Source: an uncultured Chloroflexia bacterium
GTDB taxonomy: Bacteria > Chloroflexota > Ktedonobacteria > Ktedonobacterales > Ktedonobacteraceae
Assembly (NCBI GenBank): GCA_963777355.1
Contig: CAVZQK010000020.1
Span: 1-64,000, forward strand
Length of the DNA stretch: 64,000 nt
Reading direction: 5' to 3'
The position numbers were made by a program, and so were the translations under genes. This document shows positions 1 to 64,000 of this stretch, in pieces; within the stretch, counting starts at the first letter, position 1, and each line of letters starts with the position of its first letter. Under the pieces are notes generated by a model. The model was not told the DNA's origin and did not search any database. It worked only from the letters and a program-made list of their open reading frames with translations.

Positions 1-13
1 GGCAGGTGCCTGT

Positions 14-200
14 TACGGGCAGCAACAAAGACGCCGCCCCAGAGTGCTGGGATAGCCTGTAATCAGTTGTAACCAGGTGATAAGAAGTGGTACCAGGAAG
101 GAAAATTCCTGAATGAGTAACCTGGTACCACTTCTTATCACCTGGTTACAACAATACGGCTATCCAGCACTCTGGGGCGGCGTCTTTGTTGCTGCCGTAG
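14..200. repeat. ~85-bp near-perfect inverted repeat: upstream arm (14-98) is reverse complement of dedA codons 4-29 (122-200); start codon lies in the 23-nt loop
   Basis: two blocks of 31 and 30 nt are identical in reverse complement, separated by a short divergent centre; spacer contains the palindrome GGAAAATTCC. Confidence 0.8.
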
Positions 201-913
201 GGATTCCACTGCCCATCAGCCTCGTCTTTCTGGGTGCTGGAGCATTCGCTGCGTTAGGCGATTTCAATCTTTTCCTTTTAGCCCTTATCGGTATCAGCGC
301 TTCAGTGAGCGGGGATAGTGTCGGCTATCTGATCGGTAAGAAATGGGGGAGTAAAGTATTTTACTGGCTCAGCCAACAGCAGAGGATACGCTTTCTCTCC
401 CCCCAAAGGCTAGAAAAATCGCGAGCCTATTTCAGCAAACGAGGAGGATTAGCCGTCTTTTTCAGCCGCTTTCTTTTCGCAGGTCTGGGCGGTACCATCA
501 ACATCATAGCAGGAGCAGAGTTTTATCCCTATCCCCATTTCTTGCTGTATGACCTGGGCGGAGAGTGCCTGGGCGCGCTTATTCCCCTGATTCTCGGCTA
601 CACGTTCGGAGCAAGTTGGGAAGCAGTCGGAGATATCCTCTCTACCTCCTCGCTGGCCATAGTCGCACTCCTCTGCACCGCTTATCTCACCTGGCGCTTT
701 ATCAAACAGCTCCAACGCGTTCCGCGTACGCAGATAGAGGTGAAGCAGATTGCGAAGGCGAAAAAAAGCCAGGATGAGGCGGAGGATCTGCAAAATTCTG
801 CCACTTTAGGCGGAAGTCAAACGTATAGTAAAGAAACAAATGCTTATTTACAACCCAGCTTAGATAGTTTGCCAGGAAACTACACCAAAAACGGGCCGGG
901 GGGACTAGAATGA
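113..913 (+). CDS. DedA/VTT-family (SNARE-associated) inner-membrane protein
   Basis: 266 aa, multiple TM helices; G/P-rich re-entrant motif 'VGIPLPISLVFLGAGA' and 'FFSRFLFAGLGG' typical of DedA family; RBS-like AGGAAGG 10 nt upstream of ATG. Confidence 0.6.
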   Translation: MSNLVPLLITWLQQYGYPALWGGVFVAAVGIPLPISLVFLGAGAFAALGDFNLFLLALIGISASVSGDSVGYLIGKKWGSKVFYWLSQQQRIRFLSPQRLEKSRAYFSKRGGLAVFFSRFLFAGLGGTINIIAGAEFYPYPHFLLYDLGGECLGALIPLILGYTFGASWEAVGDILSTSSLAIVALLCTAYLTWRFIKQLQRVPRTQIEVKQIAKAKKSQDEAEDLQNSATLGGSQTYSKETNAYLQPSLDSLPGNYTKNGPGGLE

Positions 914-1122
914 AAGGGGGTCTTGCGTTATAATTGGAGTAGGAATAATTTCCGACCTGGCTATGTTTCTCTTAGTAGGAACATAAAGCACGTCATTGAT
1001 TTCCTCCCACTCGGCACTCGGACAGTACGGTCCGAAGAAGACTCGCATCCCTGAGTGTAGGACCAGACTGACAAATGACATATCTTGCTGCTTAGGATAT
1101 TACTTTTCATGGAGGGCGCACA

Positions 1123-2364
1123 ATGATTGACACGAAGCGTGCCATGACGGGAACAACGCTTACCTTGCCAAAGACAAAAGATGATACAGGCCTTGACCAG
1201 AAACCGTTTGATATTGTCGAACAGCTTCTGACAAAAGACCTTGATTATACACCAGAGGAAGAAGATGGGGAGGAGACCGCAAAAGATGAGCCGGAGCTTG
1301 ACGAAGACTTTAACACGATGGAGACCGGCCCATTGGAACTAGAAACAGGCCCACTGGAACTAGAGGAAATTTCTGATCTTCACGAAGATATTCCTGCCGA
1401 AACCCATGAGATGGAAACTGGCTCTGTTCTCCCCCTGCCAACCAGCACAACCGAGACGGAACCTGCGGCCAGGCGTACAGCTACTATGCGCCGTCGTCGC
1501 TCAGAAGATCAGGATGAAAATGCGGTCAACGCGGCTGACGCTGGCGAGTCTGATGCCGTCATGACGTACTTGCGTGAGATCGGACGCGTGCCGATGATTA
1601 CTCATGAGCGAGAGATTGAACTGGCGAAGCGCATTGAGAGCGGTGATCGCGATGCGATGAAGCAGTTTATTCTGGCAAACTTGCGGCTCGTAGTGAGTAT
1701 TGCGAAGCGCTATGTGGGACGTGGGTTGACGCTCCTCGATCTGATTCAAGAAGGAAATATTGGCCTTATTCGAGCTGTCCAGCGTTACGACTGGCGGCGC
1801 GGACACCGCTTTTCGACCCATGCGACCTGGTGGATTCGCCAGGCAATTAGCCGGGCCGTGGCGGACAAAGGGCGTACTATTCGCCTTCCCGTCTATGTAA
1901 ATACCGCTTTAAACCGTATTCGTCGTGAACGCCAACGCCTCTTACAAGAACTGGGACGCGAGCCTACAGAGCTAGAGCTGGCCGACGCAACGGGGCTTGA
2001 TCCCCTGCGCATGGTAGAATTGCAAGCGGCCCCCGGCGCTCCTGTCTCACTGGAACTGCCGGTTGGTGAAGATGAAGAGCAAGAACTCGGCGATGTCCTG
2101 GCTGACACCGAATCTGCCTCTCCCGAAGACCTGGCTACGACGCAGACGCTGAAAGATGAGGTCCAGCGCGTCCTCGAATTAGTGCTCACACCCCGTGAAC
2201 AACTGGTCTTGCAGTTGCGTTTTGGTCTGGGAAATGGACAGGCTCATCCGTTAGAGCAGGTCGGACGCGAACTTGGTATTACCCGTGAGCGCGTGCGCCA
2301 GATTGAAGCCGGAGCACTGGCCAAGCTACGCCAGCCACCCGTGCTTGATCGCTTGCGCGGCTAG
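1123..2364 (+). CDS. RNA polymerase sigma-70 family factor (RpoD/SigA-like, group 1/2) with acidic N-terminal extension
   Basis: region 2 '[54 protein letters not shown]', region 4 HTH '[18 protein letters not shown]'; N-terminus D/E-rich with tandem 'ETGPLELE' repeat. Confidence 0.85.
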
Positions 2365-2387
2365 GATTAGATAAACGTCACGAGATT

Positions 2388-2446
2388 CCAGAATCCCCGC
2401 AGGAGGGCGGCTTTGAGAAAGGCCTTCGTCCTGCGGGGATTCTGCG
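2388..2446 (+). other. stable stem-loop (14-bp perfect stem GAATCCCCGCAGGA/TCCTGCGGGGATTC, 23-nt loop) downstream of sigma factor gene; no U-tract
   Basis: perfect inverted repeat read directly; lacks T-run on either strand so not a canonical intrinsic terminator. Confidence 0.5.
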
Positions 2447-2467
2447 TGCTTAGACTGATTAAAGAAA

Positions 2468-3431
2468 GTGAAGGGGTGCAGTATTTTGTCAGAGAGACAA
2501 TTTGATTGCTTTGAGGCCTGGAGGTACTTGCCTATCACACGCTGGCATAACCAGGATTGCCTGCTTGGCTATGTTCCTCCAGTTCCAATGGATGGTATGA
2601 CGCCTCCTCACATTGATGATGTCTATATGCTGTGGTTCATTTGTCAGGGTAAGATAGATCTGATAATTAATGACGCCTGTTTTCCAGTACCCCCTGGCTC
2701 CCTTCTTTGGACTAGTCCTTCTCTTTTGCATGCCCATCGAGCTGCTGGAAATATTGAAGTACTCTGGTGCTTTTTCTCACCTTCTTTTGTTCAAGAAGTA
2801 TGGCAGGATATATGGCCGAGAATCAACTCCCCACATGCGGCTATTATACCAGCAGCAAAACCACTATACATAACACTTCTCCGTCTCATCCATGAAATCA
2901 AGTATACTGATAGAACAAGTAGTCACCTCTTCTCACTGCTCTCACATATAACACTAGTTGATATATTGCGCATGTTTTTTTCGCAGCAGAAAACTTATAA
3001 CCCGATTTCTACCTCAGAGGTTTCTCTCGGTACCTCTTCTATCAGCGAATCTATCGCTCAAGCCATCATACTATTTCGTTCAGAATGTTGTCGCGAAGAA
3101 ATTACTCCAAAACAGGCTGCTGAACAGGTTGGTCTAAGCCTCTTTCACTTCACCCGGCGCTTCAAACAGGAAGTTGGTATTGCGCCTGGTCATTACTTAC
3201 GTGAACTTCGCCTCAATCAAGCCTCTCATCTTCTACTCAGCACTCGCCTTCCTCTTGATGAGATTGCACAACGCATGTGGCTTGAGCTCTGCTCGTCATC
3301 TCTCTGATCTTTGTCATGCTAGATTTGGAAAAAGCCCAACACAGATACGTCATTATCCTGGAAATACTACGATTATAACTCAACTTCCAGAGCAAAAAAT
3401 CGTTGGTAATGAGCAAAGAAATGTGTTGTGA
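2468..3431 (+). CDS. AraC-family transcriptional regulator (cupin-like N-domain + AraC HTH), interrupted by a +1 frameshift near 3275
   Basis: C-terminal 'LSLFHFTRRFKQEVGIAPGHYLRELRLNQASHLLL...DEIAQR' continues in other frame as 'CGLSSARHLSDLCHARFGKSPTQIRHY' (second AraC helix-turn-helix); removing one base at ~3275 restores a single ORF. Confidence 0.7.
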
Positions 3432-3507
3432 GCCCTCACCAGATTTGATACATTTCCCCAGGAACAAGTAACTTACTCAATTTGTAATAATTCTAGAGGA
3501 GAGAAAT

Positions 3508-4341
3508 ATGTCTGAAGGCAACCAGCCAGTCCATCATGGTTATATTGAAGTACCTGGGGCTCGACTCTACTATGAAAATGCAGGAGAAGGCAAACCTGTC
3601 GTCTTTCTTCATGGCGGCTTGCTCGATAGCCGCATGTGGGATGAACAGTTTCAAGTCTTTGCCCAACACTATCAGGTTATCCGCTACGATATGAGGCGCT
3701 CTGGCAAGAGTGAGGATACGGCTTCTACAGAGCCATATATGCCTATTCTTTATCGAGATTTACATGATCTGCTTCATACTCTCGTCGGTGAACCTGCCAC
3801 TCTCGTCGGTCTCTCCGGCGGCGCTCGCGTGGCTATTGATTTAGCAATAGCCTGCCCTGAGCTAATCCATAAGCTGGTGCTGGTTTCGCCTGGAATGAGT
3901 GGCTATGAGTTTGTCGATGAATGGACACATCAGCGTATTCAAGAACTTCAGGAAGCTGAGTCACAAGGAAATGTAGCAGGCGTGGTCGAGGCATCTATGA
4001 CAATGTGGACCGCTGGACCATATCGTACGCTTGAACAAATCCCACTTTCAATTCGGGAAAGTATTCATCTTATGGCAACGCGAGCAGTTTCACAGCATTT
4101 GCTTGACCTGGAGATAGGTGAGTTGGAGCCTTCTGCGATTACGCGTCTCACCGAAATTCAGGCTCCTACTTTAATAGTGCTTAGTGAAAAGGATACTTCT
4201 GATATTCACACGATTGGAAAGCTACTCCATGAGCATGTAGTCGGATCAGAATTGGTAACAATTGCTGATGTCGGGCACACGCTCACAATGGAGAATCCAT
4301 TTGAGTTTGATAGTCTTGTTGATCAATTTTTACGCGGATAG
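3508..4341 (+). CDS. alpha/beta-hydrolase fold protein
   Basis: 'VVFLHGG' oxyanion region, nucleophile elbow 'GLSGG', 277 aa; strong RBS GGAGAG upstream. Confidence 0.7.
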   Translation: MSEGNQPVHHGYIEVPGARLYYENAGEGKPVVFLHGGLLDSRMWDEQFQVFAQHYQVIRYDMRRSGKSEDTASTEPYMPILYRDLHDLLHTLVGEPATLVGLSGGARVAIDLAIACPELIHKLVLVSPGMSGYEFVDEWTHQRIQELQEAESQGNVAGVVEASMTMWTAGPYRTLEQIPLSIRESIHLMATRAVSQHLLDLEIGELEPSAITRLTEIQAPTLIVLSEKDTSDIHTIGKLLHEHVVGSELVTIADVGHTLTMENPFEFDSLVDQFLRG

Positions 4342-4568
4342 GTCTGATTTGCACCTTTCCCGGCGGTCTCCTTCTCCTCAGAATCTGCCGTTGTCTCTTT
4401 CCGTTGACCCAGCACTTCCCGTACAACCCCAAGAAATTCCTGAACCAGGGGCGAGGACTCTTCCCGACGCCAGACCACAACGGTCTCGACGGTGATATCA
4501 ATCGTCACATCGGCCAGAGGACGGTACACGATTCCCTGGGTATGCAGGGTCATCGCTGAAGCAGGCAA
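4323..4568 (-). CDS. small hypothetical ORF (possible gene fragment)
   Basis: 81-aa ORF in gap between convergent genes; protein-like composition but no recognisable motif. Confidence 0.2.
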   Translation of the reverse strand: MPASAMTLHTQGIVYRPLADVTIDITVETVVVWRREESSPLVQEFLGVVREVLGQRKETTADSEEKETAGKGANQTYPRKN

Positions 4569-4602
4569 AAGGGACTTCGCAGATAAGAATAAAAGCTCAT
4601 GC

Positions 4603-6225
4603 CTATTCGGGCGGTAACATTGCCAGTAAATTTCCTGGCGTTACTACTTCGTACTCGCTGCCTAATTGTGCTATCACCTGCGTTAGTTCTGTGGGACCAA
4701 GCTGCCAGGCTAGCACATAGAGATTGATAAAATAGGGCCGCTTTGCGGGCGTTGCTTGCTTAATCATATGCACGGCCTCAGCGACGCTTTTAGCGGTCCC
4801 CAAATTCTGGAAGATAGGGATGCCCGCCCGATAGATCCAGCTCACCCTGGTCAGGCCGCCGCCGCTTAAGATGCCATGTACGCCAAATTGTGACAGAACA
4901 CGAGCGAACTTACGCTGAAGACCCGGCTCAATCAGAGCTAATCCTGCACCCGTTGTCATCGCACGATAGATCAGAAGAGGATGCCGCCAATAGTTCGAGT
5001 CCAGCACCTGCAATACTTTCAGGTTCATCTGTTGCATTAGCCTTCCGCTATGTTCCAGATAGCCCTCAAGCTGACTGGCGGGCCATTTTGCGGGATAGCA
5101 GTAAGCTATGCCACTGGGGCCAGCGATAAATTCGTCGTTGGGCGAGGCGGTGCGTTGATAGTAATCTAGCAGCTCCGGAGCTGCCTGCGGCATCACTACC
5201 GAAATAGGCCAGCCAAGCGGCAACGAACCACGCTCCGGCTGCCGCCAGATATCTACCATGCGCTCCTGCACATATTGCAGGTTGTCTCCCTCGCTGAAAG
5301 TAAAAGAGAGATAGACCTTTTTCTCTAGCACTGCTACAGCATGAGCAGGGGGAGGAGAAGTAGGCTGAGCAGGTTGAGGTGGCGAGACGGCGCTCCAGAT
5401 TTCGAGATTGGAGAAATAGTCGGTGCAGACAACCGGAATGGCGGCCTTCGAGGTCATCGTCACTCCCGAACCTTCCTGCACAAACCAGCCAAGATGGACG
5501 GCTGAAGAGCGATAGCGGCGCAGAATGCGGCGCATCAAACCATACTCAGACTGCCACCTCTGCGCAGGCTGAGGCAAGAAGCCAAGCGGATTGAGCCAGT
5601 AGATAAATGTTTTCGTCGCCACCAGGAAAGGACGAATTCCAAGTGCATTTTTGGGGTCCATCCCAGCTACCAGACGATTCGTACAGAAGGGCAACAGGTT
5701 TTTATACGCCCAGCGATACGCCTGCAAACGCGTGCGCCAATGATATCTACGCAGGTCTTCATGAACGGTCAAAGAGTAAGGAGCCTGCTGGAGAGACTCG
5801 GCCTGCGCGGGAGAGACAATCACACAGTCAGTCAGTCCCGCCATCATCGTGGCGATATTGACAGAATCAGGTAGGGCCGGATCATAGATAATCAGCCCTT
5901 TCACATGTGAGTTCTCTTGCGTGAGAAGCTCATGCAGAATCTCTTCATCGTGCAGGGCAGAGAGTGTATGAGGGATAGCAGCAAGTGCTTCGGAGAGCAG
6001 GAAAGCATCATTCCTGCGGCTGAGCAGATAGATCCGAGGGCGAGGACGATTGAAGATGCCAGCCAGAGTTGCAATACTCAGTTGCAGCTCATATGGGGCT
6101 GTGCGCACATTATAGACGATCAGGTGCTCAGGTCGCTCAAACGCAGGCAAGAGACGCTCATTCGACCAGTCGAGTTGGAGATCCACCACAGAACTCTTCA
6201 TGCGAAGTCCTTTCTCTGCTAACAT
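4603..6225 (-). CDS. GxGYxYP-family protein (putative glycoside hydrolase-like domain)
   Basis: 540 aa; C-terminal 'GPSGIAYCYPAKWP' matches GxGYxYP motif. Confidence 0.45.
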   Translation of the reverse strand: MLAEKGLRMKSSVVDLQLDWSNERLLPAFERPEHLIVYNVRTAPYELQLSIATLAGIFNRPRPRIYLLSRRNDAFLLSEALAAIPHTLSALHDEEILHELLTQENSHVKGLIIYDPALPDSVNIATMMAGLTDCVIVSPAQAESLQQAPYSLTVHEDLRRYHWRTRLQAYRWAYKNLLPFCTNRLVAGMDPKNALGIRPFLVATKTFIYWLNPLGFLPQPAQRWQSEYGLMRRILRRYRSSAVHLGWFVQEGSGVTMTSKAAIPVVCTDYFSNLEIWSAVSPPQPAQPTSPPPAHAVAVLEKKVYLSFTFSEGDNLQYVQERMVDIWRQPERGSLPLGWPISVVMPQAAPELLDYYQRTASPNDEFIAGPSGIAYCYPAKWPASQLEGYLEHSGRLMQQMNLKVLQVLDSNYWRHPLLIYRAMTTGAGLALIEPGLQRKFARVLSQFGVHGILSGGGLTRVSWIYRAGIPIFQNLGTAKSVAEAVHMIKQATPAKRPYFINLYVLAWQLGPTELTQVIAQLGSEYEVVTPGNLLAMLPPE

Positions 6226-6329
6226 ATTTCATAACATTGAAACATGCTTATTTTACTGAGAGCGTGCCCAATCTCAATTTGTTCTTTTTCTTCTATTTAC
6301 ACTTTCTGTTTTTTGTCTGAATCAACATC

Positions 6330-6760
6330 TCCAATCGTCTTAGTATATCCTCAGCAGGGATATGATTTCTAGGGGGATATCTCTCTGGCTCGGTCATTCT
6401 CGCCTCTGCCATTTCTCGCAAGCAAGATAATGAGGCTTTCTTTGCGGTTCTCTATGATGCCAGACGCCATTTCGGTGTGCCAGAGGTGCTCGTTTCGGGC
6501 AATGGTACCATCTTTACCTCTCACGATACGCGCTGGATGTGTGAGCAGCTTGGAATTGAGAAAAAGGAAATTAAGAAGGGACGACCCTATTAAAATTATA
6601 TAGAAGCGGCATCTGGTTGTACAAAGACGTATAGCTGATTGGTCGTTTGAAAAAGCACAAACCTTGGAAGATTTGCTGGCAGCTCACGATAAATGGATGA
6701 GGGACTACAATTTCCAGCGCCATCTCGCTCATGAGAATCGTGACTGTGGAAGGTTGCTCA
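6330..6760 (+). mobile_element. DDE transposase/integrase remnant (rve core C-terminal part; IS3/IS481-like), disrupted by stops
   Basis: translation gives 'NEAFFAVLYDARRHFGVPEVLVSGNGTIFTSHDTRWMCEQLGIEKKEIKKGRPY*' (DDE 'SDNG'-like region with D->G) then, after stops, 'LEDLLAAHDKWMRDYNFQRHLAHENR' (integrase C-terminal YN..RPH motif); no intact ORF, no obvious terminal inverted repeats. Confidence 0.6.
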
Positions 6761-7624
6761 GAACCCACTTGAGACGCTTGATCTCGAAGATCGCAGTCGG
6801 GAGATTTTGGCTGGTGTATCTGCTTCGTCCAACGAGATGTAGACAGTCATGGTGAGATCTGGGGCGTCAAACACCTGAAACGTCACAAGCTCAAACACGA
6901 GATAGCCTACTTGCGGATGATTGAACGCTTTGTGACCTTCTGATGCACTGAGCACCTCATGATCTGGCCACCAGGCCCGAAATTCAGGGCTGGCACTCAT
7001 CAGATCATGGATCAACTCGGTTAACCAGGGATCACCAGGATAGCGACCACACGTGGCCCGGAATTGTGCTAAGAGCCGTCGCGCATGCCCTTCCCAATCG
7101 ACAAGAAATTGCCGATACATTGGTGAGGTAAACATTCGCCAGACGACATTGCGTTCGTGAGCGGTCATCTGCTCATAATCGCCAAAGACGACGCGGGCTG
7201 CTTCGTTCCAGGCCACCACATCCCATCGTCGTCCTGTCACAAAGGCAGGACTGAGACCCTGATGATCGAGGAAGAGCTGTAAGGCCGGACTCACAGTTTC
7301 AGGCTCCAGGGACCTCGCTGGAGGAGGTTGTTGGTGAGCTAAGAAGAAGAGATGTGCTCGCTCATCGGCATTCAAGCGTAAAGCCTGTACGAGGCTTTCT
7401 AAGACCTGCGTCGAAACGGTAATCGGGCGTCCCTGCTCCAACCAGGTGTACCAGTCCACACTGACGCCTGAGAGTTGGGCAACTTCTGCGCGTCTGAGTC
7501 CTGGGGCCCGCCGCCTGCTTCCTCGCGGCAGCCCTACATCTTCAGGTGCAATCCGGTTCCTCCTGGTGCGCAGGAAATCTCCCAGTTCTTGCAAGCGCTG
7601 CTCCTCCTGCTCATGTGCCATCAT
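6758..7624 (-). CDS. XRE-family HTH regulator with MmyB-like C-terminal domain
   Basis: 'LRRAEVAQLSGVSVDWYTWLEQGR' HTH; architecture and length typical of MmyB-like regulators; divergent to an SDR gene. Confidence 0.6.
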   Translation of the reverse strand: MMAHEQEEQRLQELGDFLRTRRNRIAPEDVGLPRGSRRRAPGLRRAEVAQLSGVSVDWYTWLEQGRPITVSTQVLESLVQALRLNADERAHLFFLAHQQPPPARSLEPETVSPALQLFLDHQGLSPAFVTGRRWDVVAWNEAARVVFGDYEQMTAHERNVVWRMFTSPMYRQFLVDWEGHARRLLAQFRATCGRYPGDPWLTELIHDLMSASPEFRAWWPDHEVLSASEGHKAFNHPQVGYLVFELVTFQVFDAPDLTMTVYISLDEADTPAKISRLRSSRSSVSSGF

Positions 7625-7934
7625 TTCCTCTCTTCTTTACTCGTAGATTGCGGGAATGTAGGAGTCTCACTCCTATGATAAATGCTCGTCTTGTTCTAGG
7701 TTCCCTTTCAGTATACACTTTCGATGTGTCGAAAACAACGCTCGCGCGACAAGGGCATGGTATCGATACCTATTCGGTCAAGGAACGCTTGTCGAAGGGC
7801 GTGATGCTGGCTGCATTGCTTGCCAGACCGGCGCACGCATGAGGGACGACACAAGCAATCATGCTGTACTACCTGACTTGATGTGTGGTCACACGACCGA
7901 AACCCTACCCTACGTTATGATGGAGGAATTTCCT

Positions 7935-8852
7935 ATGAAAGTTTTTGTTACCGGCGCGACCGGATATATCGGCTCGGCTATCGTTCGCGAGCTTTTAGCT
8001 GCCGGGCATCAGGTCCTCGGCCTGGCTCGCTCAGATGCCGCTGCCACATCGCTCACTTCTGTCGGAGCACAGGTACATCGCGGTTCCCTCGATGACCTTA
8101 ACAGCCTGCGCAGCGCAGCTGCGGCATCCGACGGCGTGATTCATACCGCCTACTTCACGGTATCTTCCGATCTTGCGAGGTCCGGTGAAGCGGATCTGCG
8201 CGCCATCAAGACGCTTGGCGCGGAACTTGCTGGCTCTAGTCGCCCGTTTGTCGTGACCTCCGCTATTGGTCTTCTCCTACCGGGTCGTCTTGGGACGGAG
8301 GAGGACGCAGCGTCTCCCAACTCATTTGGGGCGTCTCGCGTTGCCTCAGAAGAAGCGGCGCTGGAGCTTTCCTCGCGTGGTGTGCGCGTGTCAATCGTAC
8401 GACTGCCGCCAACGACCCATGGCGAGGGCGACCACGGTTTTGTCCCAACCCTCATCAGCGTTGCTCGCACGAAAGGCGTGTCTGCGTACCCAGGCGACGG
8501 ATCGAATCGTTGGCCTGCTGTGCACCGGCTCGATGCGGCACATCTGTACCGGCTGGCGCTGGAGAAGGCCCCAGCGAGATCAGTGCTGCACGCAGTCGCA
8601 GACGAAGGGGTGCCGGTGCGCGAGATCGCAGGCGAAATTTCCCGACGCCTGGGCGTTCCAGTCGTCTCTCTGCCTATCGAGGAAGCAGGCTCACACTTCG
8701 GCTGGATTGGGCACGTCTTCTCACTGGATATTCCGGCATCGAGCACGCTGACCCGACAACGGTTGGGATGGCAGCCCGTGCAACCCGGTTTGCTGGCTGA
8801 TCTCAACGGCGATTACTACTTTACGAACGAGGCATGGTCAAAATTGCGTTGA
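7935..8852 (+). CDS. NAD(P)-binding SDR-family oxidoreductase/epimerase (NmrA-like)
   Basis: 'MKVFVTGATGYIGSAIVRELLAAGHQV' Rossmann motif; GGAGG RBS 8 nt upstream of this ATG (ORF track extends to 7839). Confidence 0.75.
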   Translation: MKVFVTGATGYIGSAIVRELLAAGHQVLGLARSDAAATSLTSVGAQVHRGSLDDLNSLRSAAAASDGVIHTAYFTVSSDLARSGEADLRAIKTLGAELAGSSRPFVVTSAIGLLLPGRLGTEEDAASPNSFGASRVASEEAALELSSRGVRVSIVRLPPTTHGEGDHGFVPTLISVARTKGVSAYPGDGSNRWPAVHRLDAAHLYRLALEKAPARSVLHAVADEGVPVREIAGEISRRLGVPVVSLPIEEAGSHFGWIGHVFSLDIPASSTLTRQRLGWQPVQPGLLADLNGDYYFTNEAWSKLR

Positions 8853-9243
8853 CTGTTTCCACACAAGGAACTTCTAGAGAAATGCATTGTTCTTTTTCAT
8901 ATCCGTGCTGCCGGGCCACGTAAAATCCCGGCTTCCTCTTTCCACCCCTGAAGATGCCAACAAGTAGACACTGCAATAAGGCACATTGTCCAGCCAGGCT
9001 TGCGGCATCCTTACGATATGGTGCGGAATCGCGTACTACCGCTTTGAGCACAGGAAGATACGTAGATACACCATTGAAGGCCGGAGACAAATCATGTTCA
9101 TCATCGCCTTTACTTAACTCCCAACATACAGCAATCCCTGCTGCACATTGATTAATGATCTCTCTGGCGCGCGTTGCAATTGCCCTACAGGCAAAGTTGG
9201 CATCGCTATACATTGGAAAATGTCGAGGTAAATATACGAGCAC
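8821..9243 (-). CDS. hypothetical protein
   Basis: 140-aa ORF, no recognisable motif. Confidence 0.25.
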   Translation of the reverse strand: MLVYLPRHFPMYSDANFACRAIATRAREIINQCAAGIAVCWELSKGDDEHDLSPAFNGVSTYLPVLKAVVRDSAPYRKDAASLAGQCALLQCLLVGIFRGGKRKPGFYVARQHGYEKEQCISLEVPCVETVNAILTMPRS

Positions 9244-9750
9244 GAGCCAGCTGAAGATGATGTAGAAAGAGGGGAAACTATGCGATGAAAGAGCTATTGA
9301 GAGCTATCCTGTTACAACACTAGAAACTCCGCCATTTTTCTCTGCAATCGCTCCTATTATGCAGGATTTTAGCACGCCATGCGGTTAAAGTCGTTTCTCA
9401 CGAGATCAGTACCTGCTGACATTTCCTGAAGGCACATACAAAACCGAGCTACTACCACGCCTGCACAATGCCCTTTACTCTCTCCCGGATATATTCTGCT
9501 GGAGACGACTACAAGCGACGCGCCCCCTCAGCTATTTGCAATTTGAGGTCGATATGCTCCCGCGAAGATAGGTACGCGTCGGCTATTACTCGACCTCTCG
9601 ATGAGCGTTGCCTCTCGACCTACGAGACAAGCTACAGAGGGCAGACGAAGGCTGAGCGAGCTACAAGATTACTGTCACACGACGAGCAGGGCTTAGCCCG
9701 TGACGCTCCGTAACTCCCAGCAAGCTTTCTATAAGATGTTAATGTATTCC

Positions 9751-10728
9751 TTATTTGGCAACGAGGACTTTGCTATGCCAGCGCCAGGCGGTCTCTAGAA
9801 TGGTCTCCAGACCGTACTGTGCCTTCCAGCCCAGCTCCTGCTCGGCCCTGGCTGCATCAGCCCAGACGGCGGCAGGGTCTCCGGGGCGGCGCGGACCGTA
9901 GATGACTTTGAAATCAACACCGGTGATACGTTTGGCCTCTGTTACGACTTCCTGGACCGAATGACCCGTTCCCGTACCCAGATTGTAGAATGTACTACGG
10001 TCTTCTTTCACCAGTTGCTCCAGAGCTTTGACGTGCGCAACCGCCAGGTCTATGACATGGATATAATCGCGAATAGCGGTCCCGTCAGGAGTAGAATAGT
10101 CGGTTCCGAAAACCGTGATCGCCTCTGCATAGCCAGCCGCCGCCTTCATCACCAGAGGAATCAGGTTGTGCGTATTATTCCAATCCTCACCGATGCTAGC
10201 ATCCAGGGAGGCACCAGCGGCATTAAAATAGCGCAGTGAGCTGGAGCGAATATTCTTGGTGACGTCGTACCATTTCAAGATCGTCTCGCCCATCAACTTG
10301 GTCTCACCGTAGACGCTCTCTGGACCCTTCGGGGCATCCTCTGAGACTGGAAGCTGCTTTGGGTTTCCAAAGATTGAGCAGCTTGAGGAGAAAACGAGCG
10401 CATGCACATTATGGCGTACCATCGTATCCAACAAAGTGACTAAACCGCTCACATTATTGCGAAAGTATTTTGACGGCTCGGCCATTGATTCGCCCGGAGC
10501 CTTGTAGGCGGCAAAATGAATTACCGCATCCGGCTTCTCCTGCTCAAAGACGCTCTCCAGAAATGCCTCGTCCGTCACACTGCCTACACGCAACGGCACG
10601 CCCTGCACGGCTTCCTTACTGCTCAACTCCAATGTATCAACCACCACAACATCATAGCCGCGCTCAACCAGCTCGTGGACTGTATGCGATCCGATATAGC
10701 CCGCACCCCCAGTAACCAGTACTTTCAT
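9751..10728 (-). CDS. galE: UDP-glucose 4-epimerase
   Basis: 'MKVLVTGGAGYIGSHTVHELVERGYDVVVVD', 'YxxxK' region, full-length GalE similarity; GGAGGG RBS before this ATG. Confidence 0.85.
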   Translation of the reverse strand: MKVLVTGGAGYIGSHTVHELVERGYDVVVVDTLELSSKEAVQGVPLRVGSVTDEAFLESVFEQEKPDAVIHFAAYKAPGESMAEPSKYFRNNVSGLVTLLDTMVRHNVHALVFSSSCSIFGNPKQLPVSEDAPKGPESVYGETKLMGETILKWYDVTKNIRSSSLRYFNAAGASLDASIGEDWNNTHNLIPLVMKAAAGYAEAITVFGTDYSTPDGTAIRDYIHVIDLAVAHVKALEQLVKEDRSTFYNLGTGTGHSVQEVVTEAKRITGVDFKVIYGPRRPGDPAAVWADAARAEQELGWKAQYGLETILETAWRWHSKVLVAK

Positions 10729-10783
10729 GTCTTTTTTGCTCCCTCCTGAGTCTGATACAACTTCTTCCATAGCTAAGTATACT

Positions 10784-10829
10784 TGCATATTCGCGCAAAG
10801 TCAATGCGCGAATATGCAATATATTGCAC
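10784..10829. promoter_or_regulatory. perfect 15-bp-arm palindrome TTGCATATTCGCGCA-N7-TGCGCGAATATGCAA plus adjacent TGCAATAT/ATATTGCA palindrome in the divergent galE/isochorismatase promoter region
   Basis: read directly from sequence; location between two divergent starts suggests operator. Confidence 0.5.
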
Positions 10830-10942
10830 GAATAATTTAAGGGCAGATTCCAGGTAATATGCGATATTTTTTCAATCACTTCAACCTGGCTAGCTAAAAG
10901 TAAGATATACTCTTCTTGAGAACTTTTTCAAGGAGAAACAAG

Positions 10943-11527
10943 ATGCCACTATCCATTGCCAACGCCACATTGCTCATCATTGATGTCCAGCAGGGATTCG
11001 ATGATCCATTCTGGGGGAGACGCAACAATCCCCAGGCCGAAACCAATATTGCCCGTTTACTTGCGATCTGGCGAGACCTGCACTGGCCTATTATCCATGT
11101 CCAGCATCTCTCGCGCCTTCCCAATTCCCCACTCTCTCCCAATAACAAAACAGGCTCTGACTTCAAAGAGGTCGTCCGCCCACTCCCCGGAGAAACCATT
11201 ATTACAAAACACGTAAATAGCGCCTTTATTGATACACCCCTGGAAGCACTTCTTCACGAGCAGCAGGCAACAACGCTGGTTATCGTCGGCTTGACCACAA
11301 ACCACTGCGTGGAAACGACGACGCGTATGGCTGGCAACCTGGGATTTACCGTCTATCTGGTCGCCGATGCAACTGCGACCTTTGATCGCGTGGGACCTGA
11401 CGGTATCCTGTATCGTGCAGAAGAGATTCAAGCAATCAGTCTGGCTAGCCTGCACGACGAATTTGCCCAGGTTGTCTCCACAGAAACGCTTCTCAATGCC
11501 GCTGACTACACGTTGCCTCATGTCTGA
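10943..11527 (+). CDS. isochorismatase-family cysteine hydrolase
   Basis: 'LLIIDVQQGF' N-terminal motif, 'LVIVGLTTNHCVETTTR' catalytic Cys region. Confidence 0.75.
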   Translation: MPLSIANATLLIIDVQQGFDDPFWGRRNNPQAETNIARLLAIWRDLHWPIIHVQHLSRLPNSPLSPNNKTGSDFKEVVRPLPGETIITKHVNSAFIDTPLEALLHEQQATTLVIVGLTTNHCVETTTRMAGNLGFTVYLVADATATFDRVGPDGILYRAEEIQAISLASLHDEFAQVVSTETLLNAADYTLPHV

Positions 11528-13398
11528 GGCAGATAGCCGGCAGGGAGATAAATTGCATATCCATCTCTCAACAGACGTAGATAATGCAGAGTATGTTGTT
11601 CGTTGTATTGCAAGAACGTCTCATCCTGGCTAGAGTGCAAAGGAAATACATAGAATGGTTGCGAGGCATGAGACACGGCGTCGGCATAGGGTTGATAGCG
11701 ATTTAAGCCAGGCTCAAGATGGCTTTGCAAAACACCGCACTTGATCTCTTCGAGACTCTGAAACGCGAGACGATCACAGGTCGAATAGTCGGTATACAGA
11801 TAGCGAGCATTCATCTCACGCAGATCAATCAGCAGCGCAAATTGCTGCACATTCTGCGCTTCTGTAGAGCGAAATTGCTGAAAGATATTCAAGGTTCCGA
11901 TGAGAAACGTTACCGCTATTACTAGCAGCAACAAGTAGCTTGCGCCAGCCCTCAGTAGAGCCTGCCATTTAAGAGGTGAAACCAGACTGGTCTTCTCCCA
12001 AAGAAAAGCCAGAAGCGCTGGATAGACAATGAGCAGGCCAATCAGGTAGCGGGAAGAGGTCCAGGGCGAGAGCTCAGCCGGAGGGAAAAGGGTGTAGAAA
12101 AACCAGGTAAGAGCGGCACTGAACAATACAGCCAGTCTGGCAACCTGGCGAATCGTTGCCTGGCGCGCTGAAAGAGGCTGAGCGGGGGCGGGAGCACGAT
12201 ACCACAATCTAGCAGAGACCTGAAGCGCAAAAGGTTTTGTGGATTCTTCCCAGCGTTTCCAGTAGAGCTGATAGGCCGCTACTAGCGCCGTTAGCAACAG
12301 CGTCAGATAGCCCAGTCCCCAGACGCCATGTATCAGAGTACAGCGCAAGGTCGGTTCATCCATCTGTTCCAATGGCAGGTTTGCATTCTGCTCTGGAACG
12401 GCACAGAGAACACTTCCACCTGTTATCACAGGTATACTCACCATAATTGAGCCAGCAAGCTGTCCAAGCAGACTTGCCTGGCGCACCGGCTCAGCCTCAC
12501 CTGCACTCATCATAGCGGTACTTCCTGGCCCGGCCACATCTCCTTTTGGTTGGGCAGAAACAGCACTGCCAAAGATCGAGGCCGGCGGTGGCTGAACCTC
12601 TGTAGCTTTATAGATGATCTGGGGAGCAAGACCGAGCAGAAAGCCAAAGACGAGCAGGGCAATCACCGACATACGTAGCTCACTGCGGCAAAAAATGAAC
12701 AGCAGCAAAGCCGTTGTGAGCACAAAGGGCAGAATCAGGGGATTGCTCCAGATGGCCAGACCGGCAACCAGACTCCAGGCAAGATAGACCAGGGAACGTC
12801 GCAGGCGTATATGCAGGAGGTGTGGTCCCTGACGAGACGTGAGAGCGAGCCAGGAGGCCAGCACAAGCAGAAGTGAGCCAAAAAAAACAATCTCCCCGTA
12901 GCCAGCATTTGCCGTCAACTCGTGCAAAAGCAACTCCGGAGAGCCCAGACTCAAGATACAGAGCGCTAGCAGCGCAGCTTTCTGCGAATATAAGAGACTG
13001 ATCAGTAGATAAGTAGAAAGCAGGAACAGGGCAAAGAGCAGAACCATACCCAGACGTAGGGCAAAAACGCCGGGACCAAAGACAGTAAACGAAAGCGCGG
13101 CAAGATAGGCTTCAATCGTACCCATATAGTCTTGCCCATAAAAGACCAGGGGATGTGCACCATTTTTTAGAATATGCAGGGCCATCAGGCCCATCGTCGC
13201 TTCGTCACTATCAAGCGCAGGCCAACCTTTTTGCACGATCAGAAGTCGCAGTAGCGAGGCCAGCAAGATAACAACAAACGCGGCAAACCCATAGATACGA
13301 AAATGGCAACGTATTAATAGAGCTTTAAGATAGATACTCAGACGAGATTTCCCCGCCAGTGACCGCTCAGGTACTGGCTTCAAACGTTGTGTATCCAA
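11518..13398 (-). CDS. GT39/GT83-like membrane glycosyltransferase (ArnT/PMT_2-type, dolichyl-phosphate-mannose mannosyltransferase-like)
   Basis: 626 aa polytopic membrane protein; N-terminal 'LDSDEATMGLMALHILKNGAHPLVFYGQDYMGTIEAYL' matches the ArnT/PMT DE-motif loop. Confidence 0.55.
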   Translation of the reverse strand: MDTQRLKPVPERSLAGKSRLSIYLKALLIRCHFRIYGFAAFVVILLASLLRLLIVQKGWPALDSDEATMGLMALHILKNGAHPLVFYGQDYMGTIEAYLAALSFTVFGPGVFALRLGMVLLFALFLLSTYLLISLLYSQKAALLALCILSLGSPELLLHELTANAGYGEIVFFGSLLLVLASWLALTSRQGPHLLHIRLRRSLVYLAWSLVAGLAIWSNPLILPFVLTTALLLFIFCRSELRMSVIALLVFGFLLGLAPQIIYKATEVQPPPASIFGSAVSAQPKGDVAGPGSTAMMSAGEAEPVRQASLLGQLAGSIMVSIPVITGGSVLCAVPEQNANLPLEQMDEPTLRCTLIHGVWGLGYLTLLLTALVAAYQLYWKRWEESTKPFALQVSARLWYRAPAPAQPLSARQATIRQVARLAVLFSAALTWFFYTLFPPAELSPWTSSRYLIGLLIVYPALLAFLWEKTSLVSPLKWQALLRAGASYLLLLVIAVTFLIGTLNIFQQFRSTEAQNVQQFALLIDLREMNARYLYTDYSTCDRLAFQSLEEIKCGVLQSHLEPGLNRYQPYADAVSHASQPFYVFPLHSSQDETFLQYNEQHTLHYLRLLRDGYAIYLPAGYLPQT

Positions 13399-13526
13399 GC
13401 GATGCTCCCCTATATCGTTCTCGCAAACATGCAGCGCAAAGCAGTAATAAAGTATATGTGTCTCTATACAACGATGAGCCTGGAGAAGTCAAGTCATATT
13501 TTTCGATATAGTAAGCTTGCCACTAG

Positions 13527-16007
13527 TTACGCCGGTGTCTTATTCGATTTACCAAGATCTCGCTCTACATGGAGCACATCTTTTACACGTTCCAGGCGGG
13601 TAAAAAGTCGCTGGATCTGCTCAAGATCATATACCTCCACGGTTGTTGTCACCATTACCTGCTCACGACCATTGTGAGAATGTGAATTCACTGAGACCAG
13701 ATTAATATTACAGTCTGAGATGACAGTGGCAAGATCGCGAATCAGGCCGGGACGATCCTGTGCGGTAATGACTATAGGAGCAAGGTAGCGCGGCTGACTC
13801 ATGCCTACCCAGTTCACATGAATTAAACGTTCGCGGTCCCGCTCACGAAAACGAGCAATGTTCCGACAGTCCGAGCGATGGACGATCACACCTTTGCCGC
13901 GACTGATAAAACCGACGATCTCATCGCCCGGCAGGGGACAACAACAATTCGCCAGATGGGTCAAGAGTCCACTTACTCCTGCTACTTCCAAATCTGCCGA
14001 TATTGCCTGCTTGAGAGCTGGTGAAGGATGGACTATTTCGGTCTCTTCTTTGCTCTCTTTATGCTCTTTCGGACCTTCGCGCTGCTGCCAGTATTCAAAC
14101 AACTTGACAACTACAGCACGCGGACGCAGGTCGTCGGACCCGATGGCCGCCAGAATATCGGCGAGGTCATCCAGATGATATTCATGGCACAACCAGTTAG
14201 CGGCATCCTCGCTAATGTTCTCGGTGCTATTGCGTGAACCGGCATTCTTCAGCTCACGCTCCAGCCGCTCACGGCCAATCTGCACGTTAATATAGCGCTC
14301 GTGCATCTTCAGATAGCGGCGAATCTTGCTCTTTGCTGCCGCCGTGCGCGTAAAGCTGAGCCAGTCGCGGGTGGGATGGGCGGTACGACTCGTGACGATA
14401 TCAACTACTTCGCCATTTTTCAGCTCGTAGTCCAGAGGAACCATACGCGTGACCAGGCGATCTCCATCGCCACTTCCTACCTGGGAAATAATACGTGCGC
14501 CGGCACAGGCATCCCCAATCTTCGTATGGACGCGGTAGGCAAAATCAACCGGCGTGGAGCCTACGGGGAGATCCTTTACCTCGCCTTTCGGCGTGAAAAC
14601 AAAGATCTGCTCTTGAAAGAGATCATCTCTTACGACCTCAATAAATTCTGTCTCGCTATTGGTCGAGCGCAGCTCACGCTGCCATTCGGTCATCTGGCGC
14701 AACCAGGTAAGCAGCTCTTTGGCAGAGGCAGAGGCGGTATCCCCAACGTCTTTATAGTGCCAGTGCATCGCTACCCCATATTCGGCCAGTTCGTGCATTG
14801 CATGGGTGCGAATCTGTACCTCTACCAGTTGATTGTCCATGCAGAAGATCGTTGTATGGAGCGCCTGATAGCCGTTTGGCTTGGGATTGGCGATGAAATC
14901 TTTGATGCGGCCATCCTTTGGTCGCCAGAGACTATGCACATGACCGAGCGCAATATAACAATCGGAGGTCGTATCAACCAGGATGCGAAAGGCAATTAAA
15001 TCGTGAATCTGACTGATATCTGCGGCGGCTTTTAGCTCTTCAATTGTCGCAAATTCGCCGGTGGTACGCAGAATCTTCTTATAAAAACTATAGAGATGCT
15101 TGACCCGGCCAGAGATCTCCGCTTGCACATCTACCTGGGACATCTCCTGGCGCAGAATACCACAGACGCGCTCGACATAAGAGCGCCATTGCTTCCGCTC
15201 CAACTCGACAATCTCACGCACCCAGGCAAAGCTCTCCGGCTCCAGAATCTGAAATGCCAGATCATCCAGCTCGGATTCCACACGCGACATCCCCAGGCGA
15301 CCAGCCAACGGCGCATAGATCTCACGCGTCTCCAGGGCCATTGTCACCATCTCTTGCTGATCACCCTGATACTGGGGAGCACACATCATACGCACAGCAT
15401 GTAAACGATAGGCCAGCTTGAGCAGCACCACACGCGGATCTTCCGCCATCGCCACAAACATCTTCCGCACCGTCTCAGCCTGCTGGCGGCGCATCGCCTC
15501 CCGAATCCGTGGCTTTTTACTCTCGGCAGCGGAGCCACTCACCTCATCTCGCTCGTCACTGGACTTTTTTATCGCCGTCGTCTGCGAACCCTGAATAGCA
15601 AGTAAGGCTCCATCCGTAATACTCTGTTTTTTGCGCTCTAGAATATTCAGACGCCACATACTACCGACAACACGAGCCGTAGCAGCGCCAAGCACCTGCT
15701 CTACGACCTCTAACGCTAGCAATTCGGCATCTACCGCCTCAAAAACGAGTCCAGCGGCAATACCTATGGCATCAACATGCATCGTCTCGGCGAGAATAAT
15801 AGTGACCGCTAATGCATGATCCAGAGGGGGAAGAAGACGCTGGCCAGGCACGCCATGACACGTCTCTTGAGCCAGGCGATACGCGCGAATGACCTGGTTT
15901 ATCTCACTCTCATCCATGTATTCACGAATCAGAGTAAGAAGACTCTCCATCGCGCCTCCATATTCCTGTGGTACAGTCTGTTGTTCAACAAGCCTATCAT
16001 CAATCAT
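13527..16007 (-). CDS. long RelA/SpoT-homolog (p)ppGpp synthetase with degenerate HD hydrolase motif (HD->FE)
   Basis: HD-domain region 'LVFEAVDAE' instead of 'LLHDVVEDT'; intact synthetase motifs 'RPKDGRIKDF' and 'GYQALHT'; TGS and ACT regions present. Confidence 0.85.
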   Translation of the reverse strand: MIDDRLVEQQTVPQEYGGAMESLLTLIREYMDESEINQVIRAYRLAQETCHGVPGQRLLPPLDHALAVTIILAETMHVDAIGIAAGLVFEAVDAELLALEVVEQVLGAATARVVGSMWRLNILERKKQSITDGALLAIQGSQTTAIKKSSDERDEVSGSAAESKKPRIREAMRRQQAETVRKMFVAMAEDPRVVLLKLAYRLHAVRMMCAPQYQGDQQEMVTMALETREIYAPLAGRLGMSRVESELDDLAFQILEPESFAWVREIVELERKQWRSYVERVCGILRQEMSQVDVQAEISGRVKHLYSFYKKILRTTGEFATIEELKAAADISQIHDLIAFRILVDTTSDCYIALGHVHSLWRPKDGRIKDFIANPKPNGYQALHTTIFCMDNQLVEVQIRTHAMHELAEYGVAMHWHYKDVGDTASASAKELLTWLRQMTEWQRELRSTNSETEFIEVVRDDLFQEQIFVFTPKGEVKDLPVGSTPVDFAYRVHTKIGDACAGARIISQVGSGDGDRLVTRMVPLDYELKNGEVVDIVTSRTAHPTRDWLSFTRTAAAKSKIRRYLKMHERYINVQIGRERLERELKNAGSRNSTENISEDAANWLCHEYHLDDLADILAAIGSDDLRPRAVVVKLFEYWQQREGPKEHKESKEETEIVHPSPALKQAISADLEVAGVSGLLTHLANCCCPLPGDEIVGFISRGKGVIVHRSDCRNIARFRERDRERLIHVNWVGMSQPRYLAPIVITAQDRPGLIRDLATVISDCNINLVSVNSHSHNGREQVMVTTTVEVYDLEQIQRLFTRLERVKDVLHVERDLGKSNKTPA

Positions 16008-16453
16008 AGCATATATCGTTTATGGATATCTGGTCTATCCGGAAAGGAACTATCCAGTATGTGCGTTCCTTGACTAGAACGTGTCTTTAAGACCGCTCTC
16101 TGCATAAACGTTGCGTAAATGTTGTATAAACGCTCCACTCTTTCAGACACGCCCTAATATACGTTTTAAATTCTCTTTATTGAAACAACACTGGCAATGC
16201 TCGCTCATCCCGTCTCTCTACAGAGTATAACGTTTCTTTGCGATGTGCGAGTAAGCAGGACTAACAGAGTGCTTTCCTGTTTGCTTGATGAGCTACAAAG
16301 ACGTCCCACATGAACCTATAAAAAAACAGATTGTATTTATCTCTAACTCTAATATCGCATAAAATAGCCATAACAACACTGTTTTTATGCGCAAATTTTT
16401 GCGATGGCTTGAATTCTCCCTGGTGGAGGTACTTCTTTGTACCAGTTCCCCAA

Positions 16454-18928
16454 TTACTTTGTGAGGGCCCGTTCTACACTTACCACATGCTTCACCTGTT
16501 TCAGGCGACGGAGAAGACGCTCAAGCTGATCCAGCACGCTATCGTGGCTATCAATCTCTAGCGTTGCAGTGATGACTGCCTTTTGCAGCGATGTATTTGT
16601 TGTAGAGGTAACCGAGGTCATGTTAATGCCCGCGTCCGCGACTATCGCGGCTATGTCCCGCAACAGGCCAGAGCGATCATGGGCAACAATGTTGATTGGA
16701 ATCAGATATGACTCAGGATCAATCTGTCGCCAATGCATCTCTACCAGCGCGTTCGGTACATCGCGGTAACGCCGCAGGTTGCGGCAATCGTTCCGATGAA
16801 CCAGCATCCCTTTGCCAGGATGAATCAAGCCAGTAATTGTATCACCAGGGATAGGACAACAACATTGAGCCAGCTTGACATGGAGAGGACTGGCTGCGGC
16901 TTCCTCCTCAGGCTGTTCGTCCAGATCCATAACGTCAGCAGGCCCAGCAGGCAAGGCCGTTTGAGCGCTCACGGCTGGAAGCACATACGGCAATAAGCAC
17001 TCCAGCACGCGCTCAACGGGAAGATCTTCTCTGCCAATCGCAACATAGATATCCTCAAGCGTGGCATAGTTCTTGAGAGGAGTCTCGACATCTGAAAGGC
17101 GTAACTTCAAAATCTCTTCTTCAACGGAAGGAGATATGCCACTGACCACTCCAGAGGTCTTTAAGACCAGATCGAGACGCTCACGGCCAAGCTGAAGATT
17201 AATCTCGCGCTCATACGTTTTCAGGTAGCGCCGAATCTTATTGCGGGCCGCCGCCGTGCGCGTAAAACTTAACCAGTCGCGCGTAGGATGGACCGTCCGA
17301 TTCACCACAATATCGACGATCTCGCCACCCTTTAGTTCGTAATCCAGAGGCACCAGGCGTGTGACCAGGCGTCCACTATCATCCATGTTGGTGATGATGC
17401 GTGCCCCTGCACAATGGTCGCCGATATCGGTATGAATGCGATAGGCCATATCCAATGGAGTAGAGCCGCGTGGCAGATCTTTTACCTCCCCTTTAGGGGT
17501 AAAGACAAAAATCTGCTCTTGAAAGATATCGCCCTTGACCGCCTCTACAAACTCATCGGCTCCCTGGGGCAGTTCCCGCTGCCACTCGCGCAACTGCTCG
17601 ATCCAGGTCACCATTTCATGATAAGAGAGACGCCAGCTACTGGGCATACCCTCATTTTGCGCATCTGAGAGCTTCTCCGCCTGGCCCATGCGATCCTTTA
17701 GATACCAATAACTTGCAATTCCGTAGTCGGCGGTGCGCTGCATATCATAGGTGCGGATCTGAATCTCTGCCAGCCTGTTCTCCAGACAGAAGACGGTAGT
17801 ATGGAGAGACTGGTAGCCATTCAGTTTGGGAGTCGCGATAAAATCCTTGATGCGCCCATCCTTTGGACGCCATAAAGCGTGGATATGGCCAAGCGCAAGA
17901 TAGCATTCGTCATCAGAATCTACCAGAATACGAAAAGAGACCAGATCATGAATCTGACTCAGCTCGTCGCTGTTCTGCTCTTCTATTTTACGGTTAATAC
18001 TCGCCAGATGCTTCTGCCAGGCGACTACCTGGGCATGGATGCCGGCACGTTCCATCTCTTTGCGCAAGGCCCGGCAGACCTTTTCGATATATCCCTGACG
18101 GCGCTTCACTTCTTCTTCAACAGTACGGGCCAGGCGGGTAAATTTTTCTGGTTCAAGATAGCGCAGGGCCAGATCCTCAAGATCCGCCTGCACATTTGCC
18201 ATGCCCAGGCGGCGGGCCAGGGGAGCATAGATCTCGCTTGTCTCACGCGCCTTGTTCTGCTGTTGGGCAGAAGACATCGCGGAGAGGGTGCGCATATTAT
18301 GGAGCCGATCCGCCAGCTTTAAGACAACAACACGTGGATCTTCGGCCATTGCCAGCAGCATCTTACGCACTGTCTCCGTCAGAATGCGGCGCTTATCAAC
18401 AATAGAGGGGGGCGGTGAAATCTCAGCAGGCATCTCTTTATGTGCAATATCAGTAGGGGCGGGCTGAGGTCTTCCTGCCAGGGCATCGAATTTTGTGACA
18501 CCATCCACTATCGTCGCTACAGCAGCACCAAAAGCACTCTGAATATCCTCCAGAGAACAACTGGTATCCTCGACGACATCATGCAAAAGTGCGGAGACGA
18601 TCCCATCTGCATCAATACGCATATCTGCGAGGAGAAAGGCTACTTCGAGAGGATGTTGAATATAGGGCTCTCCTGAATTGCGCACAGCCCCCTGATGGGC
18701 TTTATTCGCCAGCTCATAGGCCCGACGAATCTTCTCCTGGTCGTCAGAGGTCAGGTACAGTCCCGTCTCTTGCAGTAGCTCTTTGAGCGTGAGCTTTGAA
18801 GGAGCCAGGGTTGCCCCTGAATAGGTACTTTCTGTACCTAATGATGCCTGAAACCTATTTGAGATATTATTGACGTTCATAGTCATAACACGTCCCTTGC
18901 GCTGCCTGGCATACCGTTTGTTCTGCAT
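16454..18928 (-). CDS. rel: bifunctional (p)ppGpp synthetase/hydrolase Rel/SpoT
   Basis: canonical 'HPLEVAFLLADMRIDADGIVSALLHDVVEDT' HD motif, 'RPKDGRIKDF', 'GYQSLHT', TGS and ACT domains; ~45-aa N-terminal extension so true start may be internal. Confidence 0.85.
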   Translation of the reverse strand: MQNKRYARQRKGRVMTMNVNNISNRFQASLGTESTYSGATLAPSKLTLKELLQETGLYLTSDDQEKIRRAYELANKAHQGAVRNSGEPYIQHPLEVAFLLADMRIDADGIVSALLHDVVEDTSCSLEDIQSAFGAAVATIVDGVTKFDALAGRPQPAPTDIAHKEMPAEISPPPSIVDKRRILTETVRKMLLAMAEDPRVVVLKLADRLHNMRTLSAMSSAQQQNKARETSEIYAPLARRLGMANVQADLEDLALRYLEPEKFTRLARTVEEEVKRRQGYIEKVCRALRKEMERAGIHAQVVAWQKHLASINRKIEEQNSDELSQIHDLVSFRILVDSDDECYLALGHIHALWRPKDGRIKDFIATPKLNGYQSLHTTVFCLENRLAEIQIRTYDMQRTADYGIASYWYLKDRMGQAEKLSDAQNEGMPSSWRLSYHEMVTWIEQLREWQRELPQGADEFVEAVKGDIFQEQIFVFTPKGEVKDLPRGSTPLDMAYRIHTDIGDHCAGARIITNMDDSGRLVTRLVPLDYELKGGEIVDIVVNRTVHPTRDWLSFTRTAAARNKIRRYLKTYEREINLQLGRERLDLVLKTSGVVSGISPSVEEEILKLRLSDVETPLKNYATLEDIYVAIGREDLPVERVLECLLPYVLPAVSAQTALPAGPADVMDLDEQPEEEAAASPLHVKLAQCCCPIPGDTITGLIHPGKGMLVHRNDCRNLRRYRDVPNALVEMHWRQIDPESYLIPINIVAHDRSGLLRDIAAIVADAGINMTSVTSTTNTSLQKAVITATLEIDSHDSVLDQLERLLRRLKQVKHVVSVERALTK

Positions 18929-19431
18929 TCCAGACCTTTCTCAAAATGCGTCCGGCAGCAAACAATGAAACAGAGTAACGGAACACCCTGCCCGACACAT
19001 CTAGATAAAGCAGCCCATACAATTAGAGACTGCCTTGAAACCCCCGAAATAAAAAAAATACCCCCCGGCATTCTTACCAGATAAGCTTTATGACAATTTT
19101 GAGTAAAAGGACATTCCTGCAAAACAAAGGTTACTTCTCTATTATAAGGTGCAACTCAGCGCTGTCAAGCAAAAATCAAAAATCTTTGGCTTTTGGATAC
19201 AGTCTTCCTTCTTTATTAATTTAGTATTGCCATAAATTGAGAAAAGATTGATTGGTTGGAGTCAGTGCGCTATGCTCTTTACTATAAGAACATCGGCACA
19301 TGGGGAGTTATTCCTGAGAGGAAACACGAACAAGGCAATGCCAAGAACATACCTTAGCTTTGCCTGTTATCATTTCACTATAGGGAGAAAACCACGAAAC
19401 TGTCGAAAGCTCATCCATGCGGAGGCTTTAT

Positions 19432-19746
19432 CTAATTGCGGGTGACCCGAACTTTATCATAGCAGGGACTGCAATAGACAGGGCGATCATTCTTAGGCAA
19501 GAATGGAACCTGTGTCTCAGTTCCGCACTCAGCACAAATAACCGTGTGCATCTCGCGCTCTCGCGGACGCTCACCACTGGTAGAACGGCCTCCACCGGCA
19601 GCAGCACGACGGGCGGCACGGCACGAGGAACAGCGGCTGGGCTGGTTCATCAGACCTTTTTGCTGGTAAAACTCTTGTTCTCCTGCGGTGAACACGAAGT
19701 CGTTTCCGCACTCACGGCATCTTAGGGTTTTGTCATCGAAGCTCAA
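19432..19746 (-). CDS. small double zinc-ribbon protein (two CxxC...CxxC units)
   Basis: 'CRECG...CSSC' and 'CAECG...CSPC'; AGGAGG RBS immediately upstream. Confidence 0.55.
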   Translation of the reverse strand: MSFDDKTLRCRECGNDFVFTAGEQEFYQQKGLMNQPSRCSSCRAARRAAAGGGRSTSGERPREREMHTVICAECGTETQVPFLPKNDRPVYCSPCYDKVRVTRN

Positions 19747-20265
19747 CTAGGGACCTCCTTATGATAGGGTGGTTATCCTCCGGGTCCATATCTTGCAGAT
19801 GTCACCAGTCGTTCTTTCCCCTACCAGCGTGGGATATGATAGCCTGGACGAGCACTGTATGCGAGACCGAGATTGGATACCGTTTGCAAGCATACACCAT
19901 CTTTTTCTGATTTGCAAGGGCTTTTGCGGGATTTACTGAGTAATAGCGATTATTTTTATGGATATTTTATATGGTGATTTTAGATGAGAAAAGTACTCAA
20001 AGATGCTGATTGTATCTCATCCCTAAATTCTTTTTTACATTGTCCATTTCTATTACACTCTTTATGCAGTTCCCATCACGCCTTCGTTGAAACCAACAAA
20101 CACGCCTTCGTTGAAACCAACAAAACGGCCTGGCTTGACGGTGGTGAGAAAATAAGCAGGAGAAAATTTTAGAATGTGTCTCAAGTTCGCTTGCTCTAAG
20201 CAATTTCTGTGCTCGCTCCAGACATATTCTGAGCGTTCGTTCTACATAATGCATCTGTTCAGTAA

Positions 20266-21459
<1,194 letters not shown>

Positions 21460-21498
21460 TTCTCTATCACTTTACGCTAACAGGCAAAAAGGAATTTC

Positions 21499-22325
21499 AT
21501 GGAGACAACACCCTATCGCTTTCTGACAACAGGCATACAGGATGCTGCAGTTAAATATGGCCATCGATGAGGCGATCCTGACGCATCATTTGCGCGACGA
21601 GGTCCCACCTACCTTGCGCGTCTTTCGCTGGTCCCAACCCGCTATCTCGCTGGGACGTTTCCAGAGCGTCGAACGCGAAATTGAGCAGGAGCTATGCACG
21701 CAGCAAGGCATCGCCCTGGTACAGGCGTCCAACTGGCGGCAGAGCCGTCTATCACCGCGATGAGTTCACCTATAGCATCGTCATCGGCAGACGCTATGGC
21801 ATACCTTCAGGCGTCGTAGCCGCTTATGCCTATCTCTCTCAAGGTATTCTGGCCGCCCTTCAGACGCTCGGTATACAAGCAGAGATCAGCGATGAACGTG
21901 TGAGCAAGCAGCCCTCAGCGGCCTGTTTTGCCTCCTCCACGCAGGCCGACCTGACGAGCGGCGGCTTCAAACTGGTTGGCAGCGCCCAGGTCTGGAAAGA
22001 TGATGCTCTTTTACAACAGGGCTCTCTGCCACTCGATGATCGCGCTGAAGAGTTTTTCGCCCTGCTGCGCTTTCCTTCCCCTGAAGCCCGACAAGAGGCG
22101 CTCAGACAGTATCGCGAGAAGACGACACCTCTCCATACCTTCTCTCCTGGCGCAAGCTGGGATGATGTGGCCTACGCTTTCCGTAGCGGATTTGCTCAGG
22201 CTTTCCAGCTGAATTTTGCACCCGGCGAACTCACCCCGTCAGAGTGGGATCTGGCCCGACAGCTTGTAGACGAAAAATATAGCAAGCTCAATTGGCGCAA
22301 AGAACGGATTTCTCTGCTAAAATAG
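21499..22325 (+). CDS. lipoate-protein ligase family protein (LplA/LipM-like BPL_LplA_LipB domain) with two frameshifts (~21551, ~21738)
   Basis: three frames give 'METTPYRFLTTGIQDAA', 'LNMAIDEAIL...GIALV', 'RRPTGGRAVYHRDE...FKLVGSAQ' (catalytic Lys motif). Confidence 0.7.
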
Positions 22326-22459
22326 GAGAGAAGAGATGGCTCTCTCTTCCTTGTCCATTCATACTATCTTGTGCAAAGGCTGTGCTATTATCCATTGCGT
22401 ACAAACAACAGGTGAGGTACAATGGGCCCGATGCATTGACCATCCGTTATATCAATACA

Positions 22460-23152
22460 ATGGAGCGCAATGTTTTCACTCAGAAAGAGAGCATAGGTAA
22501 GGAGCACCTGGTCGTGAGTATATCTGTAGATATGGCGCGTCGAGTTATGGAGGCCTGCAAGCAACGTGCCAGAGAATTACGGAGCCCTGTCAGCATCGCC
22601 ATTGTCGATGCAGGTGGACATCTGGTTCTTTTTGAGCGCATGATGGCCCCCTACGGCTGGGCAACTGGCAATATTAGTATTGCCAAAGCGACGACAGCCG
22701 TGATGTTTAACCAATCTACCGATGCGGTTGCGCAATGGGGCTCAGGCATACCAGGATTTGCCTCTAGCCTGGCGGCAATGACCGAAGGGAAGTTTATCAT
22801 GGCCGCTGGCGGCTGGCCGATCCATATGGGCGGCACGACGGTAGGCGGCATTGGTGTCAGTGGCGGCAATGCGCCGGGACGCGATGATGAAATCGCTCAT
22901 GCTGGCCTGGCTCTCCTCGGAGGGATACCCCCTGCCTATGCAGCGCCAGCGGCTCAGCCGTTCAATACACCCGGAAATACTCCACCAACTCCACAGCCGA
23001 TGCAGCCTCCAGCGTCTTACCCAGGTGCAACGCCGATGCAGCAATCTGGCTATCATCCACAACTCCCCCACGAGGGAGAGTTGCATAATAGTAGTACCCG
23101 GCACCTGGCCCCTGACCAGGATAACTATGGTGCAGAAACATTGAATAAGTAG
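22460..23152 (+). CDS. GlcG/HbpS-like (DUF336) heme-binding-family protein with Pro-rich C-terminal tail
   Basis: 'SIAIVDAGGHLVLFERMMAPYGWATGNISIAKATTAV' DUF336 core; C-terminus 'PPTPQPMQPPASYPGATPMQ'. Confidence 0.6.
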   Translation: MERNVFTQKESIGKEHLVVSISVDMARRVMEACKQRARELRSPVSIAIVDAGGHLVLFERMMAPYGWATGNISIAKATTAVMFNQSTDAVAQWGSGIPGFASSLAAMTEGKFIMAAGGWPIHMGGTTVGGIGVSGGNAPGRDDEIAHAGLALLGGIPPAYAAPAAQPFNTPGNTPPTPQPMQPPASYPGATPMQQSGYHPQLPHEGELHNSSTRHLAPDQDNYGAETLNK

Positions 23153-23178
23153 CATGCAAAAAGCCCAGGAGGCATATC

Positions 23179-23976
23179 ATGAGTCAGGAGTATAACGCCA
23201 CTCCCACCAAACGAGCAAAAAGCACCGCACGTGCCCAGCGCAATCGACCCGTCCTGGTCACCGACAACGCCGCAGAGCCAGTCGCTGTTGAGACTCTACC
23301 GGTAGAAGAGACGCCCGCGCCTATCGCAGCTTCTGCCCCCAAACGGAGATTGCCCAATTTCTTTTCAACGGTTGGCAAGAGTGCTCAAGAGGAGAGCAAC
23401 GCTAGCAAGCCTGAAGTCGATCCAGCTCAAGCTCGCCTGGCACGCGCAACCCGCACCCCCAAAGGGAGCACACAAAACGTCAAAGCGGCCAGCGTCGTCA
23501 GTAAAGAGACCACTTCAGAAAAAACAAAAGAAGCGGCGAAACCCGCCACGAAGTCAACCGCACCAGCAAAACCTGCCAGCGCATTTAAAACCAGGCATAT
23601 CATCGGTATTGCTATTTATCTCCTGGCGGCAAACTTCTTAGGTCTATTTGAATCGTCATTTCTGCGCAGCATTCACGCTGATTCCTTGCTGACCAAGTTT
23701 AATCTCTTCGGCAACCAGGTCTCGGTCTATACATCCACCTTGCTTTTCCTGGCAACCCTGATTATTATCCTGGTTTTATTGGCGAAATTCGACTTTATTC
23801 CCCGTAGCTTCGGTGCCGCTGCTCAACCACGTAATACGGGCAAAAGCACAGCCAGCACCAGAGGCACAGATTCGGTCAAAACGCCACCAGCGACGATTTG
23901 TCCAGGCGTGAAGGGCAGCGACGATAAGTTGTACGAAGCCTACCGTATGAACCAGAGACGCGAAAAGAAACGCTAA
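23179..23976 (+). CDS. hypothetical membrane protein with Lys/Ala/Thr-rich N-terminus
   Basis: 265 aa; low-complexity basic N-terminal half, two predicted TM helices. Confidence 0.45.
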   Translation: MSQEYNATPTKRAKSTARAQRNRPVLVTDNAAEPVAVETLPVEETPAPIAASAPKRRLPNFFSTVGKSAQEESNASKPEVDPAQARLARATRTPKGSTQNVKAASVVSKETTSEKTKEAAKPATKSTAPAKPASAFKTRHIIGIAIYLLAANFLGLFESSFLRSIHADSLLTKFNLFGNQVSVYTSTLLFLATLIIILVLLAKFDFIPRSFGAAAQPRNTGKSTASTRGTDSVKTPPATICPGVKGSDDKLYEAYRMNQRREKKR

Positions 23977-23979
23977 ACA

Positions 23980-24026
23980 AGCAAAAAGAGCCATCTGGCA
24001 CTCTGTCCGATGGCTCTTTTCCTTTC
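23980..24026. terminator. bidirectional intrinsic terminator between convergent genes
   Basis: stem AGAGCCATC/GATGGCTCT with TTTTCCTTTC downstream on + strand and CTTTTTGCTTG downstream on - strand. Confidence 0.6.
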
Positions 24027-24035
24027 TACAAGCTT

Positions 24036-26619
24036 TTAGATGAATGGGCTTTGCCACAATTTCCTCTCGCCTGTTGAGGATTGAAACATGAGGATTGAAA
24101 CAATCTTGATCGGTGCTTCCCCAAGCCCTTGCACATGAATGCGCTGCTCATCATCAGGAAGCATATCCAGCATATTATCGCTCCAGCTCAGCTCTTTATC
24201 GGCTGAGAAAAAAACCCCTTTGGCTGGACGCTTCACACGCACGCGTAAGATATCTTCTTCGTTGCGCTCGACAGTCAGATCGGGATCTTTCAAAGGCAGA
24301 TATTTTAAGGGTTCAGGCCAGTATGCAGCTCTTGCAAGGACCTCGTCATTTACCGAGTAAACGCATCCCAAAAATGATCTGCTCTCCCTGCCGCCCACTA
24401 CCAAAGTGCCCCAGTTCTGTAGCCTGGTTGGGTAAGAGCTCAACACGACGCAGCTCCTCCGCGACCAGTTTCCCATCCACTGTCCACGCACGCAGCTCCA
24501 TCTCAAACTGACGAGGTACGGTCAAGCCGTTCACTGCCCACGCTGCTACCCCCTGCTCGTCTTTTGCGAGACCGGCAACCAGGGGCGCGAGCTCTCGTTT
24601 GACGACATAATAGGCCGGTTTGGCACGCAGATAGTAATCAACCAGCGCCCAACTTGTCACAGGCCAGCAGTCATTCAATTGCCAGATGAGTGCTCCCGCT
24701 ACATACTCTCGCCCCTCACCCGACCAGCGCCTCCGCCAGCCGCGTATACCCGCACCCATTGCCTCTGCCTGCAAAAGCTGGAGTAATATAGGTGTATCCC
24801 TCCAGATCAGCAGGCATGCGGAAGTTCTCTACGACATATGCGGCTAATCGCGACGGACCACCAGCGCTTTTATTGTGATGGTCTAGCGTCCGGCTCTGGG
24901 CATAGCGCTCCTCCTCTGGCGTAAAAGGATTTCATCGTCCTTTTGTCAGGAAAGCCTTCCATGCCAAATTCGCTGACGAATTGCCCGGCAAACTTCGGGT
25001 AATCCTGGTACGGGACCATGCCATGCCAGATGGTCCAGATATGCTGGTCGCCAATCGTCAGGTTATTGGCATCGCTATCCGTACCCCCAAAGGGGCTGCT
25101 CGGCCAGTAGGGGCGCGTAGGATCATAGGAGCCACAAACATCTGGCAACACTTCTTCATAAAGAGCACGTGCCGGAAAAGCACTGGTTGCGAAATCTCCA
25201 GTAAAATCTGGGATCGTAGACATTGACAGACCTGGCAAGCAAGTAGTCTTCGTTATTTCCCGCCCAGATGACAATTGAGGGATGATGGCGTAGCCGTCTC
25301 ACATTGGCTATAGCTTCGGCCCGCACACTCGTCTGCATCCACTGGGGCGCGGGATAAAGTCCACAAGCAAACATAAAATCTTGCCAGACGAGTAGCCCCA
25401 GTTCGTCGCAGAGATCATAAAATACGTCTTCTTCATAGTATCCACCACCCCAGACCCGCAACATTGTCATGTTGCCCTCTGCCGCTAGCTCTAGCCAGCG
25501 ACGATACTTTTCAGCGGTAACACGCGGCCCAAATGAATCGGCAGGAATCCAGTTCGCCCCTCCGCAAAAAATTGGTGTGTTGTTGATCTCAAAAAAGAAT
25601 GTTTTCCCCGGTTCATCTAGCAGGGGACGCTGGATAAGTTGCAAACGGCGCAATCCTAAGCGCAGCTCCTGTCCTGTAAGCTCTCTCTCCCCATTACGCA
25701 AACTTACGACCAGGCGGTATAATGCCTGCTCCCCATACCCACGCGGCCACCAGAGCTGCGGTTGCTGAAGCTCGAATGTATGGGATAACGACGCAAGACT
25801 GGCTGGCAATATCGCTCGATCAACCAGCTTACCATCAGGACTATATACTTCCAGGTGCAGCGAGAGGCCGCTGGTGTGAATCTCACCATCCAGCAGTACC
25901 TGTACCGGCAGGAGTGCGCTCTCCAGATCTTCTACAACCTCAACTGGACAGTGGACCTCTACGATACGAGCGGCATAGGCCTCCAACCGCACTCCACGCC
26001 AGATACCAGCAGTTATTAGCGTCGGACCCCAATCCCAGCCATAATGATACTGCGCTTTCCTCACATAGAGACGACTACTATCTCCATTCCAGCAAGGATA
26101 AGATTTACCGGCCTCAGCCTCGCGCGTCTTGCCCTGCTGCCAGGCTGAGGCAAAATTTATGGTCAGCTCATTTTCTCCTGGCCGCAAAAGCCCGGTTACC
26201 TGCACTTGATGCGGCAGAAACATGTTCTCGCTTATGAGAATCTGCTGCTCATTCAACCATACGGTTGCAAACGTATCCAACCCATCAAAACAAAGGAGGA
26301 TATGTTCATCCAGGGAGAGGAAATCTTCTGGCAGGGTGAACTGGCAGCGGTATAGCCAGTCCTGCTCACCAACCCATTGCACCTCTTGTTCTTGTAATCC
26401 ATAAAATGGCTCAGGAATAAGCTCATGAGCCAGCAGATCCAGGTGCACACACCCAGGCACGCTGGCAGAGCGCCAATTCTCAGAGAATGCCAGATCATCC
26501 TTCAGGGAAAGAGCTGGAGTACGCTGTTTAAATTGCCAATGCTCGCTAAGATGCAGAATTTTCATCAGTGTGAGTTCAACGCCTTTCGTTTTAACAGCCG
26601 TGCTCTCACAATATACCAT
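24036..26619 (-). pseudogene. GH2 beta-mannosidase, fragmented into at least 4 ORFs by frameshifts
   Basis: N-terminal fragment has GH2 sugar-binding/TIM-barrel motifs incl. 'QPQLWWPRGYGEQALYRL' (beta-mannosidase signature); successive C-terminal fragments in other frames; 14-bp perfect tandem duplication at 24075-24102 inside coding sequence. Confidence 0.7.
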
Positions 26620-26699
26620 TGTTTTGACGAAGCTCGCATCTCATCGTTCCCTATTACCAGCTAACACCGACTCCAACACATTGCCAGGGGCAAAAGGGT

Positions 26700-26833
26700 T
26701 CGCCCCACGCCTTCTTGCCTCTCCGACCAACCCCTTGTAGGGCAGATCGGCTTGCCCGTCTCCTGTTCGCCCCACGTCTTCTTGCCTCTCCGACCAACCC
26801 CCTGTAGGGCAGATCGGCTTGCCCGTCTCCTGT
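26700..26833. repeat. 67-bp tandem direct repeat x2 containing hairpin core GTAGGGCAGATCGGCTTGCCCGTCTCCTG (REP/MITE-like unit)
   Basis: two consecutive near-identical 67-bp units read directly. Confidence 0.8.
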
Positions 26834-27060
26834 TCACCGAGCGCTGCTCTCGCCCCACAACGGAAACGCGAAAGATATCTTTTGCCTCTCTTTCCCTCCT
26901 CACCCGAAAGAAAAGGGAGGGAGGGAGACCATTCATCTTTTAATTCATCCCTCTCCACTTCGCCCAGCGCTCCTCTCGCTTTTCAAAAAAGGGTCCAGGT
27001 AAGAGGGGGCGAGAGCAGCGCTCGGTGAACAGGAGACGGCCTAGCCGATCTACCCTACGG
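26822..27060. repeat. nested palindromic element: 26-bp inverted repeat TGTTCACCGAGCGCTGCTCTCGCCCC (26822-26847 / 27004-27033) flanking an internal GGGAGGGAGGGA hairpin, followed by a partial inverted copy of the REP-like core (27037-27060)
   Basis: read directly; lies in the 950-bp intergenic region between GH2 start and DAHP synthase. Confidence 0.7.
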
Positions 27061-27170
27061 AATTCTGTGGGGGACTGATGCTAGTATTGATCTCTGACAG
27101 TAAGCTTCGGATATACAGAGTATCTGCTAAGAGAGGCATTTTAGTAGCAAAAGTAACCGGTCATGGCCCC

Positions 27171-27199
27171 TTGACACATTTCTCATGCTCCGCTATACT
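27171..27199 (+). promoter_or_regulatory. sigma-70-type promoter: -35 TTGACA, 17-bp spacer, -10 TATACT
   Basis: consensus hexamers with optimal spacing, 70 nt upstream of leader-peptide ATG. Confidence 0.6.
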
Positions 27200-27272
27200 T
27201 TTTATAAGCAAGTAAAGAGTCGTCTGCTAAAAATAGTGTAGCCAGACGCTCCGGAAGAATTGAGAGATTTTT

Positions 27273-27335
27273 ATGCTCAGCCAATACAACAACACACAAT
27301 CTAGCTTTTATTATTGGTTTAGCCCTCCAGCATGA
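27273..27335 (+). CDS. candidate attenuation leader peptide MLSQYNNTQSSFYYWFSPPA (aromatic run F-Y-Y-W-F)
   Basis: 20-codon ORF whose 5 consecutive aromatic codons sit just upstream of a large hairpin (27325-27381) and an intrinsic terminator, immediately upstream of DAHP synthase. Confidence 0.6.
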   Translation: MLSQYNNTQSSFYYWFSPPA

Positions 27336-27383
27336 TGGTGGGCCCTTTGGGCTGAGAAAAAAATCCACCAGCATGCTGGAGAA

Positions 27384-27418
27384 GCAGAGGACGAAATGAC
27401 CTCTGCTTTTTTGTTTCT
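27384..27418 (+). terminator. intrinsic terminator (attenuator) upstream of DAHP synthase
   Basis: stem GCAGAGG/CCTCTGC followed by TTTTTTGTTTCTC. Confidence 0.6.
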
Positions 27419-27578
27419 CTGGAAATGTTCTCTGTTCATTTCAGGATCGCGGATTTCATGATGCAATTGCATCTCGATTTTATTGTCGGCATTGAAAAAC
27501 TCGCACTCTATCTAGTAGATCACGAGCGTTGCCAGGAGTGAGCGGGTTCAAGACACGTTCTATGAGAGGATACATCTG

Positions 27579-28646
27579 ATGATTATTACAATTCGTAGCC
27601 AGGCTAGCAGTGAAGAACGCGCACATCTAATGGCACTACTCTGCCGTATTACCGGTAGTAAGTCTCCCTTCACCACCACACAGACGCAGCAGCATGAGGT
27701 TATCGCCCTGGATGGTACACGCATCGATGCCGAAGCCCAGGCAGCGCTGAGCCAGCAAGATGCAGTTGAACATATTTTACAGCCCAAAACTTCCTACCAA
27801 CTGGTGAGCCGCGCTTTTCAGGCAGAAGATAGCCAGGTTGTTATTGGCGCAGGACGTGCCTGCTCTACAGCTACTGTAGGGGGCAAGTCCGCATCTCCAG
27901 TCATCATGGCAGGACCCTGCGCCGTTGAAAGCCGTGAACAATTGCTAGAGACTGCTCACGGCGTCGCTCAGGCGGGAGGACAGGTTCTGCGTGGGGGTGC
28001 TTTCAAACCTCGCACCTCTCCATACCAGTTCCAGGGCCTGGGCATTGAAGGATTGCATATGTTGGCAGATGCCCGTGAAGAGACCGGATTGCCGGTGATT
28101 ACGGAAGTCATGGAGCCAGGCATGGTCGAGACGGTGGCAGAATATGCCGACGTGTTGCAAATCGGCGCTCGCAATATGCAGAATTACCCCCTCTTGATAG
28201 CCGCTGGACGCCAACAACTCCCGATCCTGCTCAAACGTGGCCTCTCCTCAACTATCGAGGAATGGCTGCTTGCAGCAGAATACATTGTCGCCGCTGGCAA
28301 TCCTAATGTTATTCTCTGCGAACGGGGCATCCGCAGTTACGATCCTCAGACCCGCAACGTGCTTGACCTCAGTTGTGTCCCCCTCTTAAAAGAACTTACG
28401 CACCTGCCCATCATCGTTGATCCCAGCCACGCCACTGGACGCAGAGAGCTCGTCCCCATCATGTCACGGGCCAGCATTGCCGCCAACGCCGATGGCTTGA
28501 TTATCGAGGTCCATCCCGATCCCAATACAGCCCTCTGCGACGGCAAGCAATCGATTACACCTGCCCAGTTAGAGCGTATCATCCACGAGACACAGATGCT
28601 AACCCGTATGCTCAAGGGTGCGTTCAGCCTGGTCTCAGTCGCTTGA
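27579..28646 (+). CDS. aroG: 3-deoxy-D-arabino-heptulosonate 7-phosphate (DAHP) synthase, type I-beta (KDO8PS-like) with N-terminal regulatory domain
   Basis: '[19 protein letters not shown]', '[10 protein letters not shown]' core motifs of DAHPS/KDO8PS family; ~90-aa N-terminal extension like ferredoxin-like/ACT regulatory domains of Thermotoga-type DAHPS. Confidence 0.8.
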
Positions 28647-28972
28647 TATTACGGTCTCTCTCTTTGCAAAAGCGCCCGGTTCCTTCCCGTTCAATGCTGA
28701 ACTCTCGACTCACTGGAATGGTTATGATATACTCTCTGTACTAGGGGTAGATGTAGAACATTTCTGAGATGAGCGCGGTTTTTGCTGAAAATGCGCTGAT
28801 TGCAGACATGGTTTTGCGTGAAGATTTCATCTCTACGTCATTCAGGGTTTAGTCGTTCCGCTGAAAAACGGCTCCCTACTAGTTACTAGAGGGCGTTTCA
28901 AAACCAAGAGAGAAACGGCAATCCTCTCTCCGCCTGCCGGTGGGAGGCTTCTTGCCGTAGGATGGTGACATT

Positions 28973-29545
28973 ATGCCAACACGTGTGATTATTGCAGATG
29001 ATGAGACGATCCAGCGCATGGACTTACGCGATGTGCTGACGAAACAGGGATATCTGGTGATTGGCGAGGCCGGCGACGGTCTGAGCGCGGTCAACCTGGC
29101 ACGGGAGCTACGCCCTGATCTGGTAATTATGGATATTCGTATGCCCGATATGGATGGCATTGCCGCCGCCGAAACCCTTACACAGGAAAAAATTGCACCG
29201 GTGCTCTTGCTTACTGCTTTCGGCGATCAGCAACTCGTTGAACGTGCTAAAGAGGCAGGTGTGGTCAATTATATCGTCAAGCCGCTCCGTGAAAGCGAAG
29301 TTACACCTGCAATTGAAGTAGCCCTGGCTCGCTACAACGAGTTCCGTGCTCTGGAAGATAAAGCGCGTACGCTGACCGAGCAACTAGAGACACGAAAGAT
29401 TGTCGAACGCGCCAAAGGCTTGCTGATGCAGAAGCAGGGTCTTACCGAGCAGGAAGCGTTCCGCAAAATTCAGAAGGCAAGCATGAATAACCGCAAATCG
29501 ATGCGGGAAGTTGCTGAGGCCATCTTGCTGACAGACGAAATGTAG
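28973..29545 (+). CDS. response regulator with ANTAR RNA-binding output domain (PdtaR/AmiR-like)
   Basis: REC 'VIIADDE...LVIMDIRMPDMDG...VNYIVKP'; C-terminal 'LETRKIVERAKGLLMQKQGLTEQEAFRKIQKASMNNRKSMREVAEAIL' ANTAR motif. Confidence 0.8.
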   Translation: MPTRVIIADDETIQRMDLRDVLTKQGYLVIGEAGDGLSAVNLARELRPDLVIMDIRMPDMDGIAAAETLTQEKIAPVLLLTAFGDQQLVERAKEAGVVNYIVKPLRESEVTPAIEVALARYNEFRALEDKARTLTEQLETRKIVERAKGLLMQKQGLTEQEAFRKIQKASMNNRKSMREVAEAILLTDEM

Positions 29546-29618
29546 GCCGAAGAGAGAGGTATAGCAAAGGGGCTATCTCCTTTTCTTTCTTTAGGACTGA
29601 CTAGATAGGCAACCTACG

Positions 29619-30575
29619 ATGTCATTGGCGACGAGTTCTCAAAAAACACAGATAGTCGGCATTCGTTTCCGCCCGGCTGGCCGTATCTACTACTTTGATC
29701 CCCAGGGACAGAGCTTTAGCACGGGCCAGTATGTCGTTGTTGAAACTGTTCGGGGTGTCGAAGCCGGACGGGTAGTGGTGGCCTCAAAATGGGTAGCCCC
29801 GGAGGATCTCAGCGATCCCCTGAAGCCAATTCTGCGTCTGGCAACTGAAGATGAACTGCGCATGATGCTCTCTTTCAAAAATAAGGAGAGGGATGCGCTA
29901 GCTCGTTGTGCCGAACGCGTGAAACAGCATAATCTACCTATGAAACTCGTTGAATCTGAGTATACCTTTGATGGTAGCCGCCTGACGTTCTACTTTACCG
30001 CCGACGAACGCGTCGATTTTCGCTCCCTTGTACGCGACCTGGCCGCGACGTTCCGCACACGCATCGAGCTGAGACAGATCGGCGCTCGCGACCAGGCGAA
30101 ACTACAAGGTGGCGTTGGTCCCTGTGGCAAAACACTCTGTTGTAGTTCCTGGATCACTGATTTTGGTATTGTTTCCATTAAAATGGCCAAAGAACAAGGC
30201 CTCCCACTTAATCCATCTAAAATTTCTGGCGTCTGTGGACGTTTAATGTGTTGTCTCTCGTATGAAAATGATAATTATATTCAAGCGAAACAGCAAATGC
30301 CTCAGCTTGGCACCATGCTGAATACTCCCAGCGGCAGTGGCAAGGTCGTCTCTGTCAATGTGCCACAAAACTCTGTTGAAGTTATGCTGGATAGCGGCGT
30401 TACTATTCAAATTCCCGTCGAGCCTCCGGCTGATCAACAAAAAAGTGGCGGCTCCTGTGCCAGTGGTGGCTGCGGTTCTTGCGGCTCTCAAGGGGGCTGT
30501 GGTTCTCAAGGGGGCTGTGGCTCATGCGGAGTCAAAAAGAAAGTCCAAAAAAATGATCTACTCCCTGAAGCATAA
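29619..30575 (+). CDS. PSP1 C-terminal domain protein (YaaT/RicT-like) with Gly/Cys-rich tandem-repeat tail
   Basis: PSP1 domain similarity through 'GKTLCCSSWITDFGIVSIKMAKEQGLPLNPSKISGVCGRLMCCLSYE'; tail 'GGCGSCGSQGGCGSQGGCGSCG' from 18-bp tandem repeat. Confidence 0.7.
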   Translation: MSLATSSQKTQIVGIRFRPAGRIYYFDPQGQSFSTGQYVVVETVRGVEAGRVVVASKWVAPEDLSDPLKPILRLATEDELRMMLSFKNKERDALARCAERVKQHNLPMKLVESEYTFDGSRLTFYFTADERVDFRSLVRDLAATFRTRIELRQIGARDQAKLQGGVGPCGKTLCCSSWITDFGIVSIKMAKEQGLPLNPSKISGVCGRLMCCLSYENDNYIQAKQQMPQLGTMLNTPSGSGKVVSVNVPQNSVEVMLDSGVTIQIPVEPPADQQKSGGSCASGGCGSCGSQGGCGSQGGCGSCGVKKKVQKNDLLPEA

Positions 30576-30601
30576 TTTCCTGGTGCTGAGATGAGAGGAA
30601 G

Positions 30602-32125
30602 GTGTATATATCTATGTCGTCAGACGGGAAGGAACCGGGTGCCGTTTGGCAAGATCCAGGTCCAATCAATTCACAATGGCAAGTTGCTGAAGAGCCTATA
30701 GATCAATCCCAGGCAGTTGATCAGGATGAGTACCTCCAACAGTCTGATGATGAGGCGCAGGCTCACGCGTTCCATCCTAGCACACCAGTCCCTGGCGAAG
30801 ATGAACCAGTAGGAACGTCAGGACGTGGCCGTGCCAGAGGCGCTGTCTCTGACCTGATAAAGCAGCTTGGCCAATATACGACGTTTTTCTTTATTCCACT
30901 CCTCTTTTTTCTTGTTTTCTCATTGATTGTCTTACCACTAATTGCTGTAAAACAAACAAATCCAGTCTGGCCCTTTCTGATTATCTTTCTTGTCCTGGCC
31001 ATTGCTCAAGGTGCCACTTCCTATTATCTCGGATCGACTAATGGACTCTGGATGCTGGCCGCGATAGTGAGCTTTTGCGCCTTTCTCGTTGTGAGTTGCT
31101 TTGCTCTGGCTGGCCTTTTCCCCAGCCTACTTATGCTCCTGGTGCTGATTGGCCTCTGTCTCCTCCTTGCACGCTATTATGTGCATCCGGTCTCAGAGGG
31201 CTACGTAGATATTGTCTACGCGTTTGGCAAATATCGCCGCACCCTCTATCCAGGCTTTAATATCTTATTGCCAACAGAAAAGGCGGGACCGCATTTAAAT
31301 GTTGGTGAAACCCAGTGGATCTGTCCCACCCAGCGCGTTCAGCTTTCACACACCGAGGATGTCGTTTTGCGTGCGGCTCTCTCTTACCAGCTCGTCCCCG
31401 AAGATGCGTATATGGCTGTGACGCAGATCAACCAGTGGGAAGAGAGCTTGCGCGAACTCCTCAAGGCTTCTCTCCAGACCATTGCGACAACCTTTATGCC
31501 TGAAGATTTTGTGGCCTGGCCCCAGGGCCTGCTAGGCCAGGCTCAACAATCCTCTCCCAGTGACGGCGCTCATTGGGATCGCGTGAACGCCTATCTGTTT
31601 CAACATCTGCGGGACCGTGTCGCCCTCTGGGGCGTCCAGGTGAATTGGCTGAGAATCCGCGACGTCTCTCTCGTGCCACATGGCTCTGCCGTTATGGAGA
31701 CCGGCCCCATTCCCACCGCCGAGGCCATAGAAGAGCGTCCGCCACGTTCAAATATGAGGGGATCTCGTCCTGGTATACTAAAGGGACGCAATGGGGCTGA
31801 ACCCATCAGTAAACCCGAAGATACAACCCAGGCCGATATGCCATCACCCGTCAAGCTTCCTCCTGAAGAGGCGCTTATTAAAGCCTACAGAGAGGTACAG
31901 AGCGGCAATGTGACCGATCCAGAAACAATCCGCTCTATAGCCCAAAAATTTGCCTATATCGCTAGCAATCCAGAAAAAAGCGCCCATGTCAGCTTTGATG
32001 CGGAACGCGCCTCCGCCAATCTCTTCGAGCAAGCCAGAAAATATGAGGAGCAGTACGGCCCAGAGCCAATCTACGAAGATCAGACGAATCCCGAATGGCA
32101 TATACAGAAACACAATGTCCCGTAG
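30602..32125 (+). CDS. hypothetical polytopic membrane protein with C-terminal cytoplasmic domain
   Basis: 507 aa, acidic N-terminus, 4-5 TM helices; no confident motif. Confidence 0.45.
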   Translation: MYISMSSDGKEPGAVWQDPGPINSQWQVAEEPIDQSQAVDQDEYLQQSDDEAQAHAFHPSTPVPGEDEPVGTSGRGRARGAVSDLIKQLGQYTTFFFIPLLFFLVFSLIVLPLIAVKQTNPVWPFLIIFLVLAIAQGATSYYLGSTNGLWMLAAIVSFCAFLVVSCFALAGLFPSLLMLLVLIGLCLLLARYYVHPVSEGYVDIVYAFGKYRRTLYPGFNILLPTEKAGPHLNVGETQWICPTQRVQLSHTEDVVLRAALSYQLVPEDAYMAVTQINQWEESLRELLKASLQTIATTFMPEDFVAWPQGLLGQAQQSSPSDGAHWDRVNAYLFQHLRDRVALWGVQVNWLRIRDVSLVPHGSAVMETGPIPTAEAIEERPPRSNMRGSRPGILKGRNGAEPISKPEDTTQADMPSPVKLPPEEALIKAYREVQSGNVTDPETIRSIAQKFAYIASNPEKSAHVSFDAERASANLFEQARKYEEQYGPEPIYEDQTNPEWHIQKHNVP

Positions 32126-32165
32126 CAGTAAAAGTATCTTGCTCTAGCTCAAAATAGTTCAAAAA

Positions 32166-32200
32166 AGAAGCGGATCAAAGGAGACCGCTTCTTCTTCTTT
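32166..32200 (+). terminator. intrinsic terminator
   Basis: stem AGAAGCGG/CCGCTTCT followed by TCTTCTTTC. Confidence 0.5.
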
Positions 32201-32283
32201 CAACTATAGTGCGGTTTCTCTCCGCGATTTTTGCCTTCTTTTAAAGAAAAAAAGAAAGAGCCCCAGAAAAAGGAGCTGCGCCT

Positions 32284-33168
32284 ATGAGGCCCGAATTTCT
32301 TAGCATCGGACATGTGACCCGCGATCTGCACGCAAACGCTTCCTATACGCTGGGCGGCACCGTGACATTTGCTGCCCTGACCGCCTATCGTTTAGGATTA
32401 GTGGCTGCAATTGTGACCTGTGCAGACTCCGAACTACTTGCAGAACTGCCAGCGCATCTCCCCAATATCGCTCTACACGTTCGCCCCTCACAGGAGACGA
32501 CCACGTTTGTCAATCAATACGTTGATGGCTTCCGCACACAACATCTTCGTGCACGCAGCGAAGATATAGAGCCACAAGATATCCCTGAAGACTGGCGCTC
32601 CGCCCCGATTGTGCTGCTCGGTCCCCTGGCCCAGGAGCTCTCTCCAGAGCTTGTGCAGATCTTCCCACATCAACCAGGCCGCATTGTTGCTGCGACCCCT
32701 CAAGGCTGGCTACGGCGCTGGGATTCCAGCGATGGCCGCGTCTGGCCCACTCCCTGGAATGCCGCCGAAGAGGTGCTGCCCTCTCTCGATGTGCTGATCT
32801 TGAGCCATGATGATCTTTTACCATTCGCCAATGGCGAACGCAGCGCCGCCGACGCCATTCTGACACGCTGGAGTATGCATGTCCCTCTCCTTGTCGCCAC
32901 CGATGGCCGCCACGGCGCGACCCTGTTCCAACACGGCAAAACACAGCGCTTTCCAGCCTATCCAATTCAAGAGGTCGATCCGACAGGCGCAGGTGATGTC
33001 TTCGCAGCCGCGTTTCTTACCCATCTCTACCGCCATAACGATCCCGCTCAAGCGATAGATTTCGCCAACTGTGTCGCCTCTTTTTCCATCGAGAAACAAG
33101 GTATCGAGGGGATTCCCGATCTTGCTCAGGTGTCTACACGCCTGCGCCTGCAAAACAGCAAACCTTAG
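32284..33168 (+). CDS. PfkB-family carbohydrate kinase (ribokinase-like)
   Basis: 'EVDPTGAGDVFAAAF' PfkB signature 2. Confidence 0.75.
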   Translation: MRPEFLSIGHVTRDLHANASYTLGGTVTFAALTAYRLGLVAAIVTCADSELLAELPAHLPNIALHVRPSQETTTFVNQYVDGFRTQHLRARSEDIEPQDIPEDWRSAPIVLLGPLAQELSPELVQIFPHQPGRIVAATPQGWLRRWDSSDGRVWPTPWNAAEEVLPSLDVLILSHDDLLPFANGERSAADAILTRWSMHVPLLVATDGRHGATLFQHGKTQRFPAYPIQEVDPTGAGDVFAAAFLTHLYRHNDPAQAIDFANCVASFSIEKQGIEGIPDLAQVSTRLRLQNSKP

Positions 33169-33282
33169 ACCCTATAAAAATCCCCCCTCTCCCAACTGAA
33201 GGAAAGGGGGATTATCTTCATCAGAAAAGGTCTTTAAGGAAGGAAACAATGGGAGTGAGTGGGGTAGTAAACTTCGCTCTCG

Positions 33283-33582
33283 TCAATTTGCATAGGTTGT
33301 GCAGACCAGCACCTCGTAAAGAGCTACACAACTCTGGCACATCGTCACGATGCCCTTCTTGTTCATCTGCACCTTTCGCTGGTGCTCACGGCACACAATT
33401 TCATTGCAATAAGCACAACGGGCGGTTAATTGCTGCTTGCTATCACAAACGCAGCATGTCTGGGCATCCAACCCTGCGGACTGTTTTATCTGGGTATAAA
33501 GCATCCTGGTCATAGAGAGATTCCTCCTGCTTGCTGGAAATTTCTGGGTTGATGTCGTTAACGCTCTACAGCTCTGGTGCAA
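33283..33582 (-). CDS. small Cys-rich zinc-finger-like protein
   Basis: 'CCVCDSKQQLTARCAYCNEIVCREH...CQSC' AN1/treble-clef-like spacing; start may be internal Met. Confidence 0.35.
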   Translation of the reverse strand: MHQSCRALTTSTQKFPASRRNLSMTRMLYTQIKQSAGLDAQTCCVCDSKQQLTARCAYCNEIVCREHQRKVQMNKKGIVTMCQSCVALYEVLVCTTYAN

Positions 33583-34013
33583 CTATTCACGGCCACGATG
33601 ATAATGAACGGCAATGGGAAGCAGGAACAACACTGTACATGCAACAATATCCGGGTGGCTAGCTGGGCTCAGCAGAAGCTGATAACTACGGCTGTGAATA
33701 GCGAGATATACTTCTCAAACAAGATTGGTTGCTCTGCCGCCATGTACCGTGAAGAGAGTCAGCAGAACCAGGATACCTTTTGCCGTGACGCCTACGTAAA
33801 ATGCGAACGAGAGAGGAGGGGAAAAATAACGTCTGCGCCGCGTGCAATCCTCCTGTGTAAGAAATATCTTGTGTTGGCTGATATAAACAAGGTACCATTT
33901 TTTTCGCAAGAAAGCAACTGAGCAGGGCGGTTTTTTAATAAAAATTAACCTGCTCTCTAATTTTCTCTAATATAGCTTCCTCGGAAAGCTCTTACGGGTG
34001 CTTTAGACAAGAT

Positions 34014-35288
34014 TTAAGCACGCATAAGTTCGGCAACATAAGGCACTGTCACCGGCCCCTCTGGCAAGACGGCGATACGACTGTGGGGACCATACTGCTG
34101 GATGAGCGCATCGACAGTGGCCTGGAGATCCACCACAGGCAGAAGCTTCGCCGCAGATACCATCTCTTCAGGCAAGCTAGAATACAGATAGACGGTGGCA
34201 TGCAACTGTACAAGGACCTGCTTCTGCACCTGCCACTGATCGTTCATCTGGAATCCTGGCTCATTAATCAGTGTTAAAAGTTCACCAGGCGTCTCCCGCA
34301 TCTGAAGCAGGGTCTTATAATTGCCATGATTTGGTAGACCATCCCGGCATTCAGCTATCGCGACAATTGCTCCGCCAGGGCGTACAATCTGCGCCGCCGC
34401 AGTCATGCCTTTGACGGTCTGATACAGATTCTGGTCGAGCGGATAGCCATTGTTGCTTGTAATGACTATATCAAAAGGAGCCTCAACCGCTCGCGTTGCA
34501 CTCTGTCCCACCTGCTCACAGCCAACAAGATGCGCCGCCAGATAATCCCCTGCATAGACCCCTGTGATATGCCGCTCCTGGTCCAGTGTGACGTTCACCA
34601 TAAATTCTGGCGCGGCAAAGGCAACCGCCTCGCGAATCCCTTGCTGCACCGGATTCTCATCCATTACCGCCCAGGTTGACTGCGGATCTCCAATCAAAGG
34701 GGCATTATGCAGCGCCTGAATCGTCTCAATACCCGCAAGACCGGGTATAATACCTTTTGCCCCGCCAGAGAAACCGGCAAAAAAATGCGGCTCAATAAAA
34801 CCAGTCACAATACGGAAATCCGCTTCTAGATAGCGCTTATTCAACCAGACAGGCGCACCCGAAGCGAGCATACCAACCTGGGTCAGCGTCTCAGGAGCAA
34901 AGGCGTCATGATTCACAATCTCGACACTCTCAACGATCTCCTCACCCAGCATCCGAATCAGTTCTTCCCGCGTATTGGCCCGGTGCGAACCCGTCCCATT
35001 GAGAATCACAAACTGCCCACGAGGCACAAAAGCCAGCTCTTCCAACAACCAGGGAACCATTCTCTCATTCGGCGTTGGACGCGTAATATCTGAAATCACA
35101 ATAGCAACCCGGTCCGTAGCCCGCACGCGCCGCGCTAGAGGCTCACTGGCAATAGGATTGCGCAATGCTGTAAGAAAGGCTGTACGCTCATCCTTCAGAG
35201 GAACGACAGCTTGCGCACGAATAACGGTGGTCTGCTCCGGGAGCGTCAATGCCACCTGCGTACTTCCATAGGGAACAGCAATCTCCAT
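34014..35288 (-). CDS. LarA-family nickel-pincer-nucleotide dependent racemase/epimerase homolog (DUF2088 + C-terminal domain)
   Basis: 'VAIVISDITRPTP', 'ILNGTGSHR', overall 424 aa LarA architecture; no larB/C/E nearby. Confidence 0.65.
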   Translation of the reverse strand: MEIAVPYGSTQVALTLPEQTTVIRAQAVVPLKDERTAFLTALRNPIASEPLARRVRATDRVAIVISDITRPTPNERMVPWLLEELAFVPRGQFVILNGTGSHRANTREELIRMLGEEIVESVEIVNHDAFAPETLTQVGMLASGAPVWLNKRYLEADFRIVTGFIEPHFFAGFSGGAKGIIPGLAGIETIQALHNAPLIGDPQSTWAVMDENPVQQGIREAVAFAAPEFMVNVTLDQERHITGVYAGDYLAAHLVGCEQVGQSATRAVEAPFDIVITSNNGYPLDQNLYQTVKGMTAAAQIVRPGGAIVAIAECRDGLPNHGNYKTLLQMRETPGELLTLINEPGFQMNDQWQVQKQVLVQLHATVYLYSSLPEEMVSAAKLLPVVDLQATVDALIQQYGPHSRIAVLPEGPVTVPYVAELMRA

Positions 35289-35319
35289 AGTCGGGTCCTT
35301 CTTTCAGCCAGTTAAAAGC

Positions 35320-36216
35320 TTAACCTCCAAATTTATAGCGCTCTAGCCCCCTGAACTCGGTCCGCAGACGCAAGAGGTCGCCAGAGTAGGGATATTGCTT
35401 GAGCTGCTCTTCACTTAGATTGGCCGCTGAAGAGGTTATATACAGCTCGTTTAGCTTGGGTCCACCGAAAATACAACTGGTGGGACGAAGCGCCGCCACT
35501 TCAATGATACGCTCGATATTTCCCTGAGGATCATAACGCACAATCTTTGCACCATCCCAGCACGCACTCCAAATATATCCCTGCTCGTCCATACACAGAC
35601 CATCCGGCGAGCCCATCTCTTCGGCAGGAGAAACAAAAACACGGCGATTACTGAGCGTGCTATCGATAATAGAAAAATCATAGGCGTAGATTGTACGCGT
35701 CATCGAATCCGTGAAATACATCGTCCGGTTGTCAGGACTCCAGCCAATTCCGTTGGGAATCCCCACACCATGTTCCATCGCCTGCACAGAGCCATCTGGA
35801 TCAAGGCGATAGAGTGTCCCCACCTGTTTCTGCTGCCCTTCATCATCAAGCATAGAGCCTGCCCAGAAACGCCCCATACAATCAACCGCCCCATCGTTGA
35901 AACGCATGTAGGGCTTTCCCTCTTCGGGATTGACAAGAAACTTTATCTGACGCGTCTCCGGTTCCCAGAAAGCAAAACCCTGGCGTGTTGCCATAACAAT
36001 GCCACCAGAAGTACGCAGTGCCAGCACACCTATCGATACTCCCACATCAATCCGCTCATGCACACCCGTTGCAGGTACCAGACGCCAGAAGCACTGCTCA
36101 ACAATATCTACCCAGTAGAGCGCCTGCTCATCCACACTCCAGACTGGGCCCTCGCCCAGACGATTATGGACCGTCAAAACGCGTTCAACATTGCTCACTA
36201 TTGTACCTCCATACAA
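35320..36216 (-). CDS. SMP-30/gluconolactonase/LRE-like (regucalcin-family) beta-propeller lactonase
   Basis: 'GEGPVWSVDEQALYWVDI', 'FNDGAVDCMGRFW', 'PNGIGWSPDNRTMYFTDS' SGL repeats. Confidence 0.75.
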   Translation of the reverse strand: MYGGTIVSNVERVLTVHNRLGEGPVWSVDEQALYWVDIVEQCFWRLVPATGVHERIDVGVSIGVLALRTSGGIVMATRQGFAFWEPETRQIKFLVNPEEGKPYMRFNDGAVDCMGRFWAGSMLDDEGQQKQVGTLYRLDPDGSVQAMEHGVGIPNGIGWSPDNRTMYFTDSMTRTIYAYDFSIIDSTLSNRRVFVSPAEEMGSPDGLCMDEQGYIWSACWDGAKIVRYDPQGNIERIIEVAALRPTSCIFGGPKLNELYITSSAANLSEEQLKQYPYSGDLLRLRTEFRGLERYKFGG

Positions 36217-36285
36217 AATATTCGCGCTTATACGCTGAAATACATAGTTGGTTTACCAGGAGCAAGCTTCTCTCCAAGCCATACT

Positions 36286-36922
36286 TTATCCTTGAACACA
36301 GGCTTGTATATAACGTCTGGCCAGATCGGTAAGCGCCGACCAGTCTTTTCTCGCCACCAGTTCTTTCCCCACCAGTTGGCTACCAATAGCAACCGTATAA
36401 GCACCAGCCGCCAGAAAAGCCGCACAGTTCTCCAGATTGACACCGCCCGTAGGCACAAGAGGAATATTCGGCAGAGGGGCCAGCACATCTTTAATATAGC
36501 CAGGACCCAACTGCCCGGCAGGAAATACCTTTACCAGAGATGCCCCCTGACTCCAGGCTGCTAAAATCTCTGTCGGCGTAAAAGCGCCACAGACAACAGG
36601 AATATCATCCTTGCGTCCAACACGAATTACCTCAGGCAGCAGAGCAGGTGTCACCAGAAATTGTGCGCCCCCGCGAATCGATTCCTCAGCCATCGCTTCA
36701 TTCAGGACAGTGCCAGCACCTATCAACAACGTGTCAGCAAACTCTTTTCGCGCCTTCTCAATCACACTGATTGCCTGAGAATTTGTCAGCGTAAACTCCA
36801 ACACCGGTAATTCCACCTGCGAGCAGGGCCTCACAGAGATTCAGACTGTGCGCCAGTGACTCCAGGCGGATAATCGCAATCGGGTTGCGCGGTTGCAATC
36901 CAGAAACATTTTTCTCTACCAT
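36286..36922 (-). CDS. eda: KDPG/KHG aldolase with single-base frameshift near 36838
   Basis: 'GAGTVLN', 'VKVFPA', 'PTGGV' motifs; N-terminal 30 aa 'MVEKNVSGLQPRNPIAIIRLESLAHSLNLCEALLAGGI' is in a different frame and rejoins as 'PVLEFTLT' if one A is removed from ATTACCGG. Confidence 0.75.
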
Positions 36923-36950
36923 GATAATGGCGGCGCGGGTACCCCCAGTT

Positions 36951-38252
36951 TCAACAGGGGGAGGAAGCGCCGCCCTCCTTTCTGCGTTCTTCCAGACGGG
37001 GCTGCTGCGTGATCATCCAGCCGTGTGTGGGACGCGCTCTTCGTTCTACTTTGCCTGGGACCACCTCCAGCAGTTTCTTCCCACTCCTGACGTCTTTGAT
37101 GAGAAATGCACCTTTCTCTCGCCGTCCTGCGATGTAGCCGCTCTTCCCTTTCGCCTTGACCAGTTCGTAGAGCTTGAAGCCATGCACTTTGCGCGGAGAC
37201 CAACACTTGTGCTCACTGTGTCGCCCATTGAAGCGCTGATACTGCCCTCGTGGCAGACAACGGATCTGAAAAACGTTCGCCGATGGCTTCACCCTTTCAC
37301 CGATCTCGCAAGCAATGGCCACCGCATCGTTGCTGTGGGACTTCGGTAGGGCAAGCACCTGAATCCGTTGGTATTTTGTCTGATACCCAAACCTAATGCG
37401 TACCTGCTCCTCCCCAAACTGCCCTCGAAGGTGTCCCACAACAGCGGTCTTGATCGAGGAGACATGGGCTGCATCTTTGAGCGGCACGCGAGCCTGTGCC
37501 TGGATCGCGGGGAAACCAAACTCAGCGGCGGTTTGGGTTCCTTTTTTGCGATTACAGGGTTCACACGCCAGGGTGAGATTGCAGACGCGATCACTGCCGC
37601 CTCTCGCTTTGGGAAGGATATGTTCTAGTTGCAGGGGGATGCCCGTCGCCTGACAGTAGGCGCACCGCCGCTGCCACTTCGCCAGCACATATTCACGCAC
37701 CAGATACCCCTGCAACTCCCCCTGTTGATAGGACACCCCCGTAATCTCCGGGTGCTGCATCTTCTGGGTATCGAAACTGCCAATTTCCACATTGACCTGC
37801 TTCACCGGCAGCAGTGAGGCCACAAACCGCACCGCCTTGACCGTGGAGTCTGCTTTCGCGCGTAAGGAAGGTGGTAACCACCCGGCTTTGCGGCGACGAT
37901 TGGCCCATCGCGGCGCACGATAGCGCGTCTTGCGACTTCGACGCGTGTGCCGATAGTGCCGTCGCTGTGTCATCTTCTTGGTGATATCATCACGCAGATG
38001 CACCTCGGCTTGCAAGACCACCGCACCATTGGTGAGAGCGGCGATCCCCACTCCTTTTGAGCCGGTATCCACTCCCACGCTGACCGCCTGGGTGTAGGAG
38101 GGGGTCTGGAAGCGGAGGCGAATAGTGAAAGGCTCACGACTGATGAGACGAGCCTGACGCGTGCGCAGCCAATACCACACTTTCTTCTGCCGCCTGGTGG
38201 GCATGAGAGGCTGCCCTTCGCTATTTTGCACGTAGATGATGGATTGCTCCAT
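36951..38252 (-). CDS. iscB: IscB (OMEGA RNA-guided endonuclease; PLMP-RuvC-BH-HNH-RuvC architecture)
   Basis: N-terminal 'GQPLMPT' (PLMP), RuvC-I 'VGVDTGSKGVGIAAL', Arg-rich bridge helix 'RRHYRHTRRSRKTRYRAPRWANRRRK', RuvC-II 'VNVEIGSFD', HNH 'CAYCQ...LEHILPKARGGSDRVCNLTLACEPCNRKKG', RuvC-III 'KSHSNDAVAIA'; 433 aa. Confidence 0.85.
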   Translation of the reverse strand: MEQSIIYVQNSEGQPLMPTRRQKKVWYWLRTRQARLISREPFTIRLRFQTPSYTQAVSVGVDTGSKGVGIAALTNGAVVLQAEVHLRDDITKKMTQRRHYRHTRRSRKTRYRAPRWANRRRKAGWLPPSLRAKADSTVKAVRFVASLLPVKQVNVEIGSFDTQKMQHPEITGVSYQQGELQGYLVREYVLAKWQRRCAYCQATGIPLQLEHILPKARGGSDRVCNLTLACEPCNRKKGTQTAAEFGFPAIQAQARVPLKDAAHVSSIKTAVVGHLRGQFGEEQVRIRFGYQTKYQRIQVLALPKSHSNDAVAIACEIGERVKPSANVFQIRCLPRGQYQRFNGRHSEHKCWSPRKVHGFKLYELVKAKGKSGYIAGRREKGAFLIKDVRSGKKLLEVVPGKVERRARPTHGWMITQQPRLEERRKEGGASSPC

Positions 38253-38600
38253 AAATCTTCCTTTCGGAGTGAAACGTTCCCCTCGACAAAGATGAGCAGG
38301 CGGGACATGGCCTCTTCACGGTGGCTGACCTCACCACGGTTAAAAGAGACCTTCCAGTGCTGGAAACTGAGGCAGCATTTCCAGGTGGGAGCTTGACCGC
38401 TTCCTGCTATCGTAGTTCTCTCCTCGAACGACAAGACGCACGCTTGCTCGACTTGTCGTTCTCAAGAACTGAGTCTGGTCAATCCGGCTTGCACGGGGCG
38501 AACCCCTCACAAGCCTCCCCACTCTGTGGGGAGGTCATTGACCTCTTCTGTCCTTTATAATCGCTCGCAATCTATTATACCTTCCCACTTTCTCCAGACT
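38253..38600 (-). ncRNA. candidate IscB omega-RNA scaffold (structured GC-rich region directly upstream of iscB, same strand)
   Basis: multiple strong hairpins (GAACGACAAG/CTTGTCGTTC, CCTCCCCA/TGGGGAGG, GGGG/CCCC) and no credible ORF; position matches known IscB-omegaRNA arrangement. Confidence 0.5.
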
Positions 38601-38764
38601 CAAGCGCCCACCTCAAGAGGGATGAGGCAATACCCTCACGTTTGCTCCACATTTCTCGTTCGCGATATGATGAATATATCTAGCCACCTGTCCGGCTCAT
38701 ATATAGCGTAATCTTGAGATGGCTGTGAGAGTGCGTAGATGGCAAAAAGAAAGGAACTCTCTCT

Positions 38765-39766
38765 ATGTCTAGCGATATTGTAAGTTTTGGCGAAACCATG
38801 CTGCGTCTCACTGCTTCCAGCGACCACAGACTCGAAACAACGCCGCTGCTCCATATCTCCGTTGCAGGAACAGAATCAAATACGCTCGCGTGTCTGGCCC
38901 GGCTCAACTTTCATGTCAAATGGCTTTCAGCCTTACCTGCAACCCCTTTAGGAAAACATATAGAGACCGAGCTAAAACGACATGGCATTGATACCAGCAA
39001 TATAGTCTGGAGTGCAAACACAGCGCGGGTGGGGACCTTTTATGCCGAAGAAGGACCCGCTCCCCTGGGCATTCAAGTCTATTATGACCGCGCCAATTCG
39101 GCCTGCGCATTGATCGATCCTGATGCAATAGACTACAGCATTATCGATACTACCCGCTGTCTTCATCTCACGGGCATTACACCAGCTCTGAGCGAAAACG
39201 CACGTGAGGTATTTCAGCGCTTCCTCGCTCATGCTCGCCAACACCAGATTCCGCTCTCTTTTGACGTCAACTATCGGGCCAAACTCTGGTCTACGCAAGA
39301 AGCCGCAAAACAGCTTGAAGCCGCCTGCCGCCAGGCAGCAATTCTCTTCTGTACCCGTGCCGATGCCGCCGAGATCTGGGGCTTCCAGGGCACGCCGGAG
39401 GAGACGTTACAACAGATGGCGGAGCACTTTACAAGCGAGAATCCCTATAAGACGCTGGTCCTGACCCTGGGTAGCGCAGGCTCAGCTCATTTGCAGCATG
39501 GAACATATCTCCACGCACCAGCCATTCCTACAGAAGGTAGAGCACGCTTCGGCTCAGGGGATGCCTTCTCAGCCGGCTATCTCTACGCCTACTTCAACGG
39601 TCCCCTCTATCAGGAGATCAAGCAGGCATACGCTGATAGTAATCCACTGCTGTTCGGCAACGCCCTGGCGGCCCTGAAGCGCTGTATCCCCGGCGATATC
39701 GCTATCATTACTCCCGACGACGTGCGAGCCCTGTTTCAGCGCCAGGAAGGCCAGCGTTTCCGCTAG
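38765..39766 (+). CDS. kdgK: 2-dehydro-3-deoxygluconokinase-like PfkB kinase
   Basis: 'FGETMLRL', 'GTESNTLACLARL', C-terminal 'GSGDAFSAGYL' PfkB motif; divergent eda nearby. Confidence 0.7.
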   Translation: MSSDIVSFGETMLRLTASSDHRLETTPLLHISVAGTESNTLACLARLNFHVKWLSALPATPLGKHIETELKRHGIDTSNIVWSANTARVGTFYAEEGPAPLGIQVYYDRANSACALIDPDAIDYSIIDTTRCLHLTGITPALSENAREVFQRFLAHARQHQIPLSFDVNYRAKLWSTQEAAKQLEAACRQAAILFCTRADAAEIWGFQGTPEETLQQMAEHFTSENPYKTLVLTLGSAGSAHLQHGTYLHAPAIPTEGRARFGSGDAFSAGYLYAYFNGPLYQEIKQAYADSNPLLFGNALAALKRCIPGDIAIITPDDVRALFQRQEGQRFR

Positions 39767-39961
39767 CCTCACACGAATGACAAAATAGTACTCTTTGTTA
39801 TAAATTTTCTTTTTCTTCTCGCTCATTTCTTTACAAAGGGCATAGTTAAAGGCGTCCAGGCCTCACACTGTTATCATTTCTGCTAATTCTCGTCAATATA
39901 AATAAAAGAATGAGAATATCCTCAACATTTAATAGATATATGTAAGGAAAGGGCCCACAAG

Positions 39962-41102
39962 ATGAATATTCTTTTTTCTTCATCTGACTCTGATGAAACT
40001 GAACCACGCTTGCCTAGTGTCTTGCTAAATGAACACGATCCCACTGAAAAAGTTCCGCTGGTAGAACTTACTCAGAGAGACCCCGATCTGCCAGAGGATA
40101 ATTTTGCTTCGGCGGCTCATTTCCAGGCCGCCTTATCACCAGATATATCTACTATGCCAACATTACCAGAAATCATTCCAGATATTTCTATGCAGCCAAC
40201 ATTGGCAGGTGCCTATCCGGATATTTCTACGCTACCAACATCGGCAGGTGCCTATCCAAATCTTCCAGCGAAACTCTCTGCACCAGTTATATCAACCATG
40301 TTCAGTGGCGCACCACCCCCGCCTCAACCACTATCCGAAGGTCCATTTGAGTGGTATAAGCACCAGGACCCAGGTAAAAGACTGTGGCTTGGCGGTGGTG
40401 CAATAGCGCTCTTATTAACCATCATTGGCTATCTTTTTTTGCTAGTAGCCCTTAATCACGTTCCTGCCCCGACTATCGTCACACCCTATGCAACTCCAGC
40501 TATAACATCAATAAAACATCTAACATCTACACCAACTAGCCCTTTTATTGGACTTATTCCTGTTACTCCTACACAAGGACCAGCGAACACCTCAATACCC
40601 ACGCAGATCACAACACCATCGGCCAATCCTACCCAACCACCCTCTAATCCTACTCAACCACCTACTCATCCTACTCCAACCGCCCTCTGATCCTACCCAA
40701 CCACCTTCTGATCCTACCCAACCACCTTCTGAGCCTACCCAACCGCCTACTCACTCTACTCATCCGAAACCACCTGAGCCTACCCAACCACCCGACCTAC
40801 CCAGCCACCTGAGCCTACTCAGCCGCCCGCAAACCGACACCTACACCGATACCTACGCCTATTCCGACACCTACACCGGTCACAGGCATTAATGGTAATC
40901 CCTGGGGCTATGATTTTAATCCCGGAATGTACATTACCCATCCGCCTCCGGCATTTTGTTCTTACTTTTCCTGCACAAGAGACTTCTATTTCGGGCATGG
41001 CTACGTTGTGGAATGTACCGATAGCAAATTTAGCCTCTGGGGCGGTTCAAGATTTGCCTGCTTCTGGGATGGAGGAGTTGTGACTCCCCTCTATTCACAT
41101 TA
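39962..41102 (+). CDS. hypothetical single-pass membrane protein with Pro/Thr-rich 'PTQPPS' repeat linker and conserved Cys-containing C-terminal domain; two frameshifts inside the repeat (~40685, ~40795)
   Basis: three consecutive frames encode N-terminal+TM, (PTQPPS)n repeats, then 'NGNPWGYDFNPGMYITHPPPAFCSYFSCTRDFYFGHGYVVECTDSKFSLWGGSRFACFWDGG'. Confidence 0.5.
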
Positions 41103-41142
41103 ATTTTCGGTTGCTCTTTATAAGCAAACGAGCAAGCAAGCA

Positions 41143-41571
41143 TTAAGAGACTGAGATTCCTTTTACATGCACCATCGTTTTTACTAAGTGCAATAAAGCG
41201 GCCTCTGGATCTTTACAGAGGCCGCTATGTGTCGGCGAGGTCTGAATGATCGTGCTACGCGGTGCCACAAGCCAGTGGAAGCGCTCAGATTGCGAAAGTT
41301 CTCCAATCACACCAGAACGAGTCCCCCCCTCACACACGCGCTCAAAATGGTCAAGGTGCTCTCGAATCAGGGCAACATCACTATCTGGAGCAATAGCTAA
41401 CAAGCGTTGTATATCCAGGTGAATCACTGATCTCAGGAAGCGGCGTGTACGGCAAAACAAGATTACCCCAACGTTAAGACATTCACCACGCTCTATTGAG
41501 GGGATAATACGAATAAGAGCATAATCATATGAGCTGAGCGCGTGCATGTACAGCTTCCTCCACAAAAACAT
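41143..41571 (-). CDS. small DUF3037-like protein
   Basis: 'YALIRIIPSIERGECLNVGVILF' resembles DUF3037 N-terminal motif; overlaps upstream HipA-like gene by ~47 bp. Confidence 0.4.
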   Translation of the reverse strand: MFLWRKLYMHALSSYDYALIRIIPSIERGECLNVGVILFCRTRRFLRSVIHLDIQRLLAIAPDSDVALIREHLDHFERVCEGGTRSGVIGELSQSERFHWLVAPRSTIIQTSPTHSGLCKDPEAALLHLVKTMVHVKGISVS

Positions 41572-42310
41572 GAGAATGCTCCAGGCGATCCTGGAAGTAC
41601 GCTACATAGGCTAATCGATGGGCTGCACTATCCACAAAATGGGGGGTATTCTCTTCAAGCCAGCTATCCGGAATCAGATGAACGATATCTTGCAGGACAG
41701 AAAGGGATAAACGGCTCTTGAGCAGCGTATCAACCTCCTCCAGCGCACTCGCTACAGGCAGCAGGACATGGCCTTTAATCGAAGTAAACGAGATACGGCT
41801 GCGCTCAAGGTAGTCGCCCTCAATATGATGAAAATAGAGAGCAGCCCCCTGATCGATGAGCAGCAGACGATTATGCCACCAGAGCATGTTCGTATTGCGA
41901 GGTGTCCGATCAACATTGGTGACAAAGGCGTCAAACCAGACAATGGACGAGGCTAGCAGAGGATCAAGCTTATAGGCATCCAGAGCATCAAAAGCTATCG
42001 CACCGGGAAGGTAGTCTAGCGCCAGGTTGAGACCAGCGCTCGCCTTAATCAATGCCTGAATCTCAAAATCTGGTTCAGAACGTCCAAGCAGAGGATCAAG
42101 CTCGATAAAGACTATCTCAGGCACCGGCAGATCCAGGGCACGCGCCAGTTCACCGGCAACCAGCTCGGCAATCAACGCCTTCGGCCCCTGGCCCGCTCCG
42201 CGAAATTTTAGCACATACAGCCCATCATCATCTGCCTCAACGATAGCCGGAAGCGACCCCCCCTCACGAAGAGGCGTCACATAGCGTGTAGCAGTAAGTG
42301 TTCTCAGCAT
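41525..42310 (-). CDS. HipA-like C-terminal kinase-domain protein (no HipA N-terminal domain)
   Basis: 'VLKFRGAGQGPKA' P-loop-like, 'DAFVTNVDRTPRNTNMLWW' catalytic-loop-like and 'IDQG' DFG-like motif. Confidence 0.5.
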   Translation of the reverse strand: MLRTLTATRYVTPLREGGSLPAIVEADDDGLYVLKFRGAGQGPKALIAELVAGELARALDLPVPEIVFIELDPLLGRSEPDFEIQALIKASAGLNLALDYLPGAIAFDALDAYKLDPLLASSIVWFDAFVTNVDRTPRNTNMLWWHNRLLLIDQGAALYFHHIEGDYLERSRISFTSIKGHVLLPVASALEEVDTLLKSRLSLSVLQDIVHLIPDSWLEENTPHFVDSAAHRLAYVAYFQDRLEHSHVFVEEAVHARAQLI

Positions 42311-42364
42311 ACTGCTATTCTAACATAAGAAAGAGAAAAACAGTATCTGCGCCGGCTCAAAAAT

Positions 42365-43399
42365 GTGATATCCTTTTTAGAAATAGGCAAAAGAAGAAGA
42401 AGAAGGAGAAACGCTTTGGAAGAGAGAAGATTAGGCCGCACCGGCTGGCAGGCATCAGAGATGGGCTTCGGCACCTGGGCAATCGGCGGAAGCTGGGGCA
42501 AAACCGATGACCGCGAGGGGATTGCGGCTTTACATAAAGCGATAGAACTGGGCGTCAATTTTATCGATACCGCCGATGGCTACGGCGATGGCCATTCTGA
42601 GCAGCTCATAGCACAGGTACGCAAAGAGCATAAAGAGCAGCTTTTTATCGCTACCAAAGCCGGGCGGCGGCTCGACCCCCATGTAGCAGATGGCTACAAT
42701 CGGGCAAATCTCACTAAATTTGTTGAGCGCAGTCTACAAAATCTGCAAATGGAGAGCCTGGACCTGCTCCAATTGCATTGTCCGCCCTCTGAAGTCTACG
42801 ATAGACCCGAAGTCTTTGCCATTCTCGATGACCTCGTCCAGCAAGGAAAGATTCGCTATTACGGTGTCAGCGTCGAGAAGGTTAATGAAGCCCTCAAGGC
42901 CATTCAGTATCCCAACGTTCAGACCGTGCAGATCATCTTCAATATGTTCCGTCTGAAGCCCGCTGAAACATTTTTCGCAGCTGCGCGTGCACGCCAGGTA
43001 GGAATTATCGTGCGCGTACCCCTGGCGAGCGGTCTGCTTACCGGGAAAATGCGCCCGGATTCACAGTTTAGCCCTGACGACCACCGCAATTTTAATCGTC
43101 ATGGCGAGTCATTCGATCAAGGCGAGACTTTTTCGGGCGTTGATTATGAAAGCGGTCTAGCGGCTGTAGAGGAGCTACGCACTCTGGTCCCTGAAGGCTT
43201 TACGCTGGCCCAATTCGCCTTGCGCTGGATTCTGATGTTCCCCGAAGTCACTACGGTCATTGCCGGCGCAAAGAATCCTCGCCAGGCAAAAGAGAACACC
43301 CAGGCAGCTACGATGCCGCCTCTCAGCGACGAAACAATGCGCCGTGTCCAGGATCTCTATGAGCGCCGCATTAAGGCCCAGGTGCAGAATCGCTGGTAA
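42365..43399 (+). CDS. aldo/keto reductase family oxidoreductase
   Basis: 'GFGTWAIGG...DTADGYGDGHSE' AKR motifs; real start probably TTG at 42413 after AAGGAG. Confidence 0.8.
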   Translation: MISFLEIGKRRRRRRNALEERRLGRTGWQASEMGFGTWAIGGSWGKTDDREGIAALHKAIELGVNFIDTADGYGDGHSEQLIAQVRKEHKEQLFIATKAGRRLDPHVADGYNRANLTKFVERSLQNLQMESLDLLQLHCPPSEVYDRPEVFAILDDLVQQGKIRYYGVSVEKVNEALKAIQYPNVQTVQIIFNMFRLKPAETFFAAARARQVGIIVRVPLASGLLTGKMRPDSQFSPDDHRNFNRHGESFDQGETFSGVDYESGLAAVEELRTLVPEGFTLAQFALRWILMFPEVTTVIAGAKNPRQAKENTQAATMPPLSDETMRRVQDLYERRIKAQVQNRW

Positions 43400-43515
43400 C
43401 AAGCCGCTATCCAAAAGAGTGTGAGATTGGTGAAGGTCCGTTGTAGGGCGAACAGAGATGCCTGATAGCATCTCTTCCCATCTTCTTAATGGGCCCTACA
43501 ACAAAAAAGGATTAC

Positions 43516-45090
43516 CTAACTGACATTGGCAACAACGCCACTATCAGTCGGTGAGGCATGAGTAGACAAGATTGGGAGCGGAGTAGAGCGGTCCAACAGT
43601 TCATTGAGATCCTGAATCTGACGCGTCAGCCAGGTAATCAGATCACTGCGCTCTACAGCCTGGCGTGCCAGCATCGCTTTCGTCCGCCGTTCCTCTGGAG
43701 AAAGCGTCAAAGCTTTATATAAAGCCTGCGAGGTTTCGTAGACATCCGTAGGAGAGGTAGGAATCGAGCCTTTCGCCAGTTGATGAAAAGCACCAGCGGT
43801 CCGCGAGAGTACCAATACTCCGTTCGTTTGATTAACGACCGGTCCCTCTTTTGCAACCAGGTTCATACCATCGATAATTGGATTTACCAGGAGGACGTCA
43901 TAAAACTGCATTGCCGCTAAAGCACGCGTCCGATCATTGTCACAGAAGGCATGGATCGGCGTCCATTCATCAGTGCCATACTTATTATTGATATCTTCAA
44001 TCGACGCCATTACCTCAGAGGTGGTTCGACGATAAATAGGCAGAGACTGGCGAGATGGCACCAGAAAGGCCAGGAATGTCACTTTCTCATGCAACTCAGG
44101 ATGGTCCTGAAGTAGCTCGTCATAGGCCTGAAAGCCGCGTAGAATATTCTTGGTCGGCTCCAGACGGTCCACACGCATAATGGTCTTTTCAGCTAGCAAT
44201 GGCTTGATCTTTTCGGCAGCACGCTTGCCTGCTACGCTGTTGACGACACGGCGCTCTTCTGTCACAGAGATAGAGATAGGATACGCTCTGGCCTGGGTAC
44301 GATGACCCTGCCACCAGACCGCGCCCTCCTCAAAATCGACTACTGCCCCATCCAGGATGGTCCGTGCGCCTTCCAGGAAGTTTCGCGCATCACGCTCGGT
44401 CTGAAAACCAATGATGTCGTTACCAACCAGACCGCTATAGATCTCTTGCGCAATATTGCTAGGCAGAAAATGCCAGCAACGCACATCGGGCCAGGGAATA
44501 TGAATAAACTGCTGAATGATTATCGAAGGATGGCTCTGGCGAATCATAGATGAAGCCAGATACAGGTGATAATCCTGTAACATCACCACCGGACGCGTAT
44601 CCTCACGCTCAATCTCTTCGATAACAGCGTCCGCCACGGCTTGATTCGCCACACGATATCCGGTATTCCAGGCGTCCTGTAGCTGCCGAACAGAATCTTG
44701 TACCGGATCATACATGTAGTGCTGGAGAAACCAGAGGAGTTCATTGCTGATTTTTTCGTAGTGCTTTCGATATGCGGCCTTTGGAATAGCGACATAACGC
44801 AGTTGCATGTTCTGACCACGCAGCGGAGACTTCAAGAGCCCCCCATTCTGCTGCGCCTCTTTTACGGCTCGCCGGTCTCCTTCTGTCATCGTCATCGCAA
44901 CCCAGGTCACATCCATACGATTACCTGCATCGATAAGAGCCGTAACCATCCCACCAGCACCGCGACGAGGCTTGAGTGAATTATCCTGACTCAGTTGATA
45001 CTCGACGGGGCCACGATTTGAAGCAATAATGAGGCGACGTGCATGCATCAACTGCGGAGGATGAACTTCATTCGTCATCCGCGAAGGCAT
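43516..45090 (-). CDS. otsA: alpha,alpha-trehalose-phosphate synthase (GT20)
   Basis: 'LIIASNRGPVEY', 'DIIGFQT', full-length GT20 similarity. Confidence 0.8.
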   Translation of the reverse strand: MPSRMTNEVHPPQLMHARRLIIASNRGPVEYQLSQDNSLKPRRGAGGMVTALIDAGNRMDVTWVAMTMTEGDRRAVKEAQQNGGLLKSPLRGQNMQLRYVAIPKAAYRKHYEKISNELLWFLQHYMYDPVQDSVRQLQDAWNTGYRVANQAVADAVIEEIEREDTRPVVMLQDYHLYLASSMIRQSHPSIIIQQFIHIPWPDVRCWHFLPSNIAQEIYSGLVGNDIIGFQTERDARNFLEGARTILDGAVVDFEEGAVWWQGHRTQARAYPISISVTEERRVVNSVAGKRAAEKIKPLLAEKTIMRVDRLEPTKNILRGFQAYDELLQDHPELHEKVTFLAFLVPSRQSLPIYRRTTSEVMASIEDINNKYGTDEWTPIHAFCDNDRTRALAAMQFYDVLLVNPIIDGMNLVAKEGPVVNQTNGVLVLSRTAGAFHQLAKGSIPTSPTDVYETSQALYKALTLSPEERRTKAMLARQAVERSDLITWLTRQIQDLNELLDRSTPLPILSTHASPTDSGVVANVS

Positions 45091-45854
45091 GGGTTTGTCC
45101 TTTCTAACAGGTGCTTACTGTTTTGCCCTTGGGACCGTGGAACTTGTAGGACCTCTGGGTACGGCAGCGGACCTGGAGCAATGTCTCTGGCACGGTCTGA
45201 TTTAGAACTCTACCTAATCATGTACAACGGCGACATGCAAGGCACCATCTGTAATGTTACCACACAATGAAGCAGAATTCCTGACAATTCTGTAATTTGC
45301 TTGTTTTGTTTCCTCATCCAGCCCCCGCCCAACCTGTACTAGCGCACATCAGCAAATACAATACCGAAACATCCCTTCTCTCTAGTAAACACGTCCTGAC
45401 AAACCCTCCTGGTTTCAAATTGGCTTCTCTTCTCTCTGTTTTCTTGCCGTTTTCTTTAGGAAAAACTATACCAGACAGTACCATAGTACCGTTTTTATGA
45501 GTATCACTGCTGAGGATTCGTTGATGATGTAGTGAGCAGCGAAACAGGCAGCAAGCCGTTGATTTCGCAATCGTATTATTTATAGCAAGTCAGTTCTATG
45601 CTTTTTTCTGTGAGTACTATGAAAATTATGCTAAAAGAGACTCTATAGTTTCTCTCTTTCTTACCCATAATTCCCTTTTAGTTGCGAATTGAGAAGAAAA
45701 CATGCTAGAATTGCCCGCAAGGTGCCAGAAATTCCCAGAAATTCTTAGAAGTAATACAGAAAATTTGGATGAAGATGGTCGCTAACTTAGCACGTTCATC
45801 CTTCAGAGGTAGAAGAACCTTGCCGGTCCAGCCGCAAATCGAGAGGAGCGCACA

Positions 45855-47012
45855 TTGGAAGTTACAACAGGCAGGAAGTTACTGTGGCGCATTATAGATT
45901 TTATTAATCCACTTCGTGACCCCAGCCTGACAGTCGCAGCAGTACTGACTTTCATCGAAGAGGTCGGGCAGCATAACGCCTGGTATTGGATTATTGTTAT
46001 TGCGCTCGTCAACTGGATTGCGGTACGCGGCGTCGTCTGGCTTGTGGTGAATTTTACTTTTGCGTCTACTTTTGTTGCCCGCCGCCTCTGGTGGGCCATC
46101 CAGCATCCACGCCTGGCCTGGCGTATTCTGGATGCAGTAGGCCATGAAGAGATTGTGATCGGTGGTGGCCTGCCAGCTTTTCCTGAAGGGATTTTGCTGC
46201 AAGATGGCACTACGATTATGAATCCTATGCTCGGCGCAAGTGGGATGCACGTCATCGGCGAGCTACCAGCCGGGACCGAGGTGCCGATGCTGGGTATGCC
46301 CGGCGGTCAGATGTCAGCCGATCTCTCCACTTTTGGTAATAATGGCTTCTTCCCCGGCGTCGCTCCTGACGGCATGAATCCTTTTGCCGCTCAACCTAAT
46401 ATGGGCTTTCAGCAGATGAACCAGAATGGCTTCGTTAGCCCACAGAGCACCGATGGCTTCCCTCAATCTTTCCCGCAACGCCCTTCAGAAGAGGAAGAAC
46501 GCCTGCGCCAACAGATGGCTACTTATATTCGCCTGATGGACGATTGGATTCAGTTTACTGAGGAGAAATGGCGCACGATCAGCGATAGCCAGCTCGGCTG
46601 GAAGCCCTTGCGGGGCCGCTGGGGCAATTGGGACGATATCTTCCAGGATGCCTATGCCGCCAAGACCTCTGATCCGATGGCCCAGGCCGCTCAGGTCGCA
46701 GGCGAGGCGACTGCACGCCGCTATGATAGCTCAAAAGATAAAGGCTCGGCTGCCTCCGCTGTGGCCTGCTTTATGCGCGATATGATGACTTTACGTCAAG
46801 GTATGGAGCTGCTCCAACAGACCGCCGAACACAGCCCGGCAACGTTTGATACTCCACCCGCTATGACAAACACAGGCGGACGCTTCGGGGCCGCTAAAGC
46901 TAATAGTGGAAATCTGCGCAATAATACCACAGGGAGCGGCCTGCTACGCAACGGTGGCCTGATCCGTCGCCCAGCTCAGATCTTTGTCGATGCAGATACC
47001 GAAAGTAAGTAG
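45855..47012 (+). CDS. hypothetical membrane protein, Gly/Met/Pro/Gln-rich central region
   Basis: 385 aa ORF with 2-3 TM helices, followed by intrinsic terminator. Confidence 0.4.
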   Translation: MEVTTGRKLLWRIIDFINPLRDPSLTVAAVLTFIEEVGQHNAWYWIIVIALVNWIAVRGVVWLVVNFTFASTFVARRLWWAIQHPRLAWRILDAVGHEEIVIGGGLPAFPEGILLQDGTTIMNPMLGASGMHVIGELPAGTEVPMLGMPGGQMSADLSTFGNNGFFPGVAPDGMNPFAAQPNMGFQQMNQNGFVSPQSTDGFPQSFPQRPSEEEERLRQQMATYIRLMDDWIQFTEEKWRTISDSQLGWKPLRGRWGNWDDIFQDAYAAKTSDPMAQAAQVAGEATARRYDSSKDKGSAASAVACFMRDMMTLRQGMELLQQTAEHSPATFDTPPAMTNTGGRFGAAKANSGNLRNNTTGSGLLRNGGLIRRPAQIFVDADTESK

Positions 47013-47060
47013 CACGCTTGCCAGGGACCAGCCGTTGTCAGGCTGGTCCCTACCTATTTT
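47013..47060 (+). terminator. intrinsic terminator
   Basis: stem CAGGGACCAGCC/GGCTGGTCCCT then ACCTATTTTTCCTCTCTTTTCTC. Confidence 0.6.
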
Positions 47061-47152
47061 TCCTCTCTTTTCTCTCCCTTGTGGAAGGATTGCACATAGC
47101 TATTACCTTGCCAACACCCTCTCTGCGATGTACAATAATCCGCGCAGGATGA

Positions 47153-48556
<1,404 letters not shown>

Positions 48557-48651
48557 AACGCGCTATAGTATTCCTGTAGGGACTGCGATACCTCTTCGCT
48601 TATCCTGCCAGCAGCCTCTACAGGTATCTTATAGTAGCAAAGAGAGGATTT

Positions 48652-49530
48652 ATGCCAGATACGACTACTCATACAAAATATACGCGTGAGCGGCGCACCG
48701 GACGCGCTATTCACTATGACCTTAGTTATCTTGTCCAGGGCGCTGAGCATGGTACCGATGGCGCACTTATTTTGCTCCATGACTTTCCCGCCGGCGCTTT
48801 TGCCTGGGAAGAGGTCCTACCCCAACTCGCCGGTCTTGGACGCGCTGTCTATGCCTTCGATATGCTTGGCTATGGACTCTCCGATCATCCCTGGCCCGCC
48901 GATACTTCGATGTGGGGACAGGCTGACGCCCTTAGCTATCTTCTCAAAGATCTTCATTTGACGAATGTTGTCCTGGTTGGACATGGCTTCGGCGGCGCTG
49001 TGGCCCAGATCCTGGCTACACGCCTCTATCGCGACCAGACTCAGGCGATTGTGCTGATCGATACGCTCTGCTATCAACATGCGTACGCTGCTAATTGGCC
49101 CCTACCCGATATGGAGAAACGCCAGGATTTCGACGCTCCTAAACAGACTGCGTTAGAGGACGTTCTGCGCGATCTGCGTGCAACTCTCCCTCAGGCGGTC
49201 TCTCACCCTGAAGACTTTAAGAATAGCATCGATAGCTATCTCGCTCCCTGGAGTACAGAAGAAGGGAAAGAGCTGCTTTTCCAACATCTTCGCTTGCTGG
49301 TCCCCAATTATATCAATGCTGTCTCTACTGATATGCAGGTTGTCAAAAAACCAACTTTGATTATCTGGGGAGAAAATGATGAGGTTATGCCGCTGAAATT
49401 AGGCCAGCGCCTGAATCGCGAGATCTCTACTTCAAGTTTGGTGGTGGTGCCAGGGGCCGCACATCTGATCCTCTTTGATGCTCCTGATGCTGTCGCTGAG
49501 GCTATTGGAGATTTCGTGAAGGGTCTCTAA
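48652..49530 (+). CDS. alpha/beta-hydrolase fold protein with Ser->Gly substitution at nucleophile elbow (GHGFGG)
   Basis: 'LILLHDFPAG' and 'VVLVGHGFGGAVA' where GxSxG serine is replaced by Gly. Confidence 0.65.
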   Translation: MPDTTTHTKYTRERRTGRAIHYDLSYLVQGAEHGTDGALILLHDFPAGAFAWEEVLPQLAGLGRAVYAFDMLGYGLSDHPWPADTSMWGQADALSYLLKDLHLTNVVLVGHGFGGAVAQILATRLYRDQTQAIVLIDTLCYQHAYAANWPLPDMEKRQDFDAPKQTALEDVLRDLRATLPQAVSHPEDFKNSIDSYLAPWSTEEGKELLFQHLRLLVPNYINAVSTDMQVVKKPTLIIWGENDEVMPLKLGQRLNREISTSSLVVVPGAAHLILFDAPDAVAEAIGDFVKGL

Positions 49531-49726
49531 GCATCTGTCGCAAGCTAGCTCATACGCTACAACCAGCGAGCGAACTTCTACGCTGTTTGCCAGACGCTAA
49601 GCCGCTCAAGAAGCAAAGATACCCACAAGAGCCACCATGGTTGAGGAACTTCTTGTGGGTACTTTAATAATATACAATTTCACACTTATTACACAATCCC
49701 ACTCCCAATTACAAGCACATCGCTAG

Positions 49727-49990
49727 CTATGATGCCTTTTTTTTCCCAGATCCTTCCCCTTGCGCAACGGATTTTTTTGCCGGTTTCGGCTTTTGCTCTT
49801 CTTCCTGCATAGAGGTACATCGATTGAACTCCTCTACGGCTAACATATACGCGCTATACATGCGCTCAAGAACCGGTACCGCTGCCCCCCTCTGCTCCGC
49901 CATCACGAGATCGTGCCATTTTTGCTGCATACGCTTTTCAGCATACTCAAGCTCTTTTGAAACCATGCTATCCTCTTTCTCACACTCCAC
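49727..49990 (-). CDS. small hypothetical protein (Lys-rich C-terminus; contains A8 homopolymer)
   Basis: 87-aa ORF only. Confidence 0.3.
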   Translation of the reverse strand: MECEKEDSMVSKELEYAEKRMQQKWHDLVMAEQRGAAVPVLERMYSAYMLAVEEFNRCTSMQEEEQKPKPAKKSVAQGEGSGKKKAS

Positions 49991-50044
49991 CGTTCGTCAG
50001 TCAGAAAGTAGGCCTGGGAGGGCGCTGCTGTATATCTGGTGGGA

Positions 50045-50785
50045 CTACGAAGCTCTGGTACTGGTATGCTGCTGACGATATTCTGCCGTCAGTTGCTGGA
50101 TGAGTTTCTTGGCATTCAGATAGCTCATGGCGGCTATGTTCTCTGGTTCGGCCTTCCCCAGCACTTCACAGAGCTTGCGAATACTGCTCAACTGGCGCTC
50201 GCTAATTCCAGCACTGGCCTCATCAAACACCTCTGCCGGTTGACTATTTCCATTGCTGGCTGCGGAACGGCTGCTCTGTCCCGCCACAGGCGTGCTGCCA
50301 TTTCCATTTCCATTTCCATTTCCGTTGCTATGCGCGGCGGCAGATTGGAAGTCAACGGGGGCATCAACGATCCGGTGTCCCTCATTTAATTCAGGTGCAA
50401 ACTGCGTGCCAAATCCCAGCCCTGCCAGCGCTCGCCCGATAGCTTTCGTCTCGGCTTTTTCGATAAAGTCGGGAAAGTCTACGGCACTCTCTGAACCGGT
50501 TGCTGTGGCACTGCCCCCCTGGCCCGTCTTCACTGTCGCCTTAAAACAGGCAAATCCTTTGCCGCTCTTAAGGACCTTCTCGTTGCGACGTTTCTCAGCG
50601 TTCCAGACAAATTGTTCGGCCTCGATGACTCTATCCAGATCTATCATTACGATCTCTGTTTCAATCGATCCTTCGGGAAATTCATTCCTGAACCAGACTA
50701 ACCGCCACTGGACGGGCAAATAGTCTGAGACTCCCTGTCTACTTTTGATGTTCATCAAGTGCTCACGAGGATTGAAACTACCCAT
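50045..50785 (-). CDS. Rad52/Rad22/DdrA-like single-strand annealing protein with (NG)5 linker
   Basis: 'FACFKATVKTGQGGSATATGSE...FIEKAETKAIGRALAGLGFG' resembles Rad52 core 'FYVGVCAFVRV...GYG...[24 protein letters not shown]'; (CCATTT)4-5 repeat at 50298-50326. Confidence 0.4.
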   Translation of the reverse strand: MGSFNPREHLMNIKSRQGVSDYLPVQWRLVWFRNEFPEGSIETEIVMIDLDRVIEAEQFVWNAEKRRNEKVLKSGKGFACFKATVKTGQGGSATATGSESAVDFPDFIEKAETKAIGRALAGLGFGTQFAPELNEGHRIVDAPVDFQSAAAHSNGNGNGNGNGSTPVAGQSSRSAASNGNSQPAEVFDEASAGISERQLSSIRKLCEVLGKAEPENIAAMSYLNAKKLIQQLTAEYRQQHTSTRAS

Positions 50786-51228
50786 TAATCAATGCTCCTT
50801 GTTCTCTACTCTTTAAGAAGAACCTGTCTGCAAGCGGCTTATTTCTATCCGCTTCTGTCTACTTTTTTTCTCTACACCGACAACTATCAACAAGGTGCTC
50901 AAACATCTTTGCCCTATTACTCTCATGTGCAATATGGAATATTTGTTCTAGACCGTCTCTACAGTATAGAATTTCTGCACGCTTTCGTCAAGTTTTGGAC
51001 ACTCTCCTATTCTTTCTGCTAGAACAAATTACGGTAATTTTTGTCTGCTCGTCTGCTTCTTTTCCCTTCCAAAAAAACAGGCCAATCTTCGCTTTTGTGC
51101 GCAAGTTGTCTGCCCATAAAATAGATAGGCGTTGTACAATAGAGCCTGATCGTGAAATTACTCAATGTCTGAGTAAGCAACAGAAAAACGTAGAGCAAAC
51201 TAACTCAAGCTAGCTAAGGAACAAACAG

Positions 51229-52059
51229 ATGAACGTCACAACTATGTATCAGGAAATTCAGACGGCTATACAGCGTGGTGAGCAGATAGTGGTGGCGACG
51301 GTGGTAAAAACTTCTGGCTCGGCTCCCTGCGAGATCGGCAGTAAGCTTTTGATTCGCGCTAATGGCTCCTCTTACGGGAGCTTTGCGGGACCCACGACGG
51401 ATGGCAAAGTGCTGAAAGAGGGGTTGAATGCTCTGCACGAGGGCCGTAGTTACACTACCCATATCCACATTGATGCCGATCAGGGTGAGGCTGTGGGAAG
51501 CTGCGGGGCAACGCTGGAAGTTTTTTTTGAGGCCCTTCGTCCAGAACCCCGTTTAATTATTGCGGGCGCAGGCTATGTGGCTCAAGCCCTGGCTCGCCTG
51601 GCTCTACGCCTCGATTTCCATATTGATGTAATTGATGACCGCCGCGATCTGGCTAATCCCGCTGTCTTTGATGAGAGGGTTCAATTAATCTTTGGTGATA
51701 TAGCCGAGACTATTCGCGCTCTTGAACCTGGAGAAACAAGCTGGATTGTGATTGTAACACGCGGTCATACTCTGGATAAGGATACGCTTCGTGCCGCTCT
51801 TGCTACCCGCGCTAGCTATATCGGCATGATTGGTAGTCCGAGTAAGGTGAGAAATATTTTTAAAGAGCTGCTCAAAGAAGGTGTGACACGCGAGCGCCTG
51901 GAGCAGATTCATGCCCCTATTGGTCTGGATCTCGGTGCTGAGACTCCTGATGAGATTGCTCTGAGTATTGCCGCTGAGATGGTTATGTTGCGCCGCAAGG
52001 GGACAGGTATCTCTCTCAACTCTCATCATAAGATTTTAGATGAGGTGGCCCATGCGTAA
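51229..52059 (+). CDS. XdhC/CoxI-family molybdenum cofactor insertion chaperone
   Basis: 'VVATVVKTSGSAP' N-domain and Rossmann 'LIIAGAGYVAQALARLA' C-domain. Confidence 0.7.
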   Translation: MNVTTMYQEIQTAIQRGEQIVVATVVKTSGSAPCEIGSKLLIRANGSSYGSFAGPTTDGKVLKEGLNALHEGRSYTTHIHIDADQGEAVGSCGATLEVFFEALRPEPRLIIAGAGYVAQALARLALRLDFHIDVIDDRRDLANPAVFDERVQLIFGDIAETIRALEPGETSWIVIVTRGHTLDKDTLRAALATRASYIGMIGSPSKVRNIFKELLKEGVTRERLEQIHAPIGLDLGAETPDEIALSIAAEMVMLRRKGTGISLNSHHKILDEVAHA

Positions 52060-52966
52060 GCTTGTCTCTATGGCGGAAGCTGTCAGCCGCTATATTCCCG
52101 ATGGCAGCTCGATTGCCCTGGGACTGGCTCTGGAGGCGCTGATTCCCTTTGCGGCAGGCCATGAGCTTATTCGCCAACACCGCCAGAATCTTACGCTGAT
52201 TGGCCCTATCTCCGATATCCTTTTCGATCAGCTTATCGGCGCTGGCTGTGTCCAGAAAATTACGGCGGCCTGGGTCGGCAATGTGAGCGAAGGTCTTGGC
52301 CACTGCTACCGCCGCGCTTTTGAGAAAAATCTACCCCGTCCTCTTATTGTTGAAGAGCAAAGCAATCAGACTATTGCTCTGGCCCTCCTGGCTGCCAGTC
52401 TTGGCGCTCCCTATATCCCCACCCGCACTTTACTCGGTAGCGATATCCCGGCTCAGAATCCGACTTTTCTTCAGGCTACCTCGCCGTTTGACCAGACACC
52501 CCTCCTGCTCGTTCCGGCCCTGAAACCCGATATTACGATCCTCCATGTTCAACGCTGCGATGAGGAGGGTAACGCTCACGTCTGGGGCAATCTGGGTATG
52601 ATGGAAGAGGCTATGCTCGCCGCCCACAAAGTCATTCTTGTTACAGAAGAGATCGTGCCACGAGCAGTCATCAGTAGCGACCCCAACCGCGTTATCGGCC
52701 CGTCCTTCAAGGTCTGTGCCGTGGTCCATGAACCCTGGGGAGCCTATCCATCGACGGTACAGGGCTACTATAACCGCGACCACGCCGCCTACCACGAATA
52801 CCATACGCGTACACGCACCAGCGATGGCTTCCAGCAATGGCTCACAGAATCGGTCCTTCAAGTCTCTGACCGTCATGAATATATAAAAAATATCAACGAA
52901 GAGCGCATAAAAAACCTGGGCATACAAAAACATCTTTATGCGGCCTCGGTGGACTACGGCTATTAA
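52052..52966 (+). CDS. CoA-transferase subunit A (glutaconate/3-oxoacid CoA-transferase family)
   Basis: subunit A family similarity; overlaps xdhC stop and B-subunit start. Confidence 0.65.
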   Translation: MRKLVSMAEAVSRYIPDGSSIALGLALEALIPFAAGHELIRQHRQNLTLIGPISDILFDQLIGAGCVQKITAAWVGNVSEGLGHCYRRAFEKNLPRPLIVEEQSNQTIALALLAASLGAPYIPTRTLLGSDIPAQNPTFLQATSPFDQTPLLLVPALKPDITILHVQRCDEEGNAHVWGNLGMMEEAMLAAHKVILVTEEIVPRAVISSDPNRVIGPSFKVCAVVHEPWGAYPSTVQGYYNRDHAAYHEYHTRTRTSDGFQQWLTESVLQVSDRHEYIKNINEERIKNLGIQKHLYAASVDYGY

Positions 52967-52983
52967 TGAGGAGAAAACGCCTT

Positions 52984-53763
52984 ATGGATTATACTCCACG
53001 CGAAATGATGGTCGTCTGTGCAGCACGCCAGATACAAGACGGAGAACAGGTCTTTGTCGGTATGCGCCTCCCTTTGCTGGCCTTTGCTCTCGCTAAACGC
53101 ACGCACGCCCCCAACTGTACCGGCCTCTTTGAATCCGGTGTACTACGCGATACGCCTGCCGCCGAACTGCTCTATACGATGGGAGATGCCGCCAATATCG
53201 CCGGAGCAAGCTGGGCTACCCGCAGTATCAACCTCCTCGGTCTGCTGGCTGCGGGTGAGGTAGACCTGGGCTTTATCGGCGGCGCTGAGATTGATCGCTA
53301 CGGTAATCTCAATACGTCATTGATAGGCGATAGCCAGCATCCACGCGTTCGCCTGCCCGGCAGCGGCGGGGCCGCAGACATTGCTTCACAATCACGACGT
53401 CTCGCAATTATTATGCCCCATGAGCGGCAACGCTTCCGCGAGCGGGTCGATTTCATTACCAGTCCAGGCTATGGCTATCCGGACCAGGCTGGCCCTGCCG
53501 GTCTCCGCTGGCGTGAGCGAACAGGTCTCCCACGTGGCGGCCCTGCGGTACTAATAACTACCCTGGCAATTTTCAACTTTGATCCCCAGAATGGCGAGGC
53601 GGTTCTCCATTCCTATCATCCAGGGAGCAGCATCGCACAGATTCAGGAGCAAACGGGTTGGCCTTTGCGTACCGCAGCCGATTGCGCTGAAACTCCGCCC
53701 CCTGATCCTGAAGAGCTGCGCCTGATCCGCGAATGCGATCCCCAGGGCGTCTGGACAAGTTGA
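52984..53763 (+). CDS. CoA-transferase subunit B
   Basis: 'GLLAAGEVDLGFIGGAEIDRYGNLN...PGSGGAADIA' B-subunit motifs incl. catalytic Glu region. Confidence 0.65.
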   Translation: MDYTPREMMVVCAARQIQDGEQVFVGMRLPLLAFALAKRTHAPNCTGLFESGVLRDTPAAELLYTMGDAANIAGASWATRSINLLGLLAAGEVDLGFIGGAEIDRYGNLNTSLIGDSQHPRVRLPGSGGAADIASQSRRLAIIMPHERQRFRERVDFITSPGYGYPDQAGPAGLRWRERTGLPRGGPAVLITTLAIFNFDPQNGEAVLHSYHPGSSIAQIQEQTGWPLRTAADCAETPPPDPEELRLIRECDPQGVWTS

Positions 53764-53785
53764 TGCCTGAGCAGAGAGAGCCATC

Positions 53786-56476
53786 CTAAATACTCCGTTG
53801 CACCCAGACCTTGAAAATGGGTGCAGCGATGCGATAGCAGTTCCCACTACTCTCCACAAGATCACGCCTTTGGAGACGTTGCAAGGCACGGCGCATCGAG
53901 AGATCTGCCAGGCTTGATTGCGCCTGGATAGCGGCACCGTTGGCTGTATCCAGAACCAGCAGACTACGCAAACAGGCGCGTTGCTCTTCATCAGTCCGCT
54001 CCCAGAGATCGCGGAAATAGTTATCCTCCCATTTCTGAAACATCTCTTCAACCGCGTTAGTAATATCTGCCTCTTCCGCCTGCTCACGCATAGCTGTGTT
54101 TAGTCGCGTCACAATGATCGAGCAGACCGCCTGAATAAGAAAAGGATGACCACCCGTCTCTCGAATAATAGACGCTACAATCTGCTCAGAGAAGATAAGC
54201 TCTCCTGGGAAATTGGCAACAGGATGTGTAATCAAATGCCTGGCTTCCCCTGGCTGCAAAAAGCTGACTTTGAGCGTCTCCACATTGACAAAATAACCCG
54301 ACCAGTTGGCCCCCATCTCGCCCACTGATTTGACACCGCTGAAGAGCAGCGCAATGCGAGGCCGATTCTGAATCGTGCTACGCAACCAATCCAACAAAAG
54401 CACCAGATCGATATGGCCTTTATGTCCCGCCTCTTCCAGTTTCTCAAATTCATCAAATGTCAGCAGCAGGACACGCCCTTCCTTCTCCAACAATTGCTCA
54501 ATATCTTTCAACCAGCGCCCAAAACGATGATAGGCTACAGCCTCATTCTGCCGCTGATCCTCTCGCAACTGCTCATATTCCAATTTCTTGAGCAGCATCC
54601 CACGAGCCATGAGGAGATCATAGATTCCTTCAGCAATGGCGGCAAGCAGGGCGGCTGTGCTGGAAGCGATTCCCGTTGATTGTAGATCATAAAAGACGGG
54701 AAGATACTGCGAACCTAGCAGGTCCGGCAGTTGCTTGAGAATACTGCTTTTTCCCATTCTGCGCTCTCCAGAAAGAAAAAAAGTCGGACGGCGCGGACGC
54801 AAAAGCGCCTCACCCAACTGCTGGGCCACGTCTTTGCGCCCGACGAAGAGGGGATCACGCAGCTCAAGGACAAGACCAGGAACATAAGGATTGGTAATCG
54901 AACCAAAATCTTCGTTATCCCGGCTCACATTCTCCTGCTCATGCTTCGCCACTATACGCCAGCGCTGCATCAATTGTTCAAGACGGCGATTTAAACGCGC
55001 CTCCCGAAAGACTGTTGTTGAATAGATTCCCTGGAGATCTGTCAACATGTTTTCCAACGCTTCATAGCGGGCCTGGCGGTTTATACGTGAATAGTAACTG
55101 GCCGCATCCCGGCTGGCGTCTTCTATATGCCGAAACAGACGCGCAGCCTGCGGATTGAACAAGCGTACCTCGTGCGGTAACGTGACCTGGAGACGCTGAT
55201 GAGCATGGCTAATGTCCCGCAGGCCCTCACATAAACACAGATCACCCAGGGCAATCTCAAGCGCAGTCGCTAGCACGGCGATTCGTTGCTGCGGACGCTC
55301 ATGCAGAAGGAAATCAATTTCCCGCAACGCCAGCTCAACATTCTGATTAGCAGCTATCAAGAGGAGAGGACGAACATACGGCAAAGGCAAAAAGACGCAC
55401 TCATCCCAAAAGAGCGCACAATGGCGCAGATTATAAAAAATTCTCTCAGGATGTTTTTGACTGTCCAGGTAGACCTTGAGCATGGATGCTGCATTGAAGG
55501 GGTACAGCAACAGACGGTAATAGTTAGGAATGTAGCTGACCAGAAAGGCCAATCCTACAATCAATGTGTTGATCCAGCCAGCAGAGATTCCAGTCCATAG
55601 GTTGGCTTGCATTAAACCAACATCTCCAACAGACGAGCCAACCGAGAGACCAAAGGCTCCTGCTACGACAACCCCAATACGCGTGCTCGCCTCAATCACC
55701 TCGGTATGACTATTCACACTGCTCTGCACAATTGCGCCTACCAGACGAACAAGCAAAGCCGCAGTAAGACCACCAACGACCAGCCCCGCAATGCTACCAG
55801 TTATATTCGTCGAACTTCGTTGAACTTCCGGTCCACCAATGAGACCTACCAGCAAACCAGACCAATAGCCCCCAAATGTGCCCGTCAATAAACCAACCCC
55901 TATGCCTGTGAGGGTTCCAACTCCAGCCCCAAGCGTCATCCTCCCCAGACCACTCCGTCTTATTGCCTCTATATTATTAAATGTGAGACTTAAAAAACTG
56001 CCAAAAGAGAGACCAAATATCACACCGACAAGCGCATCATTCTGATTATTAATCGCAATTCCACTGGCCAGAGCTAATGCCAGTGCCGCAGCTACTCCAT
56101 ACACAACACTCAAAAGACTCCCAAAAACCCCACCTAGCAGGCAGCTAAGAAACGTTGCCCAGAGGCAATCAAAAGCAAAGAGCAAAACAGCAGGCTCAAA
56201 ACTCAATAGAGTATGAATAGGATAATATGGGCGAAAGGTTGCTGGCAAATAAAGATAGACTACGATACGCAGGAAGAGAGCAAGGGGATAGATAAACAAA
56301 AATAAAGGTATCATCAGACGCAGTGTCAGACGTAAGCGCCCGGCAATTGTCTCTCGTTCTACGTCTCTTTGAAAACTAGCCGGTTGAAAAAAACATCGTA
56401 GCAGCCAGATAGTCGGCTCAACAAACCAGGAATGCCAGAAGTTCTGCCGTAAGTTTATAAAAATAGGTATCCTCAA
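53786..56476 (-). CDS. large polytopic membrane protein with C-terminal Arch_ATPase/AAA P-loop NTPase and winged-helix domain
   Basis: N-terminal ~450 aa with ~10 Gly-zipper TM helices; C-terminal 'FVGRKDVAQQLGEALLRPRRPTFFLSGERRMGKSSIL' Walker A and 'LLLTFDEFE' Walker B; start overlaps upstream gene stop (ATGA). Confidence 0.7.
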   Translation of the reverse strand: MRIPIFINLRQNFWHSWFVEPTIWLLRCFFQPASFQRDVERETIAGRLRLTLRLMIPLFLFIYPLALFLRIVVYLYLPATFRPYYPIHTLLSFEPAVLLFAFDCLWATFLSCLLGGVFGSLLSVVYGVAAALALALASGIAINNQNDALVGVIFGLSFGSFLSLTFNNIEAIRRSGLGRMTLGAGVGTLTGIGVGLLTGTFGGYWSGLLVGLIGGPEVQRSSTNITGSIAGLVVGGLTAALLVRLVGAIVQSSVNSHTEVIEASTRIGVVVAGAFGLSVGSSVGDVGLMQANLWTGISAGWINTLIVGLAFLVSYIPNYYRLLLYPFNAASMLKVYLDSQKHPERIFYNLRHCALFWDECVFLPLPYVRPLLLIAANQNVELALREIDFLLHERPQQRIAVLATALEIALGDLCLCEGLRDISHAHQRLQVTLPHEVRLFNPQAARLFRHIEDASRDAASYYSRINRQARYEALENMLTDLQGIYSTTVFREARLNRRLEQLMQRWRIVAKHEQENVSRDNEDFGSITNPYVPGLVLELRDPLFVGRKDVAQQLGEALLRPRRPTFFLSGERRMGKSSILKQLPDLLGSQYLPVFYDLQSTGIASSTAALLAAIAEGIYDLLMARGMLLKKLEYEQLREDQRQNEAVAYHRFGRWLKDIEQLLEKEGRVLLLTFDEFEKLEEAGHKGHIDLVLLLDWLRSTIQNRPRIALLFSGVKSVGEMGANWSGYFVNVETLKVSFLQPGEARHLITHPVANFPGELIFSEQIVASIIRETGGHPFLIQAVCSIIVTRLNTAMREQAEEADITNAVEEMFQKWEDNYFRDLWERTDEEQRACLRSLLVLDTANGAAIQAQSSLADLSMRRALQRLQRRDLVESSGNCYRIAAPIFKVWVQRSI

Positions 56477-57546
56477 TAGACAACCTCACGATACAGCACT
56501 TCCAGACGCTGCTCAAATTGCTGCCAGAAGTGCTCACTTTCCTGAAGAGGCTCTTCGGTGAGGAGCTTCCCTACCAGTTGCAGACGCAGTGGCGGCCAGC
56601 GACCAGGACTTAACTCCCCATAACGCCAGAGGGCCTCTGTTTCACGCGCTCCAAATCCAGCTTGACTACTCTTCGCAAGAATAAATGCTTCTGCCTCCCG
56701 CTGTTGAAATGGCTCCAGCATAATTTGCTCAAAGATATTAAAAAAGCCGCTCGTCTCCATATCCTTTCCAATTATCGCACTAATTGGCTGTCGGCTAATA
56801 ACAATTAAAACGAGGCCAAAGATTTGCGTCATCGCACGCAGGCCGCGAAAAAAGTCGAGCGAAAACTCGCGTCGATTCCCCATACCTTCAAATTCATCAA
56901 TGCACAATACAGGCGTTTCCTGCTTCGCCTTCAGCAGCTTCAGCCCCTTTTCCAGACCTAAAAGACCTGTCGCCGGATTAGCCGGCAGACTCAGCGCCTC
57001 CAGGGCTTCACTGGCAAAACCGGTTACGGTCTGACAACTCGGCATTGTCGCATCCAGATAGCCAATATGGAAACGCCTACCAAACTCATGCTCAGCCATT
57101 AAACGCAGATAACTGGCCAGCCAGGTCTTGCCAATACGGCGCGGACCAATAATCGAGGTCGAGGCATGTCGATAGGTCCGATTGAGCAGGGTCTCCCGCT
57201 CACGCCTGCGTCCATAACATTCTTGAGGAGCCAGCAATGGCTCATTAAAAAAAAATAGCGTTTTCACATGTTGACGCGAATGCTCAACCACAGGCAAGCT
57301 TTCTTCTTTTGACTCTGGCTTTTGCCGTTTCTCCTCAACCAGGCCGAGTTCAGCAATGCTCATACCGTAAAGAATACTGAGTTTTCTCCGAAAATGTCGA
57401 CTGGGAAAGGTTATCCCACTCTCCCAACGACTAACCGTTACGCTTGTTGTGCCAAGCTTCTCCGCAAGTTCTTCTTGCGTCCAGCCCTGGCTTTCTCGTG
57501 CAAGACGCAAATATGCTTTAGGGAAAGCATCATCAGGCTTTCTCAC
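56473..57546 (-). CDS. XRE-family HTH fused to Arch_ATPase/AAA P-loop NTPase
   Basis: N-terminal 'LRLARESQGWTQEELAEKLGTTSVTVSRWESG' HTH_3; 'CYGRRRERETLLNRTYRHASTSIIGPRRIGKTWLASYL' Walker A; 'VLCIDEFE' Walker B. Confidence 0.7.
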   Translation of the reverse strand: MRKPDDAFPKAYLRLARESQGWTQEELAEKLGTTSVTVSRWESGITFPSRHFRRKLSILYGMSIAELGLVEEKRQKPESKEESLPVVEHSRQHVKTLFFFNEPLLAPQECYGRRRERETLLNRTYRHASTSIIGPRRIGKTWLASYLRLMAEHEFGRRFHIGYLDATMPSCQTVTGFASEALEALSLPANPATGLLGLEKGLKLLKAKQETPVLCIDEFEGMGNRREFSLDFFRGLRAMTQIFGLVLIVISRQPISAIIGKDMETSGFFNIFEQIMLEPFQQREAEAFILAKSSQAGFGARETEALWRYGELSPGRWPPLRLQLVGKLLTEEPLQESEHFWQQFEQRLEVLYREVVY

Positions 57547-57847
57547 AAAATAATCCCCCTTTAGAGTCAGTCTGACTTACAACGCTACACAAAAATAAAA
57601 CCTGACTTATCTCTAGCTTCTATCGGCAAATTTGATAAGGAATATATGAAGATGATATTATCATCATTTTATCATCCTGTTTCAATGTTGTATACTTATT
57701 GACGATTTTTCCTCAAAAATGCAAATATAGCCCCACCTTTCCTCCTATCCCACTCTCTTCATTCTTCAGGCAAGCGCTAATGATCTGGCTCTCTTGCACG
57801 GGTGATATACTAGTACCATGACCGTCCTCATTTGAACTGTGAGAATC

Positions 57848-57882
57848 CCGTAGGGCAGATCGGCTTGCCCGTCTCCTGCTCA
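57848..57882. repeat. dispersed copy of REP-like core CCGTAGGGCAGATCGGCTTGCCCGTCTCCTG (also at 26727-26766 and 26794-26833)
   Basis: 31/32 nt identity to the 26.7-kb copies; intergenic. Confidence 0.8.
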
Positions 57883-57998
57883 CTTATCACGCTCTCGCCG
57901 GATGTTGTCTCTCCTACAAAGGAAGGTGGTCACGGTACTAGAAAAGATATTTCGTACAAGGATTGTGTAGCAGCAATACGAAAAGATGGAGTATTTGG

Positions 57999-58773
57999 AT
58001 GACAGAATACCAGTATATCCTCGTCGAACGTGCTGAAAATGTTGGCATCGTGACGCTCAATCGCCCTAAAGAACTTAATGCTTTGAGTATGGCGCTGATA
58101 AAAGAGCTGGCCGACGCGCTGGAGGATTTTGATCGCGATGATGCGGTCCATTGTATTATTATCACGGGTTCAGGTGAAAAGGCGTTTGCCGCGGGAGCGG
58201 ATATCAAGGAGATGTCGGGAAAACTCCGATAGAGATGTTTATGGGCGACGGCGAGGCCTGGGGACGTATCCGCCGCCTCCATACACCCCTGATTGCCGCT
58301 GTGAATGGTTACGCTTTGGGCGGCGGCTGTGAACTCGCTCTGCATTGCGATATGATTGTGGCCTCAGAAAACGCTCGCTTTGGCCAGCCTGAAATACTCA
58401 TCGGCATAATTCCGGGCGCTGGTGGTACCCAAAGACTTGCCCGCGTCCTCGGTAAATATCGCACAATGGAGATGGTCCTCACAGGCGCACAGGTCACAGC
58501 CCAGGAACTCGCAAGCCTGGGACTCGTCAACCGCGTCGTCCCCAAAGGCGAACACCTGCACGAAGCCCTGAAACTTGCGCAAACAGTAGCGCCCAGGCCC
58601 CCCTCGCCGCCCGCATGGCCAAAGAGGCTGTCCTCGCCGCCTTTGAAACCTCCCTCGAAGAGGGACTGGAGGCCGAGCGCAAAAACTTCTTCCTGCTCTT
58701 CTCTACCGAAGATATGCGCGAAGGGATGCGAGCCTTTATCGAAAAACGCAAACCCGACTTCAAAGGCAAATAA
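57999..58773 (+). CDS. enoyl-CoA hydratase/isomerase (crotonase) with two frameshifts (~58225, ~58590)
   Basis: '[18 protein letters not shown]', '[50 protein letters not shown]', then '[17 protein letters not shown]' in third frame. Confidence 0.75.
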
Positions 58774-59222
58774 CCCTATCGTTTTCCTTCTCCCTCTTAG
58801 ACCCTTATATCGGTTATTGTCCGTAAAACGCGTATCGTTGTCAATCCCTAGCAAAATTCTTCTCTCTCTTAGGAACTCTCGAAGAATAAAATATCCGAGA
58901 GGCGATGGTGAACTGGCGTTTTGGAAGAAGACAAAGCTCATCTTTCAAAACGCATTTCTCTTGACACAGAATACTCTTTAGGGCTAAAATAAAGCACATT
59001 ACGCAAAGGAGGACTACTCTCATGAATACGACTTTTGCTTGCTTCGACCTTATGGAAGGTGTATTGGCTTAGTCAGAGGCGAAAATGATTCCCAGTTCTC
59101 CGGCTTTGCTCCCGTGAAAAGGCCGGTTTGCCACTGCTCTGTGCATGCTTCTCATGTACCTCTGTCTGCCACTCCTTCCCCTCAGCTTTGCTGTTCCACT
59201 TTTCTTGTGAAAAGGAGTGACT

Positions 59223-60131
59223 ATGCCCGTTTTTGTTTCTGGTCTTGATCTGAGTCGCCGTTTTTTCAAGGAGATTGTTCGCCCTCTCCTTGCAACAGCT
59301 TTTCCCGATTTGCACTACGCAGCCGCTCTGCTTGGCCCAGGGAGCGAGGTTCTCGGTTTTGATACAGAGATATCCGTTGATCACGATTGGGGACCGCGTC
59401 TGTTCATCTTCCTGCGCGAAGAAGACGCAGAACAAGGTGACGCTATTGGCAATCTGTTGAGCCAACAACTCCCAGAGAGATTCGCCGATTTTCCCGTCTC
59501 ACTCCCTGTTCCCATTGAACCAAGAACGCGTATCATGACCCGACCACTCGTTGGGCCGGTGAAACATCGCGTCATCCCGATTACCGTGCGCAATTTTGTG
59601 CGCGTCCAACTCGGCTATGATCTGACCCTGCCATTGGAGGCAGCAGACTGGCTCACGTTTCCGTCGCATGCTCTGGGCGAGTTGGTGGCGGGAGAGGTCT
59701 ATCACGACGATGTGGGCGACCTGACGGCATTACGCATGCGTTTTGCATGGTATCCCTATGATGTCTGGCTCTACATGCTCGCCTCTAGCTGGCAACGGAT
59801 TGGTCAAGAGGAGCATCTCATGCCGCGTGCTGGCAGCGTCGGAGATGAACTTGGCTCGGCTCTTATCGGCTCGCGCCTCGTGCGCGATATCATGAATCTG
59901 TGCTTTCTTATGGAGAAGCAATACGCTCCCTACCCGAAATGGTTTGGCACGGCCTTTCAGCGATTGCGCTGCGCACAGGAGGTAGGACCTCTCCTCTGGC
60001 GTACCCAGCAGGCGAGCACCTGGAAGGAACGCACTGAGGCTCTCGCCCGCTCCTATGAGGTGCTCGCTCGCCTACAGAACGAGTTACAGGTGAGTCGCCC
60101 CCTACCCACAACCGTCTTCTCTCTTTTATGA
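59223..60131 (+). CDS. hypothetical protein (DUF4037-like)
   Basis: 303-aa ORF; family assignment tentative. Confidence 0.35.
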   Translation: MPVFVSGLDLSRRFFKEIVRPLLATAFPDLHYAAALLGPGSEVLGFDTEISVDHDWGPRLFIFLREEDAEQGDAIGNLLSQQLPERFADFPVSLPVPIEPRTRIMTRPLVGPVKHRVIPITVRNFVRVQLGYDLTLPLEAADWLTFPSHALGELVAGEVYHDDVGDLTALRMRFAWYPYDVWLYMLASSWQRIGQEEHLMPRAGSVGDELGSALIGSRLVRDIMNLCFLMEKQYAPYPKWFGTAFQRLRCAQEVGPLLWRTQQASTWKERTEALARSYEVLARLQNELQVSRPLPTTVFSLL

Positions 60132-60525
60132 TCGTCCGTTCCCCGTCATTCACGGAGAAGTGTTTACTCAGGCTCTTGTCGAACAGATTACAGACCCAGC
60201 AGTACAACACATTGCAGCACAGCGGGTCATTGGGAACATCAATCAGTGGAGCGATAACACAGATATGGAAGGAGTTGAAAGAGAAAAACTCCGACAGCTC
60301 TATGCGTAACTGACGATAGACAGGGTGACGAACGTTTGAGCAAGGTTCAAACGCTCACCACCCTTTTCATCCTGACCAATAGAGCCATGCGAGTCATTGA
60401 GCTCAGAGAAGCCATCACTTGCATACTGCGAGGCTGAGCTTTTCTAGCAAATAGGCAGAGAGATCTTCCGCATTTACATAAACGCACGCTGGCTTCATCC
60501 TTGTTTCTTTGAGGACCAAATAGCA

Positions 60526-61320
60526 TTAACGGCCCATGCGGCTATCTCGCCAGCGTACCGCTCGTTTTACTGCCTCGAAATTCCAGGGCGCACCCATACC
60601 AACAATCAGATGCGTAAGACCTTGCCTCAGCAACACATCCCGTTGTTCATCGGTGGCATCAATATTGGTAGTGGTCGAGCGCTCGATTTCAGCGGGATTG
60701 CGTCCAACCTCTTTACACCAGTTATCAAGGACCTCCATTTTGTGCCGCAAGGTTCCCGGATCACCGAAGCCATGCCATATATCGGCATACTGAGCGGTCA
60801 GGCGCAGCGTCTTTTTCTCGCCGCCACCACCTATGAGTATCGGGATCTTGTGGAGTGGTCTCGGCACATCCGTCTCCCAGCGATGTTTGATGATTGGTAA
60901 GGCAGCATCTAACGCAGCCAGACGACTGCCAGGGGTGCCAAGATCGTAGTTATACTCTTCATAGTCACGCTCAAACCAGCCTGCACCAATACCCAGCATC
61001 GCCCGACCATTGCTGATATGGTCAAGTGTCTTCGCCATATCGGCGAGCAATGAGGGATTGCGGTACGTATTACACGTCACCAACGTGCCAATCTGAGCCC
61101 GCGAAGTGAGCGTCGCTATCGCGGTCAGCAGCGTCCACCCCTCGAAATGATTGCCCTGCGGATCTCCATAAAGCGGAAAGAAATGGTCCCAGTTCCAGAT
61201 AGTATCAACGCCGAGATCCTCAACGCGCCGTACAGCATCTGCATACTCTTGATAACTCACATGTTGCTGACGAAGTTGTACTCCAACGCGGATTGCGTGT
61301 GTTGTCTGTTGTTGTACCAT
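60526..61320 (-). CDS. LLM-class (luciferase-like) F420/flavin-dependent oxidoreductase
   Basis: 'IRVGVQL', 'GRAMLGIGAGW', 'IPILIGGGGEKKTLRLTAQYADIW' LLM motifs. Confidence 0.7.
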   Translation of the reverse strand: MVQQQTTHAIRVGVQLRQQHVSYQEYADAVRRVEDLGVDTIWNWDHFFPLYGDPQGNHFEGWTLLTAIATLTSRAQIGTLVTCNTYRNPSLLADMAKTLDHISNGRAMLGIGAGWFERDYEEYNYDLGTPGSRLAALDAALPIIKHRWETDVPRPLHKIPILIGGGGEKKTLRLTAQYADIWHGFGDPGTLRHKMEVLDNWCKEVGRNPAEIERSTTTNIDATDEQRDVLLRQGLTHLIVGMGAPWNFEAVKRAVRWRDSRMGR

Positions 61321-61635
61321 CAGTATCTACCTTTCATAATCAGCTAATCCTGTTTTGCTCTTCCTCTAATAGTTCAGGTACACGTATATTGCTTGCTCAT
61401 GCAAGCAATATATCATACGTAACCAGAATTTACAAGGCGTTGCTCAGGAGATTTCGTCGGAACCTGAATGTTGAGCAGAGCATGAGTGGACTATCTCAAA
61501 ACCGTTCGTTTCTTGCGACAACAAAGACATCTTCCTGCCACATCAGGGCCTCTTTGTGCTCTTGACACCAAAGAGGAGAAGCGCCACAATCTGCTCAGGC
61601 AGCTGATCATCAAGCGGTTGAGCGGTAGCAATCGT

Positions 61636-62178
61636 TCAAACCAGGATTGGTCCAATCGCAGCTTCCATCAAAAGACGCGCATCAATCTCCTCGGGAAGTT
61701 CACCACGGTCTTTTGCTCGCTGAATGAGCACTTCGGCGCTGTTGAAGCTATCTTCCCAATAGACCCGGCGCACCTCTGCTAGCTCCGGTTGCGGATAGTG
61801 ACCCACCACAATCTGGTCAACGACTTTTCCCATAGGGGTCTGGATGCGTGTGATAATCCCACGGAGCAACTCTAGCATATCGGTTTGCAAGGTTCCGGTA
61901 TCCGGTATGGGCGTCTCGGTGGCGCTGTAGTCTTGCAACGCCTCCGCCACAATGGCCGCTTTGGTTCCCCATCGGCGAAACAAGGTGACTTCGTTGACCC
62001 CAGCCACCGAGGCGATCTCTTTCGTCGTCATCGCCTCATAGCCGCGCTGACTCAACAGATCAAGCGTGGCCGCAAGCACTGCCGCTCGCAGGCCATCCCC
62101 TCGTTTCCCGACAGGTGCCTCGGAACGAGGGGATGGGGGCTTTTCTCTGGCTGATGGTTCATCTCTTCTTTTTTTCAT
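61636..62178 (-). CDS. TetR-family transcriptional regulator
   Basis: 'LDLLSQRGYEAMTTKEIASVAGVNEVTLFRRWGTKAAIV' TetR HTH. Confidence 0.8.
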   Translation of the reverse strand: MKKRRDEPSAREKPPSPRSEAPVGKRGDGLRAAVLAATLDLLSQRGYEAMTTKEIASVAGVNEVTLFRRWGTKAAIVAEALQDYSATETPIPDTGTLQTDMLELLRGIITRIQTPMGKVVDQIVVGHYPQPELAEVRRVYWEDSFNSAEVLIQRAKDRGELPEEIDARLLMEAAIGPILV

Positions 62179-62207
62179 TCTCAGAGTATACCAGGGGTTC
62201 TTTAAGG

Positions 62208-62272
62208 GAGCAAGTACCACTTGCATTCTCACAGAATGGCTGGTATACTATGAATGCAAGTACCACTTGCTC
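62208..62272. promoter_or_regulatory. two copies of palindromic box GCAAGTACCACTTGC (62210-62224, 62256-62270) in inverted arrangement in tetR/amidohydrolase divergent intergenic region: putative TetR operators
   Basis: read directly; classic TetR operator placement. Confidence 0.6.
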
Positions 62273-62294
62273 TCATCAAGGAAGGAGAAAACTG

Positions 62295-63294
62295 ATGAAG
62301 ATCATTACGCTGGAAGAGCATTTTGAAATAGCTGAAATCAAAAAAGCCGTGGCCAGGTTTCTTCCTGATTCCCGTGAACAATTCTATCAACCACCCACCA
62401 AGCAACTTGAAGATCTGGGGGTTCATCGTCTGGCAGAGATGGATGCCATGGGCATTGATGTCCAGGTCCTCTCTCATACCTCGTCGGGGATACCATCGAT
62501 CCCGGCAGCAGAGGCGGTTTCGCTGGCGCGAGAGATCAACGACCGGCTCGCGGCAGTCATTCGTACTCATCCTGACCGATTTGTGGGCCTTGCGACCCTG
62601 CCCACGCCTGATCCAGAAGCTGCCGCTGCCGAATTGGAGAGGTCGGTGAACACTCTGGGTTTCAGGGGCGCGATAATTCATGGACAGACCAATGGTCGTT
62701 TTCTGGACGATCCCGCGTTTCGCCCCATACTCGCAATGGCAGCCATACTTGATGTTCCCATTTACCTGCATCCTGCGCCCCCGCCCAAAGCTGTAGTGGA
62801 AGCCTACTATGCTGGCTTTGGGCCTGCCGTCAGTGGAAGCTTTGCCACCTTTGGGTGGGGGTGGCACCTGGATACCGGTATTCATGCGCTACGCATGGTT
62901 CTGGGAGGCGTCTTCGATCTTTATCCAGGTCTGCAAATCATTCTCGGTCACTGGGGAGAAATGATACCCTTCTACCTGGCTCGTTTTGCCGAGGCTCTCA
63001 CCCCGGCAGCCAGCCAGTTACAGCGGCCTGTGGCGGACTACTTCGTTCAGCAAATGTATGTCACTCCCAGCGGGATGTTTACGCTTCCCCCATTCTTGCT
63101 GGCCATGCAGGTAGTGGGAGCTGAGCGCATTCTGTATTCCGTTGATTATCCCTTTCACTTTCAGGAGGAGGCAAGCCAGAGCGTTTCTAGAGCATGCCCC
63201 AATCAGTCCTGCTGACAAAGAAAAAATTGCCCACAGCAACGTCGAAGGGCTGCTCAAACTTTCTTCGCTGTATCATAGCGATGTCGACAAATGA
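62295..63294 (+). CDS. amidohydrolase-2 family protein (ACMSD-like metal-dependent decarboxylase/hydrolase) with C-terminal frameshift (~63190)
   Basis: 'MKIITLEEHF', 'DAMGIDVQVLS', 'SVDYPFHF', then 'ADKEKIAHSNVEGLLKL' in next frame; GAAGGAG RBS. Confidence 0.7.
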
Positions 63295-63457
63295 CATCAC
63301 TATTTCGTCTTGCCTCTCTTTCCAAGAGAGTTCTTATAGGAGATTTTTCTATGCGTATCTTTGTTACTGGTGCGACCAGACACACCGGCACTTTCGTCGT
63401 AGCTGAGTCGCTTACTACTGGCCTTGATGAGGGCCGCTACTTTGAAGGGAAAGCGTC

Positions 63458-64000
63458 ATGAAACAGCAGCAACATCAGATAGAAACGATCGGCACTTCGC
63501 AGGTCGAGCGTGCTCTCGTTCTCAGCGGCGGCGGTCCGGTTGGATACGCCTGGATGGCGGGTCTGGTCGGAGGTCTGGCCGCTCATGATGTTGACCTTGA
63601 CCGTGCGGAGCTCATCGTTGGAACCTCCGCAGGTTCCATTGTCGGTGCCCAACTTGCTCTCGGTCTGGATGTCGCGGCCCTCTGGCCGAAACGAACCGGC
63701 ACTCCGAGCTAAACATCTACTTGTCCGCTGGCCCCGGACTCGGAAACCAGCTCGTCGAATGGGTCAACGCCGCCCACGCCGCAAATCCCGACGAGGCGCG
63801 AGCAGCAATCGGCCGCAAAGCATTGGCGGCAGCGACCATTGGTGAAGACGCCTTCGTGGCAATGTCAGGGTTCTCGGTGCTCGCAGGACGGGAATGGCCG
63901 CCAACGTTTCGCGCTACAGCGGTCAGCACGACCACCGGCCAACTGGTCACATGGTCCAGGAACTCCCACGTTGACCTTGCAAGAGCGCTCGCTGCGAGTT
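63458..64000 (+). CDS. patatin-like phospholipase (partial; runs off window; frameshift ~63700)
   Basis: 'LVLSGGGPVGYAWMAGL' oxyanion and 'GTSAGSIVGA' GxSxG motifs. Confidence 0.65.

Follow-up and report, generated by a model that had tools for sequence, protein, structure and literature searches.

A probable ISC2-1_KR-like IscB/omega-RNA element at the start codon of eda in an uncultured Ktedonobacteria genome

An iscB gene and its omega-RNA between eda and kdgK

The window (the whole 64-kb stretch of DNA that was analysed) carries a minus-strand gene for IscB, an RNA-guided nuclease of the kind ancestral to Cas9, and, directly upstream of it, a structured RNA, both lying between genes for KDPG aldolase (eda) and a PfkB-type 2-keto-3-deoxygluconate kinase (kdgK). 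The features of the locus are collected in Table 1. The placement of an element between these two genes, first proposed from the sequence alone, was borne out by Pfam gene calls and by syntenic relatives.

Table 1. Features assigned to the eda-kdgK region (positions in the window)
Feature	Position	Strand	Remarks
eda (KDPG aldolase)	36286..36922	minus	+1 frameshift at 36806/36807; own Shine-Dalgarno split off by the element
Putative transposon/target-adjacent motif (TAM)	36918..36922	minus	ATGGT; ATG at 36922..36920 is the eda start codon
Whole predicted ISC element (IS200/IS605-type, non-autonomous)	36923..38542	minus	1,620 bp
Left-end subterminal hairpin	36929..36974	plus	GGCGGCGC...GCGCCGCC, nested CCCCC/GGGGG stem
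iscB CDS	36951..38252	minus	433 aa, intact; TGA stop included
omega-RNA scaffold	38253..38542	minus	290 nt; Rfam HEARO RF02033 on 38271..38542
Right-end subterminal hairpin	38510..38540	plus	CCTCCCCAC...GTGGGGAGG
Predicted guide segment	38543..38567	minus	native eda 5′UTR including Shine-Dalgarno AAGGA; last 16 nt ATAAAGGACAGAAGAG
eda sigma-70-like promoter	38574..38603	minus	TTGAGT-18-TATAAT
kdgK (PfkB 2-keto-3-deoxygluconate kinase)	38765..39766	plus	intact divergent neighbour outside the element

All of the IscB hallmarks anticipated for the 433-aa open reading frame were found, and in the anticipated order, including PLMP (residues 15 to 18), RuvC-I VGVDTGS (D62), an Arg-rich bridge helix (97 to 122), RuvC-II VNVEIGSFD (E156), an HNH domain with CxxC/LEH/CNRKKG (H211) and RuvC-III KSHSNDA (H306 and D309). 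The five catalytic residues D62, E156, H211, H306 and D309 are intact, and the last four align with those of solved IscBs. Profile searches identified an IscB rather than a plain HNH endonuclease, since the protein matched the RRXRR family of Pfam (PF14239) along the entire profile (E = 1.2e-58; positions 1 to 174 of 174) together with three HNH families at residues 197 to 246, and this HNH domain sits between RuvC-II and RuvC-III. Solved structures gave matches to TbaIscB (2.7e-42), OgeuIscB (5e-33) and IsrB and, more weakly, to Cas9, the Cas9 alignment being restricted to the HNH/RuvC core. The protein is compact, falling in the range of about 400 to 500 aa without a REC lobe that was taken for IscB; its close relatives measure 416 to 450 aa. 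A total of 5,734 homologues was retrieved, of which several from Ktedonobacter/Chloroflexota go by the name "RNA-guided endonuclease IscB". The nearest relatives are 73 to 79% identical, with a Chloroflexota metagenome-assembled genome as the best match (79%) and the Ktedonobacter racemifer copies at 73%. The dN/dS ratio of 0.13 to 0.19 indicated purifying selection.

The search with Rfam covariance models revealed upstream of iscB, on the same strand, a structured RNA homologous to known omega-RNAs. The HEARO model was matched over its full length (positions 1 to 211 of 211) with 94.1 bits against a gathering threshold of 83 (E = 3.9e-19), and the same arrangement is repeated in 16 relatives. 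Compensatory changes were present in 44 of the 79 predicted pairs when 16 copies were compared. We found no difference of substance from RF02033, a full-length, above-threshold match located 5′ of an HNH/IscB open reading frame. HEARO RNA was reportedly described by Weinberg and colleagues in 2009. The 3′ limit of the match lies 18 nt from the iscB ATG, and these 18 nt hold the iscB Shine-Dalgarno sequence GAAAGGAAG. Because the Rfam model lacks the 3′-most structural elements (Meers et al. 2023, bioRxiv 10.1101/2023.03.14.532601), the functional scaffold probably extends up to the iscB start. The original prediction had assigned about 350 nt to this RNA; the scaffold is real but shorter, and the rest of that stretch, up to 38700, is host DNA consisting of the eda 5′UTR and promoter.

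Read in iscB orientation, the termini of the element are 5′-GTCAATGACC ... CCGCCATTATC-3′. When 34 copies were aligned, homology set in exactly at GTCAATGACC and ended right before an invariant ATGG. Both ends carry imperfect subterminal hairpins, and terminal inverted repeats are absent, as in ISC ends. The left-end hairpin (DNA fold of −17.1 kcal/mol, z = −2.96) is kept in all copies, and its opposite strand encodes the IscB C terminus and stop codon. The right-end hairpin (DNA fold z = −3.44) is likewise conserved across copies, its pairs covary, and on the opposite strand it forms the first omega-RNA hairpin. The coding content of the element is iscB alone. As had been anticipated, no Y1 TnpA was found in the 1,620-bp element or among the small open reading frames of the window, for which all open reading frames of at least 90 aa were searched by regular expression and most small non-overlapping ones (19997..20287 excepted) by Pfam; the element was thus assigned as a non-autonomous ISC member. 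The window holds one ISC copy. We conclude that 36923..38542 is very probably a single intact, non-autonomous, ISC2-1_KR-like element inserted 5′ of ATGG(T) at the eda start, a reading in which the predicted IscB and omega-RNA between eda and kdgK are upheld by Pfam, Rfam, solved homologues, 16 relatives and three empty sites. In kind it is ordinary, an added member of a well-sampled IscB/omega-RNA family.

Insertion site, guide and target-adjacent motif

Comparison with relatives placed the junctions to the base. In three syntenic relatives (L115 to L117) eda and kdgK are adjacent without the element, and the promoter, 5′UTR, Shine-Dalgarno and ATG run uninterrupted, in agreement with the comparative check proposed at the outset. 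Excision of the element in silico gave a sequence colinear with these empty sites with no bases duplicated; it rejoined the eda promoter, 5′UTR and Shine-Dalgarno to the ATG, and the −10 box (compared with L115 and L116), Shine-Dalgarno and ATG are conserved. A second, independent filled/empty pair was found at a Crp gene (empty sites L118 to L120), also colinear and without duplication. At the junction, ATGGC or ATGCC is found in the empty sites of eda, and all six empty sites have ATGG or ATGC there.

Since excision restores this continuity, the predicted guide, as read from these alignments, is not part of the element but corresponds to the 5′UTR that belongs to eda. Copies have unrelated sequences upstream of the scaffold, and that of the present copy aligns with the eda 5′UTR of the empty sites. 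The 5′ limit of the guide was set from the position of the promoter. Within 36700..38900, the only promoter-like site is that of eda, and it is placed to transcribe guide, omega-RNA and iscB. The ATAAAGGACAGAAGAG guide has no second exact match in the 64-kb window; its near-matches carry three mismatches and fall in other Shine-Dalgarno regions.

ATGGA flanks 24 of 25 distinct insertion sites and was taken as the TAM consensus of the family (TCCAT on the transposon top strand). The present copy reads ATGGT, as against ATGGA at 24 of 24 other sites. As its TAM is ATGGT and the eda empty sites carry ATGGC or ATGCC, this copy may have lost the capacity to be excised or to target its own empty site.

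The closest known counterpart is ISC2-1_KR of K. racemifer (Kapitonov, Makarova & Koonin 2016, PMC4810608), which shares the host class, an iscB-only content of about 1.6 kb, the lack of terminal inverted repeats and target site duplications, and the conserved termini 5′-GTCA ... ATGG-3′; the eda element comes from another, uncultured Ktedonobacteria genome. For ISC2-1_KR, insertion inside GT|GG was deduced in that work, and an association with start codons is not mentioned there. In the two filled/empty comparisons (six empty sites), the insertion point instead falls directly before ATGG(A). The GT|GG junction is ruled out for the ISC2-1_KR-like family by the ATG present at the junction in six of six orthologous empty sites, and the family junction of 2016 is corrected to N|ATGG(A).

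The element also resembles GstIscB/ISGst of Geobacillus stearothermophilus, in which the scaffold is bounded by the right end (RE), the guide lies outside the element, transcription starts outside it, and one TAM, TTCAT (ATGAA in iscB orientation), is common to TnpA and IscB (Meers 2023, bioRxiv 10.1101/2023.03.14.532601). Both elements are non-autonomous, would have to be transcribed from outside and have a TAM abutting the left end, and TTCAT differs from the TCCAT (ATGGA) found here at one position. The two proteins are distant, and activity has been shown for that of Geobacillus, whereas the eda-site IscB is known from sequence. The same study described elements that are biased in orientation with respect to the gene upstream, whereas the insertion here is at the start codon of the downstream gene.

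OgeuIscB and the solved complexes (7XHT, 7UTN, 8CSZ, 9K30 and 9K2Z) show the same order of PLMP, RuvC-I, bridge helix, RuvC-II, HNH, RuvC-III and C-terminal domain; the catalytic D/E/H/H..D residues align, with E values of about 1e-33 to 1e-42 that hold for the alignable stretches only. OgeuIscB, with 496 aa, is longer than the 433-aa protein at eda. Its TAM is NWRRNA, unlike ATGGA. According to PMC11610941, which cites Altae-Tran et al. (2021), KraIscB-1 of K. racemifer is an RNA-guided, TAM-dependent dsDNA nuclease of the same protein family and the same genus-level neighbourhood. As described there, KraIscB-1 is CRISPR-array associated with the TAM ATAAA, whereas the eda locus has a flank-derived predicted guide and an ATGG-type TAM; no CRISPR array was detected in 34000..42000, where the neighbours are LarA, SGL, eda and kdgK and there are no adaptation genes.

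Proposed activity and competing explanations

By analogy with GstIscB, OgeuIscB and KraIscB, we infer that IscB and its scaffold would constitute an RNA-guided, TAM-dependent DNA nuclease, and a model of cleavage and homing at eda can be outlined on the same grounds. The starting point is an element that has very probably inserted directly before the ATGG(T) that holds the eda start codon, with no duplication of target bases. The eda promoter would then transcribe the guide, the scaffold, iscB and probably eda too, and IscB would bind the scaffold to form the nuclease. Homology predicts as its target the empty eda site, in which the 5′UTR sequence is followed by an ATGGA-type TAM; the occupied site would be immune from cutting, because GTCAA stands in the place of the TAM. 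A Y1 TnpA acting in trans could excise the element, whereupon the rejoined donor would be cut and recombination with the sister copy would restore the element. More speculatively, with the element in place, eda may be translated only with the help of ribosomes that finish iscB at its stop codon, which lies 28 nt upstream of the eda ATG within the left-end hairpin.

The original prediction had called the element possibly domesticated. It could, on such an account, be an immobilized IscB that has become fixed at eda, no longer transposes and is kept by the host, for instance to regulate eda-kdgK expression or to serve as a defence nuclease. Several observations are in line with this: no TnpA was found in the window, the ATGGT motif (ATGGA at all 24 others) could prevent excision, selection on IscB is purifying, and the signals for expression of a metabolic gene surround the element. 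However, we consider domestication very unlikely. The element is missing from the three closest syntenic genomes and is therefore a lineage-specific insertion; moreover, both end hairpins and the full scaffold are intact, and in these respects it resembles mobile copies. Its nuclease residues are preserved, unlike those of nuclease-dead domesticated TnpB (TldR), cases of which are mentioned in PMC13565253. About 1.5% of iscB genes lie near tnpA (Meers 2023, bioRxiv 10.1101/2023.03.14.532601), so the absence of tnpA nearby is the norm for iscB (about 98.5% of genes), and purifying selection is expected in mobile copies as well.

Slightly less likely still is a decaying remnant, in which the insertion cut eda from its ribosome-binding site, the frameshift followed, and the locus is being lost with an IscB that may be inactive. 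The eda Shine-Dalgarno is indeed now 1.6 kb from the eda ATG, the final 16 nt of the element hold no conserved Shine-Dalgarno that could serve the host gene, and comparison with three orthologues reveals a +1 frameshift in eda. This frameshift, noted earlier as lying about 90 bp from the element, is real in the sequence but 116 nt from its end. The suggested link between frameshift and insertion was not supported: at least seven further frameshifts occur in three unrelated genes of the window (two in tgt, at least four in the beta-mannosidase gene and one in the enoyl-CoA hydratase gene), pointing to assembly error or genome-wide pseudogenization rather than a local event. With no fewer than three further genes of the window frameshifted as well, the eda frameshift is probably unrelated to the insertion. 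Furthermore, Eda with one base removed is 79% identical to its orthologue, as conserved as the intact neighbours (77 to 86%), and shows no extra decay. Host genes downstream of other copies, including such essential ones as gyrA, scpB and sufU, are intact, and insertion at such a position is thus generally tolerated.

The reading as an independent homing endonuclease of the HNH type, or as a restriction enzyme resembling McrA, behind an unrelated GC-rich leader was rejected outright: Pfam HNH families do match the protein and many homologues carry the (JGI) label "5-methylcytosine-specific restriction endonuclease McrA", but the HNH domain is confined to residues 197 to 246, the N-terminal 178 residues form an RRXRR/RuvC-I/bridge-helix module, RuvC-II and RuvC-III flank the HNH domain, and the leader matches HEARO RNA over the full model and shows covariation.

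An intact, non-autonomous ISC element at eda is thus the reading that we retain. Taken alone, the locus is of little consequence, being a further IscB/omega-RNA pair whose TAM is probably of the ATGGA type. As a natural example it is clean, in that the empty sites show base by base a predicted guide matching the host 5′UTR and a putative TAM at the host start codon, and the host promoter is the sole available promoter.

Host start codons at insertion sites of the family

At 11 to 14 of 21 sites a host gene starts with the boundary ATG, compared with 7% of control ATGG sites. It stands at the 5′ end of a long open reading frame at 11 of 19 sites versus 47 of 682 control ATGG sites (p = 2e-8). 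A site was finally scored as start-like by an upstream in-frame stop within 30 codons, followed by a three-class null. A stricter criterion, which demanded the absence of an in-frame upstream ATG, GTG or TTG, gave 3/21 observed versus 6/152 in controls and was dropped as too harsh, because chance GTG and TTG codons occur in short leaders. According to Pfam, true N termini lie at the boundary for Crp, SufU (twice), ScpB, an anti-sigma factor and GyrA, and further for HIT, GNAT, ATP-grasp and HTH proteins. When the comparison was limited to intergenic sites, the excess was modest (11:4 observed versus 44:63 in controls, p = 0.019). Part of the enrichment is simple survivorship. The TAM contains ATG and the guide needs read-in transcription, and surviving copies therefore cluster exactly at host start codons in a co-oriented manner.

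Among distant IscBs, the start-codon pattern was seen at 14 of 25 sites versus 23% in controls; start-codon-precise, co-oriented insertion is thus a feature of close relatives and, it appears, of distant ones. Were it to hold genome-wide, the pattern would account for how guide transcription is secured and refine the published orientation bias, and it would raise the question of how the downstream gene, sometimes an essential one, is translated.

We tentatively suggest, as something possible rather than probable, that IscB/HEARO elements are "5′UTR parasites" of the junction between ribosome-binding site and ATG. They would use a start-codon TAM (ATGGA/ATGA) and a host-supplied guide, with the host gene as the last cistron of a guide-omegaRNA-iscB-gene transcript and its translation perhaps coupled to IscB termination within the left-end hairpin. 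No description of such an arrangement was found in the literature searched. If it holds, regulation of the host gene would also govern the expression of IscB and the production of guides, and translation of that gene would come to depend on the element. In 21 of the 25 copies, the iscB stop codon lies 27 to 30 nt before the host ATG.

An IscB/omega-RNA element of the ISC2-1 family

The original prediction held that the minus-strand protein between eda and kdgK carries all IscB hallmark motifs in order, and each of them was located in the 433-aa ORF, as listed in the table. In Pfam, RRXRR was matched across its full 174-position profile (E = 1.2e-58), and three HNH families matched residues 197-246. 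Among solved structures, the top matches were IscBs (TbaIscB, 2.7e-42; OgeuIscB, ~5e-33), followed by IsrB and then by Cas9s, the last over the HNH/RuvC core only. The nearest IscB proteins share 79% (a Chloroflexota MAG) and 73% (Ktedonobacter racemifer) identity with it, and pairwise dN/dS values with seven relatives were 0.13-0.19, indicating that IscB is under purifying selection.

Immediately 5' of iscB lies a HEARO RNA, the sole Rfam match within the 64-kb window, which covers the entire model (94.1 bits versus a gathering score of 83; E = 3.9e-19) and occupies the same position in 16 fetched relatives. HEARO RNA was later identified as the omega-RNA of IscB (Meers et al. 2023, bioRxiv 10.1101/2023.03.14.532601; review PMC13565253). 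In an alignment of 16 close copies, 44 of the 79 consensus pairs exhibited compensatory double changes. The structured RNA predicted upstream of iscB is therefore real, but it measures 290 nt, not ~350-450 nt, and the predicted interval from 38542 up to 38700 is host DNA.

Features of the IscB locus and of interrupted genes in the window
Feature	Position	Strand	Evidence or remark
iscB ORF, 433 aa	36951..38252	-	ORF call, Pfam, solved-structure matches
IscB motif: PLMP	residues 15-18		
IscB motif: RuvC-I	D62		
IscB motif: Arg-rich helix	residues 97-122		
IscB motif: RuvC-II	E156		
IscB motif: HNH	H211		with two CxxC pairs
IscB motif: RuvC-III	H306/D309		
HEARO RNA (RF02033)	38271..38542	-	Rfam covariance model
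Structured omega-RNA scaffold, 290 nt	38253..38542	-	HEARO match, covariation
Sigma-70-like promoter, TTGAGT-18-TATAAT	38603..38574	-	only one in 36700..38900
tgt (tRNA-guanine transglycosylase)	20278..21459	+	two frameshifts, near 20895 and 21050
GH2 beta-mannosidase-like gene	24039..26640	-	at least four or five overlapping frame fragments
Enoyl-CoA hydratase	57942..58978	+	one frameshift: 96-aa N-terminal part and 267-aa open frame

The boundaries were defined by aligning the window copy with those of K. racemifer, K. robiniae, several Chloroflexota MAGs, and metagenomes (34 copies, 25 distinct sites). A sharp onset of homology was seen at GTCAATGACC, where the scaffold begins (window 38542). 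Beyond the IscB stop, the copies still shared a hairpin, followed by ~10 nt of variable linker, and homology ended right before an invariant ATGG. From these limits, the element spans 36923..38542 (1,620 bp). DNA folding of the transposon top strand revealed subterminal hairpins at both ends (z = -3.0 and -3.4), and no terminal inverted repeats were present there. The element agrees in size class and in its GTCA...ATGG termini with the ISC2-1_KR family of K. racemifer (1,594 bp; Kapitonov et al. 2016, PMC4810608). As predicted, no TnpA is encoded in the element, nor was one detectable in the 64-kb window, which is usual, since only ~1.5% of iscB genes are near a tnpA (Meers et al. 2023, bioRxiv 10.1101/2023.03.14.532601). 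The main interpretation is thus upheld by the Pfam and structure matches, the HEARO RNA, the boundaries, and the empty sites: the locus is a non-autonomous element of the ISC/IscB-omega-RNA kind, already well known, and belongs to the Ktedonobacter ISC2-1 family.

The insertion site at eda

The closest KdgK orthologues were found on three contigs, two from uncultured relatives (77-78% identity) and one from Reticulibacter mediterranei (66%). All three share the gene order of the window (LarA-SGL-eda<- ->kdgK ... DUF3037/HipA_2), encode an Eda of 209-210 aa, and lack IscB; in these empty loci the eda-kdgK pair is uninterrupted, which confirmed the proposed insertion between the two genes. In-silico deletion of 36923..38542 yielded ...GGAAGGTATAATAGATT..GCGAGCGATTATAAAGGACAGAAGAG/ATGGTAGAGAAA (slash, junction), colinear with the empty sites, with the -10 box TATAAT, the Shine-Dalgarno sequence AAAGGA, and the eda ATG in register. 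Therefore, the element lies between the ribosome-binding site and the start codon of eda, with zero duplicated bases. The same picture was obtained with a second, independent pair: a Crp-family gene of K. robiniae that carries a copy (...GGAATAGCG/ATGGAGGCAG) was compared with three uninterrupted orthologous loci (...GGAAATAGCGATGGAGGCAG).

Insertion took place at N/ATGG(A), since ATG stands at the junction in all six empty sites. This junction of an ISC2-1-type element fits the target-adjacent motif (TAM) of GstIscB, TTCAT, which reads ATGAA in iscB orientation (Meers et al. 2023, bioRxiv 10.1101/2023.03.14.532601). The GT/GG junction inferred in 2016 (Kapitonov et al., PMC4810608) is ruled out by the ATG at 6/6 empty sites.

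ATGGA flanks 24 of the 25 distinct sites; the exception is the window, with ATGGT (36918..36922, minus strand), and the orthologous empty eda sites carry ATGGC, ATGGC, and ATGCC. Either this copy entered a site that already deviated from the consensus or its TAM changed by mutation later, and the ATGGT flank could block both excision and self-targeting of this copy. The non-consensus fifth base, which could strand the window copy, is the sole hint that the element is domesticated rather than mobile, as the original prediction had considered possible. Domestication is not supported: syntenic relatives are without the element, its ends are intact, its scaffold is complete, all nuclease residues are kept in IscB, and its architecture is indistinguishable from that of mobile copies.

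Start codons at element boundaries across the family

A boundary ATG was scored as start-like if, after in-silico excision, it began an ORF 80 or more codons long with an in-frame stop at most 30 codons upstream. Such ATGs were found at 11 of 19 scorable sites versus 47 of 682 (6.9%) ATGG sites taken from the same flanks as controls (p = 2e-8). Pfam domains started at or near residue 1 of the ORFs, marking genuine N-termini of Crp, SufU/NifU_N (twice), ScpB, a zf-HC2 anti-sigma factor, GyrA, HIT, GNATs, an ATP-grasp ligase, and HTH proteins; Crp orthologues (228-229 aa) are as long as the ORF that starts from the boundary ATG. A Shine-Dalgarno-like motif preceded the junction at 9 of 21 sites, compared with 15% of controls. 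Survivorship accounts for part of the enrichment: intragenic sites were strongly depleted among insertions (p = 9e-8). With non-disruptive sites only, the start-codon excess was more modest (11:4 versus 44:63 in controls, p = 0.019), a conservative test since three sites scored as intragenic are Pfam-verified N-termini.

The same tendency was seen in 14 of 25 distant IscB elements (36-47% identity) of Proteobacteria, Cyanobacteria, and other Chloroflexota, measured as a co-oriented ORF from ATG[A/G] within 90 nt past the IscB stop (random positions, 23%). Copies with such an ORF at ATGA/ATGG soon after the stop are on contigs L014, L015, L016, L020, L021, L059, L062, L068, L069, and L077, from Chromatium, a cyanobacterium, Paraburkholderia, and other hosts. 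The habit may thus be general to HEARO/IscB elements. On our interpretation, copies accumulate at start codons because the TAM contains ATG and intragenic insertions are lost, and because the guide needs a sense insertion downstream of a promoter. Meers et al. (2023, bioRxiv 10.1101/2023.03.14.532601) described a bias in orientation with respect to the gene upstream; no description of start-codon adjacency was found in Meers et al., Kapitonov et al., or a full-text literature search. IscB elements may, though less probably than not, live by targeting start codons, hijacking promoters, and possibly coupling translation. The window offers a very clean demonstration of the arrangement recurring in the family, the candidate guide being host 5'UTR and the TAM the host start codon.

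Different IscB copies in a Chloroflexia MAG (L005:4315-4737) and a soil metagenome contig (L043:2824-3225) each sit at a SufU/NifU_N start codon, which could reflect either an ancient insertion passed down by descent or recurrent or guided insertion into one gene. Another copy (L045:2821-4287) lies at the start codon of a gyrA that also contains a LAGLIDADG intein, making it an essential gene with two selfish elements.

Predicted guide and expression of host genes

The sole sigma-70-like promoter between 36700 and 38900, that of eda, precedes the scaffold by ~30 nt. The empty sites keep its -10 box, and the ~25 nt separating promoter and scaffold are the eda 5'UTR. From published experiments with GstIscB, OgeuIscB, and KraIscB, we infer that this promoter would drive a transcript comprising the guide (eda 5'UTR) together with the scaffold and iscB and probably reaching into eda. 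The IscB-RNA complex would recognize ATAAAGGACAGAAGAG followed by the TAM, namely, the unoccupied eda site, and would spare the occupied one, where GTCAA stands in place of the TAM. A Y1 TnpA acting in trans would excise the element, and the rejoined site would be cut and then repaired from a sister copy, so that the element is retained.

No second exact match to the guide was found in the 64-kb window. The closest other match, AAATAGGAGAGAAGAG followed by ATGGC (3 mismatches; 22320..22339, plus strand), is the Shine-Dalgarno sequence plus ATGG start of another gene and probably reflects mere likeness among such regions; off-target or secondary insertion could occur at sites of this kind. In a relative's copy (L040:1190-1212), a perfect TATAAT lies just 7 nt upstream of the element 5' end (...GTGCTATAATGGCGCT/GTCAATG); if the host gene is leaderless, that omega-RNA would be nearly guideless.

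No conserved Shine-Dalgarno sequence was found in the last 16 nt of the element among family copies, and the IscB stop is 27-30 nt ahead of the host ATG in 21 of 25. In the window RNA, the strong left-end hairpin carries this stop close to its apex, and its 3' arm ends 6 nt before the eda AUG. It is a reasonable idea that the host gene might be translated by termination-coupled initiation. Insertion at the start-codon position appears to be tolerated, since gyrA, scpB, and sufU are intact downstream of other copies.

The eda gene (start at 36922, MVEKNVSGLQPRNPIAIIRLES..., minus strand) has one surplus base in ACCGG (36804..36808) relative to three orthologues. Removing one base gives a 211-aa Eda with 79% identity to its closest orthologue, in keeping with the 77-86% of intact neighbours. 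The implied link between this frameshift and the IscB insertion is not supported, as tgt, the beta-mannosidase gene, and the enoyl-CoA hydratase gene are broken too. In tgt, Pfam places TGT profile positions 3-193 and 250-355 in separate ORFs, and the segment between them (...GVGSPEDLV) is in a third frame; the beta-mannosidase fragments are 25159-26640, 24873-25298, 24719-24931, 24349-24828, and 24039-24521. Including eda, there are ~8 frameshifts in 64 kb, which suggests that the assembly is error-prone or the genome rich in pseudogenes. Because other window genes are also broken, the simplest view is that the eda lesion reflects either faulty assembly or some general phenomenon.

The ORF after kdgK (39962..40892, plus strand), for which no Pfam annotation was found, codes for a protein rich in Pro and Thr, contains 21-nt and 64-nt tandem repeats (PTQPPS-like units), and exhibits an extreme negative GC skew of -0.7.

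Follow-up and report, generated by a model that had tools for sequence, protein, structure and literature searches.

A two-gene membrane ATPase and XRE-HTH ATPase module in a Ktedonobacteraceae genome as a possible transcription-output version of a conserved NTPase switch

The closest published concept to the gene pair described here is the nSTAND2 two-gene counter-invader operon, whose products are predicted to form a hetero-multimer (Kaur, Iyer, Burroughs & Aravind, eLife 2021, Fig. 6C; PMC8195603). One NTPase of that operon has eroded nucleotide-binding motifs and carries a C-terminal TPR plus HEPN or GT4 (PMC8195603). More broadly, effector swapping on a constant NTPase core serves as a signature for predicting conflict systems (PMC7159879, PMC8195603). 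Classical STAND proteins (AP-ATPase, NACHT, MalT, SWACOS) end in sensor repeats of the TPR, WD40 or LRR type. The MalT/AfsR/GutR-type STAND regulators place their HTH either C-terminally (LuxR type) or N-terminally (OmpR/SARP type), with a TPR-like sensor in the same polypeptide. The archaeal Arch_ATPase proteins PAB2304 (2qen) and SSO1545 (2fna), of the 'MNS' STAND-like clade, are ~350 aa long, soluble and stand-alone, and their function is unknown. KAP NTPases combine a P-loop NTPase with transmembrane helices, and some have been implicated in phage defence.

The pair lies in the window, by which we mean the whole 64,000-nucleotide stretch analysed, from an uncultured Chloroflexia bacterium of soil (Ktedonobacteria). 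We refer to the upstream gene as A and the downstream gene as B. Their features, in order of position, are as follows.

53786..56476, minus strand: gene B (896 aa), whose product combines a polytopic membrane domain with a helical domain, a P-loop ATPase and a winged helix
53789..53989, minus strand: C-terminal winged helix of B, residues 830-896 (AF2 model)
53990..54844, minus strand: ATPase of B, residues 545-829, nucleotide-binding domain and helical lid
54443-54457, minus strand: Walker B of B, FDEFE
54746-54769, minus strand: Walker A of B, GERRMGKS
54917..55519, minus strand: family-specific juxtamembrane helical domain of B, residues 320-520
55520..56347, minus strand: glycine-zipper membrane domain of B, residues ~44-319, ~8 helices
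56372..56419, minus strand: conserved cytoplasmic N-terminal motif of B, residues 20-35, EPxIWLLRCFFQPAxF (alignments)
56473..56476, minus strand: 4-nt overlap TTGA, comprising the A stop and the B TTG start
56473-56475, minus strand: stop codon of A, TGA
56473..57546, minus strand: gene A, encoding an XRE-HTH and an ORC/Arch_ATPase-like P-loop ATPase (357 aa, GTG start)
56476..57219, minus strand: ATPase core of A, residues ~110-357, nucleotide-binding domain and helical lid
56887-56898, minus strand: Walker B of A, DEFE
57124-57147, minus strand: Walker A of A, GPRRIGKT
57346..57510, minus strand: XRE-type HTH of A, residues 13-67 (Pfam HTH_3, E 8.5e-12)
57638..57685, minus strand: candidate promoter and operator of the A-B operon (TTGAAA, 17 nt, GATAAT)
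57847..57883, plus strand: REP-like dispersed repeat located between A and ECH, outside the module

Like the nSTAND2 operon, this locus consists of two adjacent STAND-type NTPase genes with variable effector modules on one of them. It differs in the defining features: both A and B retain Walker A and Walker B, the variable module of A is N-terminal (HTH, TM, TIR, kinase or CHAT), and A is partnered by a polytopic membrane protein, B. The Pfam search showed no GT4, HEPN or TPR in either protein, and no repeat domain was seen there or in the AF2 models. The window's A scores 17.9 bits against Pfam nSTAND2 (PF20702), below the cutoff of 24, whereas three related A-type partners exceed it (L030, 27.5; L034, 31.4; L035, 26.6 bits), which makes the A family borderline for nSTAND2. 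In B, an AAA+-like nucleotide-binding domain, a helical lid and a C-terminal winged helix give the Arch_ATPase fold. Its scores of 17.1 bits for Arch_ATPase/ATPase_2 (PF01637; cutoff 33.2) and 28.8 bits for AAA_16 (cutoff 32.6) are below threshold, and several B homologues have precomputed PF01637 or PF13191 matches. Relative to the archaeal Arch_ATPase proteins, B carries an additional ~520 aa of membrane and helical domains. B follows the classical STAND order of nucleotide-binding domain, GxP helical domain and winged helix, but neither protein carries the C-terminal sensor repeats.

Other comparisons also place the pair apart. Compared with Avs, bNACHT, plant NLRs, CED-4/Apaf-1 and paired sensor/helper NLRs, A lacks a winged helix and B is membrane-embedded; Pfam searches gave no NACHT or NB-ARC match for A or B. 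Unlike the MalT/AfsR/GutR regulators, A carries an XRE HTH at its N-terminus, lacks a sensor domain and is paired with a dedicated membrane protein. Whereas KAP proteins insert their TM helices inside the P-loop domain, all TM helices of B are N-terminal (44-319) and its ATPase is contiguous (545-829); Pfam returned no KAP_NTPase match. The sequence-only reading had not recognised this combination, and our searches revealed no characterised housekeeping system to which it is orthologous. We did not find the architecture in the literature searched on nSTAND2, the MNS clade, PF01637/TIR/STAND and glycine zipper/NTPase, nor in a 2025 Thoeris TIR survey or a 2026 STAND survey (Nature).

The N-terminus of A forms four short helices (residues 11-60, AF2 model), and the XRE HTH noted earlier from the letters alone is borne out by an HTH_3 match (PF01381) at residues 13-67 that scores 45.4 bits against a cutoff of 23; PDB sequence matches to this segment are HipB, the 434 repressor and SinR. 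The ATPase core that follows has no winged helix. Its Walker A and Walker B are intact: all 44 homologues share G139, K140 and D217, and nearly all share E218.

B is modelled by AF2 with a pLDDT of 83.4 (both AF2 models are of monomers), and full-length homologues are 43-72% identical. Within its cytoplasmic N-terminal motif, P32 is invariant in alignments, even among relatives at 26-28% identity. The membrane domain is defined by hydropathy segments and six GxxxG-type motifs, and its helices also appear in the AF2 model; the topology is predicted to be N-in/C-in. Its glycine-zipper character had been recognised earlier, at an estimated ~450 aa, and is upheld here at a smaller size (~320 aa, residues ~44-319). 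The domain varies in length among homologues, with mostly Gly among the conserved residues, and has no fold match in the PDB. The conserved domain that follows (residues 320-520) is soluble and entirely helical, and carries the motifs YYRLxLYP, WDExVFLPLPY, ERPQQR and DASRDAAS; R321, D358, L365, P366 and W506 are invariant across phyla, and no Pfam or NCBIfam model covers the domain. The ATPase likewise has intact Walker motifs, with G570, R572, R573, G575, K576, D675 and E676 invariant down to relatives at 26-28% identity, and a GxP-like motif in its lid (GGHPFLIQ). A C-terminal winged helix, also claimed earlier, is supported by the AF2 pattern (H830-842, E844-846, H847-854, H858-870, E874-877, E880-883) and by PAB2304 and SSO1545 structure alignments that cover it.

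NCBIfam, PADLOC and PDB sequence searches gave no useful matches for B. Its N-terminal half (~520 residues) has no counterpart in Pfam, NCBIfam, PADLOC or the PDB, and B-family proteins are for this reason annotated simply as 'AAA family ATPase' or 'hypothetical protein'. The family is sizeable and occurs in Chloroflexota, Desulfobacterota and Acidobacteriota: an exhaustive search of representatives at 50% identity retrieved 2,296 clusters at E <= 1e-30, some of which may match the ATPase alone, and the top 150 matches begin at about profile position 290.

The two ATPases had been described as paralogous. BLASTP finds no similarity between them, so close paralogy falls away, but a distant relationship is recovered by profile-profile comparison (hhalign probability 88.8%, E 2.5e-6, 204 columns). 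The cores are homologous at the profile level, which is compatible with mixed oligomers. Both Walker A sequences (GPRRIGKT and GERRMGKS) and the Walker B DEFE are present as first read, and the Walker A and Walker B motifs are invariant in both families.

At the junction, A and B overlap by 4 nt as previously noted, though through TTGA with a TTG start rather than ATGA (tat-TGA stop of A, TTG-agg start of B). This TTG is the sole canonical in-frame start upstream of the conserved B N-terminus, and GAGG lies 9 nt upstream. Judged from the sequence, the overlap is translational coupling. Related loci show a 4-nt overlap in 18 cases, a 1-nt overlap in 3, no gap in 34 and a 3-nt gap in 7. Upstream of A, an AT-rich palindrome with the core GATGATAATATCATC (57638-57678) overlaps the promoter-like site; upstream of XRE-type A genes, a conserved motif of this AT-rich, palindromic kind coincides in part with the predicted -10 element, and a related motif (ATGTTAAAATATCATTGTTATCA...) occurs in 9 of 17 other loci. 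We infer that the site at 57638..57685 functions as promoter and operator. No RNA family reached the Rfam gathering thresholds in the module or the upstream intergenic region. The REP-like repeat reported earlier does lie in that region, as one of four 27-37 nt copies in the window against 0 expected in a window-wide repeat search, but a role in the module finds no support since it is absent from 119 related loci. An inverted repeat (57810-57834/57917-57941) considered as the REP-like repeat was rejected, being unique in the window and folding no better than shuffled sequence (z -1.26).

Across genomes the two genes strongly co-occur. An A-type ATPase gene is directly upstream of B at 76 of 85 eligible loci and, after redundancy removal at 95% identity, in 65 of 71 clusters. 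The pairing was seen in Ktedonobacteria, Anaerolineae, Caldilineaceae and Desulfobacterales, and a B relative is named from Blastocatellia. The six remaining clusters (L007, L024, L028, the L055 group, L077 and L081) have no upstream A, from which it follows that B can apparently exist alone. Three proteins fuse B to a second ATPase module, an A-like GGRRIGKT ATPase in P0193 and others in P0227 and P0271, and these fusions would link the A and B modules functionally. While the ATPase core of A is constant, its N-terminal module varies between lineages. The 78 partner genes with an A-type ATPase carry XRE-HTH (32), membrane anchor (19), TIR (7), Ser/Thr kinase (6), CHAT+TIR (5) or unknown (9) modules. 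Examples are L030, L034 and L070 for the TIR type, L061 for CHAT+TIR and L035 for the kinase type. This exchange of heads agrees with the earlier suggestion that the pair follows the design logic of defence and signalling NTPases.

The domain anatomy, gene coupling, cross-phylum pairing, head swapping and intact ATPase motifs are direct observations, and the recurrence of the pair together with its head swapping suggests an undescribed signalling or immune-like switch. We propose that A-B represents a conserved NTPase switch, encoded by two genes and anchored in the membrane, in the version whose output is transcription; we consider this model evenly balanced between right and wrong. B would sit in the cytoplasmic membrane through its ~8 glycine-zipper helices, with the helical domain, the STAND/Arch_ATPase-like module and the winged helix facing the cytoplasm. 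A and B would be made from one mRNA, and in fixed proportion because the genes are translationally coupled. B would serve as the constant membrane sensor and scaffold, and A would contribute a related ATPase core with an exchangeable N-terminal output module. A membrane signal, be it damage to the envelope, entry of a phage or a developmental cue, may then cause the ATPase domains of A and B to co-assemble, in a nucleotide-dependent manner, into a putative physical complex, which would gather or release the N-terminal modules of A. With an XRE HTH as the module in this genome, the switch would act by altering DNA binding, probably at the operator palindrome that overlaps the operon's own promoter, a form of autoregulation, and possibly at other sites. 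In other lineages the same core would activate a TIR NADase, CHAT protease or Ser/Thr kinase by induced proximity. Against this model stand the lack in A and B of the TPR, WD40 or LRR sensor domain of classical STAND receptors, the occurrence of a related operator motif at just 9 of the 17 other XRE-type loci, and the six of 71 clusters in which B has no upstream A. The two proteins could also have the opposite roles, A sensing or regulating and the membrane domain of B acting as a pore-forming effector; the 19 loci where A bears a membrane anchor and no enzymatic domain fit this arrangement at least equally well.

At the level of the whole family, we tentatively put forward, with confidence that falls short of even, that A and B represent a large family, undescribed in the sources searched, of membrane-resident, NLR-like two-component immune or cell-death systems in filamentous bacteria from soils and sediments. 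In such a system B would monitor the membrane as sensor or helper and A would deliver a TIR NADase, CHAT protease, kinase or transcriptional output, as a bacterial analogue of paired NLRs.

A rival possibility, which we think rather unlikely, is an anti-phage or programmed-cell-death system in which infection is sensed and the cell is killed or arrested by B-mediated membrane permeabilisation, by the A head or by both, with the XRE-type A mainly repressing a toxic operon until triggered. The A heads include classic abortive-infection effectors (TIR and the caspase-like CHAT), the Ser/Thr kinase heads match PADLOC PD-T4-6 models, and the swapping of effectors on a constant NTPase core is the published conflict signature (PMC7159879, PMC8195603). 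The fold resembles the nucleotide-binding domains of NLR, CED-4 and Avs, the family is enriched in filamentous, multicellular lineages, and some genomes hold several paralogous pairs (L021 and L022 in Dictyobacter kobayashii; L007/L020 and L011/L024 in MAGs). Searches of defence models and gene neighbourhoods point the other way. PADLOC-DB 2.0 gave no system-specific match for B (zero matches for B of the window, L030 and L035; a weak mad8 match alone for L022, E 1.7e-4), and A-type proteins match through generic HTH, TIR or kinase domains, with a weak PDC-S27 hit (E 3.4e-5). No sign of the defence-island association raised by the sequence-only reading was seen among the flanking genes examined, either here or around relatives: the pair is flanked by OtsA, enolase, a hydrolase, XdhC, a CoA-transferase, ECH, DUF4037 and a luciferase-like gene, and the XRE-type loci L001, L002, L039 and L040 have metabolic flanks with partial synteny (XdhC downstream, ECH upstream). 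The 53 ORFs flanking 12 TIR/CHAT/kinase-type loci gave only a few generic PADLOC matches and two integrases, with no clear defence-island content, and a viral contig scan found no relatives. The XRE-type pair is also 55-72% identical across genera, and thus looks vertically inherited rather than subject to rapid turnover.

We regard as improbable a housekeeping envelope-stress or developmental regulator of Ktedonobacteria with no conflict role, in which B, depending on membrane state, would either sequester A as the transcription factor or activate it, following the logic of MalT-type STAND regulators or membrane-tethered transcription factors. Such a regulator would leave the TIR and CHAT+TIR heads on the same core elsewhere unexplained, no link to a known regulon was found, and A lacks a ligand-binding or repeat sensor domain. 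A mobile-element remnant or accessory (a TniB/TnsC/MuB-like transposition ATPase with its regulator) is highly improbable, given that transposase, integrase and terminal repeats are absent from the pair's flanks, ORC and Arch_ATPase structures match better than transposition ATPases, the REP-like repeat is missing from all related loci, housekeeping synteny is kept across genera, and a TniB match was limited to the shared P-loop and scored lower than AAA_22 over that stretch.

Should the pair work as we propose, the STAND/NLR-like NTPase switches, to our knowledge so far almost entirely soluble receptors with repeat sensors, would gain a membrane-embedded branch. The pair would also provide a natural 'domain-swap series' on one conserved core, comprising HTH, membrane anchor, TIR, kinase and CHAT+TIR outputs, a good basis for asking how different outputs are switched on by nucleotide-driven oligomerisation.

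The span 53786-57546, which the sequence-only reading had assigned to two translationally coupled genes, is filled exactly by two minus-strand ORFs.

56473..57546, minus strand: gene A, XRE-HTH and P-loop ATPase, 357 aa, GTG start
53786..56476, minus strand: gene B, membrane region, ATPase and winged helix, 896 aa

The GTG start of A lies 8 nt downstream of an AGGGGG Shine-Dalgarno sequence, and its position is common to homologues, reading VKKP... Because the junction reads ...gtc tat TGA (A stop) with TTG agg... (B start), the 4-nt overlap is TTGA instead of the ATGA first reported; TTG is the sole canonical in-frame start upstream of B's conserved N-terminal motif EPxIWLLRCFFQP. Every Walker motif quoted in that reading is found in the two sequences, and homologue alignments show the Walker A and B residues to be invariant in both families.

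Searched against Pfam, A matches HTH_3 (E 8.5e-12), HTH_31 and AAA_22 above cutoffs, and AAA_16 and nSTAND2 below them; a TniB match (26.0 bits, cutoff 22.4) is limited to the generic P-loop stretch. In its AF2 model (pLDDT 86.8), four helices form the HTH (residues 11-60), and a disordered linker (61-105) separates it from a nucleotide-binding domain of AAA+ type that carries a helical lid; a winged helix is absent. The predicted structure of B (pLDDT 83.4), combined with a hydropathy scan, divides as follows.

Ahead of the helices that begin at residue 44: basic cytoplasmic N-terminus
Residues 44-319: membrane part, about 8 glycine-rich helices with six GxxxG-type motifs
Residues 320-520: soluble all-helical domain
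Residues 521-544: low-confidence linker
Residues 545-829: P-loop domain with lid
Residues 830-896: winged helix

The membrane domain initially estimated at ~450 aa is thus present with a smaller extent, about 320 aa, since model and hydropathy place the helices at 44-319 and the soluble domain at 320-520; the further ~200 aa form a family-specific soluble domain. The first 540 residues of B have no match in PDB, Pfam, NCBIfam or PADLOC. The ATPases of A and B are related at the profile level only (hhalign 88.8%, E 2.5e-6), with no similarity by BLASTP.

Scans of GTDB species genomes and metagenomes, with look-ups of contigs encoding known homologues, yielded 119 related loci. Among those with intact B and enough upstream DNA (85 loci, or 71 clusters at 95% identity), an A-type ATPase gene lies directly upstream of B on the same strand in 76/85 loci, that is 65/71 clusters (92%); six clusters (L007, L024, L028, the L055 group, L077 and L081) have B without upstream A. 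Junctions show a 4-nt overlap in 18 loci, a 1-nt overlap in 3, no gap in 34 and a 3-nt gap in 7. Relatives from Desulfobacterales (Desulfococcaceae among them), Anaerolineae and Caldilineaceae are 26-28% identical when aligned in full and 27-32% within the best tblastn segment. They too have the N-terminal FFQP motif, the glycine-zipper helices, middle domain, ATPase and winged helix, and likewise retain an upstream partner with a 4-nt overlap. An exhaustive B profile search at E <= 1e-30 gave 2,296 representative clusters; nearly all of the best 150 (E < 1e-99) are covered from the final TM helix as far as the C-terminus. Named members, one from Blastocatellia, are annotated merely "hypothetical protein" or "AAA family ATPase". 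Single genomes can carry at least two B paralogues with differing partner types (membrane-anchor A, XRE A, no A), as in Dictyobacter kobayashii NZ_BIFS01000001.1 (L021 and L022, about 34 kb apart) and in two sets each sharing a MAG (L007/L020; L011/L024).

The A family joins a constant ATPase core to a variable N-terminal module. Counted as loci, near-duplicates included, the 78 partner genes carry an XRE-HTH (32), a one- or two-helix membrane anchor (19), TIR (7), a Ser/Thr kinase (6), CHAT+TIR (5) or an unknown module (9). TIR_2 is found too in P0145, a homologue of A. In P0193, B and a second ATPase module with an A-like GGRRIGKT site form a single polypeptide, and P0227 and P0271 each join B to a second ATPase module.

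Upstream of A, a predicted sigma-70-like site (TTGAAA, 17 nt, GATAAT; 57685..57657) overlaps an AT-rich palindrome (57638-57678). A related motif, ATGTTAAAATATCATTGTTATCA followed by more TATCA/GTCAT repeats, precedes XRE-type A in 9/17 other loci, and palindrome and motif together would be compatible with autoregulation by A's HTH. The REP-like repeat noted in this intergenic region is real (4 copies in the window, 0 expected) but unconnected with the module: it occurs in none of the 119 related loci and is therefore genome-specific. This dispersed element, with core GTAGGGCAGATCGGCTTGCCCGTCTCC, occurs as clustered copies in direct and inverted orientation at 26698-27058 (53-nt arms, 94% complementary) and singly at 57847-57883 upstream of A.

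The closest named relatives are from Ktedonobacteraceae and Reticulibacter. Housekeeping genes flank the pair in the window: trehalose-6-phosphate synthase, enolase, a hydrolase, XdhC, two CoA-transferase subunits, enoyl-CoA hydratase, DUF4037 and a luciferase-like oxidoreductase. The related locus L002 likewise has XdhC downstream of the pair, and in Reticulibacter (L001) an enoyl-CoA hydratase with thiolase lies upstream; the synteny is partial, with proteins about 55% identical, and suggests vertical inheritance. The window's enoyl-CoA hydratase gene (57963-58981, plus strand) seems to be broken across two reading frames, as ORFs 57963-58232 and 58235-58981; the second has a Pro/Ser-rich C-terminus that looks out-of-frame. 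The break marks a pseudogene or else comes from indel errors in the assembly. In L002, from one Ktedonobacteria MAG, a divergent AIG1-family GTPase gene (5748-6698, minus strand) adjoins the pair upstream; AIG1/GIMAP GTPases are associated with immunity in eukaryotes.

Elsewhere, the window carries an Rfam HEARO RNA (RF02033; 38271-38542, minus strand; 94.1 bits, gathering score 83, E 6e-18), a class linked to IscB/HNH endonuclease (OMEGA) elements. A tandem 21-nt repeat (40594-40830; units CCTAC(C/T)CAACCACC...) covers the 3' end of ORF 39962-40690, runs on past it and would probably encode a Pro/Thr-rich linker. Two nested perfect palindromes occupy the very start (18-196; 33-nt arms at 18-50/164-196, 32-nt arms at 66-97/121-152), and two ~160-210 nt segments repeated at 14260-14648 and 17172-17554 (71-75% identity, ~2.9 kb apart) look like duplicated gene segments.

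The nearest published concept is the nSTAND2 operon of two adjacent STAND NTPases, for which assembly into a hetero-multimer is predicted (Kaur et al., 2021, PMC8195603). As described there, one nSTAND2 NTPase is inactive and TPR plus HEPN or GT4 make up the C-terminal effectors, whereas A and B have intact Walker motifs, A's modules are N-terminal and the window's A falls below the Pfam nSTAND2 cutoff. Among the rows shown, nSTAND2 examples are gammaproteobacterial, and a text search near them matched no Ktedonobacter or Dictyobacter term (PMC8195603). Arch_ATPase proteins have the same ATPase fold in small, soluble form; in classical STAND/NLR proteins a nucleotide-binding domain, a helical domain and a winged helix follow one another in the same order, but repeat sensors are present; and KAP NTPases, unlike B, have TM helices within the P-loop domain. 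The literature searched held no description of this architecture. The original finding is real and its interpretation, a functionally linked NTPase pair on defence or signalling design logic, is supported; we class A-B with paired or modular STAND-like NTPase systems, its function being a prediction.

Domain anatomy, gene coupling, conserved pairing, module swapping and intact catalytic motifs are established. We propose that B would act as membrane-resident sensor and scaffold and A as carrier of the output, and that the two related ATPase cores may co-assemble in a nucleotide-dependent manner, clustering or releasing A's N-terminal modules. For the window's pair, co-assembly would change XRE-HTH DNA binding and therefore transcriptional output; in other lineages, TIR, CHAT or kinase heads would be switched on by proximity. 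It is also possible that the roles are reversed, A being the regulator and the glycine-zipper domain of B an effector that forms pores, an arrangement favored by A variants with nothing but a membrane anchor. The pair may serve immunity or cell death, or instead stress and development signaling. TIR and CHAT heads, together with the NLR-like fold, speak for a conflict role, whereas synteny with housekeeping genes, the absence of the pair from PADLOC, the lack of any clear sign of a defence island around the window's locus or the related loci examined, and the lack of relatives in the viral contigs scanned call for caution.
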